From IMG/VR virus record IMGVR_UViG_3300025466_001444: a stretch of DNA of 64,000 nucleotides. One strand, written 5' to 3'. How positions within the stretch are numbered: the stretch's first letter is position 1; each line of letters opens with the position of its first letter. A model generated the notes under the pieces. It had not been told where the DNA came from. It was given only the letters and a program-made list of their open reading frames with translations, and made no database searches. Origin of the DNA: a virus (taxonomy: Duplodnaviria; Heunggongvirae; Uroviricota; Caudoviricetes). A program made the position numbers and the translations under genes. This document shows positions 1 through 64,000 of this stretch, piece by piece.

Positions 1-559
1 TAATTCCAGAAGCATAACTCAAAGAAGGTTCAATGTCAAGAACTTGTTTCTTAGAAAAGATACTTCTTTCTTCACCAATCCTCCAATATATTTCTTCACA
101 ACTTTTCTTTGCTGCTTCGAAATATTCTTCGTTTTTATAGAAATGAAGAATGCCTTTCTTTTTCAAATCAAATTGAATTTTCTCTTCTTCCACAATCCTA
201 TTATAAAGCCAACGAGCCTGTAAACCTATCTCTGCAGTCTTGATAGTATTTTCAACTGCATTTCCAGTAAATGATTGCATAATAAATTTAGCAATCCAAT
301 TGTACTTAGCAATGGAAGGAGAAGGATTCATAAGAAGCGGTGCATCTTTAGTAAATGCCCACTTCATACCTTTAATCAAATTAGGAACTGTAGTCCACAC
401 ATCACTATTACTAACTGATAACTGACCACCATTAGCATATGAAGTTTTCATAGCAGGATAGTTTTCTTCATCAATTACTGTAACATCAACGCCACGTTTC
501 GCTAGACTATATGCAGTCGTTATTCCTGTAATACCAGCACCAATAACAAGAACTTTCAT
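1..559 (-). CDS. FAD-dependent oxidoreductase (DadA/glycine oxidase-like), N-terminal part; truncated by window edge
   Basis: Reverse-complement of 559..1 reads MKVLVIGAGITGITTAYSLAKRGVDV... (GxGxxG Rossmann motif), with GAGG 8 nt upstream of the ATG. Absent from the ORF track because it runs off the window. Confidence 0.6.
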   Translation of the reverse strand, partial: MKVLVIGAGITGITTAYSLAKRGVDVTVIDEENYPAMKTSYANGGQLSVSNSDVWTTVPNLIKGMKWAFTKDAPLLMNPSPSIAKYNWIAKFIMQSFTGNAVENTIKTAEIGLQARWLYNRIVEEEKIQFDLKKKGILHFYKNEEYFEAAKKSCEEIYWRIGEERSIFSKKQVLDIEPSLSYASGI

Positions 560-578
560 ATTTTCCTCATGATTAAAA

Positions 579-652
579 TGGCACCAGTGGAAGGAGTCGA
601 ACCCTCGCCCTCAGTTTTGGAGACCGATGTGCTACCGTAACACTTCACTGAT
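579..652 (-). tRNA. tRNA-Trp (anticodon CCA), CCA encoded
   Basis: Cloverleaf found by hand. T-arm GAGGG-TTCGACT-CCTTC, anticodon loop CTCCAAA, acceptor ATCAGTG/CACTGGT. Confidence 0.55.
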
Positions 653-661
653 ATTAATTAT

Positions 662-1267
662 TTATATATTTTTTCTACCTTTAATCCAACCATCAGGTAT
701 ATGATTGTCGGATACTTTTTTATTATTAAATCCGTCCGTTATCCAATAACTACCATACTGTGAATTTGTTATTCCTATATTTTTAAATTTTCTAGAATCT
801 CTCATTTTTTGTTTTGTTTCTTCTGTATGTTTTTTTCCTAGAAAAGCTTTGTTATTTTTTTTAATAATTGATATTTTTTGTTTTGTTTCTTCTGTATGTT
901 TTTTTCCACCAAAAGTTCCTTGTGGATGTAATTTAGCCGCAGCTTTTCCACCTAAACTAGCTTGATTATGTAAATTACTTAAACCTGTTCGATTTATATA
1001 CCCAAACCCACCATGTCCACCATCACAAAGATTATAACTCATTTCATTTATAACAACAAGTTCTTTTTCTTTGTTCTTCATATCTTCTTCATTATCAAAC
1101 ACATGAAGTATTTCTTTGGTAAAATTTTCAATACTATATTTTTGTATAGCTTTTTTAATAAGCTTACCAGAACCCATATATCCGTCATCAAGATTTTTTG
1201 TCTGATGCATTCCAATATAGTATTTGTTATTAATATTGTTTGTAATTTTATAAACTGTATAAAACAA
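662..1267 (-). CDS. GIY-YIG homing endonuclease (seg-like) with NUMOD3 repeats; TTG start
   Basis: N-terminus YKITNNINNKYYIGMH...GYMGSGK is a GIY-YIG motif. C-terminal FLGKKHTEETKQKM repeats are NUMOD3-like. Confidence 0.8.
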   Translation of the reverse strand: MFYTVYKITNNINNKYYIGMHQTKNLDDGYMGSGKLIKKAIQKYSIENFTKEILHVFDNEEDMKNKEKELVVINEMSYNLCDGGHGGFGYINRTGLSNLHNQASLGGKAAAKLHPQGTFGGKKHTEETKQKISIIKKNNKAFLGKKHTEETKQKMRDSRKFKNIGITNSQYGSYWITDGFNNKKVSDNHIPDGWIKGRKNI

Positions 1268-1269
1268 TG

Positions 1270-1330
1270 CTGCCCCCGTTTGTATAATAGACTTATTTCT
1301 AATGCTATTTATACAAACGGGGCGCTTATG
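1270..1330. repeat. 61-bp element identical to 3011..3071, forming a 13-bp perfect stem hairpin immediately upstream of the endonuclease start
   Basis: tgcccccgtttgtataatagacttatttctaatgctatttatacaaacggggcgcttatg occurs twice. The stem ccccgtttgtata pairs with tatacaaacgggg, and the G-run 4-8 nt before the start codon lies inside the stem. Confidence 0.85.
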
Positions 1331-1418
1331 TGGAAAGTGTGGGATTCGAACCCACGGAACCAGTCAAGGTTCGCACATTTAGCAAACGTGTGCTTTAGAC
1401 CACTCAATTATTTTTCCG
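1331..1418 (-). tRNA. tRNA-like gene with long variable arm (type II-like); identity uncertain, possibly degenerate
   Basis: Clear T-arm GTGGG-TTCGAAT-CCCAC and a variable-arm hairpin GAACC/GGTTC. The acceptor and anticodon arms pair poorly, and CCA is not encoded. Confidence 0.4.
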
Positions 1419-2303
1419 TTTAAACAATTCACTCAAATATACACTAAGGCACATATCTACTAAATTATATCTACATTCTAAATAATCAGATTTTTCTAAA
1501 TTATTTGGTATCAACGATGAAATAGGATCGCCTATTCTTCCGTTAGTTTCAATAACTTTAAAATTTATACCAGTAACATCTTTCATTACTTCAATAACTT
1601 GACGGCATGAAGTTGCATAACCAGAACCAATACATTCATACTGTGTATTTTTTGGTTTGTCAATTGCTTTAACAATAGCTTCTGTCAAATCCAATATATG
1701 AATATAATCTCTTAAACATGTTCCATCTTTAGTATCATAATTAGTACCAAATAAATGCATATATGGTCTAGTACCTACCGCAGTTTCTGCAGCAATTCTA
1801 ATTAAGTGGGTTGCTTTACCAATTTGACCAAACGTTCCATTATTGCCAGCAACATTGAAGAATCGAAAGATTGTGTATTCTGTTTCTTTTTCTTTTGCAT
1901 GTTCTTTAATAATACTTTCTGCTATGAGTTTTGATTGAGCATAAGGGGAAGAAAATGGATCAAATGCAGCTGCAGTAGATGCAAAGATAAAATTATCTGT
2001 AGGTGCATATTTTAAGATATTTTTTACACCGATTAAATTTGTTTTAACTTGATCCCATGGTTTGTAAATAGATTCTGATACATCTATTAAACCAGCAAGA
2101 TGCACAACTGCATCATAACTTCCCAAATAATTATCAGTTCTAATATCACCAAAAATATTTTTTCTGACATATGGTAATATATCATTAGATGAGGGTTTAA
2201 TGTCAAGTGAATCGACTACATATCCACATTCGGCTAATCTCTTAATCGTATGTGAACCAATATAGCCATATCCACCTGTCACTAATACTTTTTTCATCAT
2301 CAA
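1404..2303 (-). CDS. NAD-dependent epimerase/dehydratase (UDP-glucose 4-epimerase GalE-like)
   Basis: N-terminal VLVTGGYGYIGSH Rossmann motif and a YAQSK catalytic YxxxK. 299 aa. Confidence 0.75.
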   Translation of the reverse strand: MMMKKVLVTGGYGYIGSHTIKRLAECGYVVDSLDIKPSSNDILPYVRKNIFGDIRTDNYLGSYDAVVHLAGLIDVSESIYKPWDQVKTNLIGVKNILKYAPTDNFIFASTAAAFDPFSSPYAQSKLIAESIIKEHAKEKETEYTIFRFFNVAGNNGTFGQIGKATHLIRIAAETAVGTRPYMHLFGTNYDTKDGTCLRDYIHILDLTEAIVKAIDKPKNTQYECIGSGYATSCRQVIEVMKDVTGINFKVIETNGRIGDPISSLIPNNLEKSDYLECRYNLVDMCLSVYLSELFKRKNN

Positions 2304-3007
2304 ACTTTTTTCATTTTTTGTTTTGCCTCTTCAGAATGTGTTTTTCCTAAAAAAGATGGCGGTGGTTTCATTAATCTACCTTTAATATAACCTAAAATAA
2401 TAAATTTGTCGAGTTCATCTTTATGAATTTTTTTATCTTCATTTCCATTAGTAATCCAACAAGTACCATATTGAGAATTTTTTGATCCTATTAAATTTTT
2501 AGATTTTTTAGAATTTCTCATTTTTTGTTTTGTCTCTTCAGAATGTTTTTTTCCTAAAAAAGATGGAGGAGGTTTCATTAACCCTTTTTCATGTCTTAAT
2601 TTTGTTTTCTCACTTAGTTTAATTTTTACGAAATCTATTTGCGAAGAATTTGATACTCCATATTTTTCTTTAAGTGCAATATTAGTAGCAATTCTACCTT
2701 TTAATACCCAATCTTTTTTTTCAGGTTGTTTATTGATATAACTAAATCCACCATGTCCACCATCACAAAGATTATAACTCATTTCATTTATGACAACAAG
2801 TTCTTTTTCTTTGTTCTTCATATCTTTTTCATTATCAAATATGTGAAGAATATCTTTGGTAAAGTTTTCAATACCATATTTTTTTATAGCTCTTTTAATA
2901 AGTTTACCAGAACCCATATATCCATCTTCTAAATTAGATGTTTTGTGCATTCCGATATAATATTTTTGATTTATATTATTTGTAATTTTATATATTGTAT
3001 AGAACAT
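2300..3007 (-). CDS. GIY-YIG homing endonuclease (paralog of 662..1267) with NUMOD3 repeats
   Basis: MFYTIYKITNNINQKYYIGMH...GYMGSGK motif. Repeated GKKHSEETKQKM and PPPSFLGK segments. Confidence 0.8.
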   Translation of the reverse strand: MFYTIYKITNNINQKYYIGMHKTSNLEDGYMGSGKLIKRAIKKYGIENFTKDILHIFDNEKDMKNKEKELVVINEMSYNLCDGGHGGFSYINKQPEKKDWVLKGRIATNIALKEKYGVSNSSQIDFVKIKLSEKTKLRHEKGLMKPPPSFLGKKHSEETKQKMRNSKKSKNLIGSKNSQYGTCWITNGNEDKKIHKDELDKFIILGYIKGRLMKPPPSFLGKTHSEEAKQKMKKV

Positions 3008-3010
3008 ATA

Positions 3011-3071
3011 CTGCCCCCGTTTGTATAATAGACTTATTTCTAATGCTATTTATACAAACGGGGCGCTTATG
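3011..3071. repeat. Second copy of the 61-bp hairpin element upstream of a GIY-YIG gene start
   Basis: Identical to 1270..1330. Ends 3 nt before the ATG at 3005..3007. Confidence 0.85.
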
Positions 3072-3143
3072 AGCGGATGACTGGATTCGAACCAGCGACC
3101 AACAGTTTGGAAGACTGTGACTCTACCCCTGAGTTACACCCGC
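3072..3143 (-). tRNA. tRNA-Gly (anticodon UCC), CCA not encoded
   Basis: Acceptor GCGGGTG/CATCCGC, D-arm ACTC-AGGGGTA-GAGT, anticodon loop CTTCCAA, T-arm GCTGG-TTCGAAT-CCAGT. Confidence 0.7.
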
Positions 3144-3160
3144 ATATTCATTATATAGTA

Positions 3161-4387
3161 TTACTTGTTGATACGAATAACTCCATCCTTATCAACCTTG
3201 TTTGCAAACTTTCCAGCATCTTCATTCTTGACGCCCTTAAGCTTCAAACCAGAAACAACTCCCTGATCTTTTTTTCCTTCATGAAGTCCAGCCTGTGCAT
3301 GACGATCAAATGTATTATCATCATTATCGCCACCAACAACAGGGAAACGCTTTCCAGTCTTCACATCTTCAACATGAGTTGGATGAGGTACATTCTTTCC
3401 ACGTTGATAAACCATTGCTACAACATGACCCTTGTGAAGTGCAGCTGCTGCTTCCTTATCATTTGACTCTTCATGGTTGGCACCAGTATGAGAAAGAGAA
3501 AGATGATAATTCTCAGGAAGATTAGGATGACCTACTCTGTTGTGCATTTTAGTATAATCATAAAACTGTGCAGTAGGATGACGCTTGAACAACTGTGGAG
3601 CATGTTTTTCCCATGCAATATCAGAAGTTACATTCAAACGAACGCCGGGCTTATAACCTGCTTTTGTTGCTGCCTTAACATGTCTACCAACTTCATGATC
3701 AAGAATACGAGCAGCATGTTCTGGATGTGCAGCAAGAAAATGTGTACGAAGAACTTTTGATGAAAGAGAATTATCAGGGTACTGTCTATTACCACCAGCT
3801 TCTGTTCCAAGACAATTCTTACGACATTCTTTAGAAGCTCTTGGGCATACGTCAAAATCCTTCAAACCATTAGTAGCATGAGGTGCAAGAGCAAGACCTT
3901 TAGTATGAACACCTTCACCAGTTGACTTCATTGTCTTGCCATTTTCACCTAGAAGTTCAGGACGAGTTTTGAACCCACGATCCTTGGCAAATTGATGCAA
4001 AACAGCATGTGATTCCTTAAGCTTTGCTTTGCTTTGGGCTGGTGTTTCTTTATCCATTTCACCAAAAGCTTTATGGAAACCTGCACCAATCTTCTTATGA
4101 AGATTTTCGTTTTCACCAAGACCTTCTTCCTTAGACTTGTTAATAATAGCACTTGTCTTAGGAAGATTCATTGACTTATGTGCAAGTTCGCCCGGCTTAT
4201 CACCACGATTAATGTCAAAAAGAGTTGCCTCATCTAGATCATTATCTTCATTAAGACCCTTCTTACTTTTTCCAGTGGGATCACATGGACCACTCAAATG
4301 AAAAAGAAAATCATGGAGAACTTTAGGTACACCCGGCAAGTCACTCTCTGACATTGATTCTGTAAGAAACGAACTAAATGATAGCAT
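3161..4387 (-). CDS. hypothetical His/Cys-rich protein (408 aa)
   Basis: Long ORF with many HP/HxxH motifs and conserved Cys. Local GC is noticeably higher than in neighbouring genes. Confidence 0.5.
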   Translation of the reverse strand: MLSFSSFLTESMSESDLPGVPKVLHDFLFHLSGPCDPTGKSKKGLNEDNDLDEATLFDINRGDKPGELAHKSMNLPKTSAIINKSKEEGLGENENLHKKIGAGFHKAFGEMDKETPAQSKAKLKESHAVLHQFAKDRGFKTRPELLGENGKTMKSTGEGVHTKGLALAPHATNGLKDFDVCPRASKECRKNCLGTEAGGNRQYPDNSLSSKVLRTHFLAAHPEHAARILDHEVGRHVKAATKAGYKPGVRLNVTSDIAWEKHAPQLFKRHPTAQFYDYTKMHNRVGHPNLPENYHLSLSHTGANHEESNDKEAAAALHKGHVVAMVYQRGKNVPHPTHVEDVKTGKRFPVVGGDNDDNTFDRHAQAGLHEGKKDQGVVSGLKLKGVKNEDAGKFANKVDKDGVIRINK

Positions 4388-4437
4388 GTGATAAATCCTT
4401 TGAAAAATAAATTAATATCATATATTTATACAAAATA

Positions 4438-4992
4438 TTATTTTGGGTTTCTTGCATGGAAAACAGGAGCTTGTTTAGTACCACCAATAACATTAACATC
4501 AGAAAATCTTTTCTTCAATTCATCATGAACATCTGTGTGCTTAAGATCAGACTTACGTGGACTCATTGGATAATTTCCAACAAATTGACCACCGGGAAGT
4601 GTTGCCTTATGAATTTGGTCAAGAGTTTTACCAAGCATTTCCTGTCCACTTTGAACATTAAGAACATTAGAAGCATAAACTGTGTGGTACTGTTTATCTA
4701 ATGCCTTGGGATCATGTATACCTTCTTTTTGGTTTGAACCAAACTCATGAGCAGTAACATTGAACCCCTTTTCACGCAATCCTTTTGCATGAACAGCATC
4801 TTTTCCAGCACCAAAATCTAAAATATGATCATTTTTAGCAGCAACAGTCTCTACATGACGAGGAACCAAAGCTTTTCCAGAAACAGCTCCACCAGACCTA
4901 GAAGTTTTGTTTGCAACAGAAACTTCATCATCATTGAACTTTTCATTCAACTTTTCGACAAATTCCCTGAAAGATACGATATTCTTAGACAT
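4438..4992 (-). CDS. small class I SAM-dependent methyltransferase
   Basis: ILDFGAGKD (motif I), followed by VTAHE and VYASNVLNV-like motifs. 184 aa. Confidence 0.55.
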   Translation of the reverse strand: MSKNIVSFREFVEKLNEKFNDDEVSVANKTSRSGGAVSGKALVPRHVETVAAKNDHILDFGAGKDAVHAKGLREKGFNVTAHEFGSNQKEGIHDPKALDKQYHTVYASNVLNVQSGQEMLGKTLDQIHKATLPGGQFVGNYPMSPRKSDLKHTDVHDELKKRFSDVNVIGGTKQAPVFHARNPK

Positions 4993-5027
4993 TGTTAGTA
5001 TATCCTTTTTTATAAGAAGTATTATAT

Positions 5028-5501
5028 TTATGCAACAAGCAATTCTTTCATACGATCAGCTGCAATCGAAGCAGCAAACGCATTAGGCTTGACCATTGGA
5101 ATGACATTACACATGCCCTTGATATATCCAATAGCTTCATTAAGAACACACGATGAACCATGCAATTCATCAGGATTGATGTCTAGATGAACTTCAACAT
5201 AACGATCTTCAAGAACTTCTGCCAATTGTAAATATAATTCTGCAACCTTATAAACTTCAGTCATCAAACGCATACGGGGACGATCTTTCCTTGCATTATC
5301 ATAATCCCGTTCACGGTGGACTGAACCAAAAACTTTACATCCATTATTGCCATTAATATGAACAACAACTGCTAGAGTGTAATCTGCATACCAAATTCCT
5401 TTAACATTAAGTTTTTCAGAATCAGCACCAATATAAATTTTTGTTTCTGGTGATTGATTCTTAATAAACTCAATAACATTTTCGATATTCATATTTTGCA
5501 T
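5028..5501 (-). CDS. hypothetical protein (157 aa); possibly RNase H-like fold
   Basis: ORF only. The fold assignment is a weak guess. Confidence 0.4.
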   Translation of the reverse strand: MQNMNIENVIEFIKNQSPETKIYIGADSEKLNVKGIWYADYTLAVVVHINGNNGCKVFGSVHRERDYDNARKDRPRMRLMTEVYKVAELYLQLAEVLEDRYVEVHLDINPDELHGSSCVLNEAIGYIKGMCNVIPMVKPNAFAASIAADRMKELLVA

Positions 5502-5663
5502 TTTACACCTCTATGTTAAGAGCTGAGACTCACGTACATATAAAAATAAGTAAGGAACTTATTCTATATATTTGTCTCAAATTTTGTCTGGCATTGCGAC
5601 TAGGGGTTACGGTAATTACGCACGACTTTATCACGTATCCTAGTATCCAGATCAAATTTTATT

Positions 5664-5879
5664 TTACTTCAAATAAGAATCCTTGACTATATCAAGATGA
5701 TCAAAATAGTATCCAGCTGCCTTTAAAAATGTTTCAAATTGACCAACCACAACACCAAGAGGAGCATCAGTACCATCAAATGATAATGTTGTTAATGAGT
5801 TTCTTGGATGATCAATCAAATCAACATTTTCGTGCTCTACAGTAAAATTATAAGTTACTTTATATGGATCGTTTTTCAT
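5664..5879 (-). CDS. hypothetical protein (71 aa)
   Basis: ORF sits in a gap, in the same orientation as its neighbours. Confidence 0.4.
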   Translation of the reverse strand: MKNDPYKVTYNFTVEHENVDLIDHPRNSLTTLSFDGTDAPLGVVVGQFETFLKAAGYYFDHLDIVKDSYLK

Positions 5880-5899
5880 AATATATCTCCTTGTTTTTT

Positions 5900-5973
5900 T
5901 GGTGCCCTTATCAAGAGTTGAACTCGATTCTCTGGGTTACAAAACCAGTGCATCACCGCTAATGCTTTAAGGG
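5900..5973 (-). tRNA. tRNA-Thr (anticodon UGU), CCA encoded; 31:39 mismatch
   Basis: Acceptor GCCCTTA/TAAGGGC, D-arm GCAT/ATGC, anticodon loop TTTGTAA, T-arm TCGAG-TTCAACT-CTTGA. Confidence 0.55.
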
Positions 5974-6497
5974 CTATTCTTTATTAACTTTATAACTAAC
6001 ACAACTCTAATATCATCAGCTTCTCTAGATATAGAGTCTGGTTTATGTGGTGTGCTTGCTTCATAAGAAACAATTCTACCTGCTTTATAAGATACAGATG
6101 CTATACAATCATCTCTTTCTTTATTATAAAAAGATGTTCCGCCATCCCATTCTATTTTCCAATTTGGATTAGTATAATATAATATAGTAAACTCTCCAAA
6201 ATCATTATGAAGAGGGCAATCATTACCAATACCACTACAATTTATATAAACAGAATTAAAAGTATATTCATCAGATATTTCTAAAGCATTTTTAATTTTT
6301 TGCCATGTATTATTAATACTTGGTAAAGTATGATATATATTTTTACTAGAATCATTTTTATTAAATATCGTACCAGTCCAAAATTTCCATTTTGGATTGC
6401 TTCTGGCACTCCAAATACAAGGAATAGATAAACATTCTCTATGCGTTCTTTCTATTTCTTCTTTAGTAAAGACATCATCTATAACTGTTATTGACAT
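5967..6497 (-). CDS. 2OG-Fe(II) oxygenase superfamily protein
   Basis: HNDFGE...H motif inside a jelly-roll-like C-terminal region. 176 aa. Confidence 0.5.
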   Translation of the reverse strand: MSITVIDDVFTKEEIERTHRECLSIPCIWSARSNPKWKFWTGTIFNKNDSSKNIYHTLPSINNTWQKIKNALEISDEYTFNSVYINCSGIGNDCPLHNDFGEFTILYYTNPNWKIEWDGGTSFYNKERDDCIASVSYKAGRIVSYEASTPHKPDSISREADDIRVVLVIKLIKNSP

Positions 6498-6569
6498 TTT
6501 TTACCTTCAAAAAACTGTGGGTTAACCGTAGACCCACACGAGTCTATTTATAGCGACCAACCTATATAA

Positions 6570-6645
6570 TGGCTTCCCCGGTTCGGCTCGAACGAACGAC
6601 CCTGTGATTAACAGTCACATGCTCTACCAACTGAGCTACAAGGAA
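6570..6645 (-). tRNA. tRNA-Asn (anticodon GUU), CCA encoded
   Basis: D-arm TAGCTCAGTTGGTAGAGCA, anticodon arm TGTGA-CTGTTAA-TCACA, T-arm GTTCG-TTCGAGC-CGAAC. Confidence 0.7.
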
Positions 6646-6655
6646 ATATTTTTAT

Positions 6656-6886
6656 TTACCTACAGACTACATGTTCTCTATAATTTCTATCCCATATTTT
6701 ATAACAATTACCGTAACGACGAGGTGGGATAGGAATATAACGCTCTTCAACATATACAGGAGTTGGTTGTGTCAATAAACTACCAACAACAACTCCAGCA
6801 GCACCAGCTGTCAAAACTTGTTGTTCTCTAACTGTACATCCAGCTAATGATACAGCAATAAGTGAAATAGTCAAGAGCTTAATCAT
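6656..6886 (-). CDS. small lipoprotein with glycine-zipper segment
   Basis: N-terminus MIKLLTISLIAVSLAGC carries a lipobox, followed by the glycine zipper AGAAGVVVGSL. Confidence 0.6.
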   Translation of the reverse strand: MIKLLTISLIAVSLAGCTVREQQVLTAGAAGVVVGSLLTQPTPVYVEERYIPIPPRRYGNCYKIWDRNYREHVVCR

Positions 6887-7080
6887 TATAGGTTTACCTT
6901 ATCTACGACTACAAGATCAAGGCCAATAGCACGAAGCCATGTATTGATGTTTTCCTTGATTTCTTCAATTGGTCGATTTTCCCAATTCATGTTAACACAA
7001 ACAATATCGTCATGTGTATTAGCATCACGAAGAGTATAGCCTACATTGTAGCTGTCTTTTGTCTTGTTTACCTTTGCCAT
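6886..7080 (-). CDS. hypothetical protein (64 aa)
   Basis: Start ATG overlaps the stop of the upstream gene (ATGA). Confidence 0.45.
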   Translation of the reverse strand: MAKVNKTKDSYNVGYTLRDANTHDDIVCVNMNWENRPIEEIKENINTWLRAIGLDLVVVDKVNL

Positions 7081-7094
7081 TTTAAAACTCCATT

Positions 7095-7661
7095 TTATTT
7101 ATTCAGTTTAATCTGAATAGTTTCACTTATAGGAACTTGACGAACATACTCGCCATCAGATTTACGATTTGCCCAAGGTTTCAAAGGATACTCTAAAATC
7201 TTGCGACTGTCAATAAGAACTGCTCTAGTACATTCTTTATTTAATTGAACATATGATATTTGATATTTAGGATGAAGATTGAAAGGAATTTTCTTTGTAA
7301 AACTTTCTTCCCGTCTCCATTGATGATCTTTGCGCTCAATACAATTAATTTCACGGAAAGGGAAATTTTTATCTCCTTGCCAATTTCCATGGCGAACTTC
7401 AATTTCCCAACAATGAACGACTTGTTCTTTATTATCTAAAGTTAAAAGATCAATACCATGAACATTAGGATTATCAATGGTGCGAAATTCTTCAAATTTT
7501 TTGTTGAGAAATTCTTTCATGGCATCACGCCCAAGTTGGTCATACTGAATGTGATCGGCACGATCAAATTTTTTGATGACCCCAATCATTCCACGCCGTT
7601 CTGCTTCACCCATTTGCACCTCCATTTTATCTTTTATATCACATGTCAAAGGTAATTGCAA
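7095..7661 (-). CDS. hypothetical protein (188 aa; start may be internal Met)
   Basis: ORF only. A possible D...EIEVR nuclease-like motif is a weak call. Confidence 0.45.
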   Translation of the reverse strand: MQLPLTCDIKDKMEVQMGEAERRGMIGVIKKFDRADHIQYDQLGRDAMKEFLNKKFEEFRTIDNPNVHGIDLLTLDNKEQVVHCWEIEVRHGNWQGDKNFPFREINCIERKDHQWRREESFTKKIPFNLHPKYQISYVQLNKECTRAVLIDSRKILEYPLKPWANRKSDGEYVRQVPISETIQIKLNK

Positions 7662-8470
7662 TACTCAAATGCGTTTTTAAATGACTCATTTTCCATTAAA
7701 TTAACTGCTTGTGTCATCAAATGGTTATATTCTGTCACATGTTCTTTATTTGTTAAAAGATAATGCAGTCCACGTTTTTTTTGTTTTTCAACCTCTGTTA
7801 CAAGTGGTCCAAATTGTCTAATTCTTTTATATGTAGAAGGATTCCACGGAGAATATTTGTATTTTAATGTAAAAATACTATCAGATTTTAATACGCCGGT
7901 ATTATCATTTATCATATGTCTTCCCGGTTGATAATTACCATTATGTTGATTATGGTAATATCTTCCATACAAAATATCATATTGATTATTTTGTAATCCA
8001 TTAATCAAATCTGTTGCAGTATAATTAGAAATCATACCATGATGTTTTTGTTCAAACAAAGTTTTATTATAATTAGGCAAAATTTCTGGTTCTAAATCAA
8101 CCATACACACGCCATATGTCTTAAGATATCTATAACCGGCAAGAGATGCATTTACATCTTCAAGAGACATAGGAGTAAAGAAAAATTCAGTTAATGTAAG
8201 AGCTATTTTAAATCCTTCTACGGATTGTTCATATTCTATAACTTCTCTATCTACTGATTCTGTTTCATAATATTGATTTTTGCTATCAACAATTAACCAA
8301 TTAGGAGGACAAAGTTCTTTACATATTTCAACAGAACGATCAGTCGAATGATAGTTTATCATTATACCGTTATCAAATAATTTTGAATGATGTTTAATCC
8401 ACCAAGGAAGAAAATATTCTTCATTATAAAAATGTGTGATAACTGTATTCATTAAACTAATCCTAGACAA
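7646..8470 (-). CDS. putative glycosyltransferase (GT-A/GT2- or GT92-like), tandem paralog 1
   Basis: THFYNEEYFLPWWIKHH...INYHSTDRS motif shared with the next two ORFs. Confidence 0.55.
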   Translation of the reverse strand: MSRISLMNTVITHFYNEEYFLPWWIKHHSKLFDNGIMINYHSTDRSVEICKELCPPNWLIVDSKNQYYETESVDREVIEYEQSVEGFKIALTLTEFFFTPMSLEDVNASLAGYRYLKTYGVCMVDLEPEILPNYNKTLFEQKHHGMISNYTATDLINGLQNNQYDILYGRYYHNQHNGNYQPGRHMINDNTGVLKSDSIFTLKYKYSPWNPSTYKRIRQFGPLVTEVEKQKKRGLHYLLTNKEHVTEYNHLMTQAVNLMENESFKNAFEYCNYL

Positions 8471-9258
8471 TAATCATATGCGTTCAAAAATGATGTATCT
8501 GATCTTAAATCATATGCCGTCATTAAAAAATGATTATATAATATTTGATGTTGAAGTTCTGGTTTTTTGTGTAAAGAAGAAATATCATTTGGCAATTTAG
8601 AACCAAACTGTTGTACTCGTTTTATTGTTGTTTCGTTCCATGGCGAATATTTATATTTTAAAGTAAATACATTTGATGCACCACATTCTGTTCCTTCTAA
8701 AATACGATGTCTACCAGTTCCATATTTTCCAAATGGTTGATTATGGTAATACCTGCCGTACATAACATTATATGGGTCCATTCCCCATGGAGAATTTGGA
8801 ATTGCATAACCAGAAATCATTCCATGACATTTTTGTACAAATAAAGGAGCAGCATGAGTTGGCAAATTATATGGATCAACATCAACCATACACACGCCCC
8901 ATAACTTAACATAATCAACATTTCTATATAAAAGAAATTTGTTAAGTTCGCTTAAAGGTTTTGGAGTCAATAAAAATTCTGTTGTTGTAAGAGTCAATTT
9001 AAACCCTTCTACGGAATTTTCATAATATTTAATTTCTTGATCCAAAGGGTCTGGGGAAAAATCATCATTAACTGTGTTAACAATTTTCCAATGTTTAGGA
9101 CAAAGTTCTTTACATATTTCAACAGAACGATCAGTCGAATGATAGTTTATCATTATACCGTTATCAAAAAGTTTTGAATGATGATCAATCCACCAAGGAA
9201 GAAGATATTCTTCATTGTGAAAATGGGTAAGAACTGTGTTCAAACTAAACTCATACAA
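8452..9258 (-). CDS. putative glycosyltransferase, tandem paralog 2
   Basis: Similar over its full length to paralogs 1 and 3. Confidence 0.55.
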   Translation of the reverse strand: MYEFSLNTVLTHFHNEEYLLPWWIDHHSKLFDNGIMINYHSTDRSVEICKELCPKHWKIVNTVNDDFSPDPLDQEIKYYENSVEGFKLTLTTTEFLLTPKPLSELNKFLLYRNVDYVKLWGVCMVDVDPYNLPTHAAPLFVQKCHGMISGYAIPNSPWGMDPYNVMYGRYYHNQPFGKYGTGRHRILEGTECGASNVFTLKYKYSPWNETTIKRVQQFGSKLPNDISSLHKKPELQHQILYNHFLMTAYDLRSDTSFLNAYDYCLGLV

Positions 9259-10046
9259 TAATTATATGCATTCAAAAATGATGTATCTGATCTTAAATCA
9301 TATGCAGTTGATAAAAAATGATTATAAACATTTGTATGTTCATCTTCTGATTGCATATGAGGAAGACCTTTATTAGAATTCAAATCATTTTGTGGTATTT
9401 TATTTTTAAATTGCTGTACTCGCTTTATTGTTGTGTCGTTCCATGGCGAATATTTGTATTTTAAAGTAAATACATTTGATACACCAGCTTGATTCATACT
9501 ATGAACTGTATGTCTACCAGAACCATATTTACCAAATGGTTGATTATGATAATATCTACCATATAACCCTTTATAATAATCAAGGTGTGGATCAAAAGAA
9601 GGACCAACATAATCTTTAATCATTCCATGATATTTTTGTGCAAACAAGGGCATATCATGTGTCGGTATATTTTCTGGATCAATATCTACCATACACACAC
9701 CCCATGTTTTTAAATACTCAACATTTCTTTGTAAAAAATATTTGTTAAGATCATTTAAAGGAGATGGGGCAAATAAAAATTCTGTTGTTGTAAGAGTCAA
9801 TTTAAACCCTTCTACAGAATTTTCATAATATTTAATTTCTAAATCTACATAATCAGCTGAGAAATCATCATTAACTGTATTGACAATTTTCCAGTGCTTA
9901 GGGCAAAGTTCTTTACAAATTTCTAATGATCTATCTGTAGAATGATAATTGATCATGATACCATTATCAAACAGTTTTTTGTGATGGTCAATCCACCATG
10001 GCAACATATATTCTTCATTATAAAAATGGGTAAGAACTGTGTTCAT
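9240..10046 (-). CDS. putative glycosyltransferase, tandem paralog 3
   Basis: Similar over its full length to paralogs 1 and 2. Confidence 0.55.
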   Translation of the reverse strand: MNTVLTHFYNEEYMLPWWIDHHKKLFDNGIMINYHSTDRSLEICKELCPKHWKIVNTVNDDFSADYVDLEIKYYENSVEGFKLTLTTTEFLFAPSPLNDLNKYFLQRNVEYLKTWGVCMVDIDPENIPTHDMPLFAQKYHGMIKDYVGPSFDPHLDYYKGLYGRYYHNQPFGKYGSGRHTVHSMNQAGVSNVFTLKYKYSPWNDTTIKRVQQFKNKIPQNDLNSNKGLPHMQSEDEHTNVYNHFLSTAYDLRSDTSFLNAYNYCMSLV

Positions 10047-10223
10047 AACAAACTCCGATACGTTTCATATCGGTATTTATAATTATTATTCCCACCGTTA
10101 ACTACTGCTCGCTCGTCACATATAGTTATCAGCTTTTTTTACATCGATTGTGCCAAGGTGGGAACAACGGTCGATGACTTTCTGGAACCGTTTATTTCGA
10201 AAACCACGGAACTCAGATCGTAA

Positions 10224-10300
10224 TGGTGAACGGGGTGGGGTTCGAACCCACGACTTATGGTTTAAAAGACCATTATTCTACCTACTGAATTACCCGTTCA
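10224..10300 (-). tRNA. tRNA-Lys (anticodon UUU), CCA encoded
   Basis: Anticodon arm TGGT-CTTTTAA-ACCA, T-arm GTGGG-TTCGAAC-CCCAC. Confidence 0.65.
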
Positions 10301-10401
10301 AATGTTGAAGGATTTCTTCAACAAATTTTTTTTTATCTGACAACTTTTTATATTCTGACCATCTAACTCTAATTATGGTCCATCCAAGTTCTTCTCTATA
10401 A

Positions 10402-10480
10402 TGGTCAGTCTAGCTGGATTTGGACCAGCGATCTCATCCTTCCAAGGGATGCGGGGACGGCCAGACTCCCCTATAGACTG
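10402..10480 (-). tRNA. tRNA-Pro (anticodon UGG), CCA encoded
   Basis: Acceptor CAGTCTA/TAGACTG, D-arm GGGG/CCCC, anticodon arm CATCC-CTTGGAA-GGATG, T-arm GCTGG-TCCAAAT-CCAGC. Confidence 0.65.
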
Positions 10481-10489
10481 AAAATCTTA

Positions 10490-10925
10490 TTAGGTGTGAT
10501 GTTATGTTATGGATATGGATAGACCGCCATACCGTTCGCTTTAATCTGTACCCTTATGCAGTAGGAGCGACCCCACCTTTTAGTTACAACTCAGTATTGG
10601 CCGTGCCAGCTGGACAGAGGAACCCATTGACTGTGCGCTATGCAGGAACACTGCAATTTTCCATAACACCACACCTAATAAGATGTTTCTTCAAAGACGT
10701 ACCGGCTATCTAACTGCTATAACCACCGATCATTATGGCCAATTAATCGGATTGAGCAGCCTAGTCGGCTTTCCGGTAGCCATCGCTCCGATACGCCCGT
10801 GAAGAAACATCGTTACACCCACGATGAGGTAAGAATTCTTACTACAAGAGCAAAAATCCCCGATGTTCTTTATTCCAACAATGTCAAACAGCGTATAACG
10901 TATATTACCACAATTCCTATCCATG
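10490..10925. other. GC-enriched, ORF-poor island beside the tRNA cluster; candidate structured RNA or acquired remnant
   Basis: Local GC near 45% against about 33% in flanking sequence. Only short overlapping ORFs on both strands. Contains the palindromic hairpin gtaagaattcttac. Confidence 0.3.
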
Positions 10926-11543
10926 TCAACTACTATTTTTAGGATAGGGCATTATCTTATATTTCAAACTCTGTAACAATTCTTTCTTTCTCTTTCCCTT
11001 CGCATTCACAAACACATACCTGTGTTTTCTTGGTCTAGGCTTGAGAGAGAACTTATCGCCATAAAGTTCTTTTAATTCCTTTGAGGTGTATTTATCTGCA
11101 ATTGTCTGACAATGCCTATCAATACCTTCAACAACCCAGTTCGTTCTTTTAGCAGATAGTCCCGTATAATACCAGTTTGTTGCCTGATATACAATACCTA
11201 AATGTCCTTGTTCTATCTCAGCATATGATACAACAATCTCCTTACCACATTGTTTTATTGTATTCCCTATCAAGAAACTTTCACCATTCCTTGGTACTGA
11301 ATCACAAACCCATAACCTAGTAAGCTCTACTACATTGTTTACATTTTCATCACCAGCAATTCCTCTCCTTAGAGGTGCAGATGATGGTGTACCATATATA
11401 ACAACACCTTTGCATTCATCATCCAAAAATAATCCAAATGCAATACTACAAGGTGCTTTTCTATGAAGATAATGCTTCTCAACAATTATCTTCATAGCAG
11501 TTTGATAATCAATTCTCTTGATGAGATAGTTCTCAAGAGCCAT
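10926..11543 (-). CDS. hypothetical protein (205 aa)
   Basis: ORF. Conserved HYLHRKAP motif of unknown family. Confidence 0.5.
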   Translation of the reverse strand: MALENYLIKRIDYQTAMKIIVEKHYLHRKAPCSIAFGLFLDDECKGVVIYGTPSSAPLRRGIAGDENVNNVVELTRLWVCDSVPRNGESFLIGNTIKQCGKEIVVSYAEIEQGHLGIVYQATNWYYTGLSAKRTNWVVEGIDRHCQTIADKYTSKELKELYGDKFSLKPRPRKHRYVFVNAKGKRKKELLQSLKYKIMPYPKNSS

Positions 11544-11907
11544 TTTTATTCAAAACAAATAATCTTGAAACGTGTATTGTCAATCCAATATCCAACAACC
11601 CACTTACCCAATTCTACACTATAAGTCTTGATAATCTTGTTCATTTTGTCACTCCATTAATACAACAAAGTTTCTTTCCTGAGATACTCAGGTGTTGATT
11701 CTCTAACATATTCTTGGATATCTTGCAAGATATCTTCTTCATCTTCTGGGATTAATACCGATACAAGGGTATTAAAATCTTCATCATCATAGGAAAAAGT
11801 ATTCTTATCGATCATATTTATATCCTTTCATTAAGACATCCGTAGTATACACTCATAAAAAACCTTGTCAAGTAAAAAATCCCACTTTTTGAGTGGGATT
11901 TCTGTTT

Positions 11908-13290
11908 TTATTTACCAAGAAGACCCTTGATCTTTTGCTTTTTTTCCTCATCAAGTCCACCGAACTTTGATTTGGAGAAAACCGGTTTGTCATCCGCAAT
12001 ATCGTCCTGCGCTGACTGTTCAACGTCATACAATCTCATTTTAGCTCTGTCAACACCCACAACAAACTTTTTATGGATTGTAGGATCATTGTAGCGGTTC
12101 TTGAGTTGCTTGATCATAATTTGATTAAGAGATTCAAGCTGTTCAGAACTTATTAAAGCAAACATGAAATCTGCAGTTGCGGGCAAACCAAATGATTCAG
12201 AAGTATCAGTTAGCTCAACATCTGAGTTGCCATACCCAGAACGTGTTGTTTGAGTTGCAGAAACAATAGGAACAGCAAACTCTACAGCCAATCCACGCAA
12301 TTCTTCTGCAATAGATTTAATCAAGGTATAAGAATTTACATTTGACCCTGACTTGATACGTGAAGAACAACAGATATTCAGATAATCGATATAGATAATA
12401 TCTGGAATAAAGTTCCGTTTGATACGAAGCTCATTGATCAAATGTCTGAAATGTGCTGCACCAGCCGATGCTGTTGGGTATTCTTTGATAATCAACTTTC
12501 CAGTAGTTTTTTCCTTAACACGATTGATTTTCTTATCATACACATCCTTGGGTAGAAGAGCCAATTCGTCAATGGTGACGTTGAGTAGATTGGCATCAAT
12601 TCGTTCAGCAATCTTCTCTTCTGCCATTTCCATGGTAATATAAAGAACATTCTTTCCTTGCGCTAAATTATTTGTGGCGCAATGACACATGAACAATGAT
12701 TTGCCAACGCCAGTACCAGCAAGAGCAATATTTAAGCTCTTTTTGATAAGACCTCCCTTGGTAATTTTATTCATATAATCTAGATCAAATGGAATACGCT
12801 CCTTTTTCTCATGATAAAATTCAAAACGATCATCTGAATTATCTAGATAATCATGACCAATAGACACATCAAACGAAACTCCCAAAGCTTCTGAAAGAAG
12901 ATTGGGAATTGCGCCTTTACTTTGTGACTCTTTCTTATCATCAAGAATTTTAATGGATGCCATGATAGCATTATAGATTGCTTTATCTTGACAAAACTTT
13001 TCAGTTGAATCAAGAAGCCATTCTATTTTAGTATCTTCTTTCGTCATATCATCAATCAAAGATTTTGCATCCTTGAAGATGTTCTCAGAAATTCCATCCT
13101 TGTTATCCAATTCAAGATAAAGCACTTCCTTTGTAGGAAGTGCATTATACTTTTCTACATATTCCTTTATTAAATTATAGATAGTTTTGTCTGAAAGTGT
13201 ATGAAAATAATCATCCTTAATAAAAGGAAGAACCTTACGTGAGTAAGGTTCATTGTAGATCAGATGAGATAGAATGGTTTTTTCAATCAT
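11908..13290 (-). CDS. 41: DnaB-like replicative helicase (T4 gp41-like)
   Basis: Walker A LAGTGVGKS in a RecA-like C-terminal domain. 460 aa. Synteny with uvsX. Confidence 0.85.
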   Translation of the reverse strand: MIEKTILSHLIYNEPYSRKVLPFIKDDYFHTLSDKTIYNLIKEYVEKYNALPTKEVLYLELDNKDGISENIFKDAKSLIDDMTKEDTKIEWLLDSTEKFCQDKAIYNAIMASIKILDDKKESQSKGAIPNLLSEALGVSFDVSIGHDYLDNSDDRFEFYHEKKERIPFDLDYMNKITKGGLIKKSLNIALAGTGVGKSLFMCHCATNNLAQGKNVLYITMEMAEEKIAERIDANLLNVTIDELALLPKDVYDKKINRVKEKTTGKLIIKEYPTASAGAAHFRHLINELRIKRNFIPDIIYIDYLNICCSSRIKSGSNVNSYTLIKSIAEELRGLAVEFAVPIVSATQTTRSGYGNSDVELTDTSESFGLPATADFMFALISSEQLESLNQIMIKQLKNRYNDPTIHKKFVVGVDRAKMRLYDVEQSAQDDIADDKPVFSKSKFGGLDEEKKQKIKGLLGK

Positions 13291-13551
13291 TTACTTCTTT
13301 CTTTTAAAGATACTGTCGAATGATGCGATGATAATTGCAAATAAAATAGCAACAACAGATGCAAACAAAATAACACCAAAGAACAATGCAAAGCCAACCC
13401 ACAAAGGGGAAAGAACCCAAATCCAATCCCAATCAATATATCCAGTAAGCTTAAGCCCAATAAACAAGATTGTCAACAGACCGGGGAATCCAACCCCAGT
13501 GTAATTAACTTCTATTTTCTCACTCATCCTCATCACCTTCATCATCATCAT
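13291..13551 (-). CDS. small membrane protein (gp40-position)
   Basis: Two predicted transmembrane segments. Lies between the gp41 and uvsX genes. Confidence 0.5.
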   Translation of the reverse strand: MMMMKVMRMSEKIEVNYTGVGFPGLLTILFIGLKLTGYIDWDWIWVLSPLWVGFALFFGVILFASVVAILFAIIIASFDSIFKRKK

Positions 13552-14608
13552 GAACCAAAGAACCAGAAACAGTAGTGTACTTATTCTTCAACCAATCTGC
13601 AAAGTCAGTTTCATCAAACAGCTTCTTCCAGAAAGAACTATTGTTTTCGATATCAGCCATTCGCATCTTGTCACCAACAAATTCACCAGTGCTGCTATCG
13701 AACCTTTGATACCATCCCATAGAAGGCTTGACAACATACTTGCCTTCTTCTGCAAGGTCAACAAGACCAGACCACTTATTGATGCCACCTTCGTATGTGA
13801 CGTTAATAGGAATCTTGCTCTTTTCCTTTACATAACGTGACTTCTCAACATTGATGATGAAGCTATAACCATCAATTTCTTTTGTCTTGGTATCCTTATC
13901 TTGCTGACGACCAAGAATCCAGATTGTATCAGCAGAATAATAGATACCAGTACCACCAGAAACAACATCCTTGCTATACATTTCAAGAGTCTTGTAGGTA
14001 TGGTTGACTGCAATCAAAGGAATATCCTTGAGTGTCAAATGAGGTGTAATCATACGGAACAAAGACTTCAATGCCTTTGCACGAGACATATCAGCTACAT
14101 TCTTTCCATCCAAAGCATCATCAACTTCCTTACGTGAAGCAAGATTACCAACAGAGTCAATAACAATAACAACCTTATCATCACGAGTGATAGTGCTATC
14201 AGACTTGCTTTCTTCCTTCACAGTCAAATGACTCATCAAGTCAACCTTCAACTGTTCAACATCTGTGATAGGGATATGAATAACACGATCCATATCAATA
14301 TCGAAAGATTTAAAATAACCTTCTGGCGTACCAAATTCAGAATCATAAAAAAGCATCACAGCTTCTGGATACTTCTTCATATAGGCAGATGCCATAAGCA
14401 AAGAGAATGCAGACTTGAAATGCTTTGAAGGACCAGCAAGAACAGTAAGCCCCGGTGTCAATCCACCATCAATATTTCCAGACAATGCAACATTCAACAT
14501 AGGAATGCTTGTTGGAATCATATCCTTCTTGCCATAAATTTTGCTCTCAGAGAGAACAGAGACTTGCTTGATTTTTGAATTCTTCATAATGCGATCTACT
14601 AGCGACAT
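13520..14608 (-). CDS. uvsX: UvsX RecA-like recombinase
   Basis: GLTVLAGPSKHFKS Walker A and RecA-fold motifs. 362 aa with an acidic C-terminus. Confidence 0.85.
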   Translation of the reverse strand: MSLVDRIMKNSKIKQVSVLSESKIYGKKDMIPTSIPMLNVALSGNIDGGLTPGLTVLAGPSKHFKSAFSLLMASAYMKKYPEAVMLFYDSEFGTPEGYFKSFDIDMDRVIHIPITDVEQLKVDLMSHLTVKEESKSDSTITRDDKVVIVIDSVGNLASRKEVDDALDGKNVADMSRAKALKSLFRMITPHLTLKDIPLIAVNHTYKTLEMYSKDVVSGGTGIYYSADTIWILGRQQDKDTKTKEIDGYSFIINVEKSRYVKEKSKIPINVTYEGGINKWSGLVDLAEEGKYVVKPSMGWYQRFDSSTGEFVGDKMRMADIENNSSFWKKLFDETDFADWLKNKYTTVSGSLVHDDDEGDEDE

Positions 14609-14617
14609 ATTATTTCC

Positions 14618-14866
14618 TTAACTTTCTAGAATTGAATTAAGTTTTTTAATAAACTCATTGATTTTATCCTCACGATCAGGCCAATTGATTGTTGGCTTGT
14701 CTGGATTCTTTTTTAAATTATTTAAGAGTGGCATGATCATGCTATGCATTTCACTACACTTGCTCTTCCATTTCATAACATCTGACGCCTTTGCAGTCAA
14801 GTCTGCTTGAAACTTTTTAGAACTTTCTTCTGGACTATCAGAAAATGTAAAACCAAAATCATCCAT
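14618..14866 (-). CDS. hypothetical protein (82 aa)
   Basis: ORF between uvsX and the polymerase. Confidence 0.45.
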   Translation of the reverse strand: MDDFGFTFSDSPEESSKKFQADLTAKASDVMKWKSKCSEMHSMIMPLLNNLKKNPDKPTINWPDREDKINEFIKKLNSILES

Positions 14867-14871
14867 TTATT

Positions 14872-15981
14872 TTACTCCCAAAATTGATCTAATGTATTTC
14901 GTTTTTCAACTTGCCAACCAATCGCATCTAAAATGGTTTTAATAGGCTCAACGAATGACTTAGAATACTGTAGCTCATAATCAATGTACTTGTCAAGGTC
15001 CAATTGACGAGGAAGATTATGATGACATGCAATAACATTTTCTTTGATTGGATTTGGCATTTTCATATAACAGAACTTGATCTTATCACCATCTTGGATA
15101 AAGGGATAACGATTCCCCAGATTTTCATTCCTTAGAAGATTATTATATACAAGTGCTGCACGAACATGCATTGGTGTCCCTGACTTATATATATCTTGCT
15201 TGTTGGACCACTTAGAAAGATTCTTACAACCACGAGGAAATGCAACTTCTTCAAACGAAAGCTTCTTGAATTCCTGACGAAAATCAGCAATAAATTTAAT
15301 CATATCATCTTCTGTCTTGGACATGATTACGCCCATAGCTTTTTTAATATTATCTCGACAAGCTTGTGGTGTGGATGAACGAACAGCTTCGATGCCCATC
15401 ATTTTCAACTTAGGTTCGCTGTATTGAACACCTTCGTTATTCCATACATTCAAGATATAACGTTTCTTTGCAGTCCAAATTCCCTTACTAGCAATTGATT
15501 CACGCTTCATCTGCATCTTCTGTGCATACGCATTCATCATTACTGCTAGTTCTTGATAACATTTGTCAATGAATGGCTGAACCTTTTGTTCGCAGAAAGC
15601 ATCAACAGCACCAACAATAAATGGCGCATCGTCAGTGTTGAGAAGCTTTACCATCTCAGCCATCTTCACATAGATAGAATCAGTATCAGATGCAATTACA
15701 TAATCAACTTCCTTTGTCTTGCATACCTTATTCATAAACTCATTCATCTTCTTTTCAATCCACTTGATTGAAAGCTGACCAGAAAGAGTGATCGAAGTAG
15801 CAAGATTGTCGTCATACCAACGAAAATATTCGTTAGACAACGCACCATATGCTGAGTTGAGTTGAATTTTCTTTGCAAGTTGAAGATTGTGGGATTGAGA
15901 TATTTTTTTAATTAAATTTTCTCTATGCTCTATCAACTCCTGATCCGTCATCTTTTCTATGTCTAGCTTTTGCAGCATCAC
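14872..15981 (-). CDS. 43: DNA polymerase (family B, gp43-like) C-terminal fragment (palm motif B/C, thumb)
   Basis: KIQLNSAYGALSN (motif B, KxxxNSxYG) and a YVIASDTDS-like motif C. The N-terminus overlaps the HNH ORF. Confidence 0.85.
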   Translation of the reverse strand: MMLQKLDIEKMTDQELIEHRENLIKKISQSHNLQLAKKIQLNSAYGALSNEYFRWYDDNLATSITLSGQLSIKWIEKKMNEFMNKVCKTKEVDYVIASDTDSIYVKMAEMVKLLNTDDAPFIVGAVDAFCEQKVQPFIDKCYQELAVMMNAYAQKMQMKRESIASKGIWTAKKRYILNVWNNEGVQYSEPKLKMMGIEAVRSSTPQACRDNIKKAMGVIMSKTEDDMIKFIADFRQEFKKLSFEEVAFPRGCKNLSKWSNKQDIYKSGTPMHVRAALVYNNLLRNENLGNRYPFIQDGDKIKFCYMKMPNPIKENVIACHHNLPRQLDLDKYIDYELQYSKSFVEPIKTILDAIGWQVEKRNTLDQFWE

Positions 15982-16432
15982 TCAACTTCCTTTTCCATTC
16001 ATCAGTAAATACTCTACCCTTACGTCCAACTTTAGCATTATGTTCTGGACTATGCAACTTTCCTTTCAATGCAGAAGAAATATTATTAATATGATCTTCT
16101 GATAATTTTTTCCCTGTCTGTGCTTTTCTATTATTTTCTACATGAGTAATAGAATGTTTTTTTCCTTTTTTAGCATCACTCATTTTTTTTCTGGTTTCTG
16201 AACTTCTAACTTTTCCAGTATTTGCTTTTCTAACTGCTTCACGTTGAACTTCTTCACTTGGTATTCTTCCACTCAATCCTTTCCAAGCAATTTCATCCTG
16301 CCAACGACCATATTTTTCAAACAATAATTTATGTGCTTCTGCATGTTGTTCAACAGTCAAATATTGAATATTTGAAGGATCATTTGTTCCTCCAACGTGT
16401 TTTGGTATTATATGATGTTTGTGTAATAACAT
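15923..16432 (-). CDS. HNH homing endonuclease with NUMOD-like repeats, inserted inside the polymerase gene
   Basis: HHIIPKHVGGTNDPSNIQYLTVEQHAEAH is an HNH motif. Lys-rich repeats of the form GKK..S..H. Confidence 0.75.
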   Translation of the reverse strand: MLLHKHHIIPKHVGGTNDPSNIQYLTVEQHAEAHKLLFEKYGRWQDEIAWKGLSGRIPSEEVQREAVRKANTGKVRSSETRKKMSDAKKGKKHSITHVENNRKAQTGKKLSEDHINNISSALKGKLHSPEHNAKVGRKGRVFTDEWKRKLSDAAKARHRKDDGSGVDRA

Positions 16433-16462
16433 AAAGGGCTCCCATTGTTAGCTACCTGCATG

Positions 16463-17941
16463 TTATTTATATAACATTTTCCTCTTTTTCATTTCAGATT
16501 CAATTATTTCCAAATCTTTTTTGGCTTCAATCATGCGCTCCTTAAATACGACACGATCATTGTACATCTTCTCCATCAGAGTAGGAAGGAAGCCTTGCTT
16601 ATCCTTACGATAGATAGCACCATTAGCAGCAATAGCATGTTCACAATTATGAGACCATTCACTATTAATCAATTCATCAACAGATGAGAATTTAGGCAAT
16701 ATAGCCACAAAAGTTTCAGGACTTACATTATATTGCATAATAAGATGAGGATATAGAGAATTCAAATCGAATGATACAACCCAATCATGCATTCCAAGAA
16801 TTGGGTCTTTTACATATGCGCCAACAATCTGTTCATCCTTATGCGTCTTCTTATTCTGAGGAATAACAATGCGCTGATTAATAAGATAGTTGTGAATGAT
16901 TACATCCCAGAGACGCACAGAAGTAAACGCATCAGAGAAGTTGACCTTCGCATCATACGCAATAGCAAATACTTGTTCGATCAGTTTCAGCTTGTCATCA
17001 AGGCGACCAACAAGATCAACGTCCTTGATATTGTACTCAATGAAAAGCTGATAATTCTTCTTATACAAATCGAACAGAGATTCATATTCAGAATAATCAA
17101 GTTTGCGTTCGCCAAGTTCAATGTGGGCGATGTGATCCAGACGATAGGATTCCTGATTAGTGAATGTGAACTTCCTGTAGAGTTGTAGATAATCAAGTAC
17201 TGTGATGCCAACAGGAATATACGATTTCTGTTCAACACCATATTTCTCTACAGAACGTTCCTCAATGATGCCCCAAGGTGAAATCTTCTTAGCCATTTCA
17301 TTTCCAAGAAGCCTACGGACACGATTGATGATATACGGAATATCAAAGTACTCCACATTCCAACCAGTCACAACATCAGGCTGAAACCACTTCATACGCC
17401 ATAGGTCAAGGAATTTGATGAGCAAAGATTCTTCATCTTTACACTTGAAGTACTTCACATTTTCATTGGTGTTTACGAACTCCCCACACCCAAGAACAAC
17501 GTAGATGTCATCCTTCTTCATTGTGATGGCAGTTATTTCTTTTTCAGCAGTTTCAATATCGGGAAACCCTTCATCAGCTGCAACCTCAATATCGATATTA
17601 ACGATAGAAATTTGCTTAGGGTCATAATCAATTTCGCCGGGATAATAATCATTGATGAATGGGTAGACGAACTGTGTCATCCCATAGATATCAAAGTTGG
17701 AAACATCGCCATATTGCTTCACATAATCACGAGCATCCTTTGGAGAATCAAAGTCGATACGCTTGACAGGATCGCCCTTTAGGTTCCTGAATTCAATCTC
17801 ATCCACATTGTTTGGATTATTGTTGTGGACAAAGAGGTACGGCTTGCAAGGCAGCTTTTCGAATACACGTTTACCACCATCATAGCCACGAAGCAGAATG
17901 GTATCGAAGTGAAGATGTGCATGGGTGTAAAATTTGCTCAT
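16463..17941 (-). CDS. 43: DNA polymerase (family B, gp43-like) N-terminal fragment (N-terminal, exonuclease and motif A region)
   Basis: Exo motifs (FDIE-like IDIEV) and an SFDLNSLYPH-like motif A (VVSFDLNSLYPHLI). The ORF ends in a stop before motif B. Confidence 0.85.
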   Translation of the reverse strand: MSKFYTHAHLHFDTILLRGYDGGKRVFEKLPCKPYLFVHNNNPNNVDEIEFRNLKGDPVKRIDFDSPKDARDYVKQYGDVSNFDIYGMTQFVYPFINDYYPGEIDYDPKQISIVNIDIEVAADEGFPDIETAEKEITAITMKKDDIYVVLGCGEFVNTNENVKYFKCKDEESLLIKFLDLWRMKWFQPDVVTGWNVEYFDIPYIINRVRRLLGNEMAKKISPWGIIEERSVEKYGVEQKSYIPVGITVLDYLQLYRKFTFTNQESYRLDHIAHIELGERKLDYSEYESLFDLYKKNYQLFIEYNIKDVDLVGRLDDKLKLIEQVFAIAYDAKVNFSDAFTSVRLWDVIIHNYLINQRIVIPQNKKTHKDEQIVGAYVKDPILGMHDWVVSFDLNSLYPHLIMQYNVSPETFVAILPKFSSVDELINSEWSHNCEHAIAANGAIYRKDKQGFLPTLMEKMYNDRVVFKERMIEAKKDLEIIESEMKKRKMLYK

Positions 17942-17977
17942 ACAAATACCTTATACCAAAGTGAGCCAAGATGCAAG

Positions 17978-18012
17978 CAAAAAATAGGGGGCAATGACCC
18001 CCTATTAAGTTT
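17978..18012. terminator. intrinsic terminator hairpin (tagggggcaatgaccccctat) flanked by A/T runs
   Basis: G/C stem with an A-run upstream and a T-rich run downstream, so it can act bidirectionally. Confidence 0.55.
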
Positions 18013-18220
18013 ATTTCCTGCAATTTTGTATTGCTAAGTTCAAGATATCACCACGGCAAATGCCGATATCAGAAAGTTCTCTATCAGACAATTTTGATAG
18101 TTCCTTGATGATATTGTAATACCTTGTAGTGGCTGAAAATTCTTTCTGCCAGTAGTCCATCCATTCATGTATCATTTTTTTATTCTGCGATAAATTGTTT
18201 CGTTGACTTTTTTGTGGCAA
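18011..18220 (-). CDS. hypothetical protein (69 aa)
   Basis: ORF. Confidence 0.4.
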   Translation of the reverse strand: MPQKSQRNNLSQNKKMIHEWMDYWQKEFSATTRYYNIIKELSKLSDRELSDIGICRGDILNLAIQNCRK

Positions 18221-18704
18221 CTTCTGTTGTCACATCGTCGGTGATATCAATCTTTTTAGGTTTCTTACTTTCAGGAATAATATGTTCAAGCCAAATCTTG
18301 AGAATACCATTTACCATGGAAGCATTGTTTACAACGACATTATCATTAAGAGCAAAAGTACGAGTAAAAGCACGATCTGCAATTCCCTTATGAAGATATT
18401 GTACATCAACACCATCAGAAGTAAGGGTGTCCAAAGTTGTTTGGCCCTTGACGACAAGCTTGTTTTCTTCAAGAGTCAATTCAATATCTTGCTTACCAAA
18501 TCCAGCAACAGCAAGTTCGACAACATATACATTTTCGTCTGTCTTCTTTAGGTTAAATGGGGGATACCCATTGCCAGCTGTCTTCTGAATGTGTTCGTAA
18601 GTTTCATTCATCTTCTGAGCAATCTTGTCTGCTCCAACAAAAAACTTGTCAAACTTGGCAAGATCAGAAAATGTATGATCGAATCTATAAGGTGTATTAG
18701 TCAT
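18180..18704 (-). CDS. small heat shock protein (Hsp20/alpha-crystallin family)
   Basis: GYPPFNL...YVVELAVAGFGKQDIELT...GILKIWLE is the alpha-crystallin domain pattern. Confidence 0.75.
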   Translation of the reverse strand: MTNTPYRFDHTFSDLAKFDKFFVGADKIAQKMNETYEHIQKTAGNGYPPFNLKKTDENVYVVELAVAGFGKQDIELTLEENKLVVKGQTTLDTLTSDGVDVQYLHKGIADRAFTRTFALNDNVVVNNASMVNGILKIWLEHIIPESKKPKKIDITDDVTTEVATKKSTKQFIAE

Positions 18705-18815
18705 CTCATCGTTCTCCTATGTTAGCGAGATTCATAAATATGCCGTCCAACTATGCAACGACATAAATATATTTAGGTTGGATTTATCAATTTTCAAGAG
18801 TGAGGAATAAAAAAA

Positions 18816-19277
18816 ATGGCTGACGAATCAAAAGCACCAAGTGAAGATTTTGTTACTTCGAAATGGAGACCCTTTATGGGTTGGACATATATGGCTATAT
18901 GTTCCTTTGATTTTATTTTTGGACCAATTATGAATGTAGTATTTTCCGTCATAACAAAAACACAATTAGTCCCATGGAAGTCACTCACACTTGATAATGG
19001 TGGTTTATTTCATCTTTCAATGGGTGCAGTTCTAGGTGTAGCTGCATATGGAAGAACACAAGAAAAAATTTCAAAGATTGATAATGGAATTCCATTACCG
19101 GGAACAGGAATGGCTTCATCTCCAATAGTATCTGAAACTACGATAACTGATACTTCAGTCAATGTAACTCCAATTCCATCTGCTCCCACACCAGTTTCCA
19201 CAGTAGTTGCTACTCCAGCACCTCAACCAGTTTCTACCCCAGTTGCTGTTTCATCAACACGTAAAAGATTTATTTAA
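18816..19277 (+). CDS. membrane protein with Pro/Thr/Val-rich C-terminal tail
   Basis: Two transmembrane segments, then PIPSAPTPVSTVVATPAPQPVSTPVAV. RBS GAGGAA upstream. A terminator follows. Confidence 0.55.
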   Translation: MADESKAPSEDFVTSKWRPFMGWTYMAICSFDFIFGPIMNVVFSVITKTQLVPWKSLTLDNGGLFHLSMGAVLGVAAYGRTQEKISKIDNGIPLPGTGMASSPIVSETTITDTSVNVTPIPSAPTPVSTVVATPAPQPVSTPVAVSSTRKRFI

Positions 19278-19283
19278 AATAAA

Positions 19284-19312
19284 TTGGGGCGGTTTATGCC
19301 GCCCCTTTTATA
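19284..19312. terminator. intrinsic terminator ggggcggtttatgccgcccc + T-run
   Basis: Perfect 7-bp G/C stem followed by ttttat. Confidence 0.65.
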
Positions 19313-19560
19313 TTGAAGTGTGAAAATACATTATCTTTATCAAAAGACTGAACGTCACGTACCCAATTCAGTGCATCTTTCTCAGTTGCAAAATGCAACC
19401 TATCTCTAATGGTTAGACCGTTTAAAGTTCCTTTGTTGAGTAACTTATCGAATTCAACAACATATCCGAAAGTCTTTTCTTTTAGGTCAGCCATTTTGCA
19501 GTCTCCATGTTTACGTAGTGTATTTATCAAAAAAGATGGTAGGGGATGTAGGACTCTCAC
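19294..19560 (-). CDS. hypothetical protein (88 aa)
   Basis: ORF. Confidence 0.4.
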   Translation of the reverse strand: MRVLHPLPSFLINTLRKHGDCKMADLKEKTFGYVVEFDKLLNKGTLNGLTIRDRLHFATEKDALNWVRDVQSFDKDNVFSHFNIKGAA

Positions 19561-19796
19561 CTACTTTAGCGCCGTTATGAGCGGCGAGCGTCGTTTACTT
19601 TCGCCTATCCCCCAAACTCTTTCTTTTTCCTCCACAACCTATTTAGAACGGAACAATAAAGTCTTCTCCAACTGAAATCAATCTCTCTAAATTATTTATT
19701 TCAGTCTTCAATCTTTCTACGTCTTCATCATTCCATTCTGCTTCACTCAACTCTTTTCGTTTGGCTTTGAGTACATCGTATGTACGGGGAAAAGGT

Positions 19797-20027
19797 TCAT
19801 TCATCTTCTGGCTCCGTATACTGAATCAAAGTTGCATTGCGTATTCTGTATCCACGATCATGCCAATCTTGAATCTTTCTTGAGATATCTGGGTCGTCAT
19901 ATGTGCTTTGACAATGACGAACCCATGCTTCCATAGCAGTAAGACCAAAGGTTTGATAGCTCATTCCCCACCATGCAGCTTTGCTTACTGGAGGTTTGAT
20001 CACAAACCCATAGGTCTCTTTTTTCAT
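19797..20027 (-). CDS. hypothetical protein (76 aa)
   Basis: ORF. Confidence 0.45.
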   Translation of the reverse strand: MKKETYGFVIKPPVSKAAWWGMSYQTFGLTAMEAWVRHCQSTYDDPDISRKIQDWHDRGYRIRNATLIQYTEPEDE

Positions 20028-20266
20028 TATACCATACCAATTGACTGCATATAAAGATCAAGAAGTGTCTCTTCTTCCTGACGCTGTTCCTTTGTCTTAC
20101 GACGAATTGAAATGATCTTACGGACAATCTTTGTTTCATAGCCAGCAGACTTCACTTCAGTGTAAATCTCTTTAATATCTTCAGAGATGGCTCGCTTGTC
20201 TTCATCTAGTCGCTCGATACGATCAATGTATGCAAGCAACTGATCCTTATTCCCATTGTCACTCAT
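20027..20266 (-). CDS. gapR: GapR/DUF2312-family nucleoid-associated protein homolog (start taken at internal Met; track ORF extends to 20356)
   Basis: LLAYIDRIERLDEDKRAISEDIKEIYTEVKSAGYETKIVRKIISIRRKTKEQRQEEETLLDLYMQSIG aligns along its length with Caulobacter GapR. Confidence 0.75.
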   Translation of the reverse strand: MSDNGNKDQLLAYIDRIERLDEDKRAISEDIKEIYTEVKSAGYETKIVRKIISIRRKTKEQRQEEETLLDLYMQSIGMV

Positions 20267-20324
20267 AATCAATATCCTTTTATTAAGAGAAAGTAGTGGG
20301 GGAGATTTCTCTCCCCCGTTTTTG

Positions 20325-21263
20325 TTAGGCGTCAGCAAACTCAACTGCCTTTTCAAGAGCTAGAACCTTGCGATTCCGATTAGGACCATACCATGCAGAC
20401 TGCAAACGAGTCTCAGGATTATGACCAAGAACATGGTCAGTGGTATAGGTTACGGCATTAAAAGCTTGCCACCATGAACCCTTACCAAATTCTGCTCCCG
20501 GTTGAGTATCCAAAACTTCCATGACCTGTGTAGCAGGACGAGAAAGAATCTTCTTATTCTCCTTAGACATAACAGGAAAAATGGTCTGAAGATACTCAGT
20601 AAGGTTTTCCTCATTGTACTGGCGAGAAGAAAGAAACTCAGCGGTTTCCTTATAGGTATCCATCTTGTTATGAGCGATGCCCAAAGTACGCCTTACCATA
20701 TCGGGATCAAAAGCACGACGATGGTTGAGCTTAACCATAAGGTCACTAGAAGTACCAAGAGCAAGAGTAAGAGTATTATTACAGACGACACGAATCGGAG
20801 TAAAGCGGATATCAATAGACTTGCCATACTCATGAGGATTACTAAACAGAAGATAAGAGTCAACACGGTCGCCTCCAAGAATCTCAAAGCTATCCTTCAC
20901 CTTCGCAAGAGCCCAAACGTTCTTGCCTTCACGAAGAGAACCAGCGGTATGCATTTCCATATCACCAGCCATCACGAAGTCATTGAAGAACTCAAAAGCC
21001 TCATGATTCTGAACAGGCTTCCAGTCAGAAGAAACCATAGTCAAAATCTTGTCGTCAGAAGAACGAACCAGAGCTTGAGTATCTGTTACAATCTTCTTGC
21101 CCTTACGGGTGATAAAAGTTGGAACTTTTTCGACTTCCCAGTCCAAACCAGCTTCCTTGAGCATCTGGTCTGGAGTCAGATCATGATGAACGCTTTTGCC
21201 AAGACCATGCCAAGGAGTTTCACCAGCGTATGCCATTGTTTCGACGATGTGTGCCATAATCAA
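20325..21263 (-). CDS. DUF932 (phage/plasmid-related TIGR03299-like) protein
   Basis: N-terminus MAHIVETMAYAGETPWHGLG is characteristic of DUF932. Confidence 0.65.
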   Translation of the reverse strand: MIMAHIVETMAYAGETPWHGLGKSVHHDLTPDQMLKEAGLDWEVEKVPTFITRKGKKIVTDTQALVRSSDDKILTMVSSDWKPVQNHEAFEFFNDFVMAGDMEMHTAGSLREGKNVWALAKVKDSFEILGGDRVDSYLLFSNPHEYGKSIDIRFTPIRVVCNNTLTLALGTSSDLMVKLNHRRAFDPDMVRRTLGIAHNKMDTYKETAEFLSSRQYNEENLTEYLQTIFPVMSKENKKILSRPATQVMEVLDTQPGAEFGKGSWWQAFNAVTYTTDHVLGHNPETRLQSAWYGPNRNRKVLALEKAVEFADA

Positions 21264-21355
21264 GTTCCTTTCAGCTCATGAGTCCATCGACTCAACATAA
21301 TCATATTACTCTAGGAGGATTGTGGAGTCAAGCGTTTTTTTAAATATTTTTACTC

Positions 21356-21937
21356 TCAACTGCCATCATCATCTTCTTTTTCTTCCTGATACGCCTCAAT
21401 ATGCATTTCATAATCATCTTCTAGGTTAAATTGCTCAATAAGGTGATCAGGAATATCATCACGCCAATCATCATCTTCAAAATCAACATTGTAACAATTA
21501 TCTCCATCTTCGCTGGTATATTCACCGACAAAAGATAAACCTTCTTCACGATACTGAAGCTCGACAATAAAACCAAGTTCTGTGAGTGCTTCCATGGCTG
21601 TCACAGGCGGCGACCATGCGGATTGGAACCATCCTGTAGCGGATTTGGTCTCAGGATCATATTCCAGTTCGCCATCCGCAATTTCCCACTTTGTCCCCCA
21701 ATTTTCGATGCGCCATGAGTACCAACTTGCATGACCAAACTTTTCGATGTTCGCAGCTTCCTGAGCTTCACGGCGAGAATTAAACCCATCGCCAATAGAA
21801 ACTTCAACAAGAAGTTCTGGAGGACAAGGAACAAACTCATTCAAGAAATTTCCATCCTTAAATGCCTTATCAAGACGCTCCATCATTGCAGAGTCTTCAT
21901 GTGAAATAGAAATTGAATTATCGCACCAGTTAGGCAT
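21356..21937 (-). CDS. hypothetical acidic protein with N-terminal MPNWC motif (DUF1281-like)
   Basis: MPNWCDNSISI start and an acidic C-terminus. Confidence 0.45.
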   Translation of the reverse strand: MPNWCDNSISISHEDSAMMERLDKAFKDGNFLNEFVPCPPELLVEVSIGDGFNSRREAQEAANIEKFGHASWYSWRIENWGTKWEIADGELEYDPETKSATGWFQSAWSPPVTAMEALTELGFIVELQYREEGLSFVGEYTSEDGDNCYNVDFEDDDWRDDIPDHLIEQFNLEDDYEMHIEAYQEEKEDDDGS

Positions 21938-21948
21938 AGTTTCTCTCC

Positions 21949-22182
21949 TCAGTTGGTATATTTGAAGTAACAGTCAACAATATCCTTGATCTGTTGATCT
22001 GCATCAGTGTAGTATTCTTCGTCCATAATTGCAAGAAGAATTTCTTCATAATCATCTGTCGAAAGATGATTCTTCAAGACCTTTAGATACTTTTCCCCTG
22101 TATCTGTACGTTTCACTTCTTCTTCAAGTGGATCGACAGAAAATTCTACAATCTTTGGAAATGTAATAACATTGTTCATCAT
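21949..22182 (-). CDS. hypothetical protein (77 aa)
   Basis: ORF. Confidence 0.4.
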   Translation of the reverse strand: MMNNVITFPKIVEFSVDPLEEEVKRTDTGEKYLKVLKNHLSTDDYEEILLAIMDEEYYTDADQQIKDIVDCYFKYTN

Positions 22183-22649
22183 TCAGCTCCTGATTCACGA
22201 TAAACATATTCGATTGTTGGTATGTACGGAAACTCGATGTAAACTCGACTATCTCTGCTAGTGTAATGGGATTTATGTTGTACGCCATCTCCGTCAGTAT
22301 ACCAATCCCAAAATACTTTACCTTCACCATCATATGCTCGACCATCAGCATCTTTGAACACATGACCGCAGCGTTTATTCTGATACTTCATATCACCATT
22401 ATAATCAAGTTCATTCCATTCCCAATCTTCACCAGTCAACGGAACGATTGGCTTGTACATCGCAAGCTTGCTGAACATATCAATTGTGTATGGAGCGGTT
22501 GTACCAGAATGTCCTTCATTATCGAATACCTTCAGTAGATCAAGGACGTGATTGCAAATCATTTCCTGCATTTCATCATTGAACTTACCGTTCTCGTCAA
22601 CCCATCCAGCTGCACGAAACTCTGTCATTGCGTGTGTAGCATAACTCAT
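22179..22649 (-). CDS. hypothetical protein (156 aa)
   Basis: ORF overlapping its neighbours by ATGA. Confidence 0.45.
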   Translation of the reverse strand: MSYATHAMTEFRAAGWVDENGKFNDEMQEMICNHVLDLLKVFDNEGHSGTTAPYTIDMFSKLAMYKPIVPLTGEDWEWNELDYNGDMKYQNKRCGHVFKDADGRAYDGEGKVFWDWYTDGDGVQHKSHYTSRDSRVYIEFPYIPTIEYVYRESGAE

Positions 22650-22855
22650 TGCTCAAACTCCAGATTAAAGTGTTTAGCCAATTTGGCGTAACCGTTTCGG
22701 CTTGAACCAACAACATCCATACATTCTTGTATGATCAACTCAGCAAAATCTTGAAGCTCAACATCAATTGAATCAAAAGCATCAGGTGAGAAAACCTTAT
22801 CATTTTCAACAAGAAAGTAAGCTTCTTTGGCAAGCTCTTTGATTCTTTCGTTCAT
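22646..22855 (-). CDS. MNER-family small protein, paralog 1
   Basis: MNERIKELAKEA...FAELIIQECMDV shared with three other ORFs. Conserved upstream DNA. Confidence 0.55.
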   Translation of the reverse strand: MNERIKELAKEAYFLVENDKVFSPDAFDSIDVELQDFAELIIQECMDVVGSSRNGYAKLAKHFNLEFEQ

Positions 22856-22970
22856 ACTTCAACTCCTGATTCACGATAAACATATTCTCGATTTGGGGTG
22901 TAGGGAAAATCGATAAAGAACACAAAGGCAATGGTAAGTATAAGGTTCACAGTCAGTCTGATGAAGTATC

Positions 22971-23198
22971 TCATAGTTCAATCCCAAATCGTTCCTTGAT
23001 TATACGGATAGACTCGTCATCATTAGCACAACGCATTTTACCATTTGAAGTATCATGTGTTTGTTCACAAACATCGATACATTCTCTGATGATCAATGCA
23101 GCAAACTCTACAGTTTGTCTAGTCGGCATATCACAACCACAACTACACATTTCCAATCCAGCCTGTTTAGTAAGCTCTTTGAACCGCTCGTTCATCAC
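22971..23198 (-). CDS. MNER-family small protein, paralog 2
   Basis: MNERFKELTKQAGL...FAALIIRECIDV. Confidence 0.55.
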   Translation of the reverse strand: MMNERFKELTKQAGLEMCSCGCDMPTRQTVEFAALIIRECIDVCEQTHDTSNGKMRCANDDESIRIIKERFGIEL

Positions 23199-23417
23199 TC
23201 AACTCCAACGATTGATCTTAAACTTGCCAAGATGCTTATTGTATCTGGCACAGGCGACAAAATTTCCAAACTTAAAAACGAAGCCTACCTGATTGCTGCC
23301 CTTGGGATAGAAATTAAATCCTGTTTGGACACCTTCACCCTCTTCTCTAATGTGTATCATTACTCTGTTTCCTCTAAAATAGCATAGACGATAGGAATAA
23401 TTTTGAGATACTTCCAT
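23199..23417 (-). CDS. hypothetical protein (72 aa)
   Basis: Fills the gap between the paralogs. Confidence 0.35.
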   Translation of the reverse strand: MEVSQNYSYRLCYFRGNRVMIHIREEGEGVQTGFNFYPKGSNQVGFVFKFGNFVACARYNKHLGKFKINRWS

Positions 23418-23496
23418 CGAAGTGGTTCTTCAAAAAGAATGACAGGAGGTGCCCATTCATCATCATCTTCTTTATAACAAATCCAAGCAAGCTTCA

Positions 23497-23739
23497 TCAT
23501 TCAACTCCAAAGTGATATTTGATAGCGTCATCAGCAAAATCAGCTGCTTCGCCATCATTCCCATACTCGTAGTAACCAACAAGACCGATGCATTCCTCAA
23601 GGATCAACTTAGCAAACTTTTCCAAGTCTTCCTTGATGAATGGCTTATCAGGAGTCATGATATAAGCCAAACCAGCTTCTTTAGCGAAGTTTTCCAAACG
23701 CTCGTTCATCACACCACCTTGTATCCATGTTTGTTGCAT
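23497..23739 (-). CDS. MNER-family small protein, paralog 3
   Basis: MNERLENFAKEAGL...FAKLILEECIGLV. Confidence 0.55.
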   Translation of the reverse strand: MQQTWIQGGVMNERLENFAKEAGLAYIMTPDKPFIKEDLEKFAKLILEECIGLVGYYEYGNDGEAADFADDAIKYHFGVE

Positions 23740-23930
23740 TTAGGACAAACAACTGTTTGCTGTGGAGGATACGAAGTAAGCATCACATGCGGATTATCCA
23801 GGTACATTTCAGTATCGCAATCGTCACACTTTACGCCAGCAGAAAATCGCTGAGGTGGCGTACCATAACCATTGTAGGCAAATACCAGACTATGCTCTTT
23901 GTTGTGTTCACTCAGTTTCTTCATCACCAA
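23709..23930 (-). CDS. zinc-ribbon protein (CxxC...CxxC)
   Basis: CDDCDTEMY...CPKCNKHGY. Confidence 0.45.
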   Translation of the reverse strand: MVMKKLSEHNKEHSLVFAYNGYGTPPQRFSAGVKCDDCDTEMYLDNPHVMLTSYPPQQTVVCPKCNKHGYKVV

Positions 23931-23997
23931 CTCCTCATCATTTAAGTATTATAACCTACTTCTGATAAGAAGTCAAGCTATCACATACTTCATCATA

Positions 23998-24072
23998 ACA
24001 AAAACCTTTCAATTAACGACAAACTGTTTCCCACAGCTTTGTCAGCAAGCTCTTTGATTCGCTCGTTCATCA
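23998..24072 (-). pseudogene. truncated MNER-family paralog (about 25 codons)
   Basis: Reverse-complement reads MNERIKELADKAVGNSLSLIERFLL* and then stops. Confidence 0.45.
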
Positions 24073-24279
24073 TTCAACTCTAAAATATTGTTTAATATTC
24101 CTAGCAATAATAGCACCCATATCATCATCACGATGGCTATTCTTTAAAGATACTTGCTCACATTCCTTAATGATCAATTTGGCGAACTTCTCAACTGGAT
24201 GAGGAGACTGAGTGATGAATGAGCGTATTCGAGAACTTGCTGAACAGGCTGGTCTACATTTAGACGAGAATGGCGACAT
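24070..24279 (-). pseudogene. MNER-family paralog with rearranged N-terminus (C-terminal half conserved)
   Basis: C-terminal VEKFAKLIIKECEQV...KQYFRVE matches the family. The N-terminus is unrelated, and a plus-strand fragment MNERIRELAEQAGL at 24215..24313 indicates a local inversion. Confidence 0.45.
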
Positions 24280-24442
24280 TATCTGGAGTAAAACCAGATA
24301 TAACGGCGAATAGGATAGTGTTTGTCTTCATACGCAAAGATCAGATCGACCAGTTTGGTAAGGACGGTTGCGGCGGGTCCTTCAGCAGAATCGAAGATCA
24401 GATCCACGCATTCTAAGAGGACTTTATAGGTTGCTTCGTCCA

Positions 24443-24634
24443 TCACTTTGCCTTGGGTTCGAGTTTAGCAACGGTACGGATGAGGAAGTTGGCAGCCTTG
24501 GAGTCAACAAGCGCCACACTCAGTAGTGTATCAGCACTAACATGGACCCTGCGGCTAATCTCGTCCAATACGCAGATGAGCGTGTAGCCATCAACAGCAG
24601 GATGCTTACCTAAAAACTGGGCGACCTTTGACAT
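24443..24634 (-). CDS. hypothetical protein (63 aa)
   Basis: ORF. Confidence 0.35.
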   Translation of the reverse strand: MSKVAQFLGKHPAVDGYTLICVLDEISRRVHVSADTLLSVALVDSKAANFLIRTVAKLEPKAK

Positions 24635-24689
24635 CGTATACCTCGTTTGCTAGTGTCTATAATACATAATAGCACATCACAGTGGATTG

Positions 24690-24902
24690 TCAAGTCTGCT
24701 TCTTAGCCAGTTTCAACATGTCGATATGGACTGCGATAGCCTCTGCGCTCTGGCTTCCGTAGAGCCATTCTGTACCATCACAGATAGCGTATTCTTTAGT
24801 ACCGTTCTCTTGGGTAACGACATAGCAGCGGATATCTGGAAACCCTTTGCGTTTAGCATAGGTTTCAATAGTGCGGCACATATCGGTCTTAGCGTATTCC
24901 AT
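24690..24902 (-). CDS. hypothetical protein (70 aa)
   Basis: ORF. Confidence 0.4.
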   Translation of the reverse strand: MEYAKTDMCRTIETYAKRKGFPDIRCYVVTQENGTKEYAICDGTEWLYGSQSAEAIAVHIDMLKLAKKQT

Positions 24903-25177
24903 TACGCAACCTCCTTATCACGGAAGTTAACACGGAACTTCATCATCTTCAAGTTATCTTCTGTGCCGCAAATCTCGACACGCTTGTAGGCATACATGTC
25001 CATGTACTGGATCGTGACCCAAGGAACGATGGTGTTAGCAGCATTGAGCGCCAGACGCATATCAACAATCTCACCACGGATCAGACCAGCTGCGCTGGTG
25101 TAGCGAACACGATCACCAAGCTTCACGCCACCAACCTTGTCCACGTTGTAAGAATTCGTATCCATGACTCTCTCCAT
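24902..25177 (-). CDS. hypothetical protein (91 aa)
   Basis: ORF preceded by the conserved upstream element. Confidence 0.45.
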   Translation of the reverse strand: MERVMDTNSYNVDKVGGVKLGDRVRYTSAAGLIRGEIVDMRLALNAANTIVPWVTIQYMDMYAYKRVEICGTEDNLKMMKFRVNFRDKEVA

Positions 25178-25214
25178 CAGTTGATGATTGATATTAGCAT
25201 ATCCTCAGAGGGTG

Positions 25215-25541
25215 TCAAGCGGCTTTTTTAGCCGCTTCCTCAGAAAGTTGCTTCCAGTACTTCACGATACGGGCGGTTCCACGAACATCCTTGCGGAGCC
25301 ACTGGTTAACTTGCCATTCCAGCAGGGTGCCATTCTTGATGAAATATTTGGCGGTGATAGAACCCTGACGAGCATCAGCCTGAGTGAAACCACGGTTATT
25401 GCTCTCAACAGCGGCATTCATAGCCTTTTCATCCTCAGTTTGGCGACGAAAGAGGGCAACACAAGCCCTCCCAACGATACGAGCCAGCTTTTCCTGATCA
25501 GCGGTGTCGATCATGGTGACAAGAGAGGACTTGGTGAGCAT
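25215..25541 (-). CDS. hypothetical protein (108 aa)
   Basis: ORF preceded by the conserved upstream element. Confidence 0.45.
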   Translation of the reverse strand: MLTKSSLVTMIDTADQEKLARIVGRACVALFRRQTEDEKAMNAAVESNNRGFTQADARQGSITAKYFIKNGTLLEWQVNQWLRKDVRGTARIVKYWKQLSEEAAKKAA

Positions 25542-25579
25542 GTGGTGTCTCCATCAGTTGATGATTGATATTAGGCAAT

Positions 25580-25852
25580 CTAGCAGTAGATGTCAACTGT
25601 TTTTGGCTTAGAAACGAAATTATTTTCACATTCTTTGGGAAATTTCACCCACATTTCTCTGAGCATGATCTGAATGGTATCCGCAGCACCGGGAACCTCA
25701 AGGATTTCAGCGAGATAGATCAGTTCGTTGATGTAGTCAAAGATTTTCCAATGATTACGCATGTTTCTCTCTCCCTCAGATGTAGTAGAAAGTGCTGCCA
25801 GCCTTGAGAATGCGGCTGTAAGCAAAGCGAACCTCACGCTCAAACTCCTCAT
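25580..25852 (-). CDS. hypothetical protein (90 aa)
   Basis: ORF. Confidence 0.4.
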   Translation of the reverse strand: MRSLSVRFALLTAAFSRLAALSTTSEGERNMRNHWKIFDYINELIYLAEILEVPGAADTIQIMLREMWVKFPKECENNFVSKPKTVDIYC

Positions 25853-26008
25853 TCGTACATTCAGAGAAGTCTATAACCATACGTTCGTAAACCTTAAACG
25901 CCATGTCTTCATCACAACCCAGAACTTTTTCGATTTCGCTAATCCAAAGCATGTCCATATCTCCGTTGTTGATGACCCTTTATAGGACATCTGAAACAAC
26001 GTGTCAAC

Positions 26009-26045
26009 AAAAAAATAGCCCCCGAAGGAGCTATTTTAAATAATT
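26009..26045. terminator. intrinsic terminator downstream of regA (atagcccccgaaggagctat with flanking A/T runs)
   Basis: Imperfect G/C hairpin with A-runs on both sides. Confidence 0.5.
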
Positions 26046-26051
26046 TTTTTA

Positions 26052-26456
26052 TTAATATTTGTTACCAATTGTGTATTTTGTAACCAAATTCCATTTATTT
26101 TTTTCTTTAAAAGGAATGATCTTGATCTGGTTGAGAGGAGACTGCAAATTATCAACCTTATCTGGATCAACAATATCAAGCAATTCCCATTCTTCTAAAA
26201 GTGTAACAATCCTATTGCGTCTGGCAATATCACCTTCTGCCAAAGTAGAATCTTTTCCATCTAATAAAAATAATTCTTTAAAATGGACTATGTAATATTT
26301 GCCCTGTTTATGAAGAATGTGGCAAGATTGATATAAAGTATTTTCTTTTTTTGATGCTAGACCAATACGAGAAAGTGTTTCTTTAATTTTTAAGAAATCT
26401 TCTGGATTTTTTAATCTAATTTCCACCAATTGATTGAGATTGAACATTATTGCCAC
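26052..26456 (-). CDS. regA: RegA translational repressor
   Basis: LKNPEDFLKIKETLSRIG matches the T4 RegA N-terminus. Directly upstream of gene 62 as in T4. Confidence 0.8.
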   Translation of the reverse strand: MAIMFNLNQLVEIRLKNPEDFLKIKETLSRIGLASKKENTLYQSCHILHKQGKYYIVHFKELFLLDGKDSTLAEGDIARRNRIVTLLEEWELLDIVDPDKVDNLQSPLNQIKIIPFKEKNKWNLVTKYTIGNKY

Positions 26457-26835
26457 CTTTTATTAATTTTATTTTTATAAGGGTCAGTTGCTCATCAGTC
26501 AATATATTATTAATCTCACGAGCCCTTGCATAGTTTACATTATAATATTCCATGATGGCTTCAATCTTGTCGTCTTCTTCTTTTTTATGCCACTTAGAAT
26601 ACCTTTTTCCTTTTCGTATACTATTTAGGTAATAATCATTTTGAAGTTTGTTATCGATATTGGAATACATATTAATTTCATTAGCATACATAACAGTATC
26701 TTTAAAATAAGAAAAAGCCTTATTAATTGGATAAGGCTTATAAAAGGTTTCGGCTAGATCGGGATTTTCAGAATCCCTGATCAAGTCTTGTTTGGTGGTA
26801 TTGATTGCGTTTACAAATTCAAAAGGACTCATCAT
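26416..26835 (-). CDS. 62: clamp loader small subunit (gp62-like)
   Basis: Position between gp44 and regA. 139 aa. Confidence 0.65.
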   Translation of the reverse strand: MMSPFEFVNAINTTKQDLIRDSENPDLAETFYKPYPINKAFSYFKDTVMYANEINMYSNIDNKLQNDYYLNSIRKGKRYSKWHKKEEDDKIEAIMEYYNVNYARAREINNILTDEQLTLIKIKLIKGGNNVQSQSIGGN

Positions 26836-27770
26836 TCAAACTCAATATCAATCATAATACGTGTAAATGCAGCAACCAAATTAATCTCAGCATCCGCCAC
26901 AAATGCAGCTTTATACTGATACTCAGCTAAGATCAATACCAACTCTGGAATTGAATTTGATTTTACTACATCATTTGCCATATCATAAAGCTTACGAAAA
27001 ATTGTAGTCGTATCAGTATCAGAATTCTCTGCTACCCACTTACGCATTTCCGCAAAGTTTTTATTCTTTAAATGATCAATTAAATTTTTAAAATTAGATT
27101 TGTCGAGATTGACAAAAATACCAGTATCAACAGACCCATTGACCGAATACCTCTGAAGTTCATTGATGACTCGTCGCCAATCAGGTACATGCTTAGAGAT
27201 AAGTTCAGCAACAACAGACTTGTCAAAAGAAATTCGTTCAGAATTAAGAACATTAATAATCCTTTTCATAAATTGAGAAGCAAGTTTTGGAAGATCATCC
27301 TTCGTGATCTTAAACTCTATGACAGAGCACCTAGAATGCAGCGGTTCAATAATTCTGTTTTTAAAGTTACAGGTGAGAATGAAACCACAATTTCTGGAGA
27401 ACTCTTCCATAAAATTTCGTAAGGCTGGCTGGGTGGAATTTGCATTGAGGTAATCCGCCTCGTCAAGAATGACGTACTTGCGTCTACCTGTGAAAGAGAC
27501 TGCCGATGCAAAATTGAGAATTTCAGTTCGGAGAGTATCGATGTTTCCATTCATTGATCCATTAATTACAATATAGTCAGCATCAATCTGATCAAGCATA
27601 GCACGAGCAACCGTTGTTTTACCAACGCCTGCAGAGCCAGACAAAATTAGATTAGGTATATCATTTTGTGCGACGAAAGACCTGAAAGTCTCTTTGAGAC
27701 CTTCAGGCAAAATGCATTCATCGATAGTCTTGGGACGATAACGCTCTACCCAGAGAAATTCATCAAGCAT
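26832..27770 (-). CDS. 44: clamp loader large subunit (gp44, AAA+)
   Basis: Walker A LILSGSAGVGKTT and Walker B ILDEAD. 312 aa. Confidence 0.85.
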   Translation of the reverse strand: MLDEFLWVERYRPKTIDECILPEGLKETFRSFVAQNDIPNLILSGSAGVGKTTVARAMLDQIDADYIVINGSMNGNIDTLRTEILNFASAVSFTGRRKYVILDEADYLNANSTQPALRNFMEEFSRNCGFILTCNFKNRIIEPLHSRCSVIEFKITKDDLPKLASQFMKRIINVLNSERISFDKSVVAELISKHVPDWRRVINELQRYSVNGSVDTGIFVNLDKSNFKNLIDHLKNKNFAEMRKWVAENSDTDTTTIFRKLYDMANDVVKSNSIPELVLILAEYQYKAAFVADAEINLVAAFTRIMIDIEFE

Positions 27771-27782
27771 TTGTTTTTCCTA

Positions 27783-28448
27783 TCAAGAGTTAAACTTAGA
27801 TTCCGCTTCAGTCATAATAAAATATTCAATGTTATTGTCAGTGAATGAAGAGATGCCTTTTGAATTAATCTTGATATTATAGCTCAATGGAAACAACTTA
27901 ACAAGATATTCAACACGAAATACCATATTAAAAATCTTATCTGTTGTACCAACTTCAATACTAAATGTATCAGATGTTGGGTTCCTTGAATTGATAGCAG
28001 AAACTTTTATAACATTACCATCGCCAAAAACTGCAATATTAGGAACCTGAAGAATCGAAGCAGCCTTCAAAACCTTATGAAAATCATAATGATTTATCAA
28101 AAATTCAATTTCAGCCGGATCAACCACAATCTTTTTATCTTCTGGTGGTGCAATAATTGCAGAAATATCTGCATATGTATAATTTACAACCTGATTTCCA
28201 GATGTAATTGATAATTGATGTTCACCAAAATTGATATCATGATCTTGGAAAAGAGACAAGACACCAAGAAACTTAGGCAATTCATAGATTGCAAACTGTT
28301 GAGGAAAATCCTCCTCAACAATAGCAGTTGCATAAATTGACCTTTGAGTGCCAACAGTTTTTAGAACATTTCCCGGTCGCACCAAAATAGAACCATTGAT
28401 ATTGGAAAAATTCTTCAGGATATTGATAGTTTTCTCACTAATTTTCAT
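27783..28448 (-). CDS. 45: sliding clamp (gp45-like)
   Basis: 221 aa ORF immediately downstream of the gp44 gene. Confidence 0.7.
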   Translation of the reverse strand: MKISEKTINILKNFSNINGSILVRPGNVLKTVGTQRSIYATAIVEEDFPQQFAIYELPKFLGVLSLFQDHDINFGEHQLSITSGNQVVNYTYADISAIIAPPEDKKIVVDPAEIEFLINHYDFHKVLKAASILQVPNIAVFGDGNVIKVSAINSRNPTSDTFSIEVGTTDKIFNMVFRVEYLVKLFPLSYNIKINSKGISSFTDNNIEYFIMTEAESKFNS

Positions 28449-28472
28449 AATAAAGTATCCTTTTTCACGGGG

Positions 28473-29417
28473 TTAGATAGGCTTAAACTTCTTCAAAAGT
28501 TCTGGACTAACAGTACTAACTGGAATAGGCGCAGGAGCAGATGGTGCTATAGGCTTTGGATTTCTCTGACTCCTCAAAAGTTCTGCATCAGCTGTAGCAG
28601 ATGCACCAATAGAAGCAAGCGCAGCAAGTTTACCAGCAAAAACATATGTACCAGCATGTTGTAGATGCATCCATGGACACAACCAAACCTTAGCACCCAT
28701 ATTACGAACATTCTGGCAAAACATATAATCTTCTGAAAGATAACGCTTTGATTCAGGATCAATAATACAATCAAAGTATGCATGGATTTCACGAGAACCA
28801 TCGAACTCTGCAGTACGAACATGATCAGGCTTATATGAGTACTGAGGATAGTTTTCCTTATACTTTTCAAAAGTTGGACGACGAATCATCATAAATCCAG
28901 TACCAGTCTCTAATACTTCAGCTGGTTCGTCAAGTCTAATTGTCTTACTGGATTCACCTTTATCCATTGCAGGATTGAAAACAAAGTCACCGACAAAATC
29001 TTCAAGATTTGATGGATTCCCATCTGCAGCACCCTTATTAACTGCTTGCAAAATCTTTTCCCATGTAATGCACTTCTTGGGATAAGGTCCAGCAATAACA
29101 TCATAAGGAGAATCTTCATCCTGTAATGCCATCAATGCGATGATATCCTTTGGATCAAACCCAATATCAGCATCAATAAACATAAGATGATGAGCATCAG
29201 AACGCAAAAATTCATCTACACAATAATTTCTTGCACGAGTAATCAATGATTCATTAAAAAGGAAATAAGAACGAAGTTCAATCCCATACTTAACACATAG
29301 TGCAGTCAAGTCGCACAAAGACCTAGTATAAATTCCACTAGCATTACCACCATACATTGGTGTCGCAACAAATAACTTTCTATTCCTTAGCTTTTCAATA
29401 TCGATTTTGATTTCCAT
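28473..29417 (-). CDS. putative glycosyltransferase (GT2-like, ARN...FIDADIGF motif) with Pro/Ala-rich tail
   Basis: LITRARNYCVDEFL...HLMFIDADIGFDP resembles the GT-A DxD region. Confidence 0.45.
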   Translation of the reverse strand: MEIKIDIEKLRNRKLFVATPMYGGNASGIYTRSLCDLTALCVKYGIELRSYFLFNESLITRARNYCVDEFLRSDAHHLMFIDADIGFDPKDIIALMALQDEDSPYDVIAGPYPKKCITWEKILQAVNKGAADGNPSNLEDFVGDFVFNPAMDKGESSKTIRLDEPAEVLETGTGFMMIRRPTFEKYKENYPQYSYKPDHVRTAEFDGSREIHAYFDCIIDPESKRYLSEDYMFCQNVRNMGAKVWLCPWMHLQHAGTYVFAGKLAALASIGASATADAELLRSQRNPKPIAPSAPAPIPVSTVSPELLKKFKPI

Positions 29418-29812
29418 TATTTCATTCCTTTATAATGATCAACATAAAGGCACATCATAACATAATGAAGTGCTTTCATCAAGTCTGCTTTATTATTTCC
29501 GTTCTTTTTTCCATAACGCCAGAGATACTTAAGTGCTGTGTTTCTGAATGTTGGGGTAGAGTCACCAAGAGCAATCCACGCATCAAAGCATTCGACTGAT
29601 TCTTCTTCAGTCTTGTAATGCTGAGAATAGGTTGCGTCGATATAATCCTTGAAATCACTGATAATATCATCCTCTGCATACTTATAATAAAAATTAGATG
29701 TATCTTCTCGTGTAGGGATATACTTATCTTCAAAAGTAAATGTTACTTCAGGGTTTGGCATATTTTCATATGCATCTTCTACTTGCTTATATGCTTCATC
29801 TTTCTTTACCAT
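29417..29812 (-). CDS. DUF3310-like phage protein
   Basis: ALKYLWRYGKKNGNNKADLMKALHYVMMCL fits the A.KYLWR.G.K...DL.KA..Y pattern. Confidence 0.5.
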   Translation of the reverse strand: MVKKDEAYKQVEDAYENMPNPEVTFTFEDKYIPTREDTSNFYYKYAEDDIISDFKDYIDATYSQHYKTEEESVECFDAWIALGDSTPTFRNTALKYLWRYGKKNGNNKADLMKALHYVMMCLYVDHYKGMK

Positions 29813-29825
29813 AATATAGTTCCTT

Positions 29826-30209
29826 TCACAAAGTTATAGAGTCTTTTAAAATTCTTTCAACATCAGGAGGCGTCCAACCTTCTGGCTTCTTAATCTTGCC
29901 ATCTTCACGACGAATTACCTTGCCGTCTACAAGCTTCGCCATATTACTTCTATGAACTTCAGCAAAAATGTCGTCAAGAGGAATGCCATAAGAAACGGCA
30001 GTACCACAAGCGATGTAAATAATATCAGCGAGTGCATCAACGACTTCAACAAGATCATTCTTATATTCCGCTACAATATATTCTGAATACTCTTCTGCGA
30101 GAAGCTTTTTACGAAGATCACGTTCTTCCTTAGAAGGAAATTCTGGCTTCTCACCAATACGTTGGCCAAATGCCTGATGAAAATCACGAACGTCTGTAAA
30201 ATAACTCAC
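29826..30209 (-). CDS. mazG: MazG-like nucleoside triphosphate pyrophosphohydrolase
   Basis: EEYSEY...EVVDALADIIYI is the MazG EExxE...D motif. 127 aa. Confidence 0.7.
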   Translation of the reverse strand: MSYFTDVRDFHQAFGQRIGEKPEFPSKEERDLRKKLLAEEYSEYIVAEYKNDLVEVVDALADIIYIACGTAVSYGIPLDDIFAEVHRSNMAKLVDGKVIRREDGKIKKPEGWTPPDVERILKDSITL

Positions 30210-30451
30210 TGCTGTTTAACTCCCATAAGACAAATTGCACTGCCTTGAGATTGAGGAATAAAAGAACCACCAGAAGAAGTGCATTTGTCCATTGATGCAT
30301 AATATTTTTCATTAGTATTAGTAGTACCAAAATAAATCGCACTAACGATACTCAAAGTCATAATAACTGCGGTTGTACAACCAATTAGCCATTCCCATTC
30401 AAATTTCATATCAAACTTCCTTTTCACTTTTGTCAAATTTAATGCCTTCAA
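30206..30451 (-). CDS. small membrane protein (81 aa)
   Basis: Transmembrane segment WLIGCTTAVIMTLSIVSAIYF. Confidence 0.45.
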   Translation of the reverse strand: MKALNLTKVKRKFDMKFEWEWLIGCTTAVIMTLSIVSAIYFGTTNTNEKYYASMDKCTSSGGSFIPQSQGSAICLMGVKQQ

Positions 30452-30686
30452 GAAGAAGGCGGTTTACTTCATCAGAAATCATTTTTTCAATTTGTGGAGT
30501 AAGTTCTGTTTCTTTCAACTTGTGTGCAGTTGTTTTATCTTCGTCAATCTTGTATATATCAGCTAAGATAAAAAGTCTACCAGTTTCTTCTTCTTCTTTG
30601 ATAAATTCATCTTCAGGAAAAGTTACAAAATAATTTCCTAATCTAAACCCCGGTCTTTCTTCTTTACTTAAATTTTTTCTTTCCAT
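30411..30686 (-). CDS. hypothetical protein (91 aa)
   Basis: ORF. Confidence 0.4.
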   Translation of the reverse strand: MERKNLSKEERPGFRLGNYFVTFPEDEFIKEEEETGRLFILADIYKIDEDKTTAHKLKETELTPQIEKMISDEVNRLLLEGIKFDKSEKEV

Positions 30687-31170
30687 TTAATTTCTCCAAC
30701 TTTTTGAATGCTTGTTCTTTGTGTATACGATTTGCTCTTTTATAAAATAAAATACCATTAAGATGATCAATTTCATGTTGAAAAACTCTAGCGGTCAAAC
30801 CATCAAATACTTTAGTTTCAACAAGACCAGATGGAGTTTGAAAACGTACACGAATAATTTTTGGTCTCTTTATTTTAATAATAAGATTAGGGAAAGAAAG
30901 ACAACCTTCTTCTAAAACAATCTGTTCTTCACTCATATGAACAATACGAGGGTTAAAACAAACAAAGTTTTCTGGATCACCACGCATTACAAATACACGG
31001 TATAGTTTACCAATTTGATTTGCTGCTAAACCAATACCATTATAATCATTCATAATCTGCATGAGTTCCATTGCAATATCAAATGGGTTCTCAGGCGGAT
31101 TTGTGAAATCAAATTCTTCCATAGTAGAAGTAAGAATTGGAGTTTCGCCCTTAATAATATCTGCCATCAT
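30664..31170 (-). CDS. def: peptide deformylase
   Basis: GIGLAANQIG, EGCLSFP and QHEIDHLNG, the three PDF motifs. Confidence 0.85.
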   Translation of the reverse strand: MMADIIKGETPILTSTMEEFDFTNPPENPFDIAMELMQIMNDYNGIGLAANQIGKLYRVFVMRGDPENFVCFNPRIVHMSEEQIVLEEGCLSFPNLIIKIKRPKIIRVRFQTPSGLVETKVFDGLTARVFQHEIDHLNGILFYKRANRIHKEQAFKKLEKLNGKKKFK

Positions 31171-32876
31171 ACGATCCTTGAAAAATTTTGACTCTTTTCA
31201 AACTTAATCACTTGATTGAATTTATCAAACAATTGGTCAGTCTTATGGCTAATAATAAACGTATTTGTATCACTTGTCAACCCCAAAAGTATCTTTAGGA
31301 ATTCATTTGTTCCATTAACATCAAGAGAACTGTCCATCACCTCATCCATTATAAGAATATTTGTGCTGGCACTGTTACGCATTTTTGCAACTGCTCGCCA
31401 TGTGAAAAGAATAGCTAAATTGATACGCATTTTTTCACCTTCAGAGAATGAAGCATAAGAAAACTCATCACGAAATCTCGACTTTATCTTTTCGTTGAAT
31501 GTCTCGTCTAATTCAAATTGAACAAAGAAATCCATAGCAGAAAGATATTTATTTATAAGTTTATTAATTACAGGAACATATTGCTTGATGATACGTGACT
31601 TGATGCCACTATCTTTTAAGATAAGAGAAGCAACTTGTAAGCAATCCTTACTAGTTGCATATTCTCTTTTTTCATTTATATAATTTTCTAAATCATTTTC
31701 AAGTTGATTCATTTTATCATCAGAAACATGTTCAACAGTTTTCTTATTAAGTTCTTCGATATTTCTATTAAGTTTAGCAATATATGCCTTATAGCCATTT
31801 ACATTATTATTATAAGAAGCTTGTTCAATCTTCAAATTGGTAATTTCTTTTTTGATAGAATCAATTTGTTTGATTTCATCATTTAGGTTGAACAATTCTT
31901 CTTTTAATTGTGTAATTCCATCTTCTACTTCTTCAATGTTTTTTGTCTTATCATCTACTGTCTCACACTTAAAATCATTCTGAATAACTTGCTTGCAAGT
32001 AGGACAATTGTCATTAATTTCAAAAAATGATATATCAGCCTTCAATTTTTTAATTTTATCAACCAACTGTTGTTCAAGAATAAGAAATTTTTGATTTTTA
32101 TTACGAAGTTTTGCTTCATCTTGAATACTATCAATAAGACCATTTATTTTCTTATCGTAAGAAATTACTTTAAATATTTCTATTTCCATAGATGCATCAG
32201 TATCAATAATTTCTTTTTTAATTTTTTCTATCTGTTCTGCGGTATTATCACGCATCTTAGATGCGAGTAAATTTTCCATCCTAATTTTTTCAGACGTAAG
32301 ATTGTAGTTATATTCTGCTTGTTGAAGAGCTTTACTATTTTCAGTAATATCTTCTTTCAGCAAAGAATTCATCGTAGAGAAAATTTGAATATCCAAAAGG
32401 TCTTCGATAACTTCTCTACGAGCTTGTGCTGTTAATTGCATAAAAGGAGTAAAAGATGCAGAACCTAGTACAACTACCTGACAAAAAGATTTATGATTCA
32501 ACTTAAGAATCTGAGTCTCAAGAATTTCTTGATAGTCTTTTGATTCGGCATTTTGATTTAATAAATTGTCATTTTGATATACTTCAAACACATTAGGCTT
32601 GATACCACGAACAATTTTATAAGAAATAGAACCAATAGAAAATTCTACCTCTACAACAAGTTCTTTCTTGTTTATAGAGTTGAGCAACTGTGGTTTATTA
32701 ATTTTACGGAATGGTTTATTATATAAGGCAAACGAAAGTGCATCAAGCATTGTAGATTTGCCTGATCCATTCTCACCGATAATCAATGTTGTATTTGACT
32801 TATCAAGTTGAATTTCGGAAAAAACATTGCCCGTGGAAATAAAATTTTTCCACTTCAAATTACGAAATACTATCAC
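31167..32876 (-). CDS. 46: gp46 Rad50/SbcC-like recombination ATPase
   Basis: Walker A GENGSGKST, a coiled-coil middle region, and signature/D-loop motifs at the C-terminus. Confidence 0.85.
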   Translation of the reverse strand: MIVFRNLKWKNFISTGNVFSEIQLDKSNTTLIIGENGSGKSTMLDALSFALYNKPFRKINKPQLLNSINKKELVVEVEFSIGSISYKIVRGIKPNVFEVYQNDNLLNQNAESKDYQEILETQILKLNHKSFCQVVVLGSASFTPFMQLTAQARREVIEDLLDIQIFSTMNSLLKEDITENSKALQQAEYNYNLTSEKIRMENLLASKMRDNTAEQIEKIKKEIIDTDASMEIEIFKVISYDKKINGLIDSIQDEAKLRNKNQKFLILEQQLVDKIKKLKADISFFEINDNCPTCKQVIQNDFKCETVDDKTKNIEEVEDGITQLKEELFNLNDEIKQIDSIKKEITNLKIEQASYNNNVNGYKAYIAKLNRNIEELNKKTVEHVSDDKMNQLENDLENYINEKREYATSKDCLQVASLILKDSGIKSRIIKQYVPVINKLINKYLSAMDFFVQFELDETFNEKIKSRFRDEFSYASFSEGEKMRINLAILFTWRAVAKMRNSASTNILIMDEVMDSSLDVNGTNEFLKILLGLTSDTNTFIISHKTDQLFDKFNQVIKFEKSQNFSRIV

Positions 32877-32883
32877 GGAAACC

Positions 32884-33894
32884 TCACTCTATAGTTTGGG
32901 CTTTCATATAAAGGTCACTAACTATTTTTTCTACTCTGTCTTTCATATCTGTATTTGCACTCATGCTAGTAAGATACTTTCTAAGAATAGTCATTGTGTC
33001 TTCTGCTTCGTTTATTATATCAGAATCTTCTTCTAGATACAAATTTAAATGGTCTTCAACTACCTGCAAGTCATGAACCCCACGCTTTTCAAGTTGATTA
33101 ATGAACATATCAAACTTATAAGGATCAATTCTGTTTTTAATAATAACTTTGATATGCCTTCCTGCATAAAAATCAAGATCAATTTTTTCTGGTTCATTTC
33201 CAAGAGTTATATCATCATACCAAATTTTTTGAAACATTGTATATGAGTTTTCAATAAATTCTAGTTCTCTCGTTTCTGTGTCAAATACATGAAAACCTTT
33301 TTTATCATTGTAGTCTGCCCAAGTAAATTCACACGGCGAACCAAGATAATGAATATTTCCTCTGCTACTACGATGATGGTAATGCCCACTACATACAGTA
33401 TCAAAACGATTGAAGATATTAGGGTCGTCACCATGAGACGGAGGAGCACCAACAAACATTGGGAAACCTGCAAGTTCCAAATGGCCAAAAAGAATTGGGC
33501 AACGTGTTTCATTAATAATCCTTAATGATTCTTCACGGTTCTCATCACAAATCCATGGTGTCAATAAAATATTAGTATTATTGAATGACCATGATACTGG
33601 TGTGTTATCCCACACTTTAAATGAAGGATATTGATGCACTACAAGTTCTTTCAATGAATTCACATTGTTCGTATTCTTATAGTAAGTATCATGATTGCCA
33701 GCAATGATATGAAAGTCTAAATCCCTTGAAGCAATTTTTTCAAGGAAATCTTCTCTCAATCTCTTAGCAGTGGCAATATTAATATATTTGCGGCGATCAA
33801 CAAGATCACCAAGATGGACAATAGATTTGATAGAGTGTCTATCAATATACGGAAAAAAGATTTCATCAAGAAAATCCTTCATGTTGTTAAGCAT
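32884..33894 (-). CDS. 47: gp47 Mre11/SbcD-like nuclease
   Basis: Metallophosphatase motifs VHLGDLVDRR, GNHD and GHLE/GH.H. Confidence 0.85.
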   Translation of the reverse strand: MLNNMKDFLDEIFFPYIDRHSIKSIVHLGDLVDRRKYINIATAKRLREDFLEKIASRDLDFHIIAGNHDTYYKNTNNVNSLKELVVHQYPSFKVWDNTPVSWSFNNTNILLTPWICDENREESLRIINETRCPILFGHLELAGFPMFVGAPPSHGDDPNIFNRFDTVCSGHYHHRSSRGNIHYLGSPCEFTWADYNDKKGFHVFDTETRELEFIENSYTMFQKIWYDDITLGNEPEKIDLDFYAGRHIKVIIKNRIDPYKFDMFINQLEKRGVHDLQVVEDHLNLYLEEDSDIINEAEDTMTILRKYLTSMSANTDMKDRVEKIVSDLYMKAQTIE

Positions 33895-34218
33895 AACAGG
33901 GGAGTCATTTTTAACTCCAAAAGTGGGTATCAGTTATAAGAGCAATACGTGTCACACTGAGTCTCCTTTCATTTTATATAACTAATGATTCATACGTTGT
34001 TTCTACCAATTCGTGAATAATTTGTTTTAGGACGGGTATCTTTAAAAACATTATTCTTTTGAGTATTACTATTATGCTTATTGATTGATGAGATACAATA
34101 GTCACGAATGGTCTCAAGCCTTACGAGATAATTCATTTTCTCATTTGGATGAGCGATAGGCGAATTAATTTTTTCAACAATATCTACCACACTTGGTGGA
34201 ACCATATGTATATTATCA

Positions 34219-34815
34219 TTATTCATAAAACTTCTCCACTCCAATTTTTTTATCTTTACGCTTTGTTGCTTTCTCTGATTGTTTTTTATCGTATGACTTG
34301 ACAAGATTTTTCATATAATCATTATCCAAATTGACAGTCACATTTTTTTCATCACCTATAGATTGTTCAGCCAGCATACCTTCAAAGTAAAAATTCTCCA
34401 AAGTCTTCTGTTTGATATACAGATGTTTCTTCTCTTTGTCAATACGCCTTAAGAAAGCATACCAAATAATCTGCGTAAAATATGCAAATGGATTTGTTGA
34501 TTTTTCAGGATTAAAATTATTTAAATAATTAACACAGTTCTCTAGTCCATCTGAAATCATTTCATCACGATACGTATAACTGATGAAGTTTGGTTTTAGA
34601 GAAAGACGAGTTGCAATTTTATAAAGACATTCGCCAATATAAGGAGGAATCCTTGGATGTTCTTCACCCTTTTCATCAGCTTCTGCACAATCACTTTTAT
34701 ATTGAATAATAGCTGTATAAAATTTCTTATTATCAATATAATGAATACTTACTTTTTTAACTTTTTCTTTACGAATTTCTTTTGCTAATTCTGGTACTTC
34801 TGGTACTTCTGTCAT
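34219..34815 (-). CDS. 55: late sigma factor gp55
   Basis: FAYFTQIIWYAFLRRIDKEKK region conserved with T4 gp55. 198 aa. Confidence 0.65.
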   Translation of the reverse strand: MTEVPEVPELAKEIRKEKVKKVSIHYIDNKKFYTAIIQYKSDCAEADEKGEEHPRIPPYIGECLYKIATRLSLKPNFISYTYRDEMISDGLENCVNYLNNFNPEKSTNPFAYFTQIIWYAFLRRIDKEKKHLYIKQKTLENFYFEGMLAEQSIGDEKNVTVNLDNDYMKNLVKSYDKKQSEKATKRKDKKIGVEKFYE

Positions 34816-34817
34816 TT

Positions 34818-36269
34818 TTAAATACTCGCATTGTAAATTTTGTAATCAAAACTTTCACTATTGTATATATTTAGACGTTCCATAAAATGTAATAATGTAA
34901 AATTCATTTTTGTTTTATGTTTTAAATCATCTGCAATATCATATACTACTACAGATGATTTTTCTGTTCCTATACGTAGTCCACGACCAATTGATTGTAA
35001 TGTTCTCACACGAGATTTGGTCGGAGAACTAAACACAACATTATGAAGATTGCGTATGTTAACACCAGTTGAGAATGTGCCGTAACTGGCAACAATGATA
35101 GCATTAGTTTCTTTTTCAACGATATGCCGTATTGCTTCACGTTCTTCTCCATCAATTCCTCCATGAATAAAAAATATAGGTCTATCTGGCTGTTTATCCT
35201 TCAACATATCAAATAACATCTTACCATGTTTTTCAACAAATTGAAAGAGAATAAGTGAGTTTCCTTCCAAAGAAAGTGACAAATTACGTAAAAATTTGTT
35301 TCTTGCTTGATGCCTTACAATAAAATCTACTTCATCTTGATATGACATGCTCTTGACGAGTTTTCTTTCCTCATCACTATATCCAAGAACAATTGCTTTA
35401 ATTTTAAGATCAGCAACATGATTTTTTTCCATCAATTCAGCAGTCGTTGTTACTTTATATACAGGACCAAACAATCCTTCTAAAACCATTTTGTTTGTTT
35501 GCGAACCATCTAAAGTACCAGTAAACCCAAAACGATATTTACAATTGCCCATCTTCTCCATAATTGATGTAAGAGATTTGGCTTTGAATAAATGTGCCTC
35601 GTCTCCTATGGCCACATCAAACTGTTCGAAATAGCTTTTAGGCAACTTGTATATAGATTGCCATGTTGAGATGGTAATTGGTTTATCTGTCTGTTTATCT
35701 TGACCCTCATAAATTCTATGGACGAACTTATCGGATATAAAACCATAATCAGCAAAGTCAGAGGCAAGTTGACTAACCAAAGAAGTAGTTGGAACAATAA
35801 TAAGAGTACGTGCATTATAATACCTCGTTAATAGATAGATAATTAATGATTTGCCGGAAGCAGTTGGTGATAAAAAAACGCCTCTGTCATACTTTATTGC
35901 ATGACGAAAGGCGTTTATTTGATAATCACGAGGAGTCAATGTTAACTCACAGTCGTTTAAAAATTCTTTTACCTCTGAATCATTGAATGTAGTTAAGTTT
36001 GGTTTACAGTTATCATCATATTCAACATCATAATTTCTAGAAGATGCAAATTCTGATACTTCTTTAATTAAGCCAAAATATAACAAAGCAGTCATTGTAT
36101 TATAAAGTTTTATTTTTCCATCCCAAAATTTATTGCGAACCGCAGGAATAAATTTAGCACCGGGTACTGTAAATGTAAAATTATCACAAAGTTCCTGTGC
36201 AACAGATGGTTCACATGTCACTCTAGCATAAACTTCATTTACTTTTGTAACGTATAACTTGTCACGCAC
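34818..36269 (-). CDS. uvsW: UvsW SF2 DNA helicase
   Basis: Helicase motif I PTASGKS, motif II DEAH, and a C-terminal helicase domain. Confidence 0.8.
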   Translation of the reverse strand: MRDKLYVTKVNEVYARVTCEPSVAQELCDNFTFTVPGAKFIPAVRNKFWDGKIKLYNTMTALLYFGLIKEVSEFASSRNYDVEYDDNCKPNLTTFNDSEVKEFLNDCELTLTPRDYQINAFRHAIKYDRGVFLSPTASGKSLIIYLLTRYYNARTLIIVPTTSLVSQLASDFADYGFISDKFVHRIYEGQDKQTDKPITISTWQSIYKLPKSYFEQFDVAIGDEAHLFKAKSLTSIMEKMGNCKYRFGFTGTLDGSQTNKMVLEGLFGPVYKVTTTAELMEKNHVADLKIKAIVLGYSDEERKLVKSMSYQDEVDFIVRHQARNKFLRNLSLSLEGNSLILFQFVEKHGKMLFDMLKDKQPDRPIFFIHGGIDGEEREAIRHIVEKETNAIIVASYGTFSTGVNIRNLHNVVFSSPTKSRVRTLQSIGRGLRIGTEKSSVVVYDIADDLKHKTKMNFTLLHFMERLNIYNSESFDYKIYNASI

Positions 36270-36696
36270 CTACTTTAAATTTTTCAAATTCAATTGCATT
36301 TTTAATTTGAAATCCTCTATCTTTAATTGATTTAATAATTGATTCAAGTACATCTACTTTTTCTTGCTGCATAGCAATTCTCAAATTAATATTAATAATA
36401 TCTTGATCAGCTTCTATATGCATAGGAACATCCGATTTCAATACATTTAATTGAAATGGTTGCCATCCATGTTCTTTTAAATCTTCTGGAGGCATTATAC
36501 CACGATAATAATCATATTTCAACTTAATAAATTGTTTACGATCTTGTTCTAGTTTCTTCAAAAGCATATTTTCATCTGAGAAAATACGAAGATACTTGCT
36601 ATGCATTTTAGGAAGCTTTAAACTTTCATTACCAAGTTCAGTACGATCAATATTACAATCTTCGTCCCACATATCATGAATATCATCAAGCTTCAT
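36262..36696 (-). CDS. uvsY: UvsY-like recombination mediator (by position and size)
   Basis: 144 aa ORF adjacent to uvsW as in T4. Confidence 0.45.
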   Translation of the reverse strand: MKLDDIHDMWDEDCNIDRTELGNESLKLPKMHSKYLRIFSDENMLLKKLEQDRKQFIKLKYDYYRGIMPPEDLKEHGWQPFQLNVLKSDVPMHIEADQDIININLRIAMQQEKVDVLESIIKSIKDRGFQIKNAIEFEKFKVGA

Positions 36697-36706
36697 AATA
36701 AAAATC

Positions 36707-37228
36707 CTATATTTTTGCTACCCTAAAAATTTTATATTTAAAACTAACTGTGTTGGTAACATAGTTCACATCCGAATCAGTTGAAGTGAAATTTATATCA
36801 CTTAATGAAACCGGAAACAAGTCTTCAAATGAAACTATGATATTTGGATTCATATTACTATTTAAAATAGTAAGAGTGGCATCAGAGTATAACCCATCTT
36901 TTGAACCGGGACTTACAGATTGAAGAGTTTTATATTGACCAAAATTTTCTGGAAATCCAAGACCAACTAACCAATTATAAACTTCCAAATAATTTTGAAA
37001 ATCTTCGTCTACTTTAAATGTAACTTGAAGATCGCCATAGTCTAATCTATTTCCGGCTATTTCAAGAACTTTAAATGGCGTTGGCGATTGGATAAATCCA
37101 AGTGCTAAGGAAGGAATATTAACGTCAGTGACAAAGAAATCCAAATTTGGAGCCCGTGCCAAAGTAAATTTAAATCCTAATGGAGAAAGAAAATTTATGT
37201 TATTTGGTTGAGTTGTTAAAAGAGGCAT
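36707..37228 (-). CDS. hypothetical protein (173 aa; baseplate gp25-position)
   Basis: ORF. Confidence 0.4.
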   Translation of the reverse strand: MPLLTTQPNNINFLSPLGFKFTLARAPNLDFFVTDVNIPSLALGFIQSPTPFKVLEIAGNRLDYGDLQVTFKVDEDFQNYLEVYNWLVGLGFPENFGQYKTLQSVSPGSKDGLYSDATLTILNSNMNPNIIVSFEDLFPVSLSDINFTSTDSDVNYVTNTVSFKYKIFRVAKI

Positions 37229-37265
37229 AGCATATAATCCTTGTTTATATGCTATTTATCTTCAA

Positions 37266-37610
37266 TCAATCATCGAAATAATGACCTTTTCTATACCTAT
37301 TTTCTTTGATGAATTCGTCGGCATAAGGACGATACATATAATATTGAAGAACTCTTGCCAACGCATTTGAGGTTTCTTCATTATCATACACATCTTGATA
37401 TTCATAATCTTCAAGTGGACTTGACTTTGATACCAATCGAGCAATTTCTTCTTGACAAGAGATGTATGCCTTCTTCAAATCTTCAACAATAATCTTGCTT
37501 ACAAGCTCGTCATCAATTTCCAGATTCATCTTCAATCTCCTGTTTCCAATAGCGGCAATAAAAATGCTTTCCACAAGCATCGATTTCTTTTTGAGGATAT
37601 CCTTGTTCAA
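37266..37610 (-). CDS. hypothetical protein (114 aa)
   Basis: ORF. Confidence 0.4.
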   Translation of the reverse strand: MNKDILKKKSMLVESIFIAAIGNRRLKMNLEIDDELVSKIIVEDLKKAYISCQEEIARLVSKSSPLEDYEYQDVYDNEETSNALARVLQYYMYRPYADEFIKENRYRKGHYFDD

Positions 37611-37726
37611 CTAACCATTCAAGATTTCTGCCCTCTGCATCTTCTGTCAAAGGCTTAGGAAACCCATATTTCCAACCAGAAGGCGGGTCAATCATCATAA
37701 CTTCCTTCTTCATAACAAACCTTTCT

Positions 37727-37933
37727 TTACGATAAAACTTGCCATCCCTTATAAGTTTCCATCCATGCTACTATACACTCTTCTTCGAGAATGTCAAGTG
37801 GCTCTGTTCGATCTGGTTGTCTTTCAATCCATTGTTCCCAATAAATATCGAGAACATCAAACTCTGTAATTTGAATAGTAACTTCTTCATTGTTACCATC
37901 AATTTCTTTGAAACAGTACGACCTATAACTCAT
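37727..37933 (-). CDS. hypothetical protein (68 aa)
   Basis: ORF. Confidence 0.4.
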   Translation of the reverse strand: MSYRSYCFKEIDGNNEEVTIQITEFDVLDIYWEQWIERQPDRTEPLDILEEECIVAWMETYKGWQVLS

Positions 37934-37942
37934 TAGTAAACT

Positions 37943-38344
37943 TCATTCTGTTACGATCCTTTTCCATTCATCATTAATCTTCAACCAAAGATGTCCATCC
38001 TTGCCAACAGACATAGCAACCCTCGTTTCAGAGTCAAAGTTCATATCTGCTTCTACCTCCATGCCTTTACCAATAGTCAATTTGTTATTGAATTTATTGT
38101 CTAAAGATGATACGTAATGATTAACATATTCTTTTGGAATAGTGAATGATCCTCTTTCAAGAAGAGGCGCAAATGTAAATGGATCACGGGGCGTAACAAG
38201 CGGTGGAGTACTATGAGCAGTAAGTGTCATTAATGCTTTATCAGGAGCCATTGATGCTGGGGGAGCTTTTGCCATAGCCTCCGCAGCCATCAACATACCA
38301 ACTGGAGCAGCTGGTAAAAAAGAAAAAAACTTACGCCTATCCAT
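37943..38344 (-). CDS. secreted protein with twin-arginine (Tat) signal peptide
   Basis: MDRRKFFSFLPAAPVGMLMAAEAMAKAP contains the RRxFF motif, an h-region and an AxA cleavage site. Confidence 0.55.
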   Translation of the reverse strand: MDRRKFFSFLPAAPVGMLMAAEAMAKAPPASMAPDKALMTLTAHSTPPLVTPRDPFTFAPLLERGSFTIPKEYVNHYVSSLDNKFNNKLTIGKGMEVEADMNFDSETRVAMSVGKDGHLWLKINDEWKRIVTE

Positions 38345-38345
38345 T

Positions 38346-39530
38346 TTACTTTACCACAGTCTTTGGTACAAGATTAATAAGTGCATCAATCATACCGGGA
38401 GTTACAACAATTGGCAATCCCTTGTTAGCCAAACCAGCACCAAGACCATTTTGAACATTGAGTTGTGCAATTGACTCAAGAGTACTCATAATAGATGCAA
38501 GTTTTTCTGCTTCAAACTTACGATTAATTGCAACTTGAATTTCCTTATCGAAAGTAAAAGTATCAGCCCATCCGACAAAATTAATAGTGATTCCAAGCTT
38601 ACCAAAATAATCTTTAGCATTCTTCTCAATAGTATCCATCATTGGAATGTAGTCAGCATTGGCTTGATCGAATGTGCGACGACCAACTTCACCGCACACC
38701 ATAGTCTGAATCTTCTTACGACCAACATCATCCATAATATCAGTCAGGCTACGCCCATAGTAAACAGAAGTGAAGATGACAACAGGATCAATAGACTTTC
38801 CAGAAGGAGGAATTACACCAAAGTTATAAAGAAACTTTGCAGCATTATCTTCCGATACAGAAGCACCAATAGAAACACCAGCTGTAATATTCAAACCTTC
38901 TTTAGTCTGACAAGGAAAAGACTCATCCCTTGAAGATGTTCCACGATGTGTACCAGCAACCCATTCACGGCTATAAGGTGTACGATCAACAATATAGAGA
39001 CGACCAGTAGGAATATAGAAATCCCAACCAAGATATCCACCAGAGTTAGAAAGTTTCTGATGAGGAACTACGAAACGCTTCGATGCAATCTTGCGTTCAT
39101 TGTAGTAAGACTCACTTTCAAATTGAGCCTGACTTTCCTTGTTAGCACCAACATCTGGAACCCAGAAAGCTGACTGATTAGGAAGGATAGTATATGCCTC
39201 AGTCTTATCTGTCGTATCAGCATATGCCCATGCTTGATCAGGGTTAATAAGGAAAAGTGCGATAGCAAAAGTAGATGCCGCAATAATCCACTGCTTCATT
39301 GGCTTAAACCAGATGACGGCAAGAGTAAAGAAAAGAATAGGTCCAAGCATAAAATTTACCCCATCAAAAAGAAAAAAAATGTACATGGACTTTACATATG
39401 CCATGTCACTGTTTGCAAACTGATCACCAGCTGTGCTACCCAAAATCAATGTTGAAATTGGATTATACAACTTAGTAATGAAACCATACACTACAAGAGA
39501 TACGAATGTCAAGACAATACGAGCAATCAT
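38346..39530 (-). CDS. membrane protein with SPFH/band-7-like domain
   Basis: Multiple N-terminal transmembrane segments. The C-terminal domain has a prohibitin-like pattern. Confidence 0.45.
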   Translation of the reverse strand: MIARIVLTFVSLVVYGFITKLYNPISTLILGSTAGDQFANSDMAYVKSMYIFFLFDGVNFMLGPILFFTLAVIWFKPMKQWIIAASTFAIALFLINPDQAWAYADTTDKTEAYTILPNQSAFWVPDVGANKESQAQFESESYYNERKIASKRFVVPHQKLSNSGGYLGWDFYIPTGRLYIVDRTPYSREWVAGTHRGTSSRDESFPCQTKEGLNITAGVSIGASVSEDNAAKFLYNFGVIPPSGKSIDPVVIFTSVYYGRSLTDIMDDVGRKKIQTMVCGEVGRRTFDQANADYIPMMDTIEKNAKDYFGKLGITINFVGWADTFTFDKEIQVAINRKFEAEKLASIMSTLESIAQLNVQNGLGAGLANKGLPIVVTPGMIDALINLVPKTVVK

Positions 39531-39904
39531 TCTGTTTCTTCCTCAATTTCTAGTGGACCAGAAAACCATGTTTCTGTATCATCGCAAACCCAACCTTCAC
39601 CTTCAAGACCTTCATCATATTCTTCTTCATATGCTTCTTGAAGACGTTCTTGTTCTTCTTCATCCATGTCATCAGGAAATTCCCAATCAGACCAACAGCC
39701 ATCTTCTTGCTCTTGATCAATCACATCACCAAGTTCATAGATATTTACTTCTTCATCATCTTCATCAATCTCTGGCTTCTCAGCATAGCGAGCATATCCC
39801 CAACGCCAACCAATGCTATAGATAATGGTTTTGCCATCTTTTGTCCAGAACTGTTTTTCAGTGATAGACTTCTTATACTTTGTTGAAACTTTCCATGTTG
39901 TCAT
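39527..39904 (-). CDS. highly acidic protein (125 aa)
   Basis: Asp/Glu-rich C-terminal half. Confidence 0.45.
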   Translation of the reverse strand: MTTWKVSTKYKKSITEKQFWTKDGKTIIYSIGWRWGYARYAEKPEIDEDDEEVNIYELGDVIDQEQEDGCWSDWEFPDDMDEEEQERLQEAYEEEYDEGLEGEGWVCDDTETWFSGPLEIEEETE

Positions 39905-39921
39905 TTTAAACTCCTAGTTTA

Positions 39922-40515
39922 TCACGCTACTTCTTTTGTAATTTCATGTGTTTTTTTTCCTGTCGCAGAAAACCCATGTGTTTCTTCTAAAAATATTCTA
40001 TAATCAACTGCTTCTTCAAATGTATCAAAAAATTTCCAATAACATTTTTTATTAGTTATTAATTGGGCTCTCCATTTTTTTCGTCTTGAATCAAACCACA
40101 CACCAACAACACCACTTTTATTTTTTCTTGAAATAGAAATGTTTCTATTATTTTCAATTTGTGTTACTGATCTTAAATTTATAGGTCTATTATCTAAACC
40201 ATTTCCATTAATATGATCAATATATATTGGTTCATATCCATAATATATTTTAAAAATTACTCTATGTGAATAAATCATTTTGTTTTTAAACATAATAATG
40301 TGGTATTGTTTATTTGTACCATTTTTTTTAAAATTATCTTTGATAGACCCAGCTTTTTTATTAGCTAATTTTGCATTCCACGTTACATGCGCTTTATGAT
40401 TTGGAAAATATTTTCTATCACGTTCTTTCCAATAGAGAATGCCGTTTTCAATATCTAATATAAATAAATCATTTAAAATTTCAAGTGAAGGCAATTCATT
40501 TGGTTTAAATGGCAT
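39922..40515 (-). CDS. HNH homing endonuclease with AP2-like DNA-binding domain
   Basis: IDHINGNGLDNRPINLRSVTQIENN (HNH_3) and SGVVGVWFDSRRKKWRAQL (AP2-like). Confidence 0.7.
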   Translation of the reverse strand: MPFKPNELPSLEILNDLFILDIENGILYWKERDRKYFPNHKAHVTWNAKLANKKAGSIKDNFKKNGTNKQYHIIMFKNKMIYSHRVIFKIYYGYEPIYIDHINGNGLDNRPINLRSVTQIENNRNISISRKNKSGVVGVWFDSRRKKWRAQLITNKKCYWKFFDTFEEAVDYRIFLEETHGFSATGKKTHEITKEVA

Positions 40516-40516
40516 A

Positions 40517-40912
40517 TCAAAAAGTCTTCCACTCGTATTCTGAATTGCGAGTCCTGAACTTCATATAGTCCTCACGCTCTTCAAGAATCTCTAATACGGG
40601 GCTAGTCTGCCACCAGTCTTGTGAGTCATAGGTTCTCCCATAGAAAGAACCAACACGAATACCGCACCCAATACGGGGACGGTTCTCACCTTCGATAAAT
40701 TGATAATTTTCTGGATCAAGTATCTGGCACATGGGTCCAGAATCCCCAGCGCCATCATGCAAACGTACCAATGAATATCTCACATTACTCTCTCTACTTT
40801 CAGCTAGTAGTTTCTTTGACTTGTATCCTACCATCTTACCACTCTGGTCCTGTTGTTTTTTCTGTACGCTCATAGATATAGCTAAAGTCAACACCATATG
40901 CAGGAACAACAA
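40517..40912 (-). CDS. hypothetical protein (131 aa)
   Basis: ORF. Confidence 0.4.
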   Translation of the reverse strand: MLFLHMVLTLAISMSVQKKQQDQSGKMVGYKSKKLLAESRESNVRYSLVRLHDGAGDSGPMCQILDPENYQFIEGENRPRIGCGIRVGSFYGRTYDSQDWWQTSPVLEILEEREDYMKFRTRNSEYEWKTF

Positions 40913-41240
40913 GAAGCTTCTGAGGCATATTGTTTAAATCCCGTTCACCAAGAACCCCACTAATAAATAATGTATCAGGAAACTTATCTGGTGTCAAGTG
41001 ACGAAGAATGTTAGCTTGCATATCACATTTTTTTGTGAGACGTTCAATCTCATTTTCTCTATTAGCAATTGTCTGCTTCATTTCCATGATGCCAGCTTCA
41101 AGTCGCTTAATTGTATTCTTAGCAATTAACCAACGATCATAATACATATCTGCTTCATCATCAGTCATTCTTACCTCCCAGCCATCATCATCATTTGTAG
41201 ATAGCATACCTTGCGTTTGAATGTACGTTCCTTGTTCCAT
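40836..41240 (-). CDS. hypothetical coiled-coil protein (134 aa)
   Basis: ORF. Confidence 0.4.
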   Translation of the reverse strand: MEQGTYIQTQGMLSTNDDDGWEVRMTDDEADMYYDRWLIAKNTIKRLEAGIMEMKQTIANRENEIERLTKKCDMQANILRHLTPDKFPDTLFISGVLGERDLNNMPQKLLVVPAYGVDFSYIYERTEKTTGPEW

Positions 41241-41563
41241 TCATAGATGAGAAGCTTGGGACGTTCTTTATTTGTCTTTTCAAACTTGATTTCCAACTCT
41301 GGAGGAAGAAGAATGCCCAAGTGACGAAGTGTCCTATGAGCATTTAATTCCAAACCAGCCATAAGCTTCTTATCATACCAACATCTAGCCAATACAGCAC
41401 CAAGATAGTCCATAACCTTTTCTTTGATATTTTCTGCATCAATGATGGTTTCTACTGGTGGTTCACGATGAAAATCATCATTATGATAATTGTTTTGAAT
41501 TGGTTCAGCAGACCCATGAACTATCATGTTACGATTATAGACAAGTGCAGGAAGTTTAGTCAT
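41171..41563 (-). CDS. hypothetical protein (130 aa); weak NHase-alpha/NHLP-like segment
   Basis: ARCWYDKKLMAGLELNAHRTLRHLGI resembles the nitrile hydratase alpha N-terminal region. Weak call. Confidence 0.35.
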   Translation of the reverse strand: MTKLPALVYNRNMIVHGSAEPIQNNYHNDDFHREPPVETIIDAENIKEKVMDYLGAVLARCWYDKKLMAGLELNAHRTLRHLGILLPPELEIKFEKTNKERPKLLIYEWNKERTFKRKVCYLQMMMMAGR

Positions 41564-41564
41564 T

Positions 41565-42062
41565 TTATAGACCCTTCATGATATCTTCGATTGCGATAGG
41601 TGTGTAATCACGAACCTCAACACAACAATTTACATGTCGTTCTGTAGGAGATTTTTTTTGATGAATGTGCCCATGAAGATTGTATTTAACTTTAGTCATT
41701 CCACTTTCATGCATAGGAATATGAGTAAGAACGCAATCAAACTCAGGGAACCACCGCAGTAACATAACTTTTTGAAAATTTTTCGTGATATGATTGCTTT
41801 TAGGATTATCATGATTGCCTAACACCAATCTTTTACGACCCTTTAGAAAAGGCAAGACTTGATATCCTTTACCAAAGAACACATCACCTAGATGATAAAC
41901 AATATCATTATCTTTGACGGTCTTGTTCCAGTTGTCAATCATAAGTGCATCCATTTCGTCCACATCTGCAAATGAACGAACAACATTACGATGCTCGTCT
42001 GTGAAAGTCAAGATGTTTTCATGACCAAAATGAGTGTCACTAATGATAAAAATGTCTCTCAT
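41565..42062 (-). CDS. calcineurin-like metallophosphoesterase
   Basis: ISDTHFGH, GNHD and GHIH motifs. Confidence 0.75.
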   Translation of the reverse strand: MRDIFIISDTHFGHENILTFTDEHRNVVRSFADVDEMDALMIDNWNKTVKDNDIVYHLGDVFFGKGYQVLPFLKGRKRLVLGNHDNPKSNHITKNFQKVMLLRWFPEFDCVLTHIPMHESGMTKVKYNLHGHIHQKKSPTERHVNCCVEVRDYTPIAIEDIMKGL

Positions 42063-42361
42063 TCTCGTTTTTCTCCAAAGAAGTTTTCATACTCTTCGTC
42101 TTTCATCAGTTCATTGCAGAACATCCATAGATCACCGTCTTGATACAATCTCCATAGATTGTTATTGTTATCTGTGAGAGTTGCGTCATCCAATACATCA
42201 CTCCATGCATCCCAATATTCAGGATGATTTGGACCTTCCTTAACAATATCCAAGGCATCTGAATTTACCAGAAACCAATTATCCGCATATTTTTCTGCAA
42301 ATGTTTGAGGAATGAAAATACCCTGATTATCACCAATCAAAAGCAAGAGACCTTTAGACAT
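42059..42361 (-). CDS. hypothetical protein (100 aa)
   Basis: ORF. Confidence 0.4.
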   Translation of the reverse strand: MSKGLLLLIGDNQGIFIPQTFAEKYADNWFLVNSDALDIVKEGPNHPEYWDAWSDVLDDATLTDNNNNLWRLYQDGDLWMFCNELMKDEEYENFFGEKRE

Positions 42362-42464
42362 TGGTATTCTCCGTATAGTGAAGGAAAGCTAAACCGATTG
42401 CCATGCCAATAACCATACAAATCAACGGTCCAAAGATGATAAGGCAAGTAGTAGTGTCCATGAT

Positions 42465-42923
42465 TCAGACTCCTTCATAAAGCTTGTTGGGCGACTTGTC
42501 CAACGTGTTCCACATCTTCTTTGTATCAGAACTACCGTAGATGTCAACAAATTCTTTCAAGCGACCGTAAAAAATCTCCTTAAAAGCAATTTGATAGTCA
42601 TCTTCATTGATGCGTTCATATTCAACCTTAGATGCACGAATAATCAATTGGCTATTCGTAACGGCAGAAGTCAACTCGTAATGGTATTCCAAATCACTAT
42701 GAGCATCTATAGATGGTGTGAGATAGATATCACCCCCATTTTTCTTATTCGCTGCGACAAAAGCAGCTGAAAAGTCATCAGCCTCATATCTATCCAATCC
42801 CCATGAAATAGGAATTGCTTTGGTCAAGTACTCAGATGCACCTTCTGGGTATCCATCCCAATGTTTATAGACGGCAAAAGTGTTAAGATCGTCCTTAAAT
42901 GTGAAAACTGCACGAGTACCCAT
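42465..42923 (-). CDS. hypothetical protein (152 aa)
   Basis: ORF. Confidence 0.45.
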   Translation of the reverse strand: MGTRAVFTFKDDLNTFAVYKHWDGYPEGASEYLTKAIPISWGLDRYEADDFSAAFVAANKKNGGDIYLTPSIDAHSDLEYHYELTSAVTNSQLIIRASKVEYERINEDDYQIAFKEIFYGRLKEFVDIYGSSDTKKMWNTLDKSPNKLYEGV

Positions 42924-42937
42924 GATACATTCTCCTT

Positions 42938-43156
42938 TTAGATGAAGATTCCGTTTTCATAGCGTTCTTCGTCAGAAAACTTGTATTTTGCTTCCTTACG
43001 AAGGATTTCTAATGCCTCGATTTTATTTTTCTCGTTGTTTGTATCCAAAACATACATCATTTCGAGCATGTAGTCAACCACAGTCCAGCTGACACGCAAC
43101 ATCGCATCAAGGTAAAATTCCATATTAAGCATGGTATTCTCCCTCAAAGGTAACAA
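42938..43156 (-). CDS. hypothetical protein (72 aa)
   Basis: ORF. Confidence 0.4.
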   Translation of the reverse strand: MLPLRENTMLNMEFYLDAMLRVSWTVVDYMLEMMYVLDTNNEKNKIEALEILRKEAKYKFSDEERYENGIFI

Positions 43157-43425
43157 ACACGAGTGTTATCTGTGTTGTCAAATAATTCTTCATGTGTGGG
43201 TTGAAAATAATCGCTGTGATTAATTCCAGCTGTATGCCCAGCCGGAACTTCCTTTTCACTAAGGTATCGGAAACCTTTGTAGTTGCCAGTCTGCATAAGA
43301 ACGTCTTCAAGGATGACAATCATCGACTTGCGACCTTCTGGATTGATAACAGAGCCAGCAAGCATCTTGTTGATGGATTGTTTAAATTCTTCGACATTGA
43401 AGGTTTTGCGCTTGGACATGACCAT
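43144..43425 (-). CDS. hypothetical protein (93 aa)
   Basis: ORF preceded by the conserved upstream element. Confidence 0.45.
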   Translation of the reverse strand: MVMSKRKTFNVEEFKQSINKMLAGSVINPEGRKSMIVILEDVLMQTGNYKGFRYLSEKEVPAGHTAGINHSDYFQPTHEELFDNTDNTRVCYL

Positions 43426-43452
43426 CTCCGTTGTTGATGATTCATATTAGCA

Positions 43453-43482
43453 TAAAAAAAGGGGGCGTCAACCCCCTTTTTA
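43453..43482. terminator. intrinsic terminator gggggcgtcaaccccc flanked by A-run and T-run (bidirectional)
   Basis: Perfect 5-bp G/C stem with aaaaaaa upstream and ttttt downstream. Confidence 0.65.
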
Positions 43483-43492
43483 AATTATTTTA

Positions 43493-43759
43493 TTAGCCAG
43501 TCTGCTTCTGCATGGCCAGATACTGATAACCAGCAGCAATGACAGCACGAGAAGGCTTGCCAAGCTCATACTTGAGAGTAGTTCCCTTAGTGGTCTTATG
43601 CTTACGAAGATAAATTGGGAACCCCTTCATACGAAGGTCAGAGATTGTAGCACGGGGATTGGCAACTCCAAAACGAGCCTTGATCTGACGCTTGGTAAGC
43701 TGATCACCAGCCGTGAGAGCAATGATGACACGATCCATCTTGGTAATGTTGTAATTCAT
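43493..43759 (-). CDS. putative small DNA-binding protein (88 aa)
   Basis: Basic, HTH-like RQIKARFGVANPRATISDLRMKG. Confidence 0.4.
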   Translation of the reverse strand: MNYNITKMDRVIIALTAGDQLTKRQIKARFGVANPRATISDLRMKGFPIYLRKHKTTKGTTLKYELGKPSRAVIAAGYQYLAMQKQTG

Positions 43760-43864
43760 AATGTAACCCTTCTTTCACTGATTGCTACACACCTCATGTG
43801 TGTATGGAGGCATATTAGACCCATCAAAAAAGAATGTCAACACCTATTTTAAACTTTTTTTGGC

Positions 43865-43892
43865 TTGACATCATTTTTTTTATCTATATAAT
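43865..43892 (+). promoter_or_regulatory. sigma70-consensus promoter (TTGACA-16nt-TATAAT)
   Basis: ttgaca at 43865..43870 and tataat at 43887..43892. RBS GGAG before the ATG at 43925. Confidence 0.6.
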
Positions 43893-43924
43893 AGGTATTG
43901 TGATATTGAAATTGGAGATTACAT

Positions 43925-44278
43925 ATGGATATCAAAACCAAATATGACATTGGATATACCTATTGGGTTCCTCGTGTTCATAAGATTTTTGATCGTACAG
44001 AAACTCTTCGTCATGAAGGTGAAGAATGGACCCGTGATATATACGAAATGAAAGCTTTTGCCAAGAAAAAAGTTGTACGTTGTATGGATATTAAAGTTCA
44101 TCGTGACCATTCATATTCTGTTATGTATGGTGTAGAAAATGTTACCGATTCTGGTACAAGCATGTTTCAATATTATCCAGAAGCAAATATCCCAGATAGT
44201 TATGATGAAGAAACCGCTCAAGCTTTTGCTGAATCTTTTATGAAAGATAATCCAAACGAAGAATATTTTGGAAATTAG
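43925..44278 (+). CDS. hypothetical protein (117 aa)
   Basis: Plus-strand ORF with a promoter and RBS. Confidence 0.55.
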   Translation: MDIKTKYDIGYTYWVPRVHKIFDRTETLRHEGEEWTRDIYEMKAFAKKKVVRCMDIKVHRDHSYSVMYGVENVTDSGTSMFQYYPEANIPDSYDEETAQAFAESFMKDNPNEEYFGN

Positions 44279-44281
44279 TGC

Positions 44282-44310
44282 TTGACACCATATATTGGTA
44301 TGATATGGTC
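44282..44310 (+). promoter_or_regulatory. sigma70-like promoter (TTGACA-17nt-TATGGT)
   Basis: ttgaca at 44282..44287, then tatggt. RBS GGAGG before the ATG at 44335. Confidence 0.45.
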
Positions 44311-44334
44311 TTTATATGAACAACGGAGGTTCAC

Positions 44335-44583
44335 ATGGCTAGGTTGTATATCGATTTTCATGATGCTGTCATCAACCGTATGGTTGTTGCTTCTGACTTC
44401 AAACTGAATCAGTTCATCACATGGAATGGTGATAACTATTTTTGTGTATACGAATTTAGTAATAATCAACAAGTTTTTCAAGTGGATCGCTTCACCATTA
44501 AAAATGGTTGTCATCAGTATGATGCTATTGACCATGGTAAACAGTATTTTCATGATACTCATAACTTTCGGGTGTCAGCATGA
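44335..44583 (+). CDS. hypothetical protein (82 aa)
   Basis: Plus-strand ORF. Confidence 0.5.
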   Translation: MARLYIDFHDAVINRMVVASDFKLNQFITWNGDNYFCVYEFSNNQQVFQVDRFTIKNGCHQYDAIDHGKQYFHDTHNFRVSA

Positions 44584-44891
44584 TTACCAAATATAAAGTC
44601 GAATACGGCTATTGGTTTCTTGATAAATCTCAAACTTTGGATTTTGAAAAGAAGTTTGAGATTTTTTCTTCTATAAAAGAAGCAAAGAAATTTGTAGAGA
44701 AAATCTCTGCAAAGAAAAATCATGGAAGCAAAATTAATATAGTTGAAATATACGAAAATGATGTTCCTCCTCCTGTGAAAAAGGAAGAGGTCATTATTGA
44801 TATTCCCGTAACTCAATATAAAGAAATACGTAATCCCAATAGGTTTTTACATACTCATGTTCTGAGTGGTGATACCTTTTATATTATCTAA
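44580..44891 (+). CDS. hypothetical protein (103 aa)
   Basis: ATGA overlap with the upstream ORF. Confidence 0.5.
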   Translation: MITKYKVEYGYWFLDKSQTLDFEKKFEIFSSIKEAKKFVEKISAKKNHGSKINIVEIYENDVPPPVKKEEVIIDIPVTQYKEIRNPNRFLHTHVLSGDTFYII

Positions 44892-45330
44892 GGAGAATAG
44901 TTATATGGTTAAGAAACTTGTGATGTTGGAAGCACTTTCTCAATACCGGATGAGATATGTTTTTGAGGTAGAAGATGATATTGATCATGCGTGTGATGAA
45001 TATATAATGCAAGAAAGTGAAGCTAATTTGAAAGAATTTAGTCAACTTCATCTTGAGCCAACTATCATTTTGTCTCATCGTGAAATTACGAAGGAAGATT
45101 ATCTTCGTATGTTTGATGAAGATAATCATTATCTAAAGTCATGGGATGATGAAAATAAAATGACTTTTGTTAATGTTATTAATTATTCAAAGGATGTTGA
45201 TGAGGTTCCCCAACCTCTTGCGTCATACTATGGAGAAGGAGTAGAAGATGCTCTTTGGAGTATTTTAAAAAATGAATATGGGCCAATAACTGCAGACCAA
45301 CTTGATAAAATTATCAAGGATATGAAATAA
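44866..45330 (+). CDS. hypothetical protein (154 aa)
   Basis: Plus-strand ORF followed by terminators. Confidence 0.5.
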   Translation: MVIPFILSKENSYMVKKLVMLEALSQYRMRYVFEVEDDIDHACDEYIMQESEANLKEFSQLHLEPTIILSHREITKEDYLRMFDEDNHYLKSWDDENKMTFVNVINYSKDVDEVPQPLASYYGEGVEDALWSILKNEYGPITADQLDKIIKDMK

Positions 45331-45358
45331 AAAAAGGGGAGCATCTCTGCTCCCCTTA
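45329..45358 (-). terminator. intrinsic terminator (ggggagcatctctgctcccc) for minus-strand gp23 transcript
   Basis: On the minus strand the hairpin is followed by a 7-nt T-run. Confidence 0.55.
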
Positions 45359-45386
45359 AGTTTGCGGCTTGAAACCGTCTTGTATT

Positions 45387-45417
45387 GCCCCGCCTTTGAA
45401 TCAGCGGGGTTTTTATT
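45387..45417 (+). terminator. intrinsic terminator (ccccgcctttgaatcagcgggg + ttttta) for plus-strand cluster
   Basis: 6-bp G/C stem plus a T-run. Confidence 0.55.
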
Positions 45418-46768
45418 AGAGAATATTGTTGACAATAACTCTACGATAGTAACCATTTGAGTTGCTTATGATAGTTCCGTCTGAAAGATTAGGTGATCCA
45501 ACAACTGAACGGGCGAATGGGTTTGCGACCATTCCGTAACGAGTCTTGAATCCAATCTTTGGCTGGAATGTATCTTGACCAACTGCACGAACCATCTGTA
45601 GAGGAACGTATGGGCAATAGAAGATACCAGCGTCAAATGCATTTGCACCCTTATAACCGATAGTGGCATAGTTGCCAGTGGTATAAGGATCAATGTAAAC
45701 ACGGAAACGACCATTGAGAATACCAGCGAAAGTATTACCAGTGTCATCTACCTGTAGGTTATTTGAAGCAAGAGCAGGAGTGTAGTCAAGAACACCAGCC
45801 ATCTGAAGAGCTGAAGCAACGTCAGAAGAACAGATGATGATGTTACCCTTACCACGACGAGTGTCCTTGGCAATCTGGTTAGCTTCTCTTTCAATCTGGA
45901 ACATAAGACCCTTGAACTTTTCAACTGACCAACGACCGTTTGAGTCAGTATCAAGATCGAATACGCCGGGAGTTGTTGTGCCATACTGAGCGCCAGAAAC
46001 GCCAGAAAGGTTGATTGTACGAACTACTTCACGATTGATTTCAGCAAGAATTTCTGACTGAAGAATGTTAGCAAGTTCTGTTTCAGCATCTAGACCATGA
46101 ACTGCCTTCAAATCTTGAGAAAGTTCCATAGTGTATTCTGCCTTTAGCGCACGGCTACGAGCAGTTACAGAAACCTTATCAATGCTGAATGCCATTTCAG
46201 GGAATGTATAATTTGATCCAAGACCTTCTGACTGTGAAGTAGTCATGCCTTGAGCAAAGTTATAAGCATCAGCGCCTGAAGCACCAGCAAATGCACCTGA
46301 AGTACCAGTCTGTGCGTTGCCGATTGTATTTGCACCAGAAGCAATAGTTGAGTTGTTAGTTAGAACTTCATCATAGAATGTTTCGTTGCCCTTTGCAGTG
46401 CTGTTAGCATACTGTGAACGCATTGCGAAGATAAGTCCAGTAGGACCAGTCATTGGCTGAACGCCGCAGATATCATAAGCAATAAGGTTAGGAACAGAAC
46501 GACGAATAAGTGAGATAAGGATTGGGTCGTAACCAGCAACGCCAGCACCACCAGCTCCACCGTATCCACCAGTTCCGGCAGCATTGATGCCAGTTTCAGT
46601 TAGAAGTGACTGTGGGTTGAAAGCAGCCTGTTCACGGATAGCTCTTTCTGTATTTTCAAGAAGCTGTGCAGTTGTATTACGACGATGCATATCAGTGATC
46701 TTTGGAAGATCAGGATGTTCAAGAAGGGGCTTCCACTTAGCAATTAGTTCTTCATTTAGAGGGTTCAT
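45416..46768 (-). CDS. 23: major capsid protein gp23
   Basis: T4 gp23-like sequence over its length (e.g. ...GYKGANAFDAGIFYCPYVPL...). 450 aa. SD AAGGAG upstream. Confidence 0.9.
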   Translation of the reverse strand: MNPLNEELIAKWKPLLEHPDLPKITDMHRRNTTAQLLENTERAIREQAAFNPQSLLTETGINAAGTGGYGGAGGAGVAGYDPILISLIRRSVPNLIAYDICGVQPMTGPTGLIFAMRSQYANSTAKGNETFYDEVLTNNSTIASGANTIGNAQTGTSGAFAGASGADAYNFAQGMTTSQSEGLGSNYTFPEMAFSIDKVSVTARSRALKAEYTMELSQDLKAVHGLDAETELANILQSEILAEINREVVRTINLSGVSGAQYGTTTPGVFDLDTDSNGRWSVEKFKGLMFQIEREANQIAKDTRRGKGNIIICSSDVASALQMAGVLDYTPALASNNLQVDDTGNTFAGILNGRFRVYIDPYTTGNYATIGYKGANAFDAGIFYCPYVPLQMVRAVGQDTFQPKIGFKTRYGMVANPFARSVVGSPNLSDGTIISNSNGYYRRVIVNNIL

Positions 46769-46815
46769 TTAATTTCTCCTTTAGGAAAGTTATTTGTAAT
46801 ATTATTTATAATTTT

Positions 46816-47862
46816 TTACTTTTTAATTGTTTTAGAAAGATTAGAAACATACATCTGCATAGAAGAATCCATGTTTGAATTTGACTTGTTCATTTCTGGC
46901 TCTTCAACACTCTCACTAAGAAGACGATCTTCAACAACCTTGATATCGCTCTTTCCAGCAAAATATGTTTCCTTAATGACATTTGCCTTCTTACGGAATT
47001 CATTTGCATCAGAATAACTCACAGCTTCAGTAAGCTTAACAAACTTATCTTTTTGTACTGAAGTCATTCCTTCTGTTAGGCTATCAGAAATTTCTCTGAC
47101 TTCCTTTTCATTGACAAGCTTTGTAAGTTCAATATTATCTGCAGTGGTTTCGTTTACTAGAGTTTCTAGTTCTTCGATACGCATTGCCAATGATTCAACA
47201 ACATCAACCTTGTCTTCTGGAATTTCAACATAATGCTCTTCAAATAGACCCTTCAATCCGTTGATAAAAGATTCGGTTACTTGAGCACGAATATTGTTTT
47301 CGATAGCAAGTCTATTATCAGAAGCCCATTCTGCTACTGCATAATTTAGATATGCGTCAATATTTGACATCATATCTTCCTTAATTTCAATATATGATTC
47401 TTCAAGCTTTTCTTCAAATTCTTCTTCTAGACGAGCGTTTTCGATTCCAACTCTAGTTGAAACAGCAGCTTCAAATAGTGTTCCTACCTTAATACGAAAA
47501 TCTTCAGAAAGATCAGTTGAATCACCAAAAAGAAGATTTAGGTCTTCCTTTACTGACTGCATAGGATCGCCCTTAGCATTACTTGATCTAATAGTAGCCT
47601 TGTTTTTTGCAGACATATCGCCAGTTGCAAGATTTGTATTGTTGTTAAAAATTTCTTCTGGCTCAGGAATTCCCATCTTCTCAATTGCTTGAGAAAGGTC
47701 TTCTTTACCAAGTTGTGATGCATAAGCAACCATCTTTGAAATCAAATCAGAACGTGAAATTCCAGTTGGCTTCATAGCAATTGTTGCTTGATTTGATGCA
47801 GCAGCATCTTCTTCAAGAGTGATTTCTTCTACATCATCAATATTGTTTAGTTCGTCAGACAT
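46816..47862 (-). CDS. 22: prohead scaffold protein gp22-like (acidic coiled coil)
   Basis: Glu-rich coiled-coil protein between gp21 and gp23. Confidence 0.7.
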   Translation of the reverse strand: MSDELNNIDDVEEITLEEDAAASNQATIAMKPTGISRSDLISKMVAYASQLGKEDLSQAIEKMGIPEPEEIFNNNTNLATGDMSAKNKATIRSSNAKGDPMQSVKEDLNLLFGDSTDLSEDFRIKVGTLFEAAVSTRVGIENARLEEEFEEKLEESYIEIKEDMMSNIDAYLNYAVAEWASDNRLAIENNIRAQVTESFINGLKGLFEEHYVEIPEDKVDVVESLAMRIEELETLVNETTADNIELTKLVNEKEVREISDSLTEGMTSVQKDKFVKLTEAVSYSDANEFRKKANVIKETYFAGKSDIKVVEDRLLSESVEEPEMNKSNSNMDSSMQMYVSNLSKTIKK

Positions 47863-47907
47863 TAGATATTCTCCTTAAAAATTTTATATGTAAATTATTT
47901 ATACTTT

Positions 47908-48573
47908 TTATAAATTTGAAATTAAATGCTGAAATACTCTCAGCTTTGCTTCTTCAAGTTCTTTTTTAGAATGTGTAACTTTGGCAGCTACTTCATTAAT
48001 GTGCTTCTTAGCTGCTTCTACCTTCTGAGCCTTTATAATACCGTTGTCCCAAATCCACTCAACGCCTTCCATGATGCCATTTACAAAAGCATCAGGTGCG
48101 GAAGGATCAGCAACAATATCACCTGCTGTAGCAAGATAAAAATCGTCTTGAACAACATGAACTCCATTTTCTTCTACAATTGATCCCATACCTCTTGTAG
48201 AAACACCAAGTTGAACGCCACTTTCAATAAGATTGCGAGCAATATTTCCCATTGGAGTATTAAGAATCTTAGCTTTTCCCATAAAATTATTGCCTTCTTG
48301 TGTAAGGCTTGTAATGCAATGTGAAACTCTATCAAGATTCATAGAAGGACTATCTGGATGACCTAGTTCGCCCAAAGCTCTATTCTTATTGACATAATTT
48401 TCTACATAACGCTTAACTTCACGAGAAACTGATTCCATTCTATATATACGGTTATTTCTATTTTTTTGTTCAGTTTGAATAAAAGGACCGACAATATAAA
48501 GTGTCTTTTGCCCTTCTCTTCCTTCTTCCGTGATGCATTTTACATCTTCGTTTAATTCTGTGATAAGTTTCAT
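47908..48573 (-). CDS. 21: prohead core protease gp21
   Basis: GELGHPDSP...H...S pattern, 221 aa, in synteny. Confidence 0.8.
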   Translation of the reverse strand: MKLITELNEDVKCITEEGREGQKTLYIVGPFIQTEQKNRNNRIYRMESVSREVKRYVENYVNKNRALGELGHPDSPSMNLDRVSHCITSLTQEGNNFMGKAKILNTPMGNIARNLIESGVQLGVSTRGMGSIVEENGVHVVQDDFYLATAGDIVADPSAPDAFVNGIMEGVEWIWDNGIIKAQKVEAAKKHINEVAAKVTHSKKELEEAKLRVFQHLISNL

Positions 48574-48577
48574 TTTT

Positions 48578-48829
48578 TTAATTCCTATATGCTACTGAAA
48601 CGGCTTTTAAATTTACACCTGTAAGTAAATCAGTGGTAGATTTTTCTAATGTTATTACTTCATATGGTGTAAGTGTGACGTTAGCATAAGTAGCAGTTGT
48701 ATTAGCAACTGATAAAACAGTTAAAGTATTGTTTGCATTTGTTATTCTAACAAGTCTAGATAAAGAAACAGTATTTCCTGTTCCGTTTAATCCAATTTCT
48801 GTTCCTAAAAATTTATAAACAGCCGACAT
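48578..48829 (-). CDS. hypothetical head-module protein (83 aa)
   Basis: ORF. Confidence 0.4.
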   Translation of the reverse strand: MSAVYKFLGTEIGLNGTGNTVSLSRLVRITNANNTLTVLSVANTTATYANVTLTPYEVITLEKSTTDLLTGVNLKAVSVAYRN

Positions 48830-48831
48830 TT

Positions 48832-50169
48832 TTAAAATCCTTGTTCTTCTGCAAACTGAAATAACTGCATTATGCCTTCTTCAGTTTCTAATTTTTCTAT
48901 AAATTTTTCTTTATTTTCATCAGAAAGATTTTCATATAATCTATTTAGTTTTTCTTCAATCATATCATCTGATTCACCAATTTTAATTTGTTTTCTTGGT
49001 TTGTGACGTTTAAAAAGTTCCACTCTTCCTGCAGGTGAAATTCTTGTAGAAGTTATAATATCACGTTTATCTGATTGCATTGTTGTTGGGTCTGCATCTT
49101 CTGCAAATCTCGATTTACCACTTCTCAGTCTTGCAACAGCTTGCTTATGTTTATCTAATTGTCTAAGAAGATCGTCAGGAACTGCTTTGCCACTCTTCTT
49201 AAGACGAGAAATTGTTCCAGATAAATCTTCTAAAGCATCTTTATGAAAAAATATATCATCACGAGCTTCCGAAGTTACTTCAATTTCTTCATTTCTTGGT
49301 TGTGCTTGTGATGCAATACGACTTCTCATATAAGTTAATTGTTTAGTAAGAAAATTTTGTCTATGCCAATTTTCTGCTCTTTTCTTAAGATCAGGATCAA
49401 GATTTTTTCTTTTATTTGTATCTCTTGCTTTATCTAAAGCCGCTGAAGCTCTTTCTAAATCAGCTCTTTTAAATTCTGTTTCATCAAGAACTTCTTCTGA
49501 AACTTCTTTTTTCTTCATTGCGGCTTTAATTTTTAATTTTTCTAAAGCAGCATTAGCAAAATGTCTTCTCATTGCTTTTTCATCACCAATTCTTCCAGCA
49601 TCATAGCCCATTTCTGTATAATCTTTAGCCTTTTGCTGTGCAGCACGAGCAGAATCAACATCTTCCTTTACTGCTTTATCATAAGCAACATCTTTAGCAT
49701 TAGCATCGCTAGTTCCAACTTTTGCTTTTAAACGTTTGTATCCTTGATTAATTTTATCAAGAGCAAGAGTATGTCCTTTTGATCTTTTCATAAAAGTTTC
49801 ATGACCTTCTGAACCTTTTACCATTGCATTATCCATAGATTTTTCTGCTCTTTTTGCATAATTTAATGCAAGTTTGTCAGAAATTTCATCGATCTGTTCT
49901 ACTTCTTCATTTGTTTTTTTATTATAACCTTTTGGCCATTCACTTTTCATGAGTGCATCATAATCGGCAGCATGTTTCTTAGCTTTTTCAGCATGGCGCA
50001 TTGCTCTTTCTTTATCAGGAAATTTTGCATCCCAAAAATAATGAGCATTTTTTACATTAGAATTTGCCATTCTGCCATGTTCATCCCATGCAGAACCAGC
50101 TTGTGGTTTATCATTTGAAGAAGCAACTTTTTCTCTCTTGTATTGGTCGAAATTTGGTTTCTTATCCAT
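48832..50169 (-). CDS. Lys/Glu-rich prohead core/internal protein candidate (445 aa)
   Basis: Low-complexity charged protein in the head-assembly module. Confidence 0.45.
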   Translation of the reverse strand: MDKKPNFDQYKREKVASSNDKPQAGSAWDEHGRMANSNVKNAHYFWDAKFPDKERAMRHAEKAKKHAADYDALMKSEWPKGYNKKTNEEVEQIDEISDKLALNYAKRAEKSMDNAMVKGSEGHETFMKRSKGHTLALDKINQGYKRLKAKVGTSDANAKDVAYDKAVKEDVDSARAAQQKAKDYTEMGYDAGRIGDEKAMRRHFANAALEKLKIKAAMKKKEVSEEVLDETEFKRADLERASAALDKARDTNKRKNLDPDLKKRAENWHRQNFLTKQLTYMRSRIASQAQPRNEEIEVTSEARDDIFFHKDALEDLSGTISRLKKSGKAVPDDLLRQLDKHKQAVARLRSGKSRFAEDADPTTMQSDKRDIITSTRISPAGRVELFKRHKPRKQIKIGESDDMIEEKLNRLYENLSDENKEKFIEKLETEEGIMQLFQFAEEQGF

Positions 50170-50170
50170 A

Positions 50171-51895
50171 TTACTTCCCGTCCTTCTTCAACATACCACG
50201 TTTATTGATAGTAGCCCATGCAATCTGTTTTGCTACCTTTGGCGATTTTCCAGATTTAATTTCACTTGTTTCAATGTGTCTTTCCATACGATCAACTTCT
50301 GCGCCTTCTTCAACATGATTTACTACTTCTTCAGTAGCCTTTACCTTTGGCTCAGGATAACCAAATTTCTTATCACCCCACTTCTTAAGAAGAGCAAGAT
50401 CAATTCCTTTTTGTCTTTTTCCAGAAGTTTTTACATCATCACCATAATATGCACCACGAGTACTTGTTTTAGCTTTTTGAATATATCTAGAAGCAAGATC
50501 ACGAGAAATTTCATCAAGTGGTTCTACTTCTTCATTTACATTGCCATATACTATGTAATCATGAATACTACAGATAGAAGCTTTTGCCATTGCTACCTTT
50601 GCTTGAACCCATGGTTCTACATGCATCTGTGATGGCATCTTGCTAAGAAGTTCTGTAGCATCGTGGATCATTGACTTAAGTTCTGTTGTAACCATACTGA
50701 CTTCTTCTTTTGAATCATCATAGTTTTCATGCATTTTATTCAAAGTAAGTGCAAGACGTGCACGTTTTCCAGCTTTACCAGAATCATGCTTATGTTCTTG
50801 CTCATATTCTGATGTGGTTTCGCCAGCACGTTTTGCTGCAGCCTTTAGAGCACCAGGATGTTTGATAGCACCAGCAATCCAATTCTTTTCTTCAAGCTCT
50901 TCTGCTTCTTCCTTACGAAGCATTTCAAAGTCTTGCTTATCAAGATGACCATTATGATTCTTGTCAAGAACCTTCTGGTTTCCTTTTAACTTATTTGGCT
51001 TTTTTGTAAACTTTCCAGGAACATAACGAGCATACATAGCTTTTTCTACGTCAATTCTCTTTTCAGCTAAAGCAATTGCTTCTTCTTCTTCGATAGCTTC
51101 CTTGACAATAGTTCTTAAAATTGCTTTAGCAGTATCACACGCATCGTTATAATCTTCTGTAAAATACTCATCTTCATTTACTGGATTAATTACACAATAA
51201 ATATCTGATGATTCTTGTACTGAAATGCCATACTCACCGATAACGAATGTTTTAATAGTTGAGTATATTTCTTCTTCAATAGATTCAACTTCTTCAGAAA
51301 CTTCTTTCTTTCTTGTAAGAATTTCTTTCCAATCAGTTTTTTCTTTTGTTTTATCTGGATTTGGCTTCTTTTTTCCGCCTTTACCATAACGAGCATTGTA
51401 TTCAGTTTCACCCTTCATTTCTTCTTTGACTGGCTCAGAAACTTCTTTTTCACTACTTTTATTATTATACTTATTAAGAACTTTTTCCTTGTTCTTCATA
51501 TAAGAATTTTCTACTTCATCAGATGAACGCTTCTTTCCACCAGCGCCATAACGAGCATTATATTCATCTTCACCCTTCATAGCTTCTTCAACAGATTCAA
51601 CTTCTTCTTTAACCCCAACTTCTTTTTGGGGATAATAATTTTGTGTTACCTTTAAATTTTTATCATAAACATCTTTTGATGCATCATTTTCACCATTCTG
51701 ATATGATGCAGGAAGTTTATTATCTTTACGAGGATTACCATTAAAAATAAAATCTTGGTCAGTAATCCCAGGAATCATATCTCTATTTGTTGGCTTTGGT
51801 TCGCCATGAAGCGCCTTAAAATTAATTTCGCCCTGTGACAAAGGCTGTGCCACTTCCATAATGGAGTTGATGGTGTTACGTACTGACTTTTCCAT
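50171..51895 (-). CDS. Lys/Glu-rich prohead core protein candidate with internal repeats (574 aa; gp68 position)
   Basis: Repeats E.MKGE.EYNARYG.GGKK. Located between gp67 and gp21. Confidence 0.45.
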   Translation of the reverse strand: MEKSVRNTINSIMEVAQPLSQGEINFKALHGEPKPTNRDMIPGITDQDFIFNGNPRKDNKLPASYQNGENDASKDVYDKNLKVTQNYYPQKEVGVKEEVESVEEAMKGEDEYNARYGAGGKKRSSDEVENSYMKNKEKVLNKYNNKSSEKEVSEPVKEEMKGETEYNARYGKGGKKKPNPDKTKEKTDWKEILTRKKEVSEEVESIEEEIYSTIKTFVIGEYGISVQESSDIYCVINPVNEDEYFTEDYNDACDTAKAILRTIVKEAIEEEEAIALAEKRIDVEKAMYARYVPGKFTKKPNKLKGNQKVLDKNHNGHLDKQDFEMLRKEEAEELEEKNWIAGAIKHPGALKAAAKRAGETTSEYEQEHKHDSGKAGKRARLALTLNKMHENYDDSKEEVSMVTTELKSMIHDATELLSKMPSQMHVEPWVQAKVAMAKASICSIHDYIVYGNVNEEVEPLDEISRDLASRYIQKAKTSTRGAYYGDDVKTSGKRQKGIDLALLKKWGDKKFGYPEPKVKATEEVVNHVEEGAEVDRMERHIETSEIKSGKSPKVAKQIAWATINKRGMLKKDGK

Positions 51896-51901
51896 TTTTA
51901 A

Positions 51902-52090
51902 TTATCCTTCGTGATTCTCATCTGTTGTTGATAGTGATGGATTAAAAAGTCTAGCAGAAACATTAGCTACCATATCTTCGATATGATCAGAAACTCTGGC
52001 TTGCATTTCTGCATCCAAAGCTCCACGTAGATTTACTGCATCTTTATTCCATGCATGTACTAAAATATTTTCAAGATTCTCATTATCCAT
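51902..52090 (-). CDS. gp67-like prohead core protein (by position)
   Basis: 62 aa ORF directly downstream of the portal gene. Confidence 0.4.
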   Translation of the reverse strand: MDNENLENILVHAWNKDAVNLRGALDAEMQARVSDHIEDMVANVSARLFNPSLSTTDENHEG

Positions 52091-52132
52091 TATATTTCTC
52101 CAATAAAAAATCTGTTACTTTATTTATATTTT

Positions 52133-53740
52133 TTAATACGCAGAACCTTGACCTGGTATGCTCGAATTTGTTTTTGGAGCATTACCACCCGTATTCTGTA
52201 GTTTTGATTGTTGTTCCATAGATTTTAATCCCTGATTGACTTCATCTTCAGGAACCATAGTTTCTGGTGATGGTTGTTCTTCAGCCATCTGTTGCATCAT
52301 TTCAAGAATTTCTTCATCAGTTTGATGTAGAACATTTTTGCGAACCCATTCATCAGAATAATACTTACCAATATATGGTTGAATTTGATTTAAAATATTA
52401 ATTCTATTTGAAATAACTTCTGCTTCTTTAAATTCTTCAAAATGATTATCAATATGAAAATCAAAATTTAATTTATTAGAAATTTCGGGCCAATCTTCTT
52501 CAGAAACAACACCTTTTAATATTAATTGTTTTTCAAGTGCCTTGAGAAGCAATTGAGAAAAACGTCTACGAAGTCTTCCGACAAATTTTGTAAATTTAAC
52601 TTCATCTCTAGTAATTTCTGCAGAACGGCCAAGATTAAATCCTGACTGACCAGAGTTTAATCTTGAAATAGGAACATTCAATGAATCATATAATCTTTTT
52701 TGAAAATATAATACGTCATCCATTTCACCAAGATTTTGTCCAGCTGGAAGTGTAGTAATTTCAGTACCACGATTTCCTTCACGACGAGGTAGCCAATAAT
52801 CTTCAAGCATAGTCATGTACTTTCGATCATCACGAACTTCACCACTGGCAGCATCATAAACAAGACGATTCTTGTGTCGAACCATCATATCACGAAGATA
52901 CTGTTCTGCTTTAATTTTTGGAAGATTGCCAACATCAATATAAAAAATTCTTCTTTCAGGCGCACGAGAAATACGATAGATAACTGTTGCATCCTCAAGT
53001 GTTCTCAACTGATTAAGAGGTTTAATTGCTTTTTGAAGATACGAATATACAACAGAATTATTTTGATCCATCATGCCAGATGTAACATGAAGAATAGAAT
53101 CAGTTGATATTCTCAAACCAGATGTGTTTGTATCCATAGGAAGACCACCATTACCACCAGCTGGCAAAAATGTTCTATCATTATACACAAAATATTCATT
53201 TTTTGCATCAAAAACAGTAATTGGACCTTTTGGAGTTCTTTTTACTTCTCTAATTTTTCGAATTTTTCTAGGATCAAGGTATCTAAATTCTTTAATACCT
53301 TCTCTTGGTGATTTTTCATCAATAATAACATGATAGTACATACGACCATCAATATACCATCTTTTAAAAATTTCATAAGCTTCATTTTGAAAATTAAACA
53401 AATCTAGTATATTTTCAAATTCTTCTCTAAAAATATTTTTAACATTATCACTATATTCTAATTTATCTGTGTTGAGACTTACGATTTTTTCTGCGTCAAC
53501 ATCCATAGCCTCATTGACAATATCATCAATGGCTTGTTCTAATTCCGGCTGTAAAGAAATTTCTCTATATTTTGCAACTAATTCTGATTCGGTTCTAGCA
53601 GTACCAGCAAGATCAACGAATGTGCCATATGCACCACCAGCTGCAACAACAACAGCACCATCATCCTTTAACTCTGGTGCAAAGGACTCAAGTGGCTTTT
53701 CATTTTTTCTTTTTATTTCATATCCAAATAATTGAACCAT
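52133..53740 (-). CDS. 20: portal protein gp20
   Basis: 535 aa between the gp19 and gp67 positions. T4 gp20-like length and order. Confidence 0.8.
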   Translation of the reverse strand: MVQLFGYEIKRKNEKPLESFAPELKDDGAVVVAAGGAYGTFVDLAGTARTESELVAKYREISLQPELEQAIDDIVNEAMDVDAEKIVSLNTDKLEYSDNVKNIFREEFENILDLFNFQNEAYEIFKRWYIDGRMYYHVIIDEKSPREGIKEFRYLDPRKIRKIREVKRTPKGPITVFDAKNEYFVYNDRTFLPAGGNGGLPMDTNTSGLRISTDSILHVTSGMMDQNNSVVYSYLQKAIKPLNQLRTLEDATVIYRISRAPERRIFYIDVGNLPKIKAEQYLRDMMVRHKNRLVYDAASGEVRDDRKYMTMLEDYWLPRREGNRGTEITTLPAGQNLGEMDDVLYFQKRLYDSLNVPISRLNSGQSGFNLGRSAEITRDEVKFTKFVGRLRRRFSQLLLKALEKQLILKGVVSEEDWPEISNKLNFDFHIDNHFEEFKEAEVISNRINILNQIQPYIGKYYSDEWVRKNVLHQTDEEILEMMQQMAEEQPSPETMVPEDEVNQGLKSMEQQSKLQNTGGNAPKTNSSIPGQGSAY

Positions 53741-53806
53741 AATAATATTTTTCCTTAAGAAAAGAGAGCCGTTATACTCTATTTATAACGGCTCTCGATT
53801 ACTTAA

Positions 53807-54358
53807 TTAGGAACCACCAGCATTACCAGTAGGACCATTCAATATTTGAAATGTGTCATATTGGAATGTTACTTGGAATTCTTCAATCTCGTCAACAGTT
53901 GCCCATGCAAGATCAATTGTAGAAATTGATTCTGGATAAATTCCATTGAACTGATAAGTTCTTAGAACATCTCCAGATTTTCCAAACTGAGTCACAGTTG
54001 CCTGTGACTTATATTCAGATGGAGCACCTGTTGCAAGTGCAGTAACATTTTGCTGATAAAGATTGATGTAGTTGTTCCATTGTTCCATGGCGTTTCTTAC
54101 AGCAAAATCTTCATCATTGATAATTGTTACTGTCCATGGATCAAAACGACGATCACCAGCAATCTTAAGTCTTCTTCCAAAATAAGGAACCTCAATTAGA
54201 CCAAGTTGTGAACTTGGAATTTGAGCTACCTTACAAAGGAAAGGAACTTTAATATCAGCAACTGGATTAATTGGATTGCTGATAATTACTTGGAAGAGAG
54301 AATTTCTCGCACCGCCAAATTTTAGCTGTGATCTAATTTCATTGATATTAAATGCCAT
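53807..54358 (-). CDS. 19: tail tube protein gp19
   Basis: GDRRFDPWTVTIINDEDFAVRNAMEQW matches T4 gp19 (GDRTFDDWTVTVMNDEAHDARQKF). Confidence 0.85.
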   Translation of the reverse strand: MAFNINEIRSQLKFGGARNSLFQVIISNPINPVADIKVPFLCKVAQIPSSQLGLIEVPYFGRRLKIAGDRRFDPWTVTIINDEDFAVRNAMEQWNNYINLYQQNVTALATGAPSEYKSQATVTQFGKSGDVLRTYQFNGIYPESISTIDLAWATVDEIEEFQVTFQYDTFQILNGPTGNAGGS

Positions 54359-54372
54359 TTTATTTCTCCCTC

Positions 54373-56505
54373 TTAAAACTTGCCAACAATTTCAGTAAAC
54401 TCGACACCAGTGCGTACTGCAACGAAGTTGAGCTGAATGAAATTGATTGAACGTGCGGGCTTGATATAAATGTCACCTCTAAATTCGTTTGCATCAATAA
54501 CTTCAGGAGTGTTATTTGTAGTATCACAAATTACTCTGAAATCATAGATTCCACGACGACCCTGAATATCACGAAGATATGGTTCTACAAGATTGCGGAA
54601 TGAAGCTCTTGTAAAATCATCGTTGAATTCAAATAGAGTTGACTTAGCAGCAATCGCAATTGCCTTCTCAAGCACAATGAATAGTCTGCGTACATTGATA
54701 CGATCAAATGCAGATGGTCTTGCAAGCAAGGTCTTATCACCATATAGAACTGTTCCCTGACCGGGGAAATTGACTACAGGGTTTACACCATTACGATAAA
54801 GAACATCACGATTTGCCTTATCAGGATTGTATGCAAGCTTTACAACATTCTTGATAATGCCTCTGTTGAATCCAGCTGGAGACCACCATGCATCACGAAC
54901 ATTATCTGTACGAACACAAAGACCAGCAATATCACCATTAAGAGGAACCCAACGATATGTGTCATTATACTTATCATATTGATACTTATAACCAGAATCA
55001 AGAACTGCATATGAAGTTGAAGTCAATGCATTTCTAAAAGCTGTAACATTATCTAGCTCATGACCGGGAACATTTACTACTGCAGAAAGATCAGGTGAAA
55101 TAAATGCTACACAATCTTTCCTATATTCGCAGATATTATCGATGATGTAATTTGCGAGTACTTCACCAATATTTCCTCTTGCCTTACCACCAAGAATCAA
55201 AGAAACATCTACATCTTCTGATGACTTATACTTGTCATATGCAGTCATTAACTTTGATACAGCAATAGTAGATTCTGGATCACCATCTGCGCCACTAGCA
55301 AAATTCAAAGAAAGATTGTTAGTTAAAGATGGTGCAAGAAGAGTATCATCAGCATTGCGTGGAGTTGTTGATAGTATGTCCTTTGCAGACCATACATACT
55401 TTGAACTCATATTAAGAACGTCTCTATAGAAAATAGAACCGCCTTGTTCGCCCTTTGCATCAGTTGCAATTGAAAGATTTGGCCAAACTTCTAGAATTTC
55501 ACCGGGAATACCAGTAAACTTACCATTTTGATCTACAACAACGATATGGACTTGATCCATAACCATGTTGTTTGCATTTCTTGATGATACATATCCAGAT
55601 GTTCCTGGAGCCATATCAACAGCATTGTGAAATTCCCAATACTTATTGGCTAAAGTTGTGCCATAATAATTTCCAGTGATGCTATTTGCAGTACCAGAAA
55701 TTGTAATATCCATCTTCTGTCTATAAGTTTCATTAAACATTATCTGGAAGCTAGAATTAATTCCTGAACCAACACTAACACTAGTTGTTCCACCAACAGC
55801 ACTAACAGTTAAGTATTGTGTTCCAGTAGAAGTATTACCTACAAGAAACACATCACCGATGTTAATGTTATTCTTCATATCAACTGCCATAGAAGGAGCA
55901 AGATTTACGTCAGTGACACTTTGGAAAACTATATTAGCTTCCATTGATCCTACTGGAATATTGAATGAAAAATATGTATTAGAAATTTGAATTGCAACAT
56001 TTGACCCATTATAAGCCATAAGTTGACTTGCATAAGCAGTTTCTGTTGGGCAGATAGAAATTCTTATAGAATTGCCAACATCACCAGCATACTTAGCAAC
56101 AAAATAAACATTGCTATAAGCATTTGAACCACCAGCTTCATTTAATGTAGTATATTGTGCTTCAAAATCATGAAGATTTTTAATAACAACAGTATTTCCA
56201 CCTACACCTGTTGATCCAACATTAGCGACGGCATTATATGCGGAGGCTGAAGCTGCTCTTGATACATATAGCTGATTGCCATATGCCAAGAAATTTGCAG
56301 CTGTGAAGAAGGTTTCGTAATTATTTGCGTTTGGTTTTCCAAAAACTGATACTAACTCGTCCTCAGATGACACAAGTACTCTGTCTTCTATTGGACCCCA
56401 TTTGAATACTCCAGCAGTTGCTCCAAAAGTTGAAGAAACGGCAGGAACAATGGTTGTTAGATCAATTTCAGAAACGTTAACGCCGGGACTAACTTGAAAT
56501 GGCAT
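54373..56505 (-). CDS. 18: tail sheath protein gp18
   Basis: N-terminal SPGV...GVFKWGPIE matches T4 gp18 (SPGIE...GKFQWGP). 710 aa. Confidence 0.85.
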   Translation of the reverse strand: MPFQVSPGVNVSEIDLTTIVPAVSSTFGATAGVFKWGPIEDRVLVSSEDELVSVFGKPNANNYETFFTAANFLAYGNQLYVSRAASASAYNAVANVGSTGVGGNTVVIKNLHDFEAQYTTLNEAGGSNAYSNVYFVAKYAGDVGNSIRISICPTETAYASQLMAYNGSNVAIQISNTYFSFNIPVGSMEANIVFQSVTDVNLAPSMAVDMKNNINIGDVFLVGNTSTGTQYLTVSAVGGTTSVSVGSGINSSFQIMFNETYRQKMDITISGTANSITGNYYGTTLANKYWEFHNAVDMAPGTSGYVSSRNANNMVMDQVHIVVVDQNGKFTGIPGEILEVWPNLSIATDAKGEQGGSIFYRDVLNMSSKYVWSAKDILSTTPRNADDTLLAPSLTNNLSLNFASGADGDPESTIAVSKLMTAYDKYKSSEDVDVSLILGGKARGNIGEVLANYIIDNICEYRKDCVAFISPDLSAVVNVPGHELDNVTAFRNALTSTSYAVLDSGYKYQYDKYNDTYRWVPLNGDIAGLCVRTDNVRDAWWSPAGFNRGIIKNVVKLAYNPDKANRDVLYRNGVNPVVNFPGQGTVLYGDKTLLARPSAFDRINVRRLFIVLEKAIAIAAKSTLFEFNDDFTRASFRNLVEPYLRDIQGRRGIYDFRVICDTTNNTPEVIDANEFRGDIYIKPARSINFIQLNFVAVRTGVEFTEIVGKF

Positions 56506-56567
56506 TGTTTTCTCCTTTTTATAATAAAAATCACATATTATTTCGTATGATTATTTATAAAAACTCA

Positions 56568-57374
56568 ATTTAGTAAAAATTTTTCAAACTCGTTTTCACT
56601 CATTACTTTATCGTTAAATTCTTCTTCCCTGCCATCATGTATAATACCAAAAGGTGTGAAATCTTCTTCAACTTCTTCTTCAATTCGTCTACGGATATCT
56701 GTATTTGAAACATCTTTAAAATAATTTTGACTTGCCATCCAAGCAAAAAGAACCATGCACATTACCAAATCGTCATGATGTCCTTCTTCTGCATTGTAAG
56801 TATTTCTATCAACAGCATATGTGGACAGTTCATTTATAATATCATAATCATTTAAAATTATTTTATCAGATTCGATAAGAGTTTTTAAGTTAGCGCATCC
56901 TATTCTTTTAGTAACTTGAGTTGTTTTTATACCTAATCTATTTTGATTACCTGATATACCTATTGCTGTGCCTTTTTTACCACTCATTTTTGTCATAACA
57001 ATATTTTCATATTCTAAATCTTGATGTAGAATATTTACTACTTGTGATCCTATATTTATTTCAACCAATATAGCTGCTTCGTTATAATATTTTCCTATAT
57101 TAGAAAGTAATGTTGGTAACATTAATTGTGATATATTTGAATCTTTAAATGTAGCAACGACTTCATATGGAACAGTAGAACAATCGATTACTACGAGTGC
57201 AGATGAATCCATCCCTAAACCTTCGCTAACATCTACTGTTATGGAATAAATATGATCTTTGATTGGATGTTTATATATTTTTACTTCATGAGGATTGTCT
57301 ATTGGTCTCATGTATGCTAATCTAGAAAGAACTGAAGGATGGATAAGAGTGTTAGTAGAACCTAAGAATTCGCA
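56568..57374 (-). CDS. 17: terminase large subunit gp17, C-extein (nuclease domain) portion of fragment 56565..57698
   Basis: Begins with Cys (+1) right after ...SHN, then a RuvC/RNaseH-like nuclease region (VDVSEGLGMDSSALVV...D...HHDD). Confidence 0.8.
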
Positions 57375-57698
57375 ATTATGTGATAAAATATCATTTGCAT
57401 AAAACTGTTCATTTTCTACTCCAACAATATCAAAATATTCAAATTCTCCCTCTTTGTAATCTAGAAAAAATATCTTAGATTTTTCGTTTTTACATATGAT
57501 AATATCGTCGTTCTTAAGATCAATAGATTTCTTCCAACCATCTACAGTCATGATTCGGTGGGTAAGCGAACATTTTAATTGACTGCCGTTTTCTAAATGA
57601 ATTTCAATTTGACCATTTTTTTTAATTTTTTGTACACCTTTAAAAGGTAAATACCCTTCAGATGTTTCTATTAATGTATTATTATTTTTAAAGAACAT
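57375..57698 (-). mobile_element. split intein C-fragment (108 aa, blocks F/G: DIVGVENEQFYANDILSHN) fused upstream of TerL C-extein
   Basis: Own Met start. Ends with HN followed by Cys+1. Confidence 0.8.
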
Positions 57699-58257
57699 TT
57701 CGTTTTCCTGTAATTATATTATATAATTGTGATTCAGTTACGTTATATTCTTTATGAAATTCTTTAGAAAAAACTCTTTCATAAGTAATTTTTCTTCCAT
57801 TTTTTGATATATCACCTACACCATTTAAAGGAATTTTATTATTATATTTTTTCAAAATTAAACAACATTCATGATCAGTAATTTTAACTTTTCCAAATCT
57901 TTTACCTTTTCTGTTGTTTCTAACTTCTTCAGAAAAAGAATATTTTTTCCCTTTATTCCACGGAACTGTTCCTTTTGAAACTCCACCAATATTTGGTCTT
58001 TTCTTTCCTTTTTGTAAATTTGAAGAATAATCTGGACCAAATCCAATTCTTTTAGCAATTAATGCAGCTGCAAACCAATCTTCTTGCTGTAAATGAATAT
58101 CGAAATGTTCTCTTATTGTAACTAATTGTAAATTTTCTATGTTATTATTTTTATGATTACCATCTATATGATGTATTTCATAAGAAAACCCATTTTCATC
58201 AGTTGGTATTTTTCCGTGTGTATTTTCCCAAATTTTTCTATAATGCATATAATTCAA
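57688..58257 (-). CDS. free-standing HNH endonuclease inserted between the two TerL/intein halves
   Basis: EIHHIDGNHKNNNIENLQLVTIREH is an HNH motif. 189 aa. Confidence 0.8.
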   Translation of the reverse strand: MNYMHYRKIWENTHGKIPTDENGFSYEIHHIDGNHKNNNIENLQLVTIREHFDIHLQQEDWFAAALIAKRIGFGPDYSSNLQKGKKRPNIGGVSKGTVPWNKGKKYSFSEEVRNNRKGKRFGKVKITDHECCLILKKYNNKIPLNGVGDISKNGRKITYERVFSKEFHKEYNVTESQLYNIITGKRNVL

Positions 58258-58276
58258 TCCTATAAAATTGCATTCA

Positions 58277-58360
58277 TATTATATTTATAATTTCTTTGAT
58301 TGCAACTTTTTTGGAAATGTTATCTATTAAAATATTAATTTCTGTATCACCGTCTAAACA
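58277..58360 (-). mobile_element. split intein N-fragment (28 aa: CLDGDTEINILIDNISKKVAIKEIINII) at C-terminus of TerL N fragment
   Basis: Cys1 followed by the LDGDTEI Hint block A. Immediately follows extein ...RQEFE and ends in a stop. Confidence 0.8.
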
Positions 58361-59158
58361 TTCAAACTCTTGACGAAATTGATCAACAGAAGTATTTCGA
58401 ATAGTTTCTACTTTCCATGCTTCGTCTCTGCCGGGAACATCTGACCAATGAACATCAACACGGGCATAAGAATTTTCACTATTAACAGAGTCCATCCAAA
58501 TTTTATAAAATAAATTCATACCATTTGGTGTGGAAGTTATTAATAATTTAGAAGTGTTACCAGAAGAAATTGTTGGGAATACTGAAGCAAAAAATGTGTC
58601 TTGAATATTTCTGGGAACGAATGCAAACTCATCAAGATAAATTAGATTATAAGATTGACCACGAATAGCAGATGATGAAGTGGCAGCTGCAAGTATTTTA
58701 GAACCATTTTCCAATTCGATATTTCCTCTATTCCATTGAATAATGCCTTGCTGCATCCATTTGGGCAACCATTCATATGCAAGTTGAATTCGAGAAAGAA
58801 TTTCTTTTGATTGAATTTGTTTATTAGCCAAAACTGCAATATTATAATTTTCATTGAAAAGAATTTTATGAAGCATATACCCAACAACACCTGTTGTTTT
58901 CCCCACCTGACGAGGCATTTTACATATTGTAAAACGGTTGTCATCAAATACTTTAAACATTCTTTTTTGATATTGATAAGGACTAAAAGAAACGAGTCCT
59001 TTATCAATACTCACGATCTTAACATAATTCTCACAAAAATAATTTACATCATTGGCGCACTTTATATATTCTAAAATTTGTTCTTTTGAAAATTCTAGTT
59101 GGACACCTTTACGCTTTAAGTTTATATTACCAAGATATACTTCATTTGTACTATTCAT
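58361..59158 (-). CDS. 17: terminase large subunit gp17, N-extein (ATPase domain) portion of ORF 58274..59158
   Basis: Walker A KMPRQVGKTT and Walker B LIYLDE. Start overlaps the TerS stop as in T4 16/17. Confidence 0.85.
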
Positions 59159-59549
59159 TATAATCAGACCTAATCATCTTCAATAACTCAGAAGAAGAAC
59201 CAACAAATAAATTGTTGTTGACTGTTTTATTACCTTCATTGCTACTATCAGCTTTATTAATTTCTTTGTTCTTTTTTGCTAATTCCATAAGGTCTTTATT
59301 TGTTTCAGCCAAAGTTTTAATTAAATTGGTGACTACTTCATATGCTCTAGGAGATTCTGATTGTCTAGCAATATCTACAATATCTTCTAATGCAGATTGA
59401 CCTTTTTCTATGATATCATACATGTTCTGACGAGCATATTCATAGTCATTCTTTTCTTTTGACGGCAAGAATACAGGATTTGGTGGAGAAGGAATGGGTG
59501 GTATTCCTAATGAATTTGAAATTACATCTTTATTAACCATATGTTTCAC
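59151..59549 (-). CDS. 16: terminase small subunit gp16-like (by position)
   Basis: 132 aa ORF overlapping the TerL start. Coiled-coil-like. Confidence 0.55.
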   Translation of the reverse strand: MKHMVNKDVISNSLGIPPIPSPPNPVFLPSKEKNDYEYARQNMYDIIEKGQSALEDIVDIARQSESPRAYEVVTNLIKTLAETNKDLMELAKKNKEINKADSSNEGNKTVNNNLFVGSSSELLKMIRSDYNE

Positions 59550-60345
59550 TCACAGTTACAATAAATCCATATGTATCTGTCTCTTCTATTTGAGATAATG
59601 GTATAGATAAAGATGGATCAGAAGTTGGCATTCCATTAGCAGTTAGTCCCGGTCTAACATTTATATCAGCAACATCACTATTTGCAGTAAGATTAGGATA
59701 TATTCTAACATCAGAAATTTTAATAAGTTTAGATTCAGTTACAGGACCATAAAAATAACATTTCATAGTAAAATTTAATGTAAATATGAGTGCTCTTCTA
59801 GCAACAAAATCGCTTTCATATGAATCGCTGATGTCCATACCATCCATAATCAATGGAATATCTGTTATATTATCATAATCTGGTAAAAGTCTTGCGCTTA
59901 CAGTCCATTCTGGTGTAAAATAAGGAAGTATTTGCTCTACGATTCTTAAACCGTCTTCCATTGTCTTTACCATAATATCTAATTTAAATCCAAGATTATA
60001 AGGTACTGGATTAAATACTTTTTTATAAGTATTTTTTCCATTTAATTCTCTTTTTGAACCAATCTTGCCTACTGTTTGTAATTTTCTGCTTGGGTCATAA
60101 GTAACACCAGATATCTCAAAAGACATTCTTGGTAATCTTATAGCAGTTACTGCAGATGCATCTGGATTTTCTTCCACACGAGCAAGAAATTTTTCTCTTG
60201 GCCCATAAGCAATAGGAACCTTAAAAGTTTGTTCTAAAACACCAGAATCGCTAACACGTTCTATCATAATATTATTGAAAAGAGTTCCAAATATTACCAC
60301 ATATTTTTTAAAAAGAGAATTGTAAAAAGGAGAGCCACCAATCAT
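59533..60345 (-). CDS. 15: tail sheath stabilizer/tail terminator gp15
   Basis: FYNSLFKKYVVIFGTLFNNIMIER...VPIAYGPREKF matches the T4 gp15 N-terminus. Confidence 0.8.
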   Translation of the reverse strand: MIGGSPFYNSLFKKYVVIFGTLFNNIMIERVSDSGVLEQTFKVPIAYGPREKFLARVEENPDASAVTAIRLPRMSFEISGVTYDPSRKLQTVGKIGSKRELNGKNTYKKVFNPVPYNLGFKLDIMVKTMEDGLRIVEQILPYFTPEWTVSARLLPDYDNITDIPLIMDGMDISDSYESDFVARRALIFTLNFTMKCYFYGPVTESKLIKISDVRIYPNLTANSDVADINVRPGLTANGMPTSDPSLSIPLSQIEETDTYGFIVTVSETYG

Positions 60346-61073
60346 TATGCTCTCCTATCTGATTCACTAAATGGGTCTTTTGCACTGAAATCTAAAAATT
60401 CAATTCCTTGAGATTCAAAATAATCATTTTGTGAATTTGTGTCAATCATATTAAGATCGTATTGTTCTTCTATCAATTCAATTCCATTCTCATCAAATAA
60501 AGGAATACCATTTTCTGTAGTAATAACATAAGGATCAGTAGTTGTTAAAAGAGCATTATACATGTTGTCTATAGTATCAAATCCTGTATTGAATACTTCA
60601 TTAGAATATTCAAACAATTCACATACAACATCATACATTTGTATTGCGCCCATTTGATAAAAAATAGGTGTCTTGTTAACAAATTTAATATGATAAAGAT
60701 GTTGGTTCAACGGAAACCAAATAAGATCACCTTCTAATGGTCTATCTCTTCTTAAGATAGAACCAACTTCATTTTCAAAAATTCTTAAGGCAACAGAAAA
60801 TGTTAATTGATCTCTTACTTCTACACCAAATTTAGAAAGAAATTCTCCATCACCAGCAAATCCGTTGACGTTCTTTAAATACATTTCGACATTTACACCT
60901 TCACCATATTCAGTAACAAATTGTTCTCTGAAAGCATTATCTCTGGTGATAATTGTTCTGGGAACATAATAAGTATTAATACCATAAGCCTTTATAGACT
61001 CTATGACAAGATTCTCTATTAGGTTCTGTTCACTTGCAGAAGTAAAATTGTTAAAATATAATGATGTGGCCAT
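60345..61073 (-). CDS. neck protein (gp14/gp13-like)
   Basis: Position upstream of gp15. 242 aa. Confidence 0.5.
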   Translation of the reverse strand: MATSLYFNNFTSASEQNLIENLVIESIKAYGINTYYVPRTIITRDNAFREQFVTEYGEGVNVEMYLKNVNGFAGDGEFLSKFGVEVRDQLTFSVALRIFENEVGSILRRDRPLEGDLIWFPLNQHLYHIKFVNKTPIFYQMGAIQMYDVVCELFEYSNEVFNTGFDTIDNMYNALLTTTDPYVITTENGIPLFDENGIELIEEQYDLNMIDTNSQNDYFESQGIEFLDFSAKDPFSESDRRA

Positions 61074-61103
61074 TTATAGCTTTCTTTTGTTTTTATATAC
61101 TAT

Positions 61104-62996
61104 TTATAGCTCTTTACTTTTTCTTTTATTTGCTACTCTAAACTGTGCAAGACGTTGTTCTGCATCATTACGAACGAACATTGAAGATTTATCTGTTGAT
61201 GCTTTTAAAGCATGTTCCTCAGTTGCATTGGGATGATTTACTGCTTTTCTTCTTACAACGTCATCTGGATCATTTAATGCTTTAGAAATATGTTCTGCAT
61301 TTGCATTTGGATTAGATATTGCTGTTCTTCTTACAGCCTCATCTGGATCATTTAATGCTTTAGAAATATGTGCAGATGTTGCATTTGGATGAGCTACCGC
61401 TGATCTTTTTATACCATCTTCTTCATTTGGATCATTTAATACTTTAGAAATATGTTCTGCAGTTGCTTTAGGATTTTGAATAGCATGTGATCTGACAAAT
61501 GATTTATCATCATTTAATGCTTTTGTAATATGCTCTGTTGTTGCTTCTGGTCTTCTTACAGCAATTCCTCTTATTCTTGTGTCTACATCATTTAATGCTT
61601 TTGTTATATGTTCTGATGATAATTTAACATGAGGATTTTGAATAGCAGCTTGTCTGATATCAGAATGATTGTGAGCATCCAAAGCTTTATTAATATGATC
61701 TGGTGTTGCATTAGGATTAGATACTGCAAATGCTTTTTCAGGACCACTAGTACCATTTAAAACTTTAGTAATTTCTTTTGCTGGTAATTTTGGATGTTGT
61801 AATGCAGCAATTCTTACATTTCTATCTTCACCCCATTTATTATTTAATACATGGGTAAGATGTTCTGCTGTTGCATTTTTATTTTTTAATGCAGCTTTTC
61901 TTACATAATCATCACCATCATTATGCAATACATGTGTAATATGTTCTGCTGTTGCATTAGGATGTTGAATCGCAGCTGCTCTAATTCCAATATGATCAAT
62001 TCCTAAAGCTTTTGTGATATGCTCTGCCGTTGCATTTGGATGTTGAATAGCAGCAAGTTGTACTTGAGCTTGTTCATCATTTAATCCTTTTGTAATATGT
62101 TCATGTGACACATTACTATTATCAAAAGCTGCGGCTCTGGTATTAGGGTCTTTACTTTTTAATGAAGCATTAGGACTGGCAATCACATCTTTTTGATCAT
62201 CATTATATAATTTTTTATTTTTTCTGTATATTTTATCATCTTTAACAGGAAAATTTGTTTCAGCCCATTTTTTTACTGTATGTCCAAATGCATGATCAGA
62301 AGTTCCATATTGTGATTCTTCTGGTCTGAGAATGGTATCTTTTTTATCTTCCGATTGAAATGGTTTCAATGCTATTCTTGCAAGAGGTTGTTTAGCTTCT
62401 TTGTCATGTTCGTGTACAAGATAAGCAACGTGTGTTCCTTGTTGAACATCATGCTTTAGATAATGACTATTACTACCAGCACCAATACCTTTTTTAGCTC
62501 CTGTTGTACTCATACTCATACATGAACGCCAACCTCTGTCAGTAGACATTCCAGCAACATCATGTGGGTGACGAGAAATAACTACGCCTAGTTTACCAGA
62601 ATTGGAAGCAGCCCTTTTAGGATCGTTGTTAAATGTGCTAACTAATTCTTTTGAAGCACCTGTTGCAGCTAATGCTTTACCAATACGAATTTCTCTGTTA
62701 TACTTAGGCTCAATTGCTTTATTACCTTTATAATCAGTTATCTTATAGCCATGCTTTTCCAGATGCGCTTTAACATCTGGATGAGGTTCTACTGGCTTAT
62801 TGTCATCTGGATGTTCTAGAGGGATATATGTTCTATCTTGTCCTTCTGGAATTGCATCTTTAGAAATTTTCTTAGCCTTTGTGTTTTCACCCCATGAATC
62901 AACAACTTTTTTTTGAGCATCGTTCAATTCTTCGTTTAGAAGGGTATTATAACCTGTAATAGCATTTTCTTTGATAAACTGTTTAAACATTAACAT
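61104..62996 (-). CDS. 630-aa protein with N-terminal globular domain and about 14 tandem about-31-aa HEAT-like/PBS-lyase-like (or LRV) repeats
   Basis: Repeated ...NPNATAEHITKALND.D..VRR.A... units, which are also about-93-bp DNA tandem repeats. Confidence 0.6.
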   Translation of the reverse strand: MLMFKQFIKENAITGYNTLLNEELNDAQKKVVDSWGENTKAKKISKDAIPEGQDRTYIPLEHPDDNKPVEPHPDVKAHLEKHGYKITDYKGNKAIEPKYNREIRIGKALAATGASKELVSTFNNDPKRAASNSGKLGVVISRHPHDVAGMSTDRGWRSCMSMSTTGAKKGIGAGSNSHYLKHDVQQGTHVAYLVHEHDKEAKQPLARIALKPFQSEDKKDTILRPEESQYGTSDHAFGHTVKKWAETNFPVKDDKIYRKNKKLYNDDQKDVIASPNASLKSKDPNTRAAAFDNSNVSHEHITKGLNDEQAQVQLAAIQHPNATAEHITKALGIDHIGIRAAAIQHPNATAEHITHVLHNDGDDYVRKAALKNKNATAEHLTHVLNNKWGEDRNVRIAALQHPKLPAKEITKVLNGTSGPEKAFAVSNPNATPDHINKALDAHNHSDIRQAAIQNPHVKLSSEHITKALNDVDTRIRGIAVRRPEATTEHITKALNDDKSFVRSHAIQNPKATAEHISKVLNDPNEEDGIKRSAVAHPNATSAHISKALNDPDEAVRRTAISNPNANAEHISKALNDPDDVVRRKAVNHPNATEEHALKASTDKSSMFVRNDAEQRLAQFRVANKRKSKEL

Positions 62997-62997
62997 T

Positions 62998-63558
62998 TTA
63001 GTGATCCAACTCCGATAGCTTATGGCGTATAGCTGTAATAATTTTCATATGAGTCTTTGATAAAACTCTTTCCTTCTCTATATAGTTCATTATTCTAAGA
63101 GTTTCTTTTTTATATTTCTCACGCCATGCAGCATTCTTTGCTGACTTGATATCTTGTACATTATCCAATCTATCTGCCAACTTGATGACCAAAGCATAGC
63201 TAGACATTTTTTTCATCTTCTGAGATAAATATTCTGTCTTACCACCAGCTTTTTCAAGATCGTCTTTATCAGTAGTCAACTCTTGTACAAGAGAAGCAAC
63301 TAGACTACCAAACAATTTTTCTAAATCATCTTTAGTAGTATTAGTATCTTCAATAGTATCATGAAGATACGCAGCACTCATAAGAGCATCAATATTATGT
63401 GATTTTTTAAACTGCATAACACTCTTAGCAACTCTTTCAGGATGACGAATATAATCAGAACCATCTGATCTTGTCTGCCCAGCATGGGCTCTAGCAGCAT
63501 ATTTTAATGCTTGTTGCTGATCTTCATCTAATTGTATGAATAAATTAAATGGTAACAT
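62998..63558 (-). CDS. HD-domain (p)ppGpp hydrolase-like (SpoT/Mesh1-type small alarmone hydrolase)
   Basis: YIRHPERVA...AAYLHDTIEDT...LADRLDN motifs. Confidence 0.65.
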   Translation of the reverse strand: MLPFNLFIQLDEDQQQALKYAARAHAGQTRSDGSDYIRHPERVAKSVMQFKKSHNIDALMSAAYLHDTIEDTNTTKDDLEKLFGSLVASLVQELTTDKDDLEKAGGKTEYLSQKMKKMSSYALVIKLADRLDNVQDIKSAKNAAWREKYKKETLRIMNYIEKERVLSKTHMKIITAIRHKLSELDH

Positions 63559-64000
63559 TAAAGTATCTTTCTGTTACATTTATCGTTGTGATATCTAGCA
63601 ATATTGCCCATGTTTCCTTCAAAATCACAATGAACACATTTTATTTTACTACTATTTATTGTTTTAAAATGTGTAGTACTTTTAATTTTTTCTTTGTGTG
63701 TATCTGATAAAGGTCTGCCCGTATTGGCTTCTGTAGCCATTCTTCTAGCTTTTGAATTATCTTTACCTGTATTTTTTCCAATCATAGATACACGACGTTT
63801 TTCACAAACATTTGGATCAGATGATTTGTTATCTCTTGTTGCCAATCCAATAAGATAATTCTCACGAATTTCAGGACGAGCCATAGCTTCTTTGGTACGA
63901 ATAGATATTTTTTCAGATATTGTTTTTACTTTTTCTGGGTATGTTGACCAATGACCAGTAGCTTTAATATTTAAATTATAATATCTAGTTTTTAACTCAT
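63558..64000 (-). CDS. C-terminal part of a homing-endonuclease-like protein (NUMOD3 repeats + Cys/His zinc finger); N-terminus beyond window
   Basis: Frame open to the window end. SEKISIRTKEAMARPEIRE and GRPLSDTHKEKIKST are NUMOD3-like. CVHCDFEGN...HNDKC follows. Confidence 0.5.
   Translation of the reverse strand, partial: ELKTRYYNLNIKATGHWSTYPEKVKTISEKISIRTKEAMARPEIRENYLIGLATRDNKSSDPNVCEKRRVSMIGKNTGKDNSKARRMATEANTGRPLSDTHKEKIKSTTHFKTINSSKIKCVHCDFEGNMGNIARYHNDKCNRKIL

Follow-up and report, generated by a model that had tools for sequence, protein, structure and literature searches.

The question raised by this locus is why two similar homing endonuclease genes, each preceded by the same hairpin, should be found in one phage tRNA cluster on either side of a GalE-like epimerase gene, and which of these genes and elements belong together. 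The window (by which we mean the whole 64 kb stretch of DNA analysed) appears to be from an uncultured T4-like myovirus, as it carries the T4-like core genes gp23, gp20, gp18, gp41, gp43 and gp46. When the region was compared by megablast with 50,697 phage records no match was obtained, and the phage has no close cultured relative; it is an environmental virus of low GC content, T4-like but distant from T4. Across both copies of the repeat an independent ENA contig matches the window at 100% identity, which rules out an assembly artefact. The features of the region, in the direction of transcription, are as follows.

3071..3143, minus strand: tRNA-Gly(UCC) (ARAGORN; Rfam tRNA 65 bits)
3008..3070, minus strand: regulatory element copy 2 (covariance model 72.3 bits), with in order ATAAGCG, 5' arm (3050-3063), loop and 3' arm (3015-3028); TATAAATA at 3047-3054 in the 5' arm and Shine-Dalgarno (SD) sequence GGGGG at 3014-3018 in the 3' arm
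2300..3007, minus strand: HEG2, SegB-like GIY-YIG/NUMOD3 homing endonuclease, 235 aa, ATG start
1404..2303, minus strand: GalE-like NAD-dependent sugar epimerase (Pfam Epimerase 115 bits)
1330..1417, minus strand: tRNA-Ser(GCT) (ARAGORN; Rfam 33.3 bits, gathering score 29)
1268..1329, minus strand: regulatory element copy 1 (covariance model 70.7 bits); 5' arm 1309-1322 with TATAAATA at 1306-1313, 3' arm 1274-1287 with SD GGGGG at 1273-1277
662..1267, minus strand: HEG1, SegB-like GIY-YIG/NUMOD3 homing endonuclease, 201 aa, TTG start
653..667, minus strand: resident spacer between tRNA-Ser and tRNA-Trp, with its own TATAAATA (659-666)
579..652, minus strand: tRNA-Trp(CCA), bounding the HEG1 site downstream (ARAGORN; Rfam)

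There are thus two sites, one with HEG2 after tRNA-Gly and one with HEG1 between tRNA-Ser and tRNA-Trp, and all genes are on the minus strand. The HEG2 cassette begins directly at the 3' end of tRNA-Gly and the HEG1 cassette directly at that of tRNA-Ser, which the first-pass annotation had as a "tRNA-like gene" and which is identified as tRNA-Ser(GCT) by the ARAGORN call and an Rfam score above the gathering score. The HEG2 stop codon overlaps the epimerase start (TGATG), the latter likely being the ATG at 2300 or 2297, and the 5' end of tRNA-Ser overlaps the epimerase stop by 14 nt. The inserted DNA at the HEG1 site is approximately 668-1329, the final two codons and stop of the gene being supplied by the resident spacer.

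Our preferred reading, to which we give a probability of about 0.78, is that there have been two insertions of SegB-like genes, each with a hairpin and late-promoter switch, with gene conversion between them, and that the epimerase and tRNA-Ser genes are resident.

The identification of two paralogous GIY-YIG/NUMOD3 endonuclease genes in a tRNA cluster, as first proposed, is borne out by the profile matches and tRNA calls. Both ORFs are above the cut-off for the NUMOD3 model, HEG2 having an additional C-terminal NUMOD3 repeat, and the match of each to PHROG 314 ("homing endonuclease") scores about 160 bits; the GIY-YIG models of Pfam are marginal, at or slightly under their cut-offs, with 25.8 and 24.6 bits for SegE_GIY-YIG (cut-off 25). 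The likeness to T4 segB is one of true homology, as T4 SegB aligns with both proteins over the full length in BLASTP with 44% identity (E 2e-43 and 6e-48) and segB is the best-matching T4 locus. The homology includes YIG residues Y17 and G19, which were mutated to inactivate T6 SegB, and T4 segB also lies between tRNA genes, in the same orientation, and is missing from the same site in close relatives (PMC2330249, PMC13096335). tRNA genes are common neighbours of SegB homologues (PMC13096335), and relatives of the HEG protein likewise sit within tRNA clusters. The locus differs from that of T4 in having two paralogues in one cluster, and in HEG2 having the extra repeat and being coupled to the next gene. 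The TTG start of HEG1 is plausible, TTG or GTG being used in 10 of 29 relatives. Endonucleases of the SegB type cleave tRNA genes site-specifically by way of the T-psi-C motif GGTTCRANTCC and are preferentially inherited in co-infection. The motif is present in the adjacent tRNA genes and the insertions are exactly at tRNA 3' ends; by analogy with published work on T4 SegB, we infer nuclease activity on tRNA genes via this motif.

Evidence for insertion comes from two relatives, L204 and L205, which have tRNA-Gly, epimerase, tRNA-Ser and tRNA-Trp in the same order and neither endonuclease gene. One of the two sites in L204 retains a hairpin-only remnant; the other is cleanly empty, and the 14-nt spacer there is homologous to 653..667 of the window. 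Since the corresponding positions in relatives are empty, or hold no more than the hairpin, both genes are optional insertions. It had been suggested that the epimerase is cargo mobilised with the endonucleases, and a comparison with related phages was proposed. In that comparison the endonuclease genes are indeed absent from L204 and L205, but the epimerase is retained, and it is therefore a backbone gene and not cargo. Comparison with another relative, L001, also argues against cargo, as identity is 95-100% for the endonuclease gene and falls to 60-87% over the epimerase, with diverged flanks. On this sequence evidence the epimerase and tRNA-Ser between the cassettes are taken to be resident genes. 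The epimerase scores 188 bits with the galE model, below the model cut-off, and among viral contigs has relatives at just two loci.

With regard to the origin of the pair, the 61-nt repeat upstream of the genes is exact as originally described (1270-1330 and 3011-3071). It can be extended to 64 nt with one mismatch (1267-1330 and 3008-3071), and the similarity continues into the genes, with 87% identity over 275 nt of coding sequence. A 49-nt core occurs twice in the window (0 expected), and the covariance model finds just the two copies of the element in the 64 kb, both preceding SegB-like genes. One could see in the 61-nt identity a sign of recent common descent, with one unit copied in a recent segmental duplication driven by SegB. 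In T6, SegB does cause units of tRNA plus segB to be amplified in tandem through homologous recombination (PMC13096335), and the repeats are direct and 1741 nt apart. However the two proteins are only 60% identical and the 3' halves of the genes barely align as DNA (24-52% in windows), the upstream tRNAs are different, the downstream DNA is unrelated (epimerase and tRNA-Ser for one, tRNA-Trp for the other), and the L204 remnant and clean empty site fit two insertions with later gene conversion at the 5' end. We consider such a duplication extremely improbable, and in the form of a recent tandem duplication of the whole cassette it is ruled out by the unrelated 3' halves and flanks. The near-identical leaders and 5' coding parts are best explained by gene conversion between the paralogues, and the L001 gene is itself a gene-conversion mosaic of the two paralogue types. 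Deletion or duplication mediated by the repeat, as also suggested in the first-pass annotation, is plausible, and the L001 mosaic is the one piece of indirect evidence for it.

We now turn to the hairpin. The stem is perfect, as had been reported, but is of 14 bp and not 13, with 21 nt separating the arms. Folding of the minus-strand RNA, which had been put forward as a check, gives stable hairpins of -26.8 and -29.0 kcal/mol (z -5.0 and -5.3; none of 200 shuffles equally stable). The G-run taken as the SD is in the 3' arm in both copies, 5-6 nt before the start codon, and folding supports the proposal of I-TevI-like sequestration of the SD by a stable hairpin. The SD is GGGGG rather than the canonical GGAGG. 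Opening the region from SD to start codon costs 20.6 and 20.4 kcal/mol for the two copies in read-through RNA, as against 3.4 and 5.5 in the predicted late RNA, and over 29 relatives the median costs are 15.9 and 3.2 kcal/mol respectively.

The 5' arm of both hairpins also includes TATAAATA, the T4 late-promoter box. The earlier account made no mention of this box, which would complete a switch of the I-TevI/segB type. The box is perfect and spans the top of the 5' arm, and any transcript starting downstream of it lacks the arm. TATAAATA occurs 18 times in the window where 7.7 would be expected, with 17 of the sites on the coding strand, and the capsid, portal and sheath genes are each directly preceded by it as well. 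As for early promoters, sigma-70-like matches do not exceed chance (30 against 31.6 expected). The terminator scan found no terminator-like site upstream of the HEG genes, and the genes are co-oriented and tightly packed.

We suggest the following. HEG1 and HEG2 would be free-standing SegB-family genes inserted exactly at the 3' ends of tRNA-Ser and tRNA-Gly, each bringing its own 5' leader to serve as a timing switch. In read-through RNA from the tRNA precursor or upstream genes, the existence of which is inferred, the 14-bp hairpin would bury the SD and the nuclease would go untranslated, because opening the ribosome site costs about 20 kcal/mol compared with 3-5. The 5' arm would double as the late promoter, with transcription probably starting in the loop, and the resulting late RNA, having no 5' arm, would leave the ribosome site open for translation late in infection.

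Comparative data also support this reading. An alignment of 21 leaders from SegB-like genes shows no change in TATAAATAG, and 9 of the 14 stem pairs have changed on both sides. There are 63 compensated cells compared with 21 +/- 3.5 in shuffles (0 of 500 reach 63), and sliding the register lowers the covariation score from 0.556 to 0.07-0.19. The leader of T4 segB folds likewise, with a CATAAATA box in the 5' arm and the same UUAGAAAU loop core. The box has decayed in all three "solo" hairpins, those with no endonuclease gene, but among 22 copies linked to the gene this is so in just 1 (Fisher p = 0.0017). In a scan, 119 loci had TATAAATAG after a tRNA T-arm, and only about 18 of these have SegB-like genes; a late promoter after a tRNA is therefore common, and it is the hairpin that marks the SegB-like family.

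The solo hairpins also bear on the possibility that the element is mainly related to the tRNA, as a 3' processing or stability signal or a terminator/attenuator, with the overlap of the ribosome site being secondary. The hairpin always adjoins a tRNA 3' end, via a conserved ATAAGCG or ATAGAG, and solo copies keep well-paired stems: that of L204, between tRNA-Gly and the epimerase, is perfect, and that of L144, between tRNA-Met and tRNA-Val, has a bulge. Such stems surviving gene loss hint at a role besides endonuclease control. However in every case the 3' arm holds the purine-rich SD, whose spacing to the start codon does not vary, it is only in the presence of the endonuclease gene that the box is invariant, the covariance model does not find the element at the other five tRNA genes in the window, and there is no hairpin at the never-invaded L205 site. 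In the Rfam search the tRNAs match but the hairpin matches no family. A terminator was considered and dropped, as there is no T-run after the stem and the terminator scan makes no call. We think it unlikely that a tRNA-related role is the main one.

Covariation does not tell which strand folds, nor whether it does so as RNA or DNA, since the G.U and A.C counts in the stems are 5:5 and there is no strand-specific wobble signal. This leaves room for an inverted repeat acting at DNA level, be it an operator bound by the endonuclease for autorepression of the late promoter in the manner of I-TevI, which binds an operator overlapping its own late promoter (PMC2988022), or a recombination hot spot for the shuffling of modules like the PeSL promoter/stem-loop motifs that mediate indels in T4-like phages (PMC4122927). 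The loop sequence in the 21 leaders, and the junction, are more conserved than the switch model requires, and the L001 mosaic could be seen in the same light. However the stem sequences are free to change as long as the opposite arm compensates, as expected of base pairing but not of a site recognised by a protein, the element does not resemble the tRNA T-arm target of SegB, and its occurrence is confined to SegB-like genes and what remains of them, with none at other module borders in the window. We see this as a very unlikely replacement for the RNA switch, with which a DNA-level role could coexist. As regards the PeSL cassettes themselves (PMC2839356, PMC4122927), they are likewise short, conserved and recurrent combinations of promoter and stem-loop and possible recombination points, but have an early promoter and a terminator and border many unrelated genes, whereas the element here has a late promoter and is tied to one endonuclease family. 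Membership is ruled out, as the hairpins are not terminator-like and there are only 2 copies in 64 kb, both before SegB-like genes.

The switch in our preferred reading has precedents. I-TevI, gene e and mobE are described as having a hairpin combined with a late promoter, and the same has been predicted for segB (PMC2988022, PMC3014915, PMC2330249), although for segB the original paper reports no mapped promoter near the hairpin (PMC2330249). For I-TevI, gene e, soc and Aeh1 mobE (PMC2988022, PMC3014915) long transcripts of the early or middle period have the SD sequestered, and a late promoter in or beside the 5' arm gives late transcripts that are open, both of which are predicted here. I-TevI differs in being intron-encoded, with tight control serving splicing, whereas the upstream RNA here would be a tRNA precursor. 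In the T4 segB leader the hairpin also occludes the ribosome site and has a late-box-like 5' arm and the shared loop core, but the box is CATAAATA where here it is a perfect TATAAATA, and the stem here is longer, taking in the SD and leaving out the start codon.

One can go further and envisage the SegB leader as a portable module that outlives its gene, and the repeats plus nuclease as a unit of amplification and deletion. Hairpin-only copies (L204, L144, L107), which lie beside tRNA genes and have well-paired, compensated stems, may have been co-opted for tRNA-precursor processing or control of the next resident gene. In this phage the pair of direct repeats, each of 340 bp, may together with an active SegB-like nuclease serve to amplify or delete tRNA-Ser and the epimerase under pressure from host defence, which would agree with the amplification by SegB shown for T6. 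We regard this combined proposal as speculative and rather unlikely.

As an example of a known system the locus is clear and well supported but ordinary, and current understanding is unchanged. It does extend the T4 segB picture, of a site in a tRNA cluster, an occluding hairpin and an internal late promoter, to T4-like phages that are uncultured and distant. For T4 segB the hairpin was formerly just a folding prediction; the covariation of 9 of 14 pairs, the invariant box and the decay of the box after gene loss now give comparative support that was previously missing. The relatives show stages in the life cycle of a homing endonuclease at one locus, namely naive site, occupied site, mosaic gene and hairpin-only remnant, and the paralogue pair, flanking a tRNA gene as it does, is a natural candidate for amplification driven by SegB as reported in 2026.

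The repeat before the two endonuclease genes (1267-1330 and 3008-3071) is 64 nt long with 1 mismatch, 61 nt being exact, and runs on into the coding sequence for 275 nt (87% identity). Its core occurs only twice in the 64 kb, and a covariance model built from the leader alignment also finds only 2 copies in the window. An independent ENA contig has 100% identity over both copies, and 2 JGI contigs (sample 3300004770) terminate within the HEG1 copy, as expected of a genuine repeat. Each copy has a perfect 14-bp inverted repeat with arms 21 nt apart, and both fold as coding-strand (minus) RNA into stable hairpins of -26.8 and -29.0 kcal/mol (z about -5; 0/200 shuffles equally stable). The duplicated hairpin leader described in the first-pass annotation is thus confirmed, but the perfect stem is 14 bp and not 13. 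The hairpin does not resemble a terminator, and no Rfam family matches it. Read along the coding strand, the leader consists of:

tRNA 3' end
ATAAGCG
CCCCGTTTG-TATAAATA-G
loop
TTATACAAACGGGG-G
CAGNAT
start codon

HEG1 (662-1267, TTG start) and HEG2 (2300-3007, ATG start) are 60% identical. Both match NUMOD3 and PHROG 314 'homing endonuclease'; GIY-YIG models are marginal and TIGR01453 is matched slightly under its cut-off. Both align end to end with T4 SegB (44% identity; E 2e-43 and 6e-48), and the alignment takes in the YIG tyrosine and glycine, the residues whose mutation inactivated T6 SegB (PMC13096335). The best-matching T4 locus is segB, and phages without segB match only via segD, segE or segC, with lower scores. 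HEG1 has tRNA-Ser(GCT), previously noted only as a tRNA-like gene, upstream and tRNA-Trp downstream; upstream of HEG2 is tRNA-Gly(UCC). The reading as paralogous GIY-YIG/NUMOD3 genes following tRNAs is borne out. T4 segB lies between tRNA-Ile and tRNA-Arg. In tRNA genes the T4 SegB protein recognises the T-psi-C motif GGTTCRANTCC, which is conserved (PMC2330249), and co-location of SegB homologues with tRNA genes is widespread (PMC13096335). The closest homologues in the fetched relatives agree with this, being within tRNA clusters after tRNAs of many isotypes, with at least 2 copies in some clusters (e.g. L010, L021). HEG1 has a tandem NUMOD3 duplication (765-915, 69-nt spacing). HEG2 has an additional C-terminal NUMOD3 repeat from internal duplication (2300-2376 and 2514-2581), which prolongs it to the epimerase start so that stop and start codons overlap (TGATG); in relative L001 a point change stops the HEG2-like ORF five codons sooner.

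SegB-like leaders from viral contigs are built in this way too, with stems that differ in sequence. Across 21 of them aligned with MAFFT, TATAAATAG never varies, 89% of cells of a 14-pair helix pair (69% in shuffles), and 9 of the 14 stem pairs have two-sided changes. There are 63 compensated cells, against 21 +/- 3.5 in shuffles, with 0/500 reaching the observed value, and the covariation score is 0.556, against 0.07-0.19 in slid registers. G.U and A.C pair counts are equal in the stems, so the covariation shows pairing and not which strand pairs; it is the position of the SD that favours the mRNA. The T4 segB leader folds in a similar way (-19.4 kcal/mol): its 5' arm carries CATAAATA, and its loop shares the UUAGAAAU core with the window element.

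The phage itself is of T4 type, with large ORFs matching the major head protein, portal, tail sheath, DnaB-like helicase, DNA polymerase, SbcC-like nuclease and a further helicase. At the protein level its capsid shares 60-69% identity with the capsids of Stenotrophomonas phage DLP_6, of cyanophages and of Pelagibacter/Methylophilales myophages; cultured phages gave no DNA-level match to the region. Almost every gene lies on the minus strand. GC is about 30-45% per 2-kb window, mostly 30-38%. The 45% is at 24001-26000, which has no ORF of at least 150 aa, the remaining 2-kb windows being at roughly 30-42%.

The hairpin 5' arm includes the T4 late-promoter box, TATAAATA, which occurs 18 times in the window against 7.7 expected (0/100 shuffles reach 18). 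Of these, 17 are on the coding strand, among them sites 34-47 nt upstream of the capsid, portal and sheath genes. T4 late transcription begins a few bases downstream of the box, and late RNA from the leader box would lack the 5' arm whatever the exact start. The SD-to-start region takes 20.6 and 20.4 kcal/mol to open in read-through RNA and 3.4 and 5.5 kcal/mol in the predicted late RNA, the medians for 29 relatives being 15.9 and 3.2 kcal/mol respectively.

Boxes also occur directly after tRNA-Asn (6545-6552) and directly before tRNA-Trp (659-666), and in viral contigs 119 loci have a tRNA T-arm followed within 40 nt by TATAAATAG, mostly at non-endonuclease genes. Just upstream of the portal gene (53760-53800, minus) a strong hairpin, GAGAGCCGT-TATAAATA-GAGTATAACGGCTCTC, is followed by a T-rich run and leaves the portal ribosome site uncovered; it resembles a terminator and a late promoter in one. 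An HNH/NUMOD-type homing endonuclease gene (15923-16432), the third, splits the DNA polymerase gene (14872-17941, minus) into N-terminal (16463-17941) and C-terminal (14872-15981) ORFs, and has TATAAATA just upstream at 16464-16471. Its leader has a weak hairpin (-14.4 kcal/mol, z -2.2) in which post-box sequence pairs with the start codon, the same regulatory logic as in SegB-like leaders in an unrelated endonuclease family.

Two relatives lack both HEG1 and HEG2. In L204 (FAD oxidoreductase 96% identical) only 14 nt separate tRNA-Ser from tRNA-Trp, hence HEG1 is absent, and tRNA-Gly is followed by a hairpin-only remnant, in which 3 stem pairs are compensated and the box has decayed to TATAATTA, and then by the epimerase with its own SD. 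In L205 (73% identical, 202-kb contig) the epimerase abuts tRNA-Gly with no hairpin between, and tRNA-Ser and tRNA-Trp are separated by an ORF of another kind. By comparison of these sites the HEG1 insertion spans about 668-1329, its stop codon being supplied by the resident ATATAAATA spacer. The earlier suggestion that the epimerase is cargo is not supported, as both relatives have it after tRNA-Gly without HEG2; judged from these sequences HEG1 and HEG2 are optional insertions beside a resident epimerase. Window and L001 are 95-100% identical over the hairpin and HEG2, falling to 60-87% from about 100 nt inside the epimerase, with the upstream gene replaced, the pattern expected of homing with short co-conversion tracts. 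The epimerase ORF overlaps the 5' acceptor stem of tRNA-Ser by 14 nt (1404-1417). Upstream of tRNA-Gly (3161-4387) the window, like L205, has a 408-aa GP88-family protein, replaced by a largely unrelated 662-aa protein at L001:493-2481 and L204:1765-3753, a module replacement adjoining the endonuclease site.

The two leaders share 61 identical nt, against about 13-20% divergence in the adjoining coding DNA (0/61 mismatches at a 13% rate, binomial P = 2e-4). The L001 gene is HEG2-like except for 12 consecutive informative sites (codons ~40-90) matching HEG1, a mosaic suggesting that gene conversion has occurred between the HEG1 and HEG2 types. In the fetched loci the covariance model finds 3 solo elements without an endonuclease ORF, adjoining tRNA genes:

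L204:3843-3909, solo hairpin after tRNA-Gly and before the epimerase
L144:4656-4720, minus strand, solo hairpin between tRNA-Met and tRNA-Val
L107:1546-1610, minus strand, solo hairpin before a different, zinc-finger ORF

These retain well-paired stems, and the TATAAATA box is decayed in 3/3 of them against 1/22 gene-linked copies (Fisher p = 0.0017).

Gene e and I-TevI are demonstrated cases of the hairpin/late-promoter switch; for mobE it was shown or proposed, and for segB predicted (PMC2988022, PMC3014915, PMC2330249). Both the family and its regulatory design are therefore known already, and the first-pass interpretation holds in the main, the cargo idea excepted. What is added is support from covariation, a late box that is perfect, successive stages in which the gene is gained and lost at one locus, and the paralogue pair, which forms 340-bp direct repeats flanking tRNA-Ser and a sugar epimerase. 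SegB-dependent amplification has been described in T6 (PMC13096335), and we speculate that the repeat-flanked pair may be a substrate for amplification of this type.

Follow-up and report, generated by a model that had tools for sequence, protein, structure and literature searches.

The stretch of DNA analysed here ('the window') covers 64 kb of the genome, at least 186 kb long, of a freshwater T4-like phage; an identity proposed in a sequence-only reading and upheld by genes for gp41, UvsX, a split gp43, gp23, gp22, gp21, gp20, gp19 and gp18. By position and partial PHROG annotation, the part from 52 to 64 kb appears to be a late structural module. Between the portal and prohead-protease genes lie two genes whose products measure 445 and 574 aa. 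The array described below sits in the replication gene region, where the ORF list gives three minus-strand frames in a row, at 7646–8470 (274 aa), 8452–9258 (268 aa) and 9240–10046 (268 aa). The same reading had described three consecutive, overlapping frames of 268–274 aa with shared motifs, and these are found at exactly those coordinates. With start codons reconsidered, the locus is laid out as follows:

9240..10046, minus strand: paralog A, a GT-A-fold glycosyltransferase-like protein of 268 aa
8452..9243, minus strand: paralog B, 263 aa from TTG 9243 (alternative TTG 9258, giving 268 aa)
7646..8452, minus strand: paralog C, 268 aa from ATG 8452 (alternative TTG 8470, giving 274 aa)
10074..10081, minus strand: T4-type late promoter box TATAAATA, 28 nt upstream of the paralog A ATG
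10055..10073, minus strand: hairpin CCGATATG-AAA-CGTATCGG, directly after the late box

The listed starts of B and C are probably too long. For B, the most likely start is TTG 9243, which overlaps the stop codon of A (TTGA) and gives the 263-aa form called on public contigs (P0002); for C, it is ATG 8452, sharing one nucleotide with the stop codon of B (TAATG). This three-gene order recurs in contigs of three independent samples, and the array is therefore not an assembly artefact. A, B and C are true paralogs, each scoring 368–404 bits against the family HMM, with pairwise identities of 73% (A–B), 53% (A–C) and 53% (B–C); the divergence of 40–60% throughout, as first estimated, is thus corrected to 27% (A–B) and 47% (A/B–C). 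The N-terminal region is nearly identical in all three, the differences falling mainly in the C-terminal part; the proteins have an acidic pI, and none carries a signal peptide or membrane segment.

An old tandem triplication had also been suggested. Tandem paralogs these are, but a single old event does not account for them, as C is old and A and B are recent. C groups with the final gene of both the L006 and the L094 array (bootstrap 95–99%) and, to judge from this grouping, represents an old 'terminal copy' lineage that is orthologous across phages; A and B, on the same kind of evidence, form a recent, lineage-specific duplicate pair (bootstrap 95–99%). Within codons 1–60, the fraction of identical residues encoded by the same codon is 93% for B–C versus 63% for A–B, while in the rest of the gene the A–B fraction is 69–87%; a pattern from which we read the first 60 codons of B as converted toward C. 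Related phages have three or four copies, of other paralog types, and L095, L096 and L097, which are more distant T4-like phages, have a single-copy gene at this locus. Such turnover in copy number and paralog content between related phages suggests variable glycan decoration.

Fold comparison gives the proteins a single Rossmann-like alpha/beta/alpha GT-A fold, with GT2 and GT92 enzymes as the nearest solved structures. To this extent the earlier assignment to GT-A enzymes of GT2/GT92 type stands; ordinary membership of either family does not, the Pfam scores being sub-threshold and the DXD motif replaced. The sole Pfam match is to the GT2-like PF13704, at 25.9 (A), 24.7 (B) and 25.0 bits (C) against a gathering threshold of 27.5, in an alignment covering residues 10–61 only, that is, the first ~50 residues; C scores 17.4 bits with PF00535, and the GT92 model PF01697 has no match among the window proteins. 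Two family members, P0105 (32.5 bits) and P0129 (28.1 bits), exceed the PF13704 threshold, so the family borders this model. The paralogs have no family in PHROGs, NCBIfam or PADLOC; in INPHARED, the 5-kb region finds no megablast match, and tblastn with paralog A (1e-5) or the distant member P0076 (1e-2) finds none either, RB69 included.

The N-terminal nucleotide-binding region is marked by N10, E11, S36 and D38, invariant in 84 + 149 sequences. The position of the DXD motif—an equivalence drawn from topology and Pfam register rather than coordinate superposition—reads L85-(T/N)86-x-T88-E89-F90, between strands 81–84 and 89–92, and neither DXD position holds an Asp in any of the 84 + 149 family members; catalysis, if any, would consequently be metal-independent or use E89/H179. 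The family hallmarks are N-E-E, S-T-D, L-(N/T)-x-T-E-F, R164 and G-R-H, and every invariant residue is present in the window paralogs. Among the 149 best representatives of 1,469 matching clusters, N10, E11, S36, D38, E70, E75, E89, R164, R178, H179 and R209 are invariant or nearly so.

It is this missing DXD, together with the sub-threshold Pfam scores, that raises the question of whether these are transferases at all, rather than NDP-sugar-binding pseudoenzymes, NDP-sugar hydrolases, or enzymes acting on another class of substrate such as tRNA; the array lies within a tRNA cluster, with tRNA genes flanking it in the window and in L006, L094, L096 and L097. We regard this as very improbable. 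The roughly dozen polar residues that are (near-)invariant would argue for conserved catalysis, GT-A families in which basic residues replace the DXD and which work without metal exist, and fusion or adjacency to NDP-sugar-finishing enzymes fits a transferase that consumes the finished sugar. The tRNA association is peculiar to T4-like phages, in which this same hyperplastic region is filled with tRNA genes, and a tRNA-modifying role was judged unlikely on account of this clade-specificity.

Among the closest known enzymes are SunS, the sublancin S-glycosyltransferase of the SPbeta prophage (GT2; PDB: 7msp), and GT2 enzymes of the SpsA/TarP type. SunS is, however, only 12% identical, and the family profile has no significant match to any PDB chain, the best being to the N-terminal part of GmaR (E 0.51); SunS and other GT2 enzymes also carry a DXD motif where the array family has (N/T)-x-T-E. 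Similarly, the metal-motif Asp residues of the plant galactan synthase GalS1 (GT92; PDB: 8d3t) are missing from the window proteins.

The family also occurs in bacteria, other phages and giant-virus bins. Outside the T4-like clade, an NDP-sugar C-methyltransferase (Methyltransf_13/14) is adjacent or fused in 61/79, 56/78 and 6/6 loci, but in 0/10 T4-like loci, the whole 64-kb window included; the fusions and operon neighbours of the family point to the transfer of rare C-methylated deoxysugars. The closest functional context is provided by GT-A genes flanking the CDP-cereose/cillose operon of the Bacillus cereus group, which belong to the same HMM family (240–265 bits) and adjoin genes for a cytidylyltransferase, 4,6-dehydratase, C-methyltransferase and reductase. 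These are 31–41% identical to the array proteins and occur singly or as dispersed pairs, as opposed to an array of three or four genes, and their operon has a C-methyltransferase whereas the window phage has none in 64 kb. A role for the bacterial homologs as markers of flagellin islands was rejected, a flagellar context being found at 1/79 bacterial genome loci; collagen-like ORFs occur at 2/79.

Bacterial homologs lie in glycoconjugate or surface-glycan loci and not in DNA contexts, and distant phage homologs cluster with GT2, GT9-like, sulfotransferase and sugar-nucleotide genes. Both settings would suit enzymes that modify host glycoconjugates or proteins (envelope precursors, flagellin, pili), with effects such as a block to superinfection or altered recognition, and the many glycosyltransferase and NDP-sugar epimerase genes of cyanomyoviruses have been read in this way (PMC12801897). 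We think such host remodelling unlikely for the array, given that the paralogs lack a signal peptide or membrane segment, that the phage loci show no flippase, polymerase or priming transferase, and that a late promoter would leave little time for envelope remodelling in a lytic infection.

The evidence for such a promoter is statistical and positional. The TATAAATA box occurs 18 times in the window where 7.7 are expected, a count reached in 0/100 shuffles; 17/18 boxes are in coding-strand position, and gp23, gp22, gp20, gp18 and the head-closure gene each have one 28–47 nt upstream. In the independent arrays L006, L094 and L004, the box is kept ~32–35 nt upstream of the first paralog. The 3' arm of the hairpin that follows it includes the first two G's of the Shine-Dalgarno GGAG (10056–10053), and its predicted stability of -9.0 kcal/mol is equalled in 6/1000 shuffles. 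Weaker stems (-3.1 to -5.0 kcal/mol) are predicted in relatives; L006, L004 and L094 retain the inverted repeat, one G:C pair having changed to A:T by compensation. A transcript begun ~7 nt after the box, our assumed start site, would be unable to form it.

T4-type late genes with a hairpin that sequesters the ribosome-binding site—e, soc and 49 being the paradigm—offer a possible parallel: the same box lies shortly upstream and also serves genuine late genes of this phage, and the stem-loop is here predicted to pair the Shine-Dalgarno sequence, with its 5' arm upstream of the assumed late start. That such a hairpin is a general property of late promoters was rejected, as most others in the window lack the stem. 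Taken at the level of these signals, we infer that the array is expressed late rather than early. Late timing is nevertheless compatible with a DNA target, since some non-structural genes of T4 also stand under late promoters, and the mom gene of Mu is itself late.

DNA was one of the three targets originally put forward, alongside virion proteins and the host surface. T4 alpha- and beta-glucosyltransferases have a GT-B fold, are early or middle genes and need hmC DNA. Like the array, they are nucleotide-sugar-dependent modification enzymes present in multiple copies in a T4-like phage; the array differs in its GT-A fold, its late promoter signals and the lack of gene 42 at the uvsX-43 locus, which is bounded by:

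13520–14608: UvsX
14872–15981: gp43 C-terminal part

Only 263 nt separate the two, with just an 82-aa ORF called between them on a near-identical contig, leaving no room there for a T4-type gt gene or gene 42; the stated absence of alpha/beta-gt genes from this locus was therefore correct. No thymidylate-synthase-like domain of the gene 42 type was found either between uvsX and gene 43 or in the annotated 0.4–52 kb.

A DNA target could nonetheless be served in another way, by stepwise glycosylation of a modified phage base, with the array and a neighbouring Mom gene forming one island. A Mom-family gene (148 bits) lies 0.9 kb upstream of the array, and is found within 2.5 kb in 8/8 close relatives whose flank reaches that far; a GalE-like epimerase recurs 5–6 kb away, and the array's place among replication genes would also fit. 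DNA-glycosylating GT-A enzymes exist, often acting sequentially or paired with an epimerase (Pyle et al., bioRxiv 10.1101/2023.12.21.572611), and in DLP3 three glycosyltransferases make tri-arabinosyl-5-hydroxycytosine (PMC13326640). The enzymes of DLP3 (gp76/gp77/gp79), the RB69 arabinosyltransferases and the GT-As of Pyle et al. resemble the array in being serial glycosyltransferases of large lytic phages, sometimes with an epimerase. Yet they have no detectable homology to it and different active-site motifs: the R...DDD...EDY/F of the phage DNA GT-As is missing from the family, which has TxTE/NxTE and no DDD. Their systems adjoin a hydroxypyrimidine-forming enzyme, none being seen in the window annotation, and the clustering with 5mYOX/TET plus C5-MTase or with ThyS described by Pyle et al. 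has no counterpart there, such domains not being annotated anywhere across ~0.4–52 kb. Mom is absent beside the single-copy gene in L095, L096 and L097 and from all 163 non-T4-like loci, for which reason it was rejected as a partner. Adding the want of any tblastn match in deposited phages, RB69 among them, the acidic pI of the paralogs, the glycoconjugate contexts of bacterial homologs, and expression signals that are late and not early, DNA is the least supported of the three targets, and its hypermodification by the array is in our estimation decidedly unlikely.

Two further neighbours were set aside as partners. The product of orf172 (7095–7613), a gene adjoining the array in 8/8 close relatives, belongs to a highly conserved family (175 clusters) and has a PD-(D/E)xK nuclease fold; it is a backbone gene, found in marine Tara T4-like contigs that lack the glycosyltransferase family. 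The 2OG-oxygenase-like gene at 5967–6497, a weak P4H-type match and the only such gene of the window, is present only in this phage.

Of the targets proposed, we favour virion proteins, and put at a little under even the chance that the array is a hairpin-gated late unit of three GT-A glycosyltransferases with these as acceptors. One late transcription unit would yield three soluble, cytoplasmic, DXD-less enzymes dependent on nucleotide sugars, while the hairpin appears to hold read-through early transcripts untranslated. The N-terminal part would bind the nucleotide sugar, with all three probably using the same or a similar donor (an NDP-hexose or deoxyhexose), and the C-terminal part would form the acceptor side, the acceptor positions presumably differing: the enzymes may add one sugar after another to a single short glycan, or act on separate sites or proteins. 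Since the late promoter of the array is of the type that also precedes capsid and tail genes, the most likely acceptors are late-made proteins, namely components of the virion.

Discussion of phage glycosyltransferases has mostly centred on the protection of DNA or on serotype conversion. Virion glycosylation has, in the accounts of Freeman et al. 2023 given by PMC12619734 and PMC12801897, only recently been shown, in mycobacteriophages, where sets of glycosyltransferases attach glycans to proteins of the capsid and tail tube. We favour this model for the array as well, the likeness being one of function; the phage type and host are different, and the array has no tblastn match in the phage collection.

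A more far-reaching proposal, and to our minds a doubtful one, is that a fast-changing set of late, metal-independent, DXD-less GT-As, drawn from a cellular module for protein glycosylation with C-methyl-deoxysugars, writes a variable glycan code on T4-like virions. If true, each enzyme would add a sugar at a different capsid or tail site, giving strain-specific decoration of abundant freshwater phages; no earlier description of virion glycosylation in T4-like phages is known to us. It would also supply a function for a family of ~1,500 clusters, among whose members would be the transferases still missing for the spore sugars of Bacillus.

The practical value of these findings is moderate, the fold assignment being ordinary and the target one that we infer. 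The locus does, however, define an unannotated GT-A family, set apart by its DXD-less signature, and the array, with its small soluble enzymes, conserved donor half and divergent acceptor halves, is a tractable candidate for virion glycosylation in T4-like phages; a single characterised member would annotate ~1,500 bacterial, phage and giant-virus protein clusters.

The three consecutive reading frames lie exactly where the sequence-only reading had placed them, and its recognition of a GT-A-like resemblance was correct. The frames are indeed consecutive and clearly paralogous, each product scoring 368–404 bits against the family HMM, but the overlaps it described were overstated by mechanically assigned starts; with the probable starts, the layout is:

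7646–10046, minus strand: three consecutive ORFs (ORF listing)
9240–10046, minus strand: paralog A (ORF listing)
From 9243 (probable TTG start), minus strand: paralog B, 263 aa, TTGA overlap with the stop of A
From 8452 (probable ATG start), minus strand: paralog C, 268 aa, TAATG overlap with the stop of B

The 263-aa form of B is that called on public contigs, and the tight start/stop packing suggests translational coupling. A and B are 73% identical, A and C, like B and C, 53%. Recurrence of the three-gene arrangement on contigs of three samples rules out an assembly artefact. At the presumed position of the GT-A ‘DXD’ motif (between strands 81–84 and 89–92) the family reads L-(T/N)-x-T-E-F, the Glu being invariant and Asp never present across 84 close members and 149 representatives of the distant ones; N10, E11, S36, D38, E70, E75, R164, G177-R178-H179 and R209 are also invariant or nearly so. 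The array is real, GT-A-like and DXD-less; judged by sequence, the family is atypical among GT-A enzymes, with catalysis predicted to be metal-independent or Glu/His-based.

Arrays of three or four copies are found only in one clade of freshwater T4-like phages, comprising contigs that are essentially the window's own phage (L001–L003), a 202-kb contig with three copies (L006/L007/L093), and L004 and L094 with four each; in two more distant T4-like loci with an unsplit gp43 (L095, L096) a single copy is found at the corresponding position downstream of gp41. The T4-like copies are monophyletic in a neighbour-joining (NJ) tree, in which the terminal copy (C in the window, L006_3, L094_4) forms an orthologous lineage and A and B of the window are sisters specific to their lineage (bootstrap 95–99% for either grouping); L004 and L094 have three further types in common, in different order, at 100% each in this tree, the deep nodes of which are unresolved. 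An orthologous terminal lineage, a lineage-specific pair and reordered types together therefore describe birth-and-death evolution, and the single old triplication proposed earlier is not borne out. Residues 1–60 are 80–93% identical between paralogs, the last third only 38–39% for A–C and B–C. Codons 1–60 of B are C-like (same codon at 93% of identical residues, versus 63% for A–B), the rest A-like (69–87%), which indicates gene conversion at its 5' end. As the N-terminal part of the GT-A fold binds the nucleotide sugar, we infer that A, B and C share a donor and differ in their acceptors. About 2.3 kb downstream of its array, on the opposite strand, the 202-kb contig also carries two adjacent ADP-ribosyltransferase genes (PF03496, ADPrib_exo_Tox; L006 11950–13741, L007 11012–12803).

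The T4 late-promoter consensus, TATAAATA, is present 18 times in the window, where 7.7 would be expected (none of 100 shuffles reaches 18), on the coding strand in 17 of 18 cases, and stands 28–47 nt before the start codons of gp23, gp22, gp20, gp18 and a head-closure gene. Judged by number and placement, it marks late promoters in this phage. Two elements precede A:

10081–10074, minus strand: late box of A, 28 nt upstream of A
10073–10055, minus strand: hairpin directly after the late box, predicted −9.0 kcal/mol

In L006, L094 and L004 the order TATAAATA, GGAG, ATG is found with the same spacing before the first paralog. Only 6 of 1000 shuffles are as stable as the hairpin, whose 3' arm takes in the two leading G's of the Shine-Dalgarno sequence; the inverted repeat persists in relatives, with a single compensatory pair and weaker predicted stability. 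The hairpin cannot form in a transcript begun about 7 nt after the late box, the assumed start. This arrangement is like that of T4 genes e, soc and 49, in which early transcripts that read through cannot be translated and late ones can. Late expression of the array is likely.

The 17 minus-strand sites (e.g. 46803, 47896, 53780, 56552, 61101, 10074, 6545, 4423, 16464) also include boxes before tRNA-Trp and before accessory genes in the ‘hyperplastic’ region (2OG-oxygenase-like, GP88-like at 3161–4387, homing endonucleases). At 1277–1313 and 3018–3054 (minus strand) two boxes each precede the same 36-nt leader, gcattagaaataagtctattatacaaacgggggcag, upstream of ORFs 662–1267 and 2300–3007, the latter with a faint NUMOD3 match on a near-identical contig; the pairing suggests a duplicated mobile cassette.

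The genome is T4-like, carrying gp41, UvsX, a split gp43, UvsY, UvsW, gp46/47 and gp44/45/62, as well as gp23, gp22, gp21, gp20, gp19 and gp18; no near relative was found among 50,697 deposited phage records. The DNA polymerase is split at 14872–17941 (minus strand; 841 aa and unsplit in L096):

16463–17941, minus strand: gp43 N-part, 492 aa
15923–16432, minus strand: NUMOD3-type homing-endonuclease gene, 169 aa, between the gp43 parts, own late box
14872–15981, minus strand: gp43 C-part, 369 aa

Three neighbours were considered as partners of the array:

10926–11543, minus strand: Mom-family DNA-modification gene (PF25680, 148 bits; phrog_1384)
5967–6497, minus strand: 2OG-Fe(II) oxygenase-like protein, 176 aa (PF13640, 21.9 bits, sub-threshold; phrog_274)
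1404–2300: GalE-like epimerase (188 bits, below equivalog cutoff)

Mom lies directly downstream of gp41 in this phage and close relatives, and was set aside as a constant neighbour only within closely related phages, being missing in L095, L096 and L097 and at 163 of 163 loci outside the T4-like group. The oxygenase-like gene, which has a late box of its own and a stable hairpin in its leader (−9.3 kcal/mol), was rejected as confined to the window phage among the T4-like loci examined. The epimerase lies 5–6 kb downstream in three array-bearing lineages and is a possible donor-supply gene.

Beside Mom we also see a further element:

10486–10895, minus strand: structured RNA, 280–410 nt, between the Mom stop codon and tRNA-Pro

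It begins just after a sigma70-like promoter (TTGACA-16-TAATAT, 10929–10902), ends 4–5 nt before a tRNA gene and recurs in L093, L094 and L178–L191; IMG/VR and metagenome loci hold sixteen distinct copies, some heading arrays of at least 18 tRNAs. In its 3' domain (~205 nt), 54 consensus pairs form 8 helices, 7 of them with compensatory changes; 99.4% of cells are paired versus 95.7% in shuffles, and covariation scores 0.147 versus 0.078 (0 of 500 reach either), slid controls giving 0–1 compensatory pairs. The 5' part holds a GNRA hairpin or larger insert and a hypervariable segment, with tRNA-like T-arm sequence in some copies. GOLLD and ROOL RNAs are likewise phage-borne and tRNA-adjacent; neither their models nor Rfam 15 gave a match, and this RNA may be more novel than the array.

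An exhaustive profile search matched 1,469 representative clusters (628 at E ≤ 1e-30), the best 150 of which all align across most of the profile. The family is represented in the Bacillus cereus group, Paenibacillus, Hyphomicrobium, Polynucleobacter, Synechococcus and other bacteria, and on 259 or more stretches of viral contigs in IMG/VR, giant-virus bins included; deposited phage genomes gave no match, also with a distant member as query. Within ±8 kb, 147 of 173 sequences have one copy, 16 two, 8 three and 2 four. At loci outside the T4-like clade the gene most often nearby encodes an NDP-hexose C-methyltransferase (Methyltransf_13/23/14). It lies within 2.5 kb at 61/79 genome, 56/78 IMG/VR and 6/6 distant metagenome loci and is directly adjacent at 40, 44 and 6, in many cases overlapping by 4 bp; an SDR epimerase/reductase is usually found beside it. 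Fusion proteins run from epimerase/RmlD-like through C-methyltransferase to family domain (P0121, P0156, P0225) or from C-methyltransferase to family domain (P0141). The family gene of B. thuringiensis and P. alvei borders a cluster of four genes (glucose-1-phosphate cytidylyltransferase, 480 bits, equivalog; CDP-glucose 4,6-dehydratase, 494 bits; C-methyltransferase; reductase), matching the four-gene operon that reportedly makes CDP-cereose and CDP-cillose, ‘spore-decorating sugars’ (Li et al. 2017, as cited in PMC7725333). Cereose reportedly occurs on the BclA collagen-like region (PMC12357932), and two Bacillus loci have collagen-like ORFs next to the family gene. Two flagellin genes and FliR flank the module in Polynucleobacter, where TPR and TPR-GT9 proteins accompany it. 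The simplest reading, by association, is a transferase using up the NDP-sugar of its neighbours, with protein-linked glycans among its acceptors.

A distant member on a cyanophage-like contig (L012/L013, 4692–11509) lies in a cluster next to ribonucleotide reductase with a sulfotransferase, epimerase, C-methyltransferase, GT2-methyltransferase fusion, GT2 and GT9-like gene; no flippase or polymerase is present there, and the set resembles a cassette of soluble enzymes that together build a glycan.

The phage GT-A enzymes known to act on DNA carry R...DDD...EDY/F motifs, and their genes are grouped with TET/C5-MTase or ThyS-like genes (bioRxiv 10.1101/2023.12.21.572611), and the three GTs of DLP3 require a 5-hydroxycytosine pathway (PMC13326640). 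In contrast, those motifs are not found in the family, nor such genes or pathway in the window annotation, and the proteins are acidic (pI 5.9–6.3; clade median 5.99, n = 55) as well as soluble; DNA is an unlikely target. From acidic, soluble proteins, late signals, bacterial contexts and absent DNA-GT features together, we tentatively favour a late unit of three GT-A-fold glycosyltransferases with a common donor, acting on virion or other late-made proteins. Host glycoconjugates or proteins come next, as a doubtful target though one slightly ahead of DNA, and a non-transferase or other role is the least probable. The array is of interest for its evolutionary pattern.

Follow-up and report, generated by a model that had tools for sequence, protein, structure and literature searches.

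The gene for the replicative DNA polymerase of an uncultured T4-like phage is split into two separately translated halves by an HNH endonuclease gene. This arrangement was confirmed by sequence analysis of a 64,000-nucleotide stretch of DNA (hereafter the window), and the split structure is read from a single assembled metagenome-type sequence. Very probably, the polymerase is a noncovalent assembly of the products of the two halves, polN and polC, with an HNH-NUMOD3 gene lying between them, and the whole unit behaves as a mobile cassette. The polypeptide break is predicted to lie in a loop at the tip of two antiparallel fingers helices. The features discussed below are collected in Table 1.

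Table 1. Features of the split polymerase locus, in window coordinates.
Feature	Position	Strand	Description and basis
polN (43A-like cistron)	16463..17941	minus	492 aa and TAA stop; N-terminal domain, 3'-5' exonuclease domain, palm motif A and first fingers helix (ORF, Pfam)
polC (43B-like cistron)	14872..15978	minus	368 aa from ATG 15978; second fingers helix with motif B, palm motif C and thumb (ORF, Pfam)
Freestanding HNH-NUMOD3 homing endonuclease gene	15923..16432	minus	169 aa (Pfam, PHROG 655)
Whole inserted cassette	15880..16507	minus	Codon-wise comparison with L003; right-hand boundary approximate
N-tail extension, DLEIIESEMKKRKMLYK region	16466..16507	minus	polN residues 479-492; not in intact relatives
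C-head extension, MLQKLDIEKMTDQELIEHRENLIKKISQS	15892..15978	minus	polC residues 1-29; not in intact relatives
T4-type late-promoter motif, TATAAATA	16464..16471	minus	Overlaps polN stop; 32 nt upstream of HNH ATG
RNA hairpin	16425..16467	minus	3' arm holds the HNH start codon, 5' arm overlaps TATAAATA (MFE fold)

The two polymerase halves and the position of the break

The three open reading frames on which the original prediction was built were recovered at the same coordinates, all of them on the minus strand. With respect to Pfam, polN matches DNA_pol_B_exo1 (E 3e-21) and positions 23-145 of the 453 positions of the DNA_pol_B profile, and in the polC frame (14872-15981) the DNA_pol_B match picks up at profile position 146. 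Since the profile coordinates pass from 145 to 146 across the halves, no polymerase segment is missing between them. As criteria for a family B gp43 we used ExoI-III, motif A (DxxSLYP), motif B (KxxxNSxYG) and motif C (DTDS), collinear with RB69 and T4 gp43. The catalytic residues of ExoI-III and of motifs A, B and C all fall in invariant alignment columns (D117/E119, N195/D200, Y303/D307, D392-P398, K529..G537 and D590-S593), and a profile in which the joined halves are combined with their homologues covers RB69 gp43 end to end (residues 1-901, E 6e-187). Together with the Pfam matches on both halves, this bears out the assignment to the gp43-type polymerases of family B.

The C-terminal frame is 369 aa long, as first described, but its start needs correction: the frame opens with GTG at 15981, whereas translation probably begins one codon later, at ATG 15978. 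This ATG lies within the last 56 nt of the HNH frame and is preceded by the sequence AAGGAAG. We infer this start because the window reads ATA at the position where polC of related HNH cassettes begins with ATG.

The original prediction had placed the break between palm motifs A and B. It does separate motifs A and B, but it is situated at the tip of the fingers domain and not within the palm, because motif B sits on a fingers helix. By alignment, the split residue corresponds to ~508/509 in T4 gp43 and ~511/512 in RB69 gp43. The chain break is within one alignment column of the one that separates 43A and 43B of Aeromonas phage 25, and the analogy with these proteins, already drawn in the original prediction, is exact to that precision.

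In an AF2 model, two long helices extend over residues 451-494 and 504-539, with the break in a low-confidence loop between them (tip pLDDT 57-78); the model was calculated for an artificial N+C fusion, from an input alignment free of split homologues. The span of the fingers hairpin, measured between the flanking anchors MY[NDE][DE]R and the QLAKK motif, amounts to 30-37 aa in 53 intact sequences versus 37-57+ aa in 26 split sequences. The extra helical sequence on both broken ends lengthens the hairpin and probably helps to hold the halves together. In a hand alignment of the window with L017, covering a very short stretch, tail and head agree at ~62%, compared with 58% for the polymerase bodies. 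Tolerance of a chain break at the fingers tip is supported by Pfu polymerase, in which an engineered fingertip split expressed from a bicistronic message kept wild-type activity (Hansen et al. 2011, PMC3061061). Unlike the split described here, that of Pfu is artificial and archaeal, and was made without a mobile element or added helical extensions.

As judged from substitution patterns, both polN and polC are under strong purifying selection. Relative to L003, a relative with an intact polymerase gene, dN/dS is 0.055 for polN and 0.066 for polC; between L036 and L051, which share the split by descent, the values are 0.068 and 0.058 at dS ~0.7. The two products would reassemble without a covalent link and would possess polymerase activity.

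The inserted cassette and its HNH gene

The extent of the cassette was determined by codon-wise alignment to L003, the nucleotide sequence of which is 85-95% identical across the gene except at the cassette. At the end of polN, both nucleotide and amino-acid identity to L003 collapse beyond MIEAKK, and ~16 loop codons of the intact allele are replaced by the cassette. Its elements follow each other in the order helical N-tail, stop codon, late-promoter motif with hairpin, HNH gene and overlapping helical C-head; these, including the ribosome-binding site that belongs to the C-head, would make up the mobile unit. The N-tail makes the first fingers helix longer, and the first 56 nt of the C-head overlap the HNH frame in another reading frame. 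Homologous tails and heads are present in all split forms.

The presence of a freestanding HNH/NUMOD gene between the halves is substantiated by Pfam matches to NUMOD3 (E 2e-11, 44 bits at a cutoff of 20.4) and HNH (22.2 bits at a cutoff of 21.4) and by assignment to PHROG 655 ('homing endonuclease'). A start codon, a ribosome-binding site and a promoter motif belong to the gene itself, and neither an intron nor an intein surrounds it. The motif HHIIPK..GG..N..H..H is kept in all homologues, and dN/dS of the gene ranges from 0.06 to 0.13. With a GC content of 0.32-0.33 versus ~0.38-0.40 in most of the flanking polymerase sequence, and a strong AT skew, it also stands out in composition. Among PDB sequences, the HNH protein resembles nothing more closely than the HNH domain of a group II intron maturase, and that match is weak (E 0.19).

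The window contains the late-promoter motif TATAAATA 18 times (7.7 expected), a number that none of 100 shuffles reaches, and 17 of these copies lie on the coding strand. The same motif or CTAAATA-like motifs are found at the equivalent place in L020, L171 and L172. Compared with shuffled sequence, the MFE of the hairpin gives z = -1.2, a value that by itself does not reach significance. Five lineages (five sequences only) have a comparable hairpin covering the AUG, that of L020 being built from different sequence. The same arrangement of late promoter and hairpin has been reported for I-TevI, mobE and segB (PMC2988022). In read-through early or middle transcripts the HNH AUG would be buried by the hairpin, and transcripts starting at TATAAATA would be devoid of its 5' arm; expression of the HNH gene is probably confined to late infection.

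Related loci, acquisition and competing explanations

The seven closest database relatives (76-91% identity) possess an intact polymerase of 831-843 aa, as was predicted for relatives devoid of the HNH gene. PolN is 86-91% identical to intact relatives and polC is 90% identical to L003. From these comparisons, the HNH cassette looks recently acquired in the lineage of the window. Among cultured phages there is no close relative: no megablast match to 14600-18200 was obtained, and the best cultured protein matches, at ~49% identity, are those of cyanomyoviruses.

The N-HNH-C layout with a homologous HNH gene recurs in at least four other independent contigs from independent metagenomes and is therefore not a chance arrangement. 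HNH homologues that are 70-75% identical occupy the same site in polymerases that are only 47-65% identical, and the non-synonymous divergence between the window and L171 is 0.16 for HNH versus 0.21 for polN. A split at the fingertip site is present in 13 of the 65 related loci. Its distribution is polyphyletic, with an intact sister beside each split form; such sisters exist for the window, L020, L012, L005 and L017. The closer pair formed by L020 (split) and L026 (intact) shows the same cassette boundaries as the window and L003, with raised divergence over ~100 nt and ~50 nt on the two flanks of the cassette. In codon-threaded pairwise alignment of the window with L003, no clear co-conversion tract was seen beyond the cassette. 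During co-infection, the endonuclease, whose activity and target are predicted, would cut an intact polymerase allele near the fingertip site. The damage would then be repaired by recombination with the cassette-bearing genome, so that the allele would receive the cassette and the intact polymerase would become split.

Some further matches and loci deserve mention. HNH homologues of the cultured cyanophages S-H34, S-SRM01 and S-SKS1 are located in structural-gene regions and not in the polymerase, and were set aside. An HNH match in phage 25 was rejected as the gene 43 endonuclease of that phage, as it represents a different gene between genes 5.1 and 4; the gene 43 endonuclease is a separate 267-aa ORF, which is of the seg-like GIY-YIG type (seg43(25); PMC2988022, PMC2677866). 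Locus L004 carries an insertion of its own.

A single polymerase chain might in principle be restored after all. Group I introns in the polymerase genes of the phages SPO1 and SP82 encode the HNH endonucleases I-HmuI and I-HmuII (reference B90 of PMC2988022); there, as in the window, an HNH gene interrupts a phage polymerase gene, but the mRNA is spliced and one polypeptide results. The 43B gene of phage 25 does contain a group I intron, and the HNH frame of the window could likewise lie inside a self-splicing one, the removal of which would restore one polymerase mRNA and polypeptide. This is very improbable. No intron was detectable in positions 13000-20000, where Rfam gave no match to any intron model, RF00028 included, at E<=1; the intron of phage 25 43B, which served as a positive control, was recovered in the same way (64 bits, E 4e-15). 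Only 30 nt of non-coding sequence are available between polN and polC, leaving no room for a ribozyme core (P3-P9). Moreover, conservation of tail and head is seen at the protein level, and both are retained in the split forms L073-L075, in which the stop codon of one half directly overlaps the start codon of the other. Restoration at the protein level, by trans-splicing of a split intein carried by the halves, has a precedent in the fractured genes of marine metagenomes, polymerase genes included, in which a freestanding endonuclease stands between split-intein halves (Dassa et al. 2009, PMC2677866), and a candidate terL intein had been reported for the window itself. However, the statement in the original prediction that the polymerase bears no intein signature holds: no Hint or intein domain was found with Pfam, and the extra residues (14 at the end of polN, 29 at the start of polC) are far too few for intein halves and are, in both stretches, predicted by AF2 to be helical. 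We regard ligation of the halves as extremely unlikely.

An assembly or sequencing artefact, or a polymerase recently inactivated to a pseudogene, would be compatible with the single metagenome-type sequence behind the split and also with the dN/dS values obtained with L003, which mostly reflect the time before insertion because the acquisition looks recent. Nevertheless, such an origin can be given very little credence. No frameshift artefact was found at the polymerase split, and what has been inserted is an entire gene of 169 aa, which evolves under purifying selection and has a promoter motif and a ribosome-binding site of its own. The same architecture recurs in independent metagenomes. 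In lineages where a split was passed on by descent, dN/dS of both halves has stayed at ~0.06, and a tblastn search of the 64-kb window with both halves revealed no second polB. It is also unlikely, if to a lesser degree, that the split is real and functional but that the HNH gene is now an immobile passenger, inactive or domesticated, within a split scaffold of greater age. The tail/head scaffold is common to HNH, GIY-YIG, other-cargo and empty forms and, being shared by cassettes with different occupants or none, is older than any one of them; an equivalent possibility was raised for phage 25 by Edgell et al., the order 'intercistronic spacer first, endonuclease later' being proposed for phages 44RR and 25 (PMC2988022). 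Yet the nearest relatives of the window are intact, hence split and HNH gene arrived together in its lineage. In addition, the catalytic motif of HNH is conserved in all copies, and its dN/dS of 0.06-0.13 and its divergence, lower than that of the host genes, fit recent transfers by an active enzyme. A two-part polymerase assembled noncovalently, with its HNH cassette still mobile, is therefore the explanation that we prefer.

Known split genes, sister cassettes and implications

Split gp43 was reportedly described by Petrov and colleagues in 2006 and by Petrov, Ratnayaka and Karam in 2010 from Aeromonas phages 25, 44RR, 31 and 65 and from Acinetobacter phage 133. The split in the window is real but of this known kind, fingertip-split gp43 with an endonuclease gene having been known since 2006-2010. 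As cited in PMC2988022, split 43A and 43B co-purify and are active as a polymerase (Petrov, Ratnayaka & Karam 2010, J Mol Biol 395:457). The window shares with phage 25 the break at the fingers tip (PMC3061061) and the succession of two co-oriented cistrons separated by a freestanding endonuclease gene. Unlike phage 25, it has an HNH-NUMOD3 endonuclease in place of the seg-like GIY-YIG seg43(25), and its C cistron is free of a group I intron. It also differs from the Aeromonas phages in representing an uncultured T4-like phage whose nearest cultured matches are cyanomyoviruses, and from Aeromonas 43A/43B in having close relatives with an intact polymerase, so that the acquisition is seen directly.

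In nrdA/mobE of Aeromonas phage Aeh1, as in the window, a freestanding HNH-type gene splits an essential gene of nucleotide metabolism or replication into two co-oriented cistrons. The NrdA halves reassemble with the help of insertion-borne sequence (PMC2677866, PMC2988022; Friedrich et al. 2007; Crona et al. 2011, PMC3045599), and mobE expression is under the control of a late promoter and an RNA hairpin (PMC2677866, PMC2988022). The host gene there is a ribonucleotide reductase, and assembly is shown by experiment for NrdA, whereas it is predicted for the polymerase of the window. The T4 topoisomerase genes 39/60 are split by mobA, with a 50-nt translational bypass (Bonocora et al. 2011; bioRxiv 10.1101/2022.08.31.505936). 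As in the window, that cassette consists of an upstream C-terminal extension, the endonuclease gene and an overlapping downstream N-terminal extension, and like the cassette type of the window it was inserted independently in several lineages. In contrast to T4 39/60, a bypass element is absent from the window, where motif B runs through without interruption; the analogy fits the sister GIY-YIG cassettes of related contigs.

Across the split forms, the tail/head scaffold is occupied by HNH, GIY-YIG, a 2OG-Fe(II) oxygenase, a 248-aa ORF or nothing. The GIY-YIG sister cassettes, all of them outside the window, always carry after motif B an insert of 4-11 nt, which begins with a stop codon. From their sequences, these inserts look like natural ribosome "stop-hops", in which the ribosome would hop the insert between matched codons. 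The insert regions read CTT TAG CTA in L275, GGT TA GGT in L254 and CTG TAGCGAAT CTG in L278. Searches of cultured phages with the sister GIY-YIG endonuclease gave only SegD/SegH-like matches (~35%) and no cultured system for the inserts. According to the review by Atkins et al. 2016 (PMC5009743), natural occurrence of efficient short-range ribosome hopping is not known.

There is about an even chance that all these forms are portable gp43 'gene-splitting cassettes' with swappable occupants. On this reading, helical N-tail, stop, regulatory spacer and an overlapping helical C-head that brings its own start would form a conserved scaffold and serve as a built-in subunit zipper. Homing would transplant this scaffold and thereby convert an intact polymerase, in a single step, to a functional enzyme of two subunits. 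In the GIY-YIG cassettes, self-immunity would come from the stop-led insert at motif B.

The split in itself adds little; the value lies in the comparative data. An intact relative with 85-95% nucleotide identity across most of the gene defines the cassette to within a few codons, and the comparisons also indicate that, when the endonuclease gene enters unrelated polymerase lineages, the split comes with it. Because endonucleases of other classes and ordinary genes have settled at the fingertip site too, it acts as a hotspot of repeated insertion in environmental T4-like phages. The fingertip helices are longer in every split form, and this offers a testable idea of how an essential enzyme may survive being cut in two. 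The most valuable lead lies outside the window: the motif B inserts of the GIY-YIG cassettes could represent natural and efficient short-range ribosome hopping and, if this is true, would be the first natural 'stop-hops'.

Organisation of the split polymerase locus

The locus consists of three consecutive ORFs on the minus strand: an upstream, 43A-like polymerase cistron (polN), an HNH gene and a downstream, 43B-like cistron (polC). The original prediction of a family-B polymerase (gp43) in two ORFs, with a 492-aa N fragment carrying the exonuclease and a 169-aa HNH/NUMOD ORF on the same strand between the halves, was borne out by ORF calling and Pfam, the middle ORF matching NUMOD3 at E 2e-11 and HNH just over the gathering score. 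Given the portions of the DNA_pol_B profile matched by each half, the polymerase pieces are exactly complementary. A profile made of the concatenated polN and polC pieces plus 46 homologues matched RB69 gp43 over residues 1–901 (E 6e-187) and also T4 gp43. The exonuclease and polymerase catalytic residues of the two halves all occupy invariant alignment columns. tblastn with both halves found no second polymerase gene in the 64-kb window.

The predicted 369-aa length of the C fragment holds for the ORF opening with GTG 15981, but the likely start is the next codon, ATG 15978, which has AAGGAAG upstream and falls within the final 56 nt of the HNH ORF. The conserved polC start of related HNH cassettes is an ATG seven codons downstream; because this codon is ATA in the window, the polC start is one that we infer.

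Features of the polymerase locus and of related viral contigs (L numbers)
Feature	Location	Strand	Basis and remarks
polN	16463-17941	minus	ORF, 492 aa; Pfam DNA_pol_B_exo1 and DNA_pol_B profile positions 23-145
HNH-NUMOD3 gene	15923-16432	minus	ORF, 169 aa; Pfam NUMOD3 and HNH
polC ORF	14872-15981	minus	369 aa from GTG; Pfam DNA_pol_B from position 146 on
82-aa ORF	14618-14866	minus	between polC and uvsX; no PHROG match
TATAAATA copy over polN stop	16464-16471	minus	motif search
Low-identity patch	16643-16729	minus	polN residues 405-433, just past motif A; 41-50% nucleotide identity to L003
GC-rich hairpin, then T-run	17983-18006	minus	strong; AATAGGGGGTCATTGCCCCCTATT TTTTGC; ~40 nt upstream of polN start
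HNH gene of another family	L004:6297-6868		182 aa; just past motif A (after ...MQYAISPE)
2OG-Fe(II) oxygenase-like ORF	L034:6434-6946, L036:2947-3459, L051:6437-6949		170 aa; PHROG 61; dN/dS 0.069
248-aa ORF	L076:3676-4422		PHROG 29277, no assigned function; N-terminal DTDGTL motif read as HAD-like
Deletion past motif B	L018:2300-2330		~13 codons gone; frame shifts after …YGALGNQYF
Motif B insert	L005, L012, L017/L273, L053/L278, L068/L252, L249-L281 (e.g. L275:7589-7640, L254, L260)		none in window

When the window was aligned with T4, RB69, L003 (a relative whose polymerase is intact) and the 43A and 43B exon 1 sequences of Aeromonas phage 25, polN ended one column off the end of phage 25 43A, at T4 residue ~508/509 and RB69 ~511/512. 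The split had been placed between palm motifs A and B; it does fall between these motifs, but at the tip of the fingers domain. Natural ‘bicistronic fingertip’ polymerases are broken here in phages 133, 44RR, 31, 25 and 65 (PMC3061061; PMC2988022).

An intron reading was rejected on the basis of an Rfam scan, in which no intron model matched in 13000–20000 at E ≤ 1 and the phage 25 locus served as a working control, its 43B group I intron being picked up at 64 bits; moreover, the non-coding sequence between polN and polC amounts to only 30 nt. An intein was likewise rejected and its predicted absence upheld, since Pfam revealed no intein domain at the polymerase locus and the only extra residues relative to L003 are 14 at the end of polN and 29 at the start of polC. 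The recurrence of the same arrangement in independent metagenomic contigs led us to reject an artefact.

Distribution and mobility of the cassette

No close cultured phage relative was matched by megablast. The best cultured protein matches are from cyanomyoviruses (~49% identity), and the genes are arranged (Hsp20 ... pol, small ORF, UvsX) much as in cyanophage S-B64, where a small hypothetical gene holds the position of the 82-aa ORF. Comparison with relatives lacking the HNH gene revealed an intact polymerase: in a collection of 5.8 billion proteins the seven closest relatives (76–91% identity) are single polypeptides of 831–843 aa, and an N-fragment length (484–528 aa) was found in 9 of the best 120 matches. 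The 65 analysable viral contigs comprise 52 intact and 13 split polymerases, the latter all broken at the same junction. In a neighbour-joining tree built from the polymerase body, split forms are scattered, each beside an intact sister (window/L003, L020/L026-27, L012/L008, L005/L010, L017/L024). The deletion and frame change in L018, an otherwise intact relative, may reflect either misassembly or damage to the gene.

Codon-threaded comparison with L003 showed 85–95% nucleotide identity across most of the polymerase gene, dropping after MIEAKK (window 16508) and returning near HNLQLAKK (~15880). The cassette in between comprises, in order, a tail of 14 residues, a TAA stop, 30 nt of spacer, the HNH gene and a head of 29 residues, and takes the place of 16 codons that encode the loop in the intact allele. 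The same boundaries separate L020 (split) from L026 (intact), which are ~95% identical; divergence in their flanks is raised over ~100 nt upstream (84%) and ~50 nt downstream (70%), as would be expected for co-conversion during repair.

GC content is lower in the HNH region, at 0.32–0.33, than over most of the pol sequence on either side (~0.38–0.40), and the AT skew of the HNH region is strong. Homologues with 70–75% aa identity occupy the same site in L083/L084, L170/L171 and L172, the polymerase halves of which are only 47–65% identical to those of the window; the HNH protein of L020 is 55% identical. Compared with L171, the window shows a non-synonymous divergence of 0.16 in HNH and 0.21 in polN; HNH dN/dS is 0.06–0.13. 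Better conservation than an essential replication gene, combined with presence/absence among close relatives, is the signature expected of homing.

L004, whose polymerase is an 87%-identical relative of that in the window, is intact at the fingertip and has a second, different split site, its pieces (432-aa N′ and 446-aa C′) both bearing extra terminal sequence. The low-identity patch of the window coincides with this HNH insertion site; an endonuclease may have visited earlier and left it as a scar, or it may just be a hypervariable loop.

The T4 late-promoter element TATAAATA occurs 18 times in the window versus 7.7 expected (none of 100 shuffles gave 18 or more), with 17 copies on the coding (minus) strand, which holds nearly all long ORFs. 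This enrichment is consistent with putative T4-type late promoters throughout the window. In the minimum-energy fold, AAUAACAUG, covering the 3′ half of the copy over the polN stop and extending just beyond, pairs with UAUGUUAUU, which includes the HNH AUG. The stability of this hairpin is not significant (z = −1.2); equivalents lie over the HNH AUG in L171, L084, L172 and L020, that of L020 differing in sequence. The layout matches the promoter-plus-hairpin control of I-TevI, mobE and segB (PMC2988022), an analogy suggesting that the HNH gene may be controlled by a late promoter and a hairpin. The GC-rich hairpin ahead of polN is probably a terminator between an upstream small ORF and polN, and could also influence polN expression.

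Selection and function of the split enzyme

Relative to L003, polN has a dN/dS of 0.055 and polC one of 0.066. More telling on selection is the comparison of L036 with L051, which share the split by descent (dS ~0.7; dN/dS 0.068 and 0.058); L074 versus L076 gives ~0.11–0.12. These low values indicate that split polymerases persist under selection. In published work cited by PMC2988022, 43A and 43B co-purify and have polymerase activity, and Pfu polymerase artificially split at the fingertip performs as wild type (PMC3061061).

The fingertip span, i.e. the distance between the fingers-hairpin anchor motifs MY[NDE][DE]R and QLAKK, summed over the halves if split, is 30–37 aa in 53 intact sequences and 37–57 aa or more in 26 split ones, the fingertip being longer in every split form (59 aa in the window versus 31 aa in L003 by our own count). 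An AF2 model of an N+C fusion (mean pLDDT 86) contains helices 451–494 and 504–539, and the break falls in its sole segment under pLDDT 50. We infer that tail and head may lengthen the antiparallel helical hairpin and help to keep the polN and polC subunits together.

Cargo of the fingertip site and inserts after motif B

Phage 25 gene 43 has the same architecture as the window but differs in its endonuclease (seg-like GIY-YIG versus HNH-NUMOD3), in the intron of 43B, which the window lacks, and in phage group. Aeh1, with mobE in its nrdA, and T4, with the mobA cassette of gene 39/60, offer further parallels. The scaffold is occupied by HNH genes, GIY-YIG genes (L012, L017; degraded in L005), a 2OG-Fe(II) oxygenase (L034, L036, L051), the 248-aa ORF (L076) or nothing (L053, L068, L073-75). 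Since one scaffold is common to such varied occupants, it predates any single one, which agrees with the ‘spacer first’ proposal of Petrov and Edgell; scaffold and HNH gene nevertheless came together in the lineage of the window itself.

Motif B of the window is uninterrupted. In all GIY-YIG cassettes examined, a 4–11-nt insert, stop codon first, follows polC motif B YGAL or YGAL(G/S) (3/3 in the unbiased sample, 18/18 distinct sequences overall). It is missing in the 3 scorable HNH and 3 oxygenase cassettes, and is also present in five contigs without a detected endonuclease gene, all of them split. The 43B intron of phage 25 interrupts its gene at the same codon as the insert. Examples are CTT TAG CTA, CTT TAG CTC, GGT TA GGT, GGC TAG CTA GGC, CTG TAGCGAAT CTG and GGT TGA GGA; for 13 of the 15 types of insert, the codon ahead of the stop (‘take-off’) and the final insert codon (‘landing’) are identical or synonymous, and reading resumed at the second codon gives N.YFRW exactly. 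As read from the sequence, this layout is that of experimental ‘stop-hops’, and the inserts look like natural programmed ribosome hopping. A 2016 recoding review knew of no natural stop-hop (PMC5009743), and no report of one with such a layout was found in the literature searched. The insert probably shields motif B DNA of its own cassette from the endonuclease encoded there, as suggested by two analogous cases, mobA with the gene 60 bypass and the phage 25 endonuclease seg43(25) with its intron.

Overall, sequence comparisons confirmed the observation and support the reading of a split polymerase with an HNH gene between its halves. The arrangement is real, mechanistically explicable and of an already known type; what merits follow-up is the comparison among cassettes, together with the stop-hop lead. 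Across the contigs compared, the fingertip split site appears to work as a general insertion slot.
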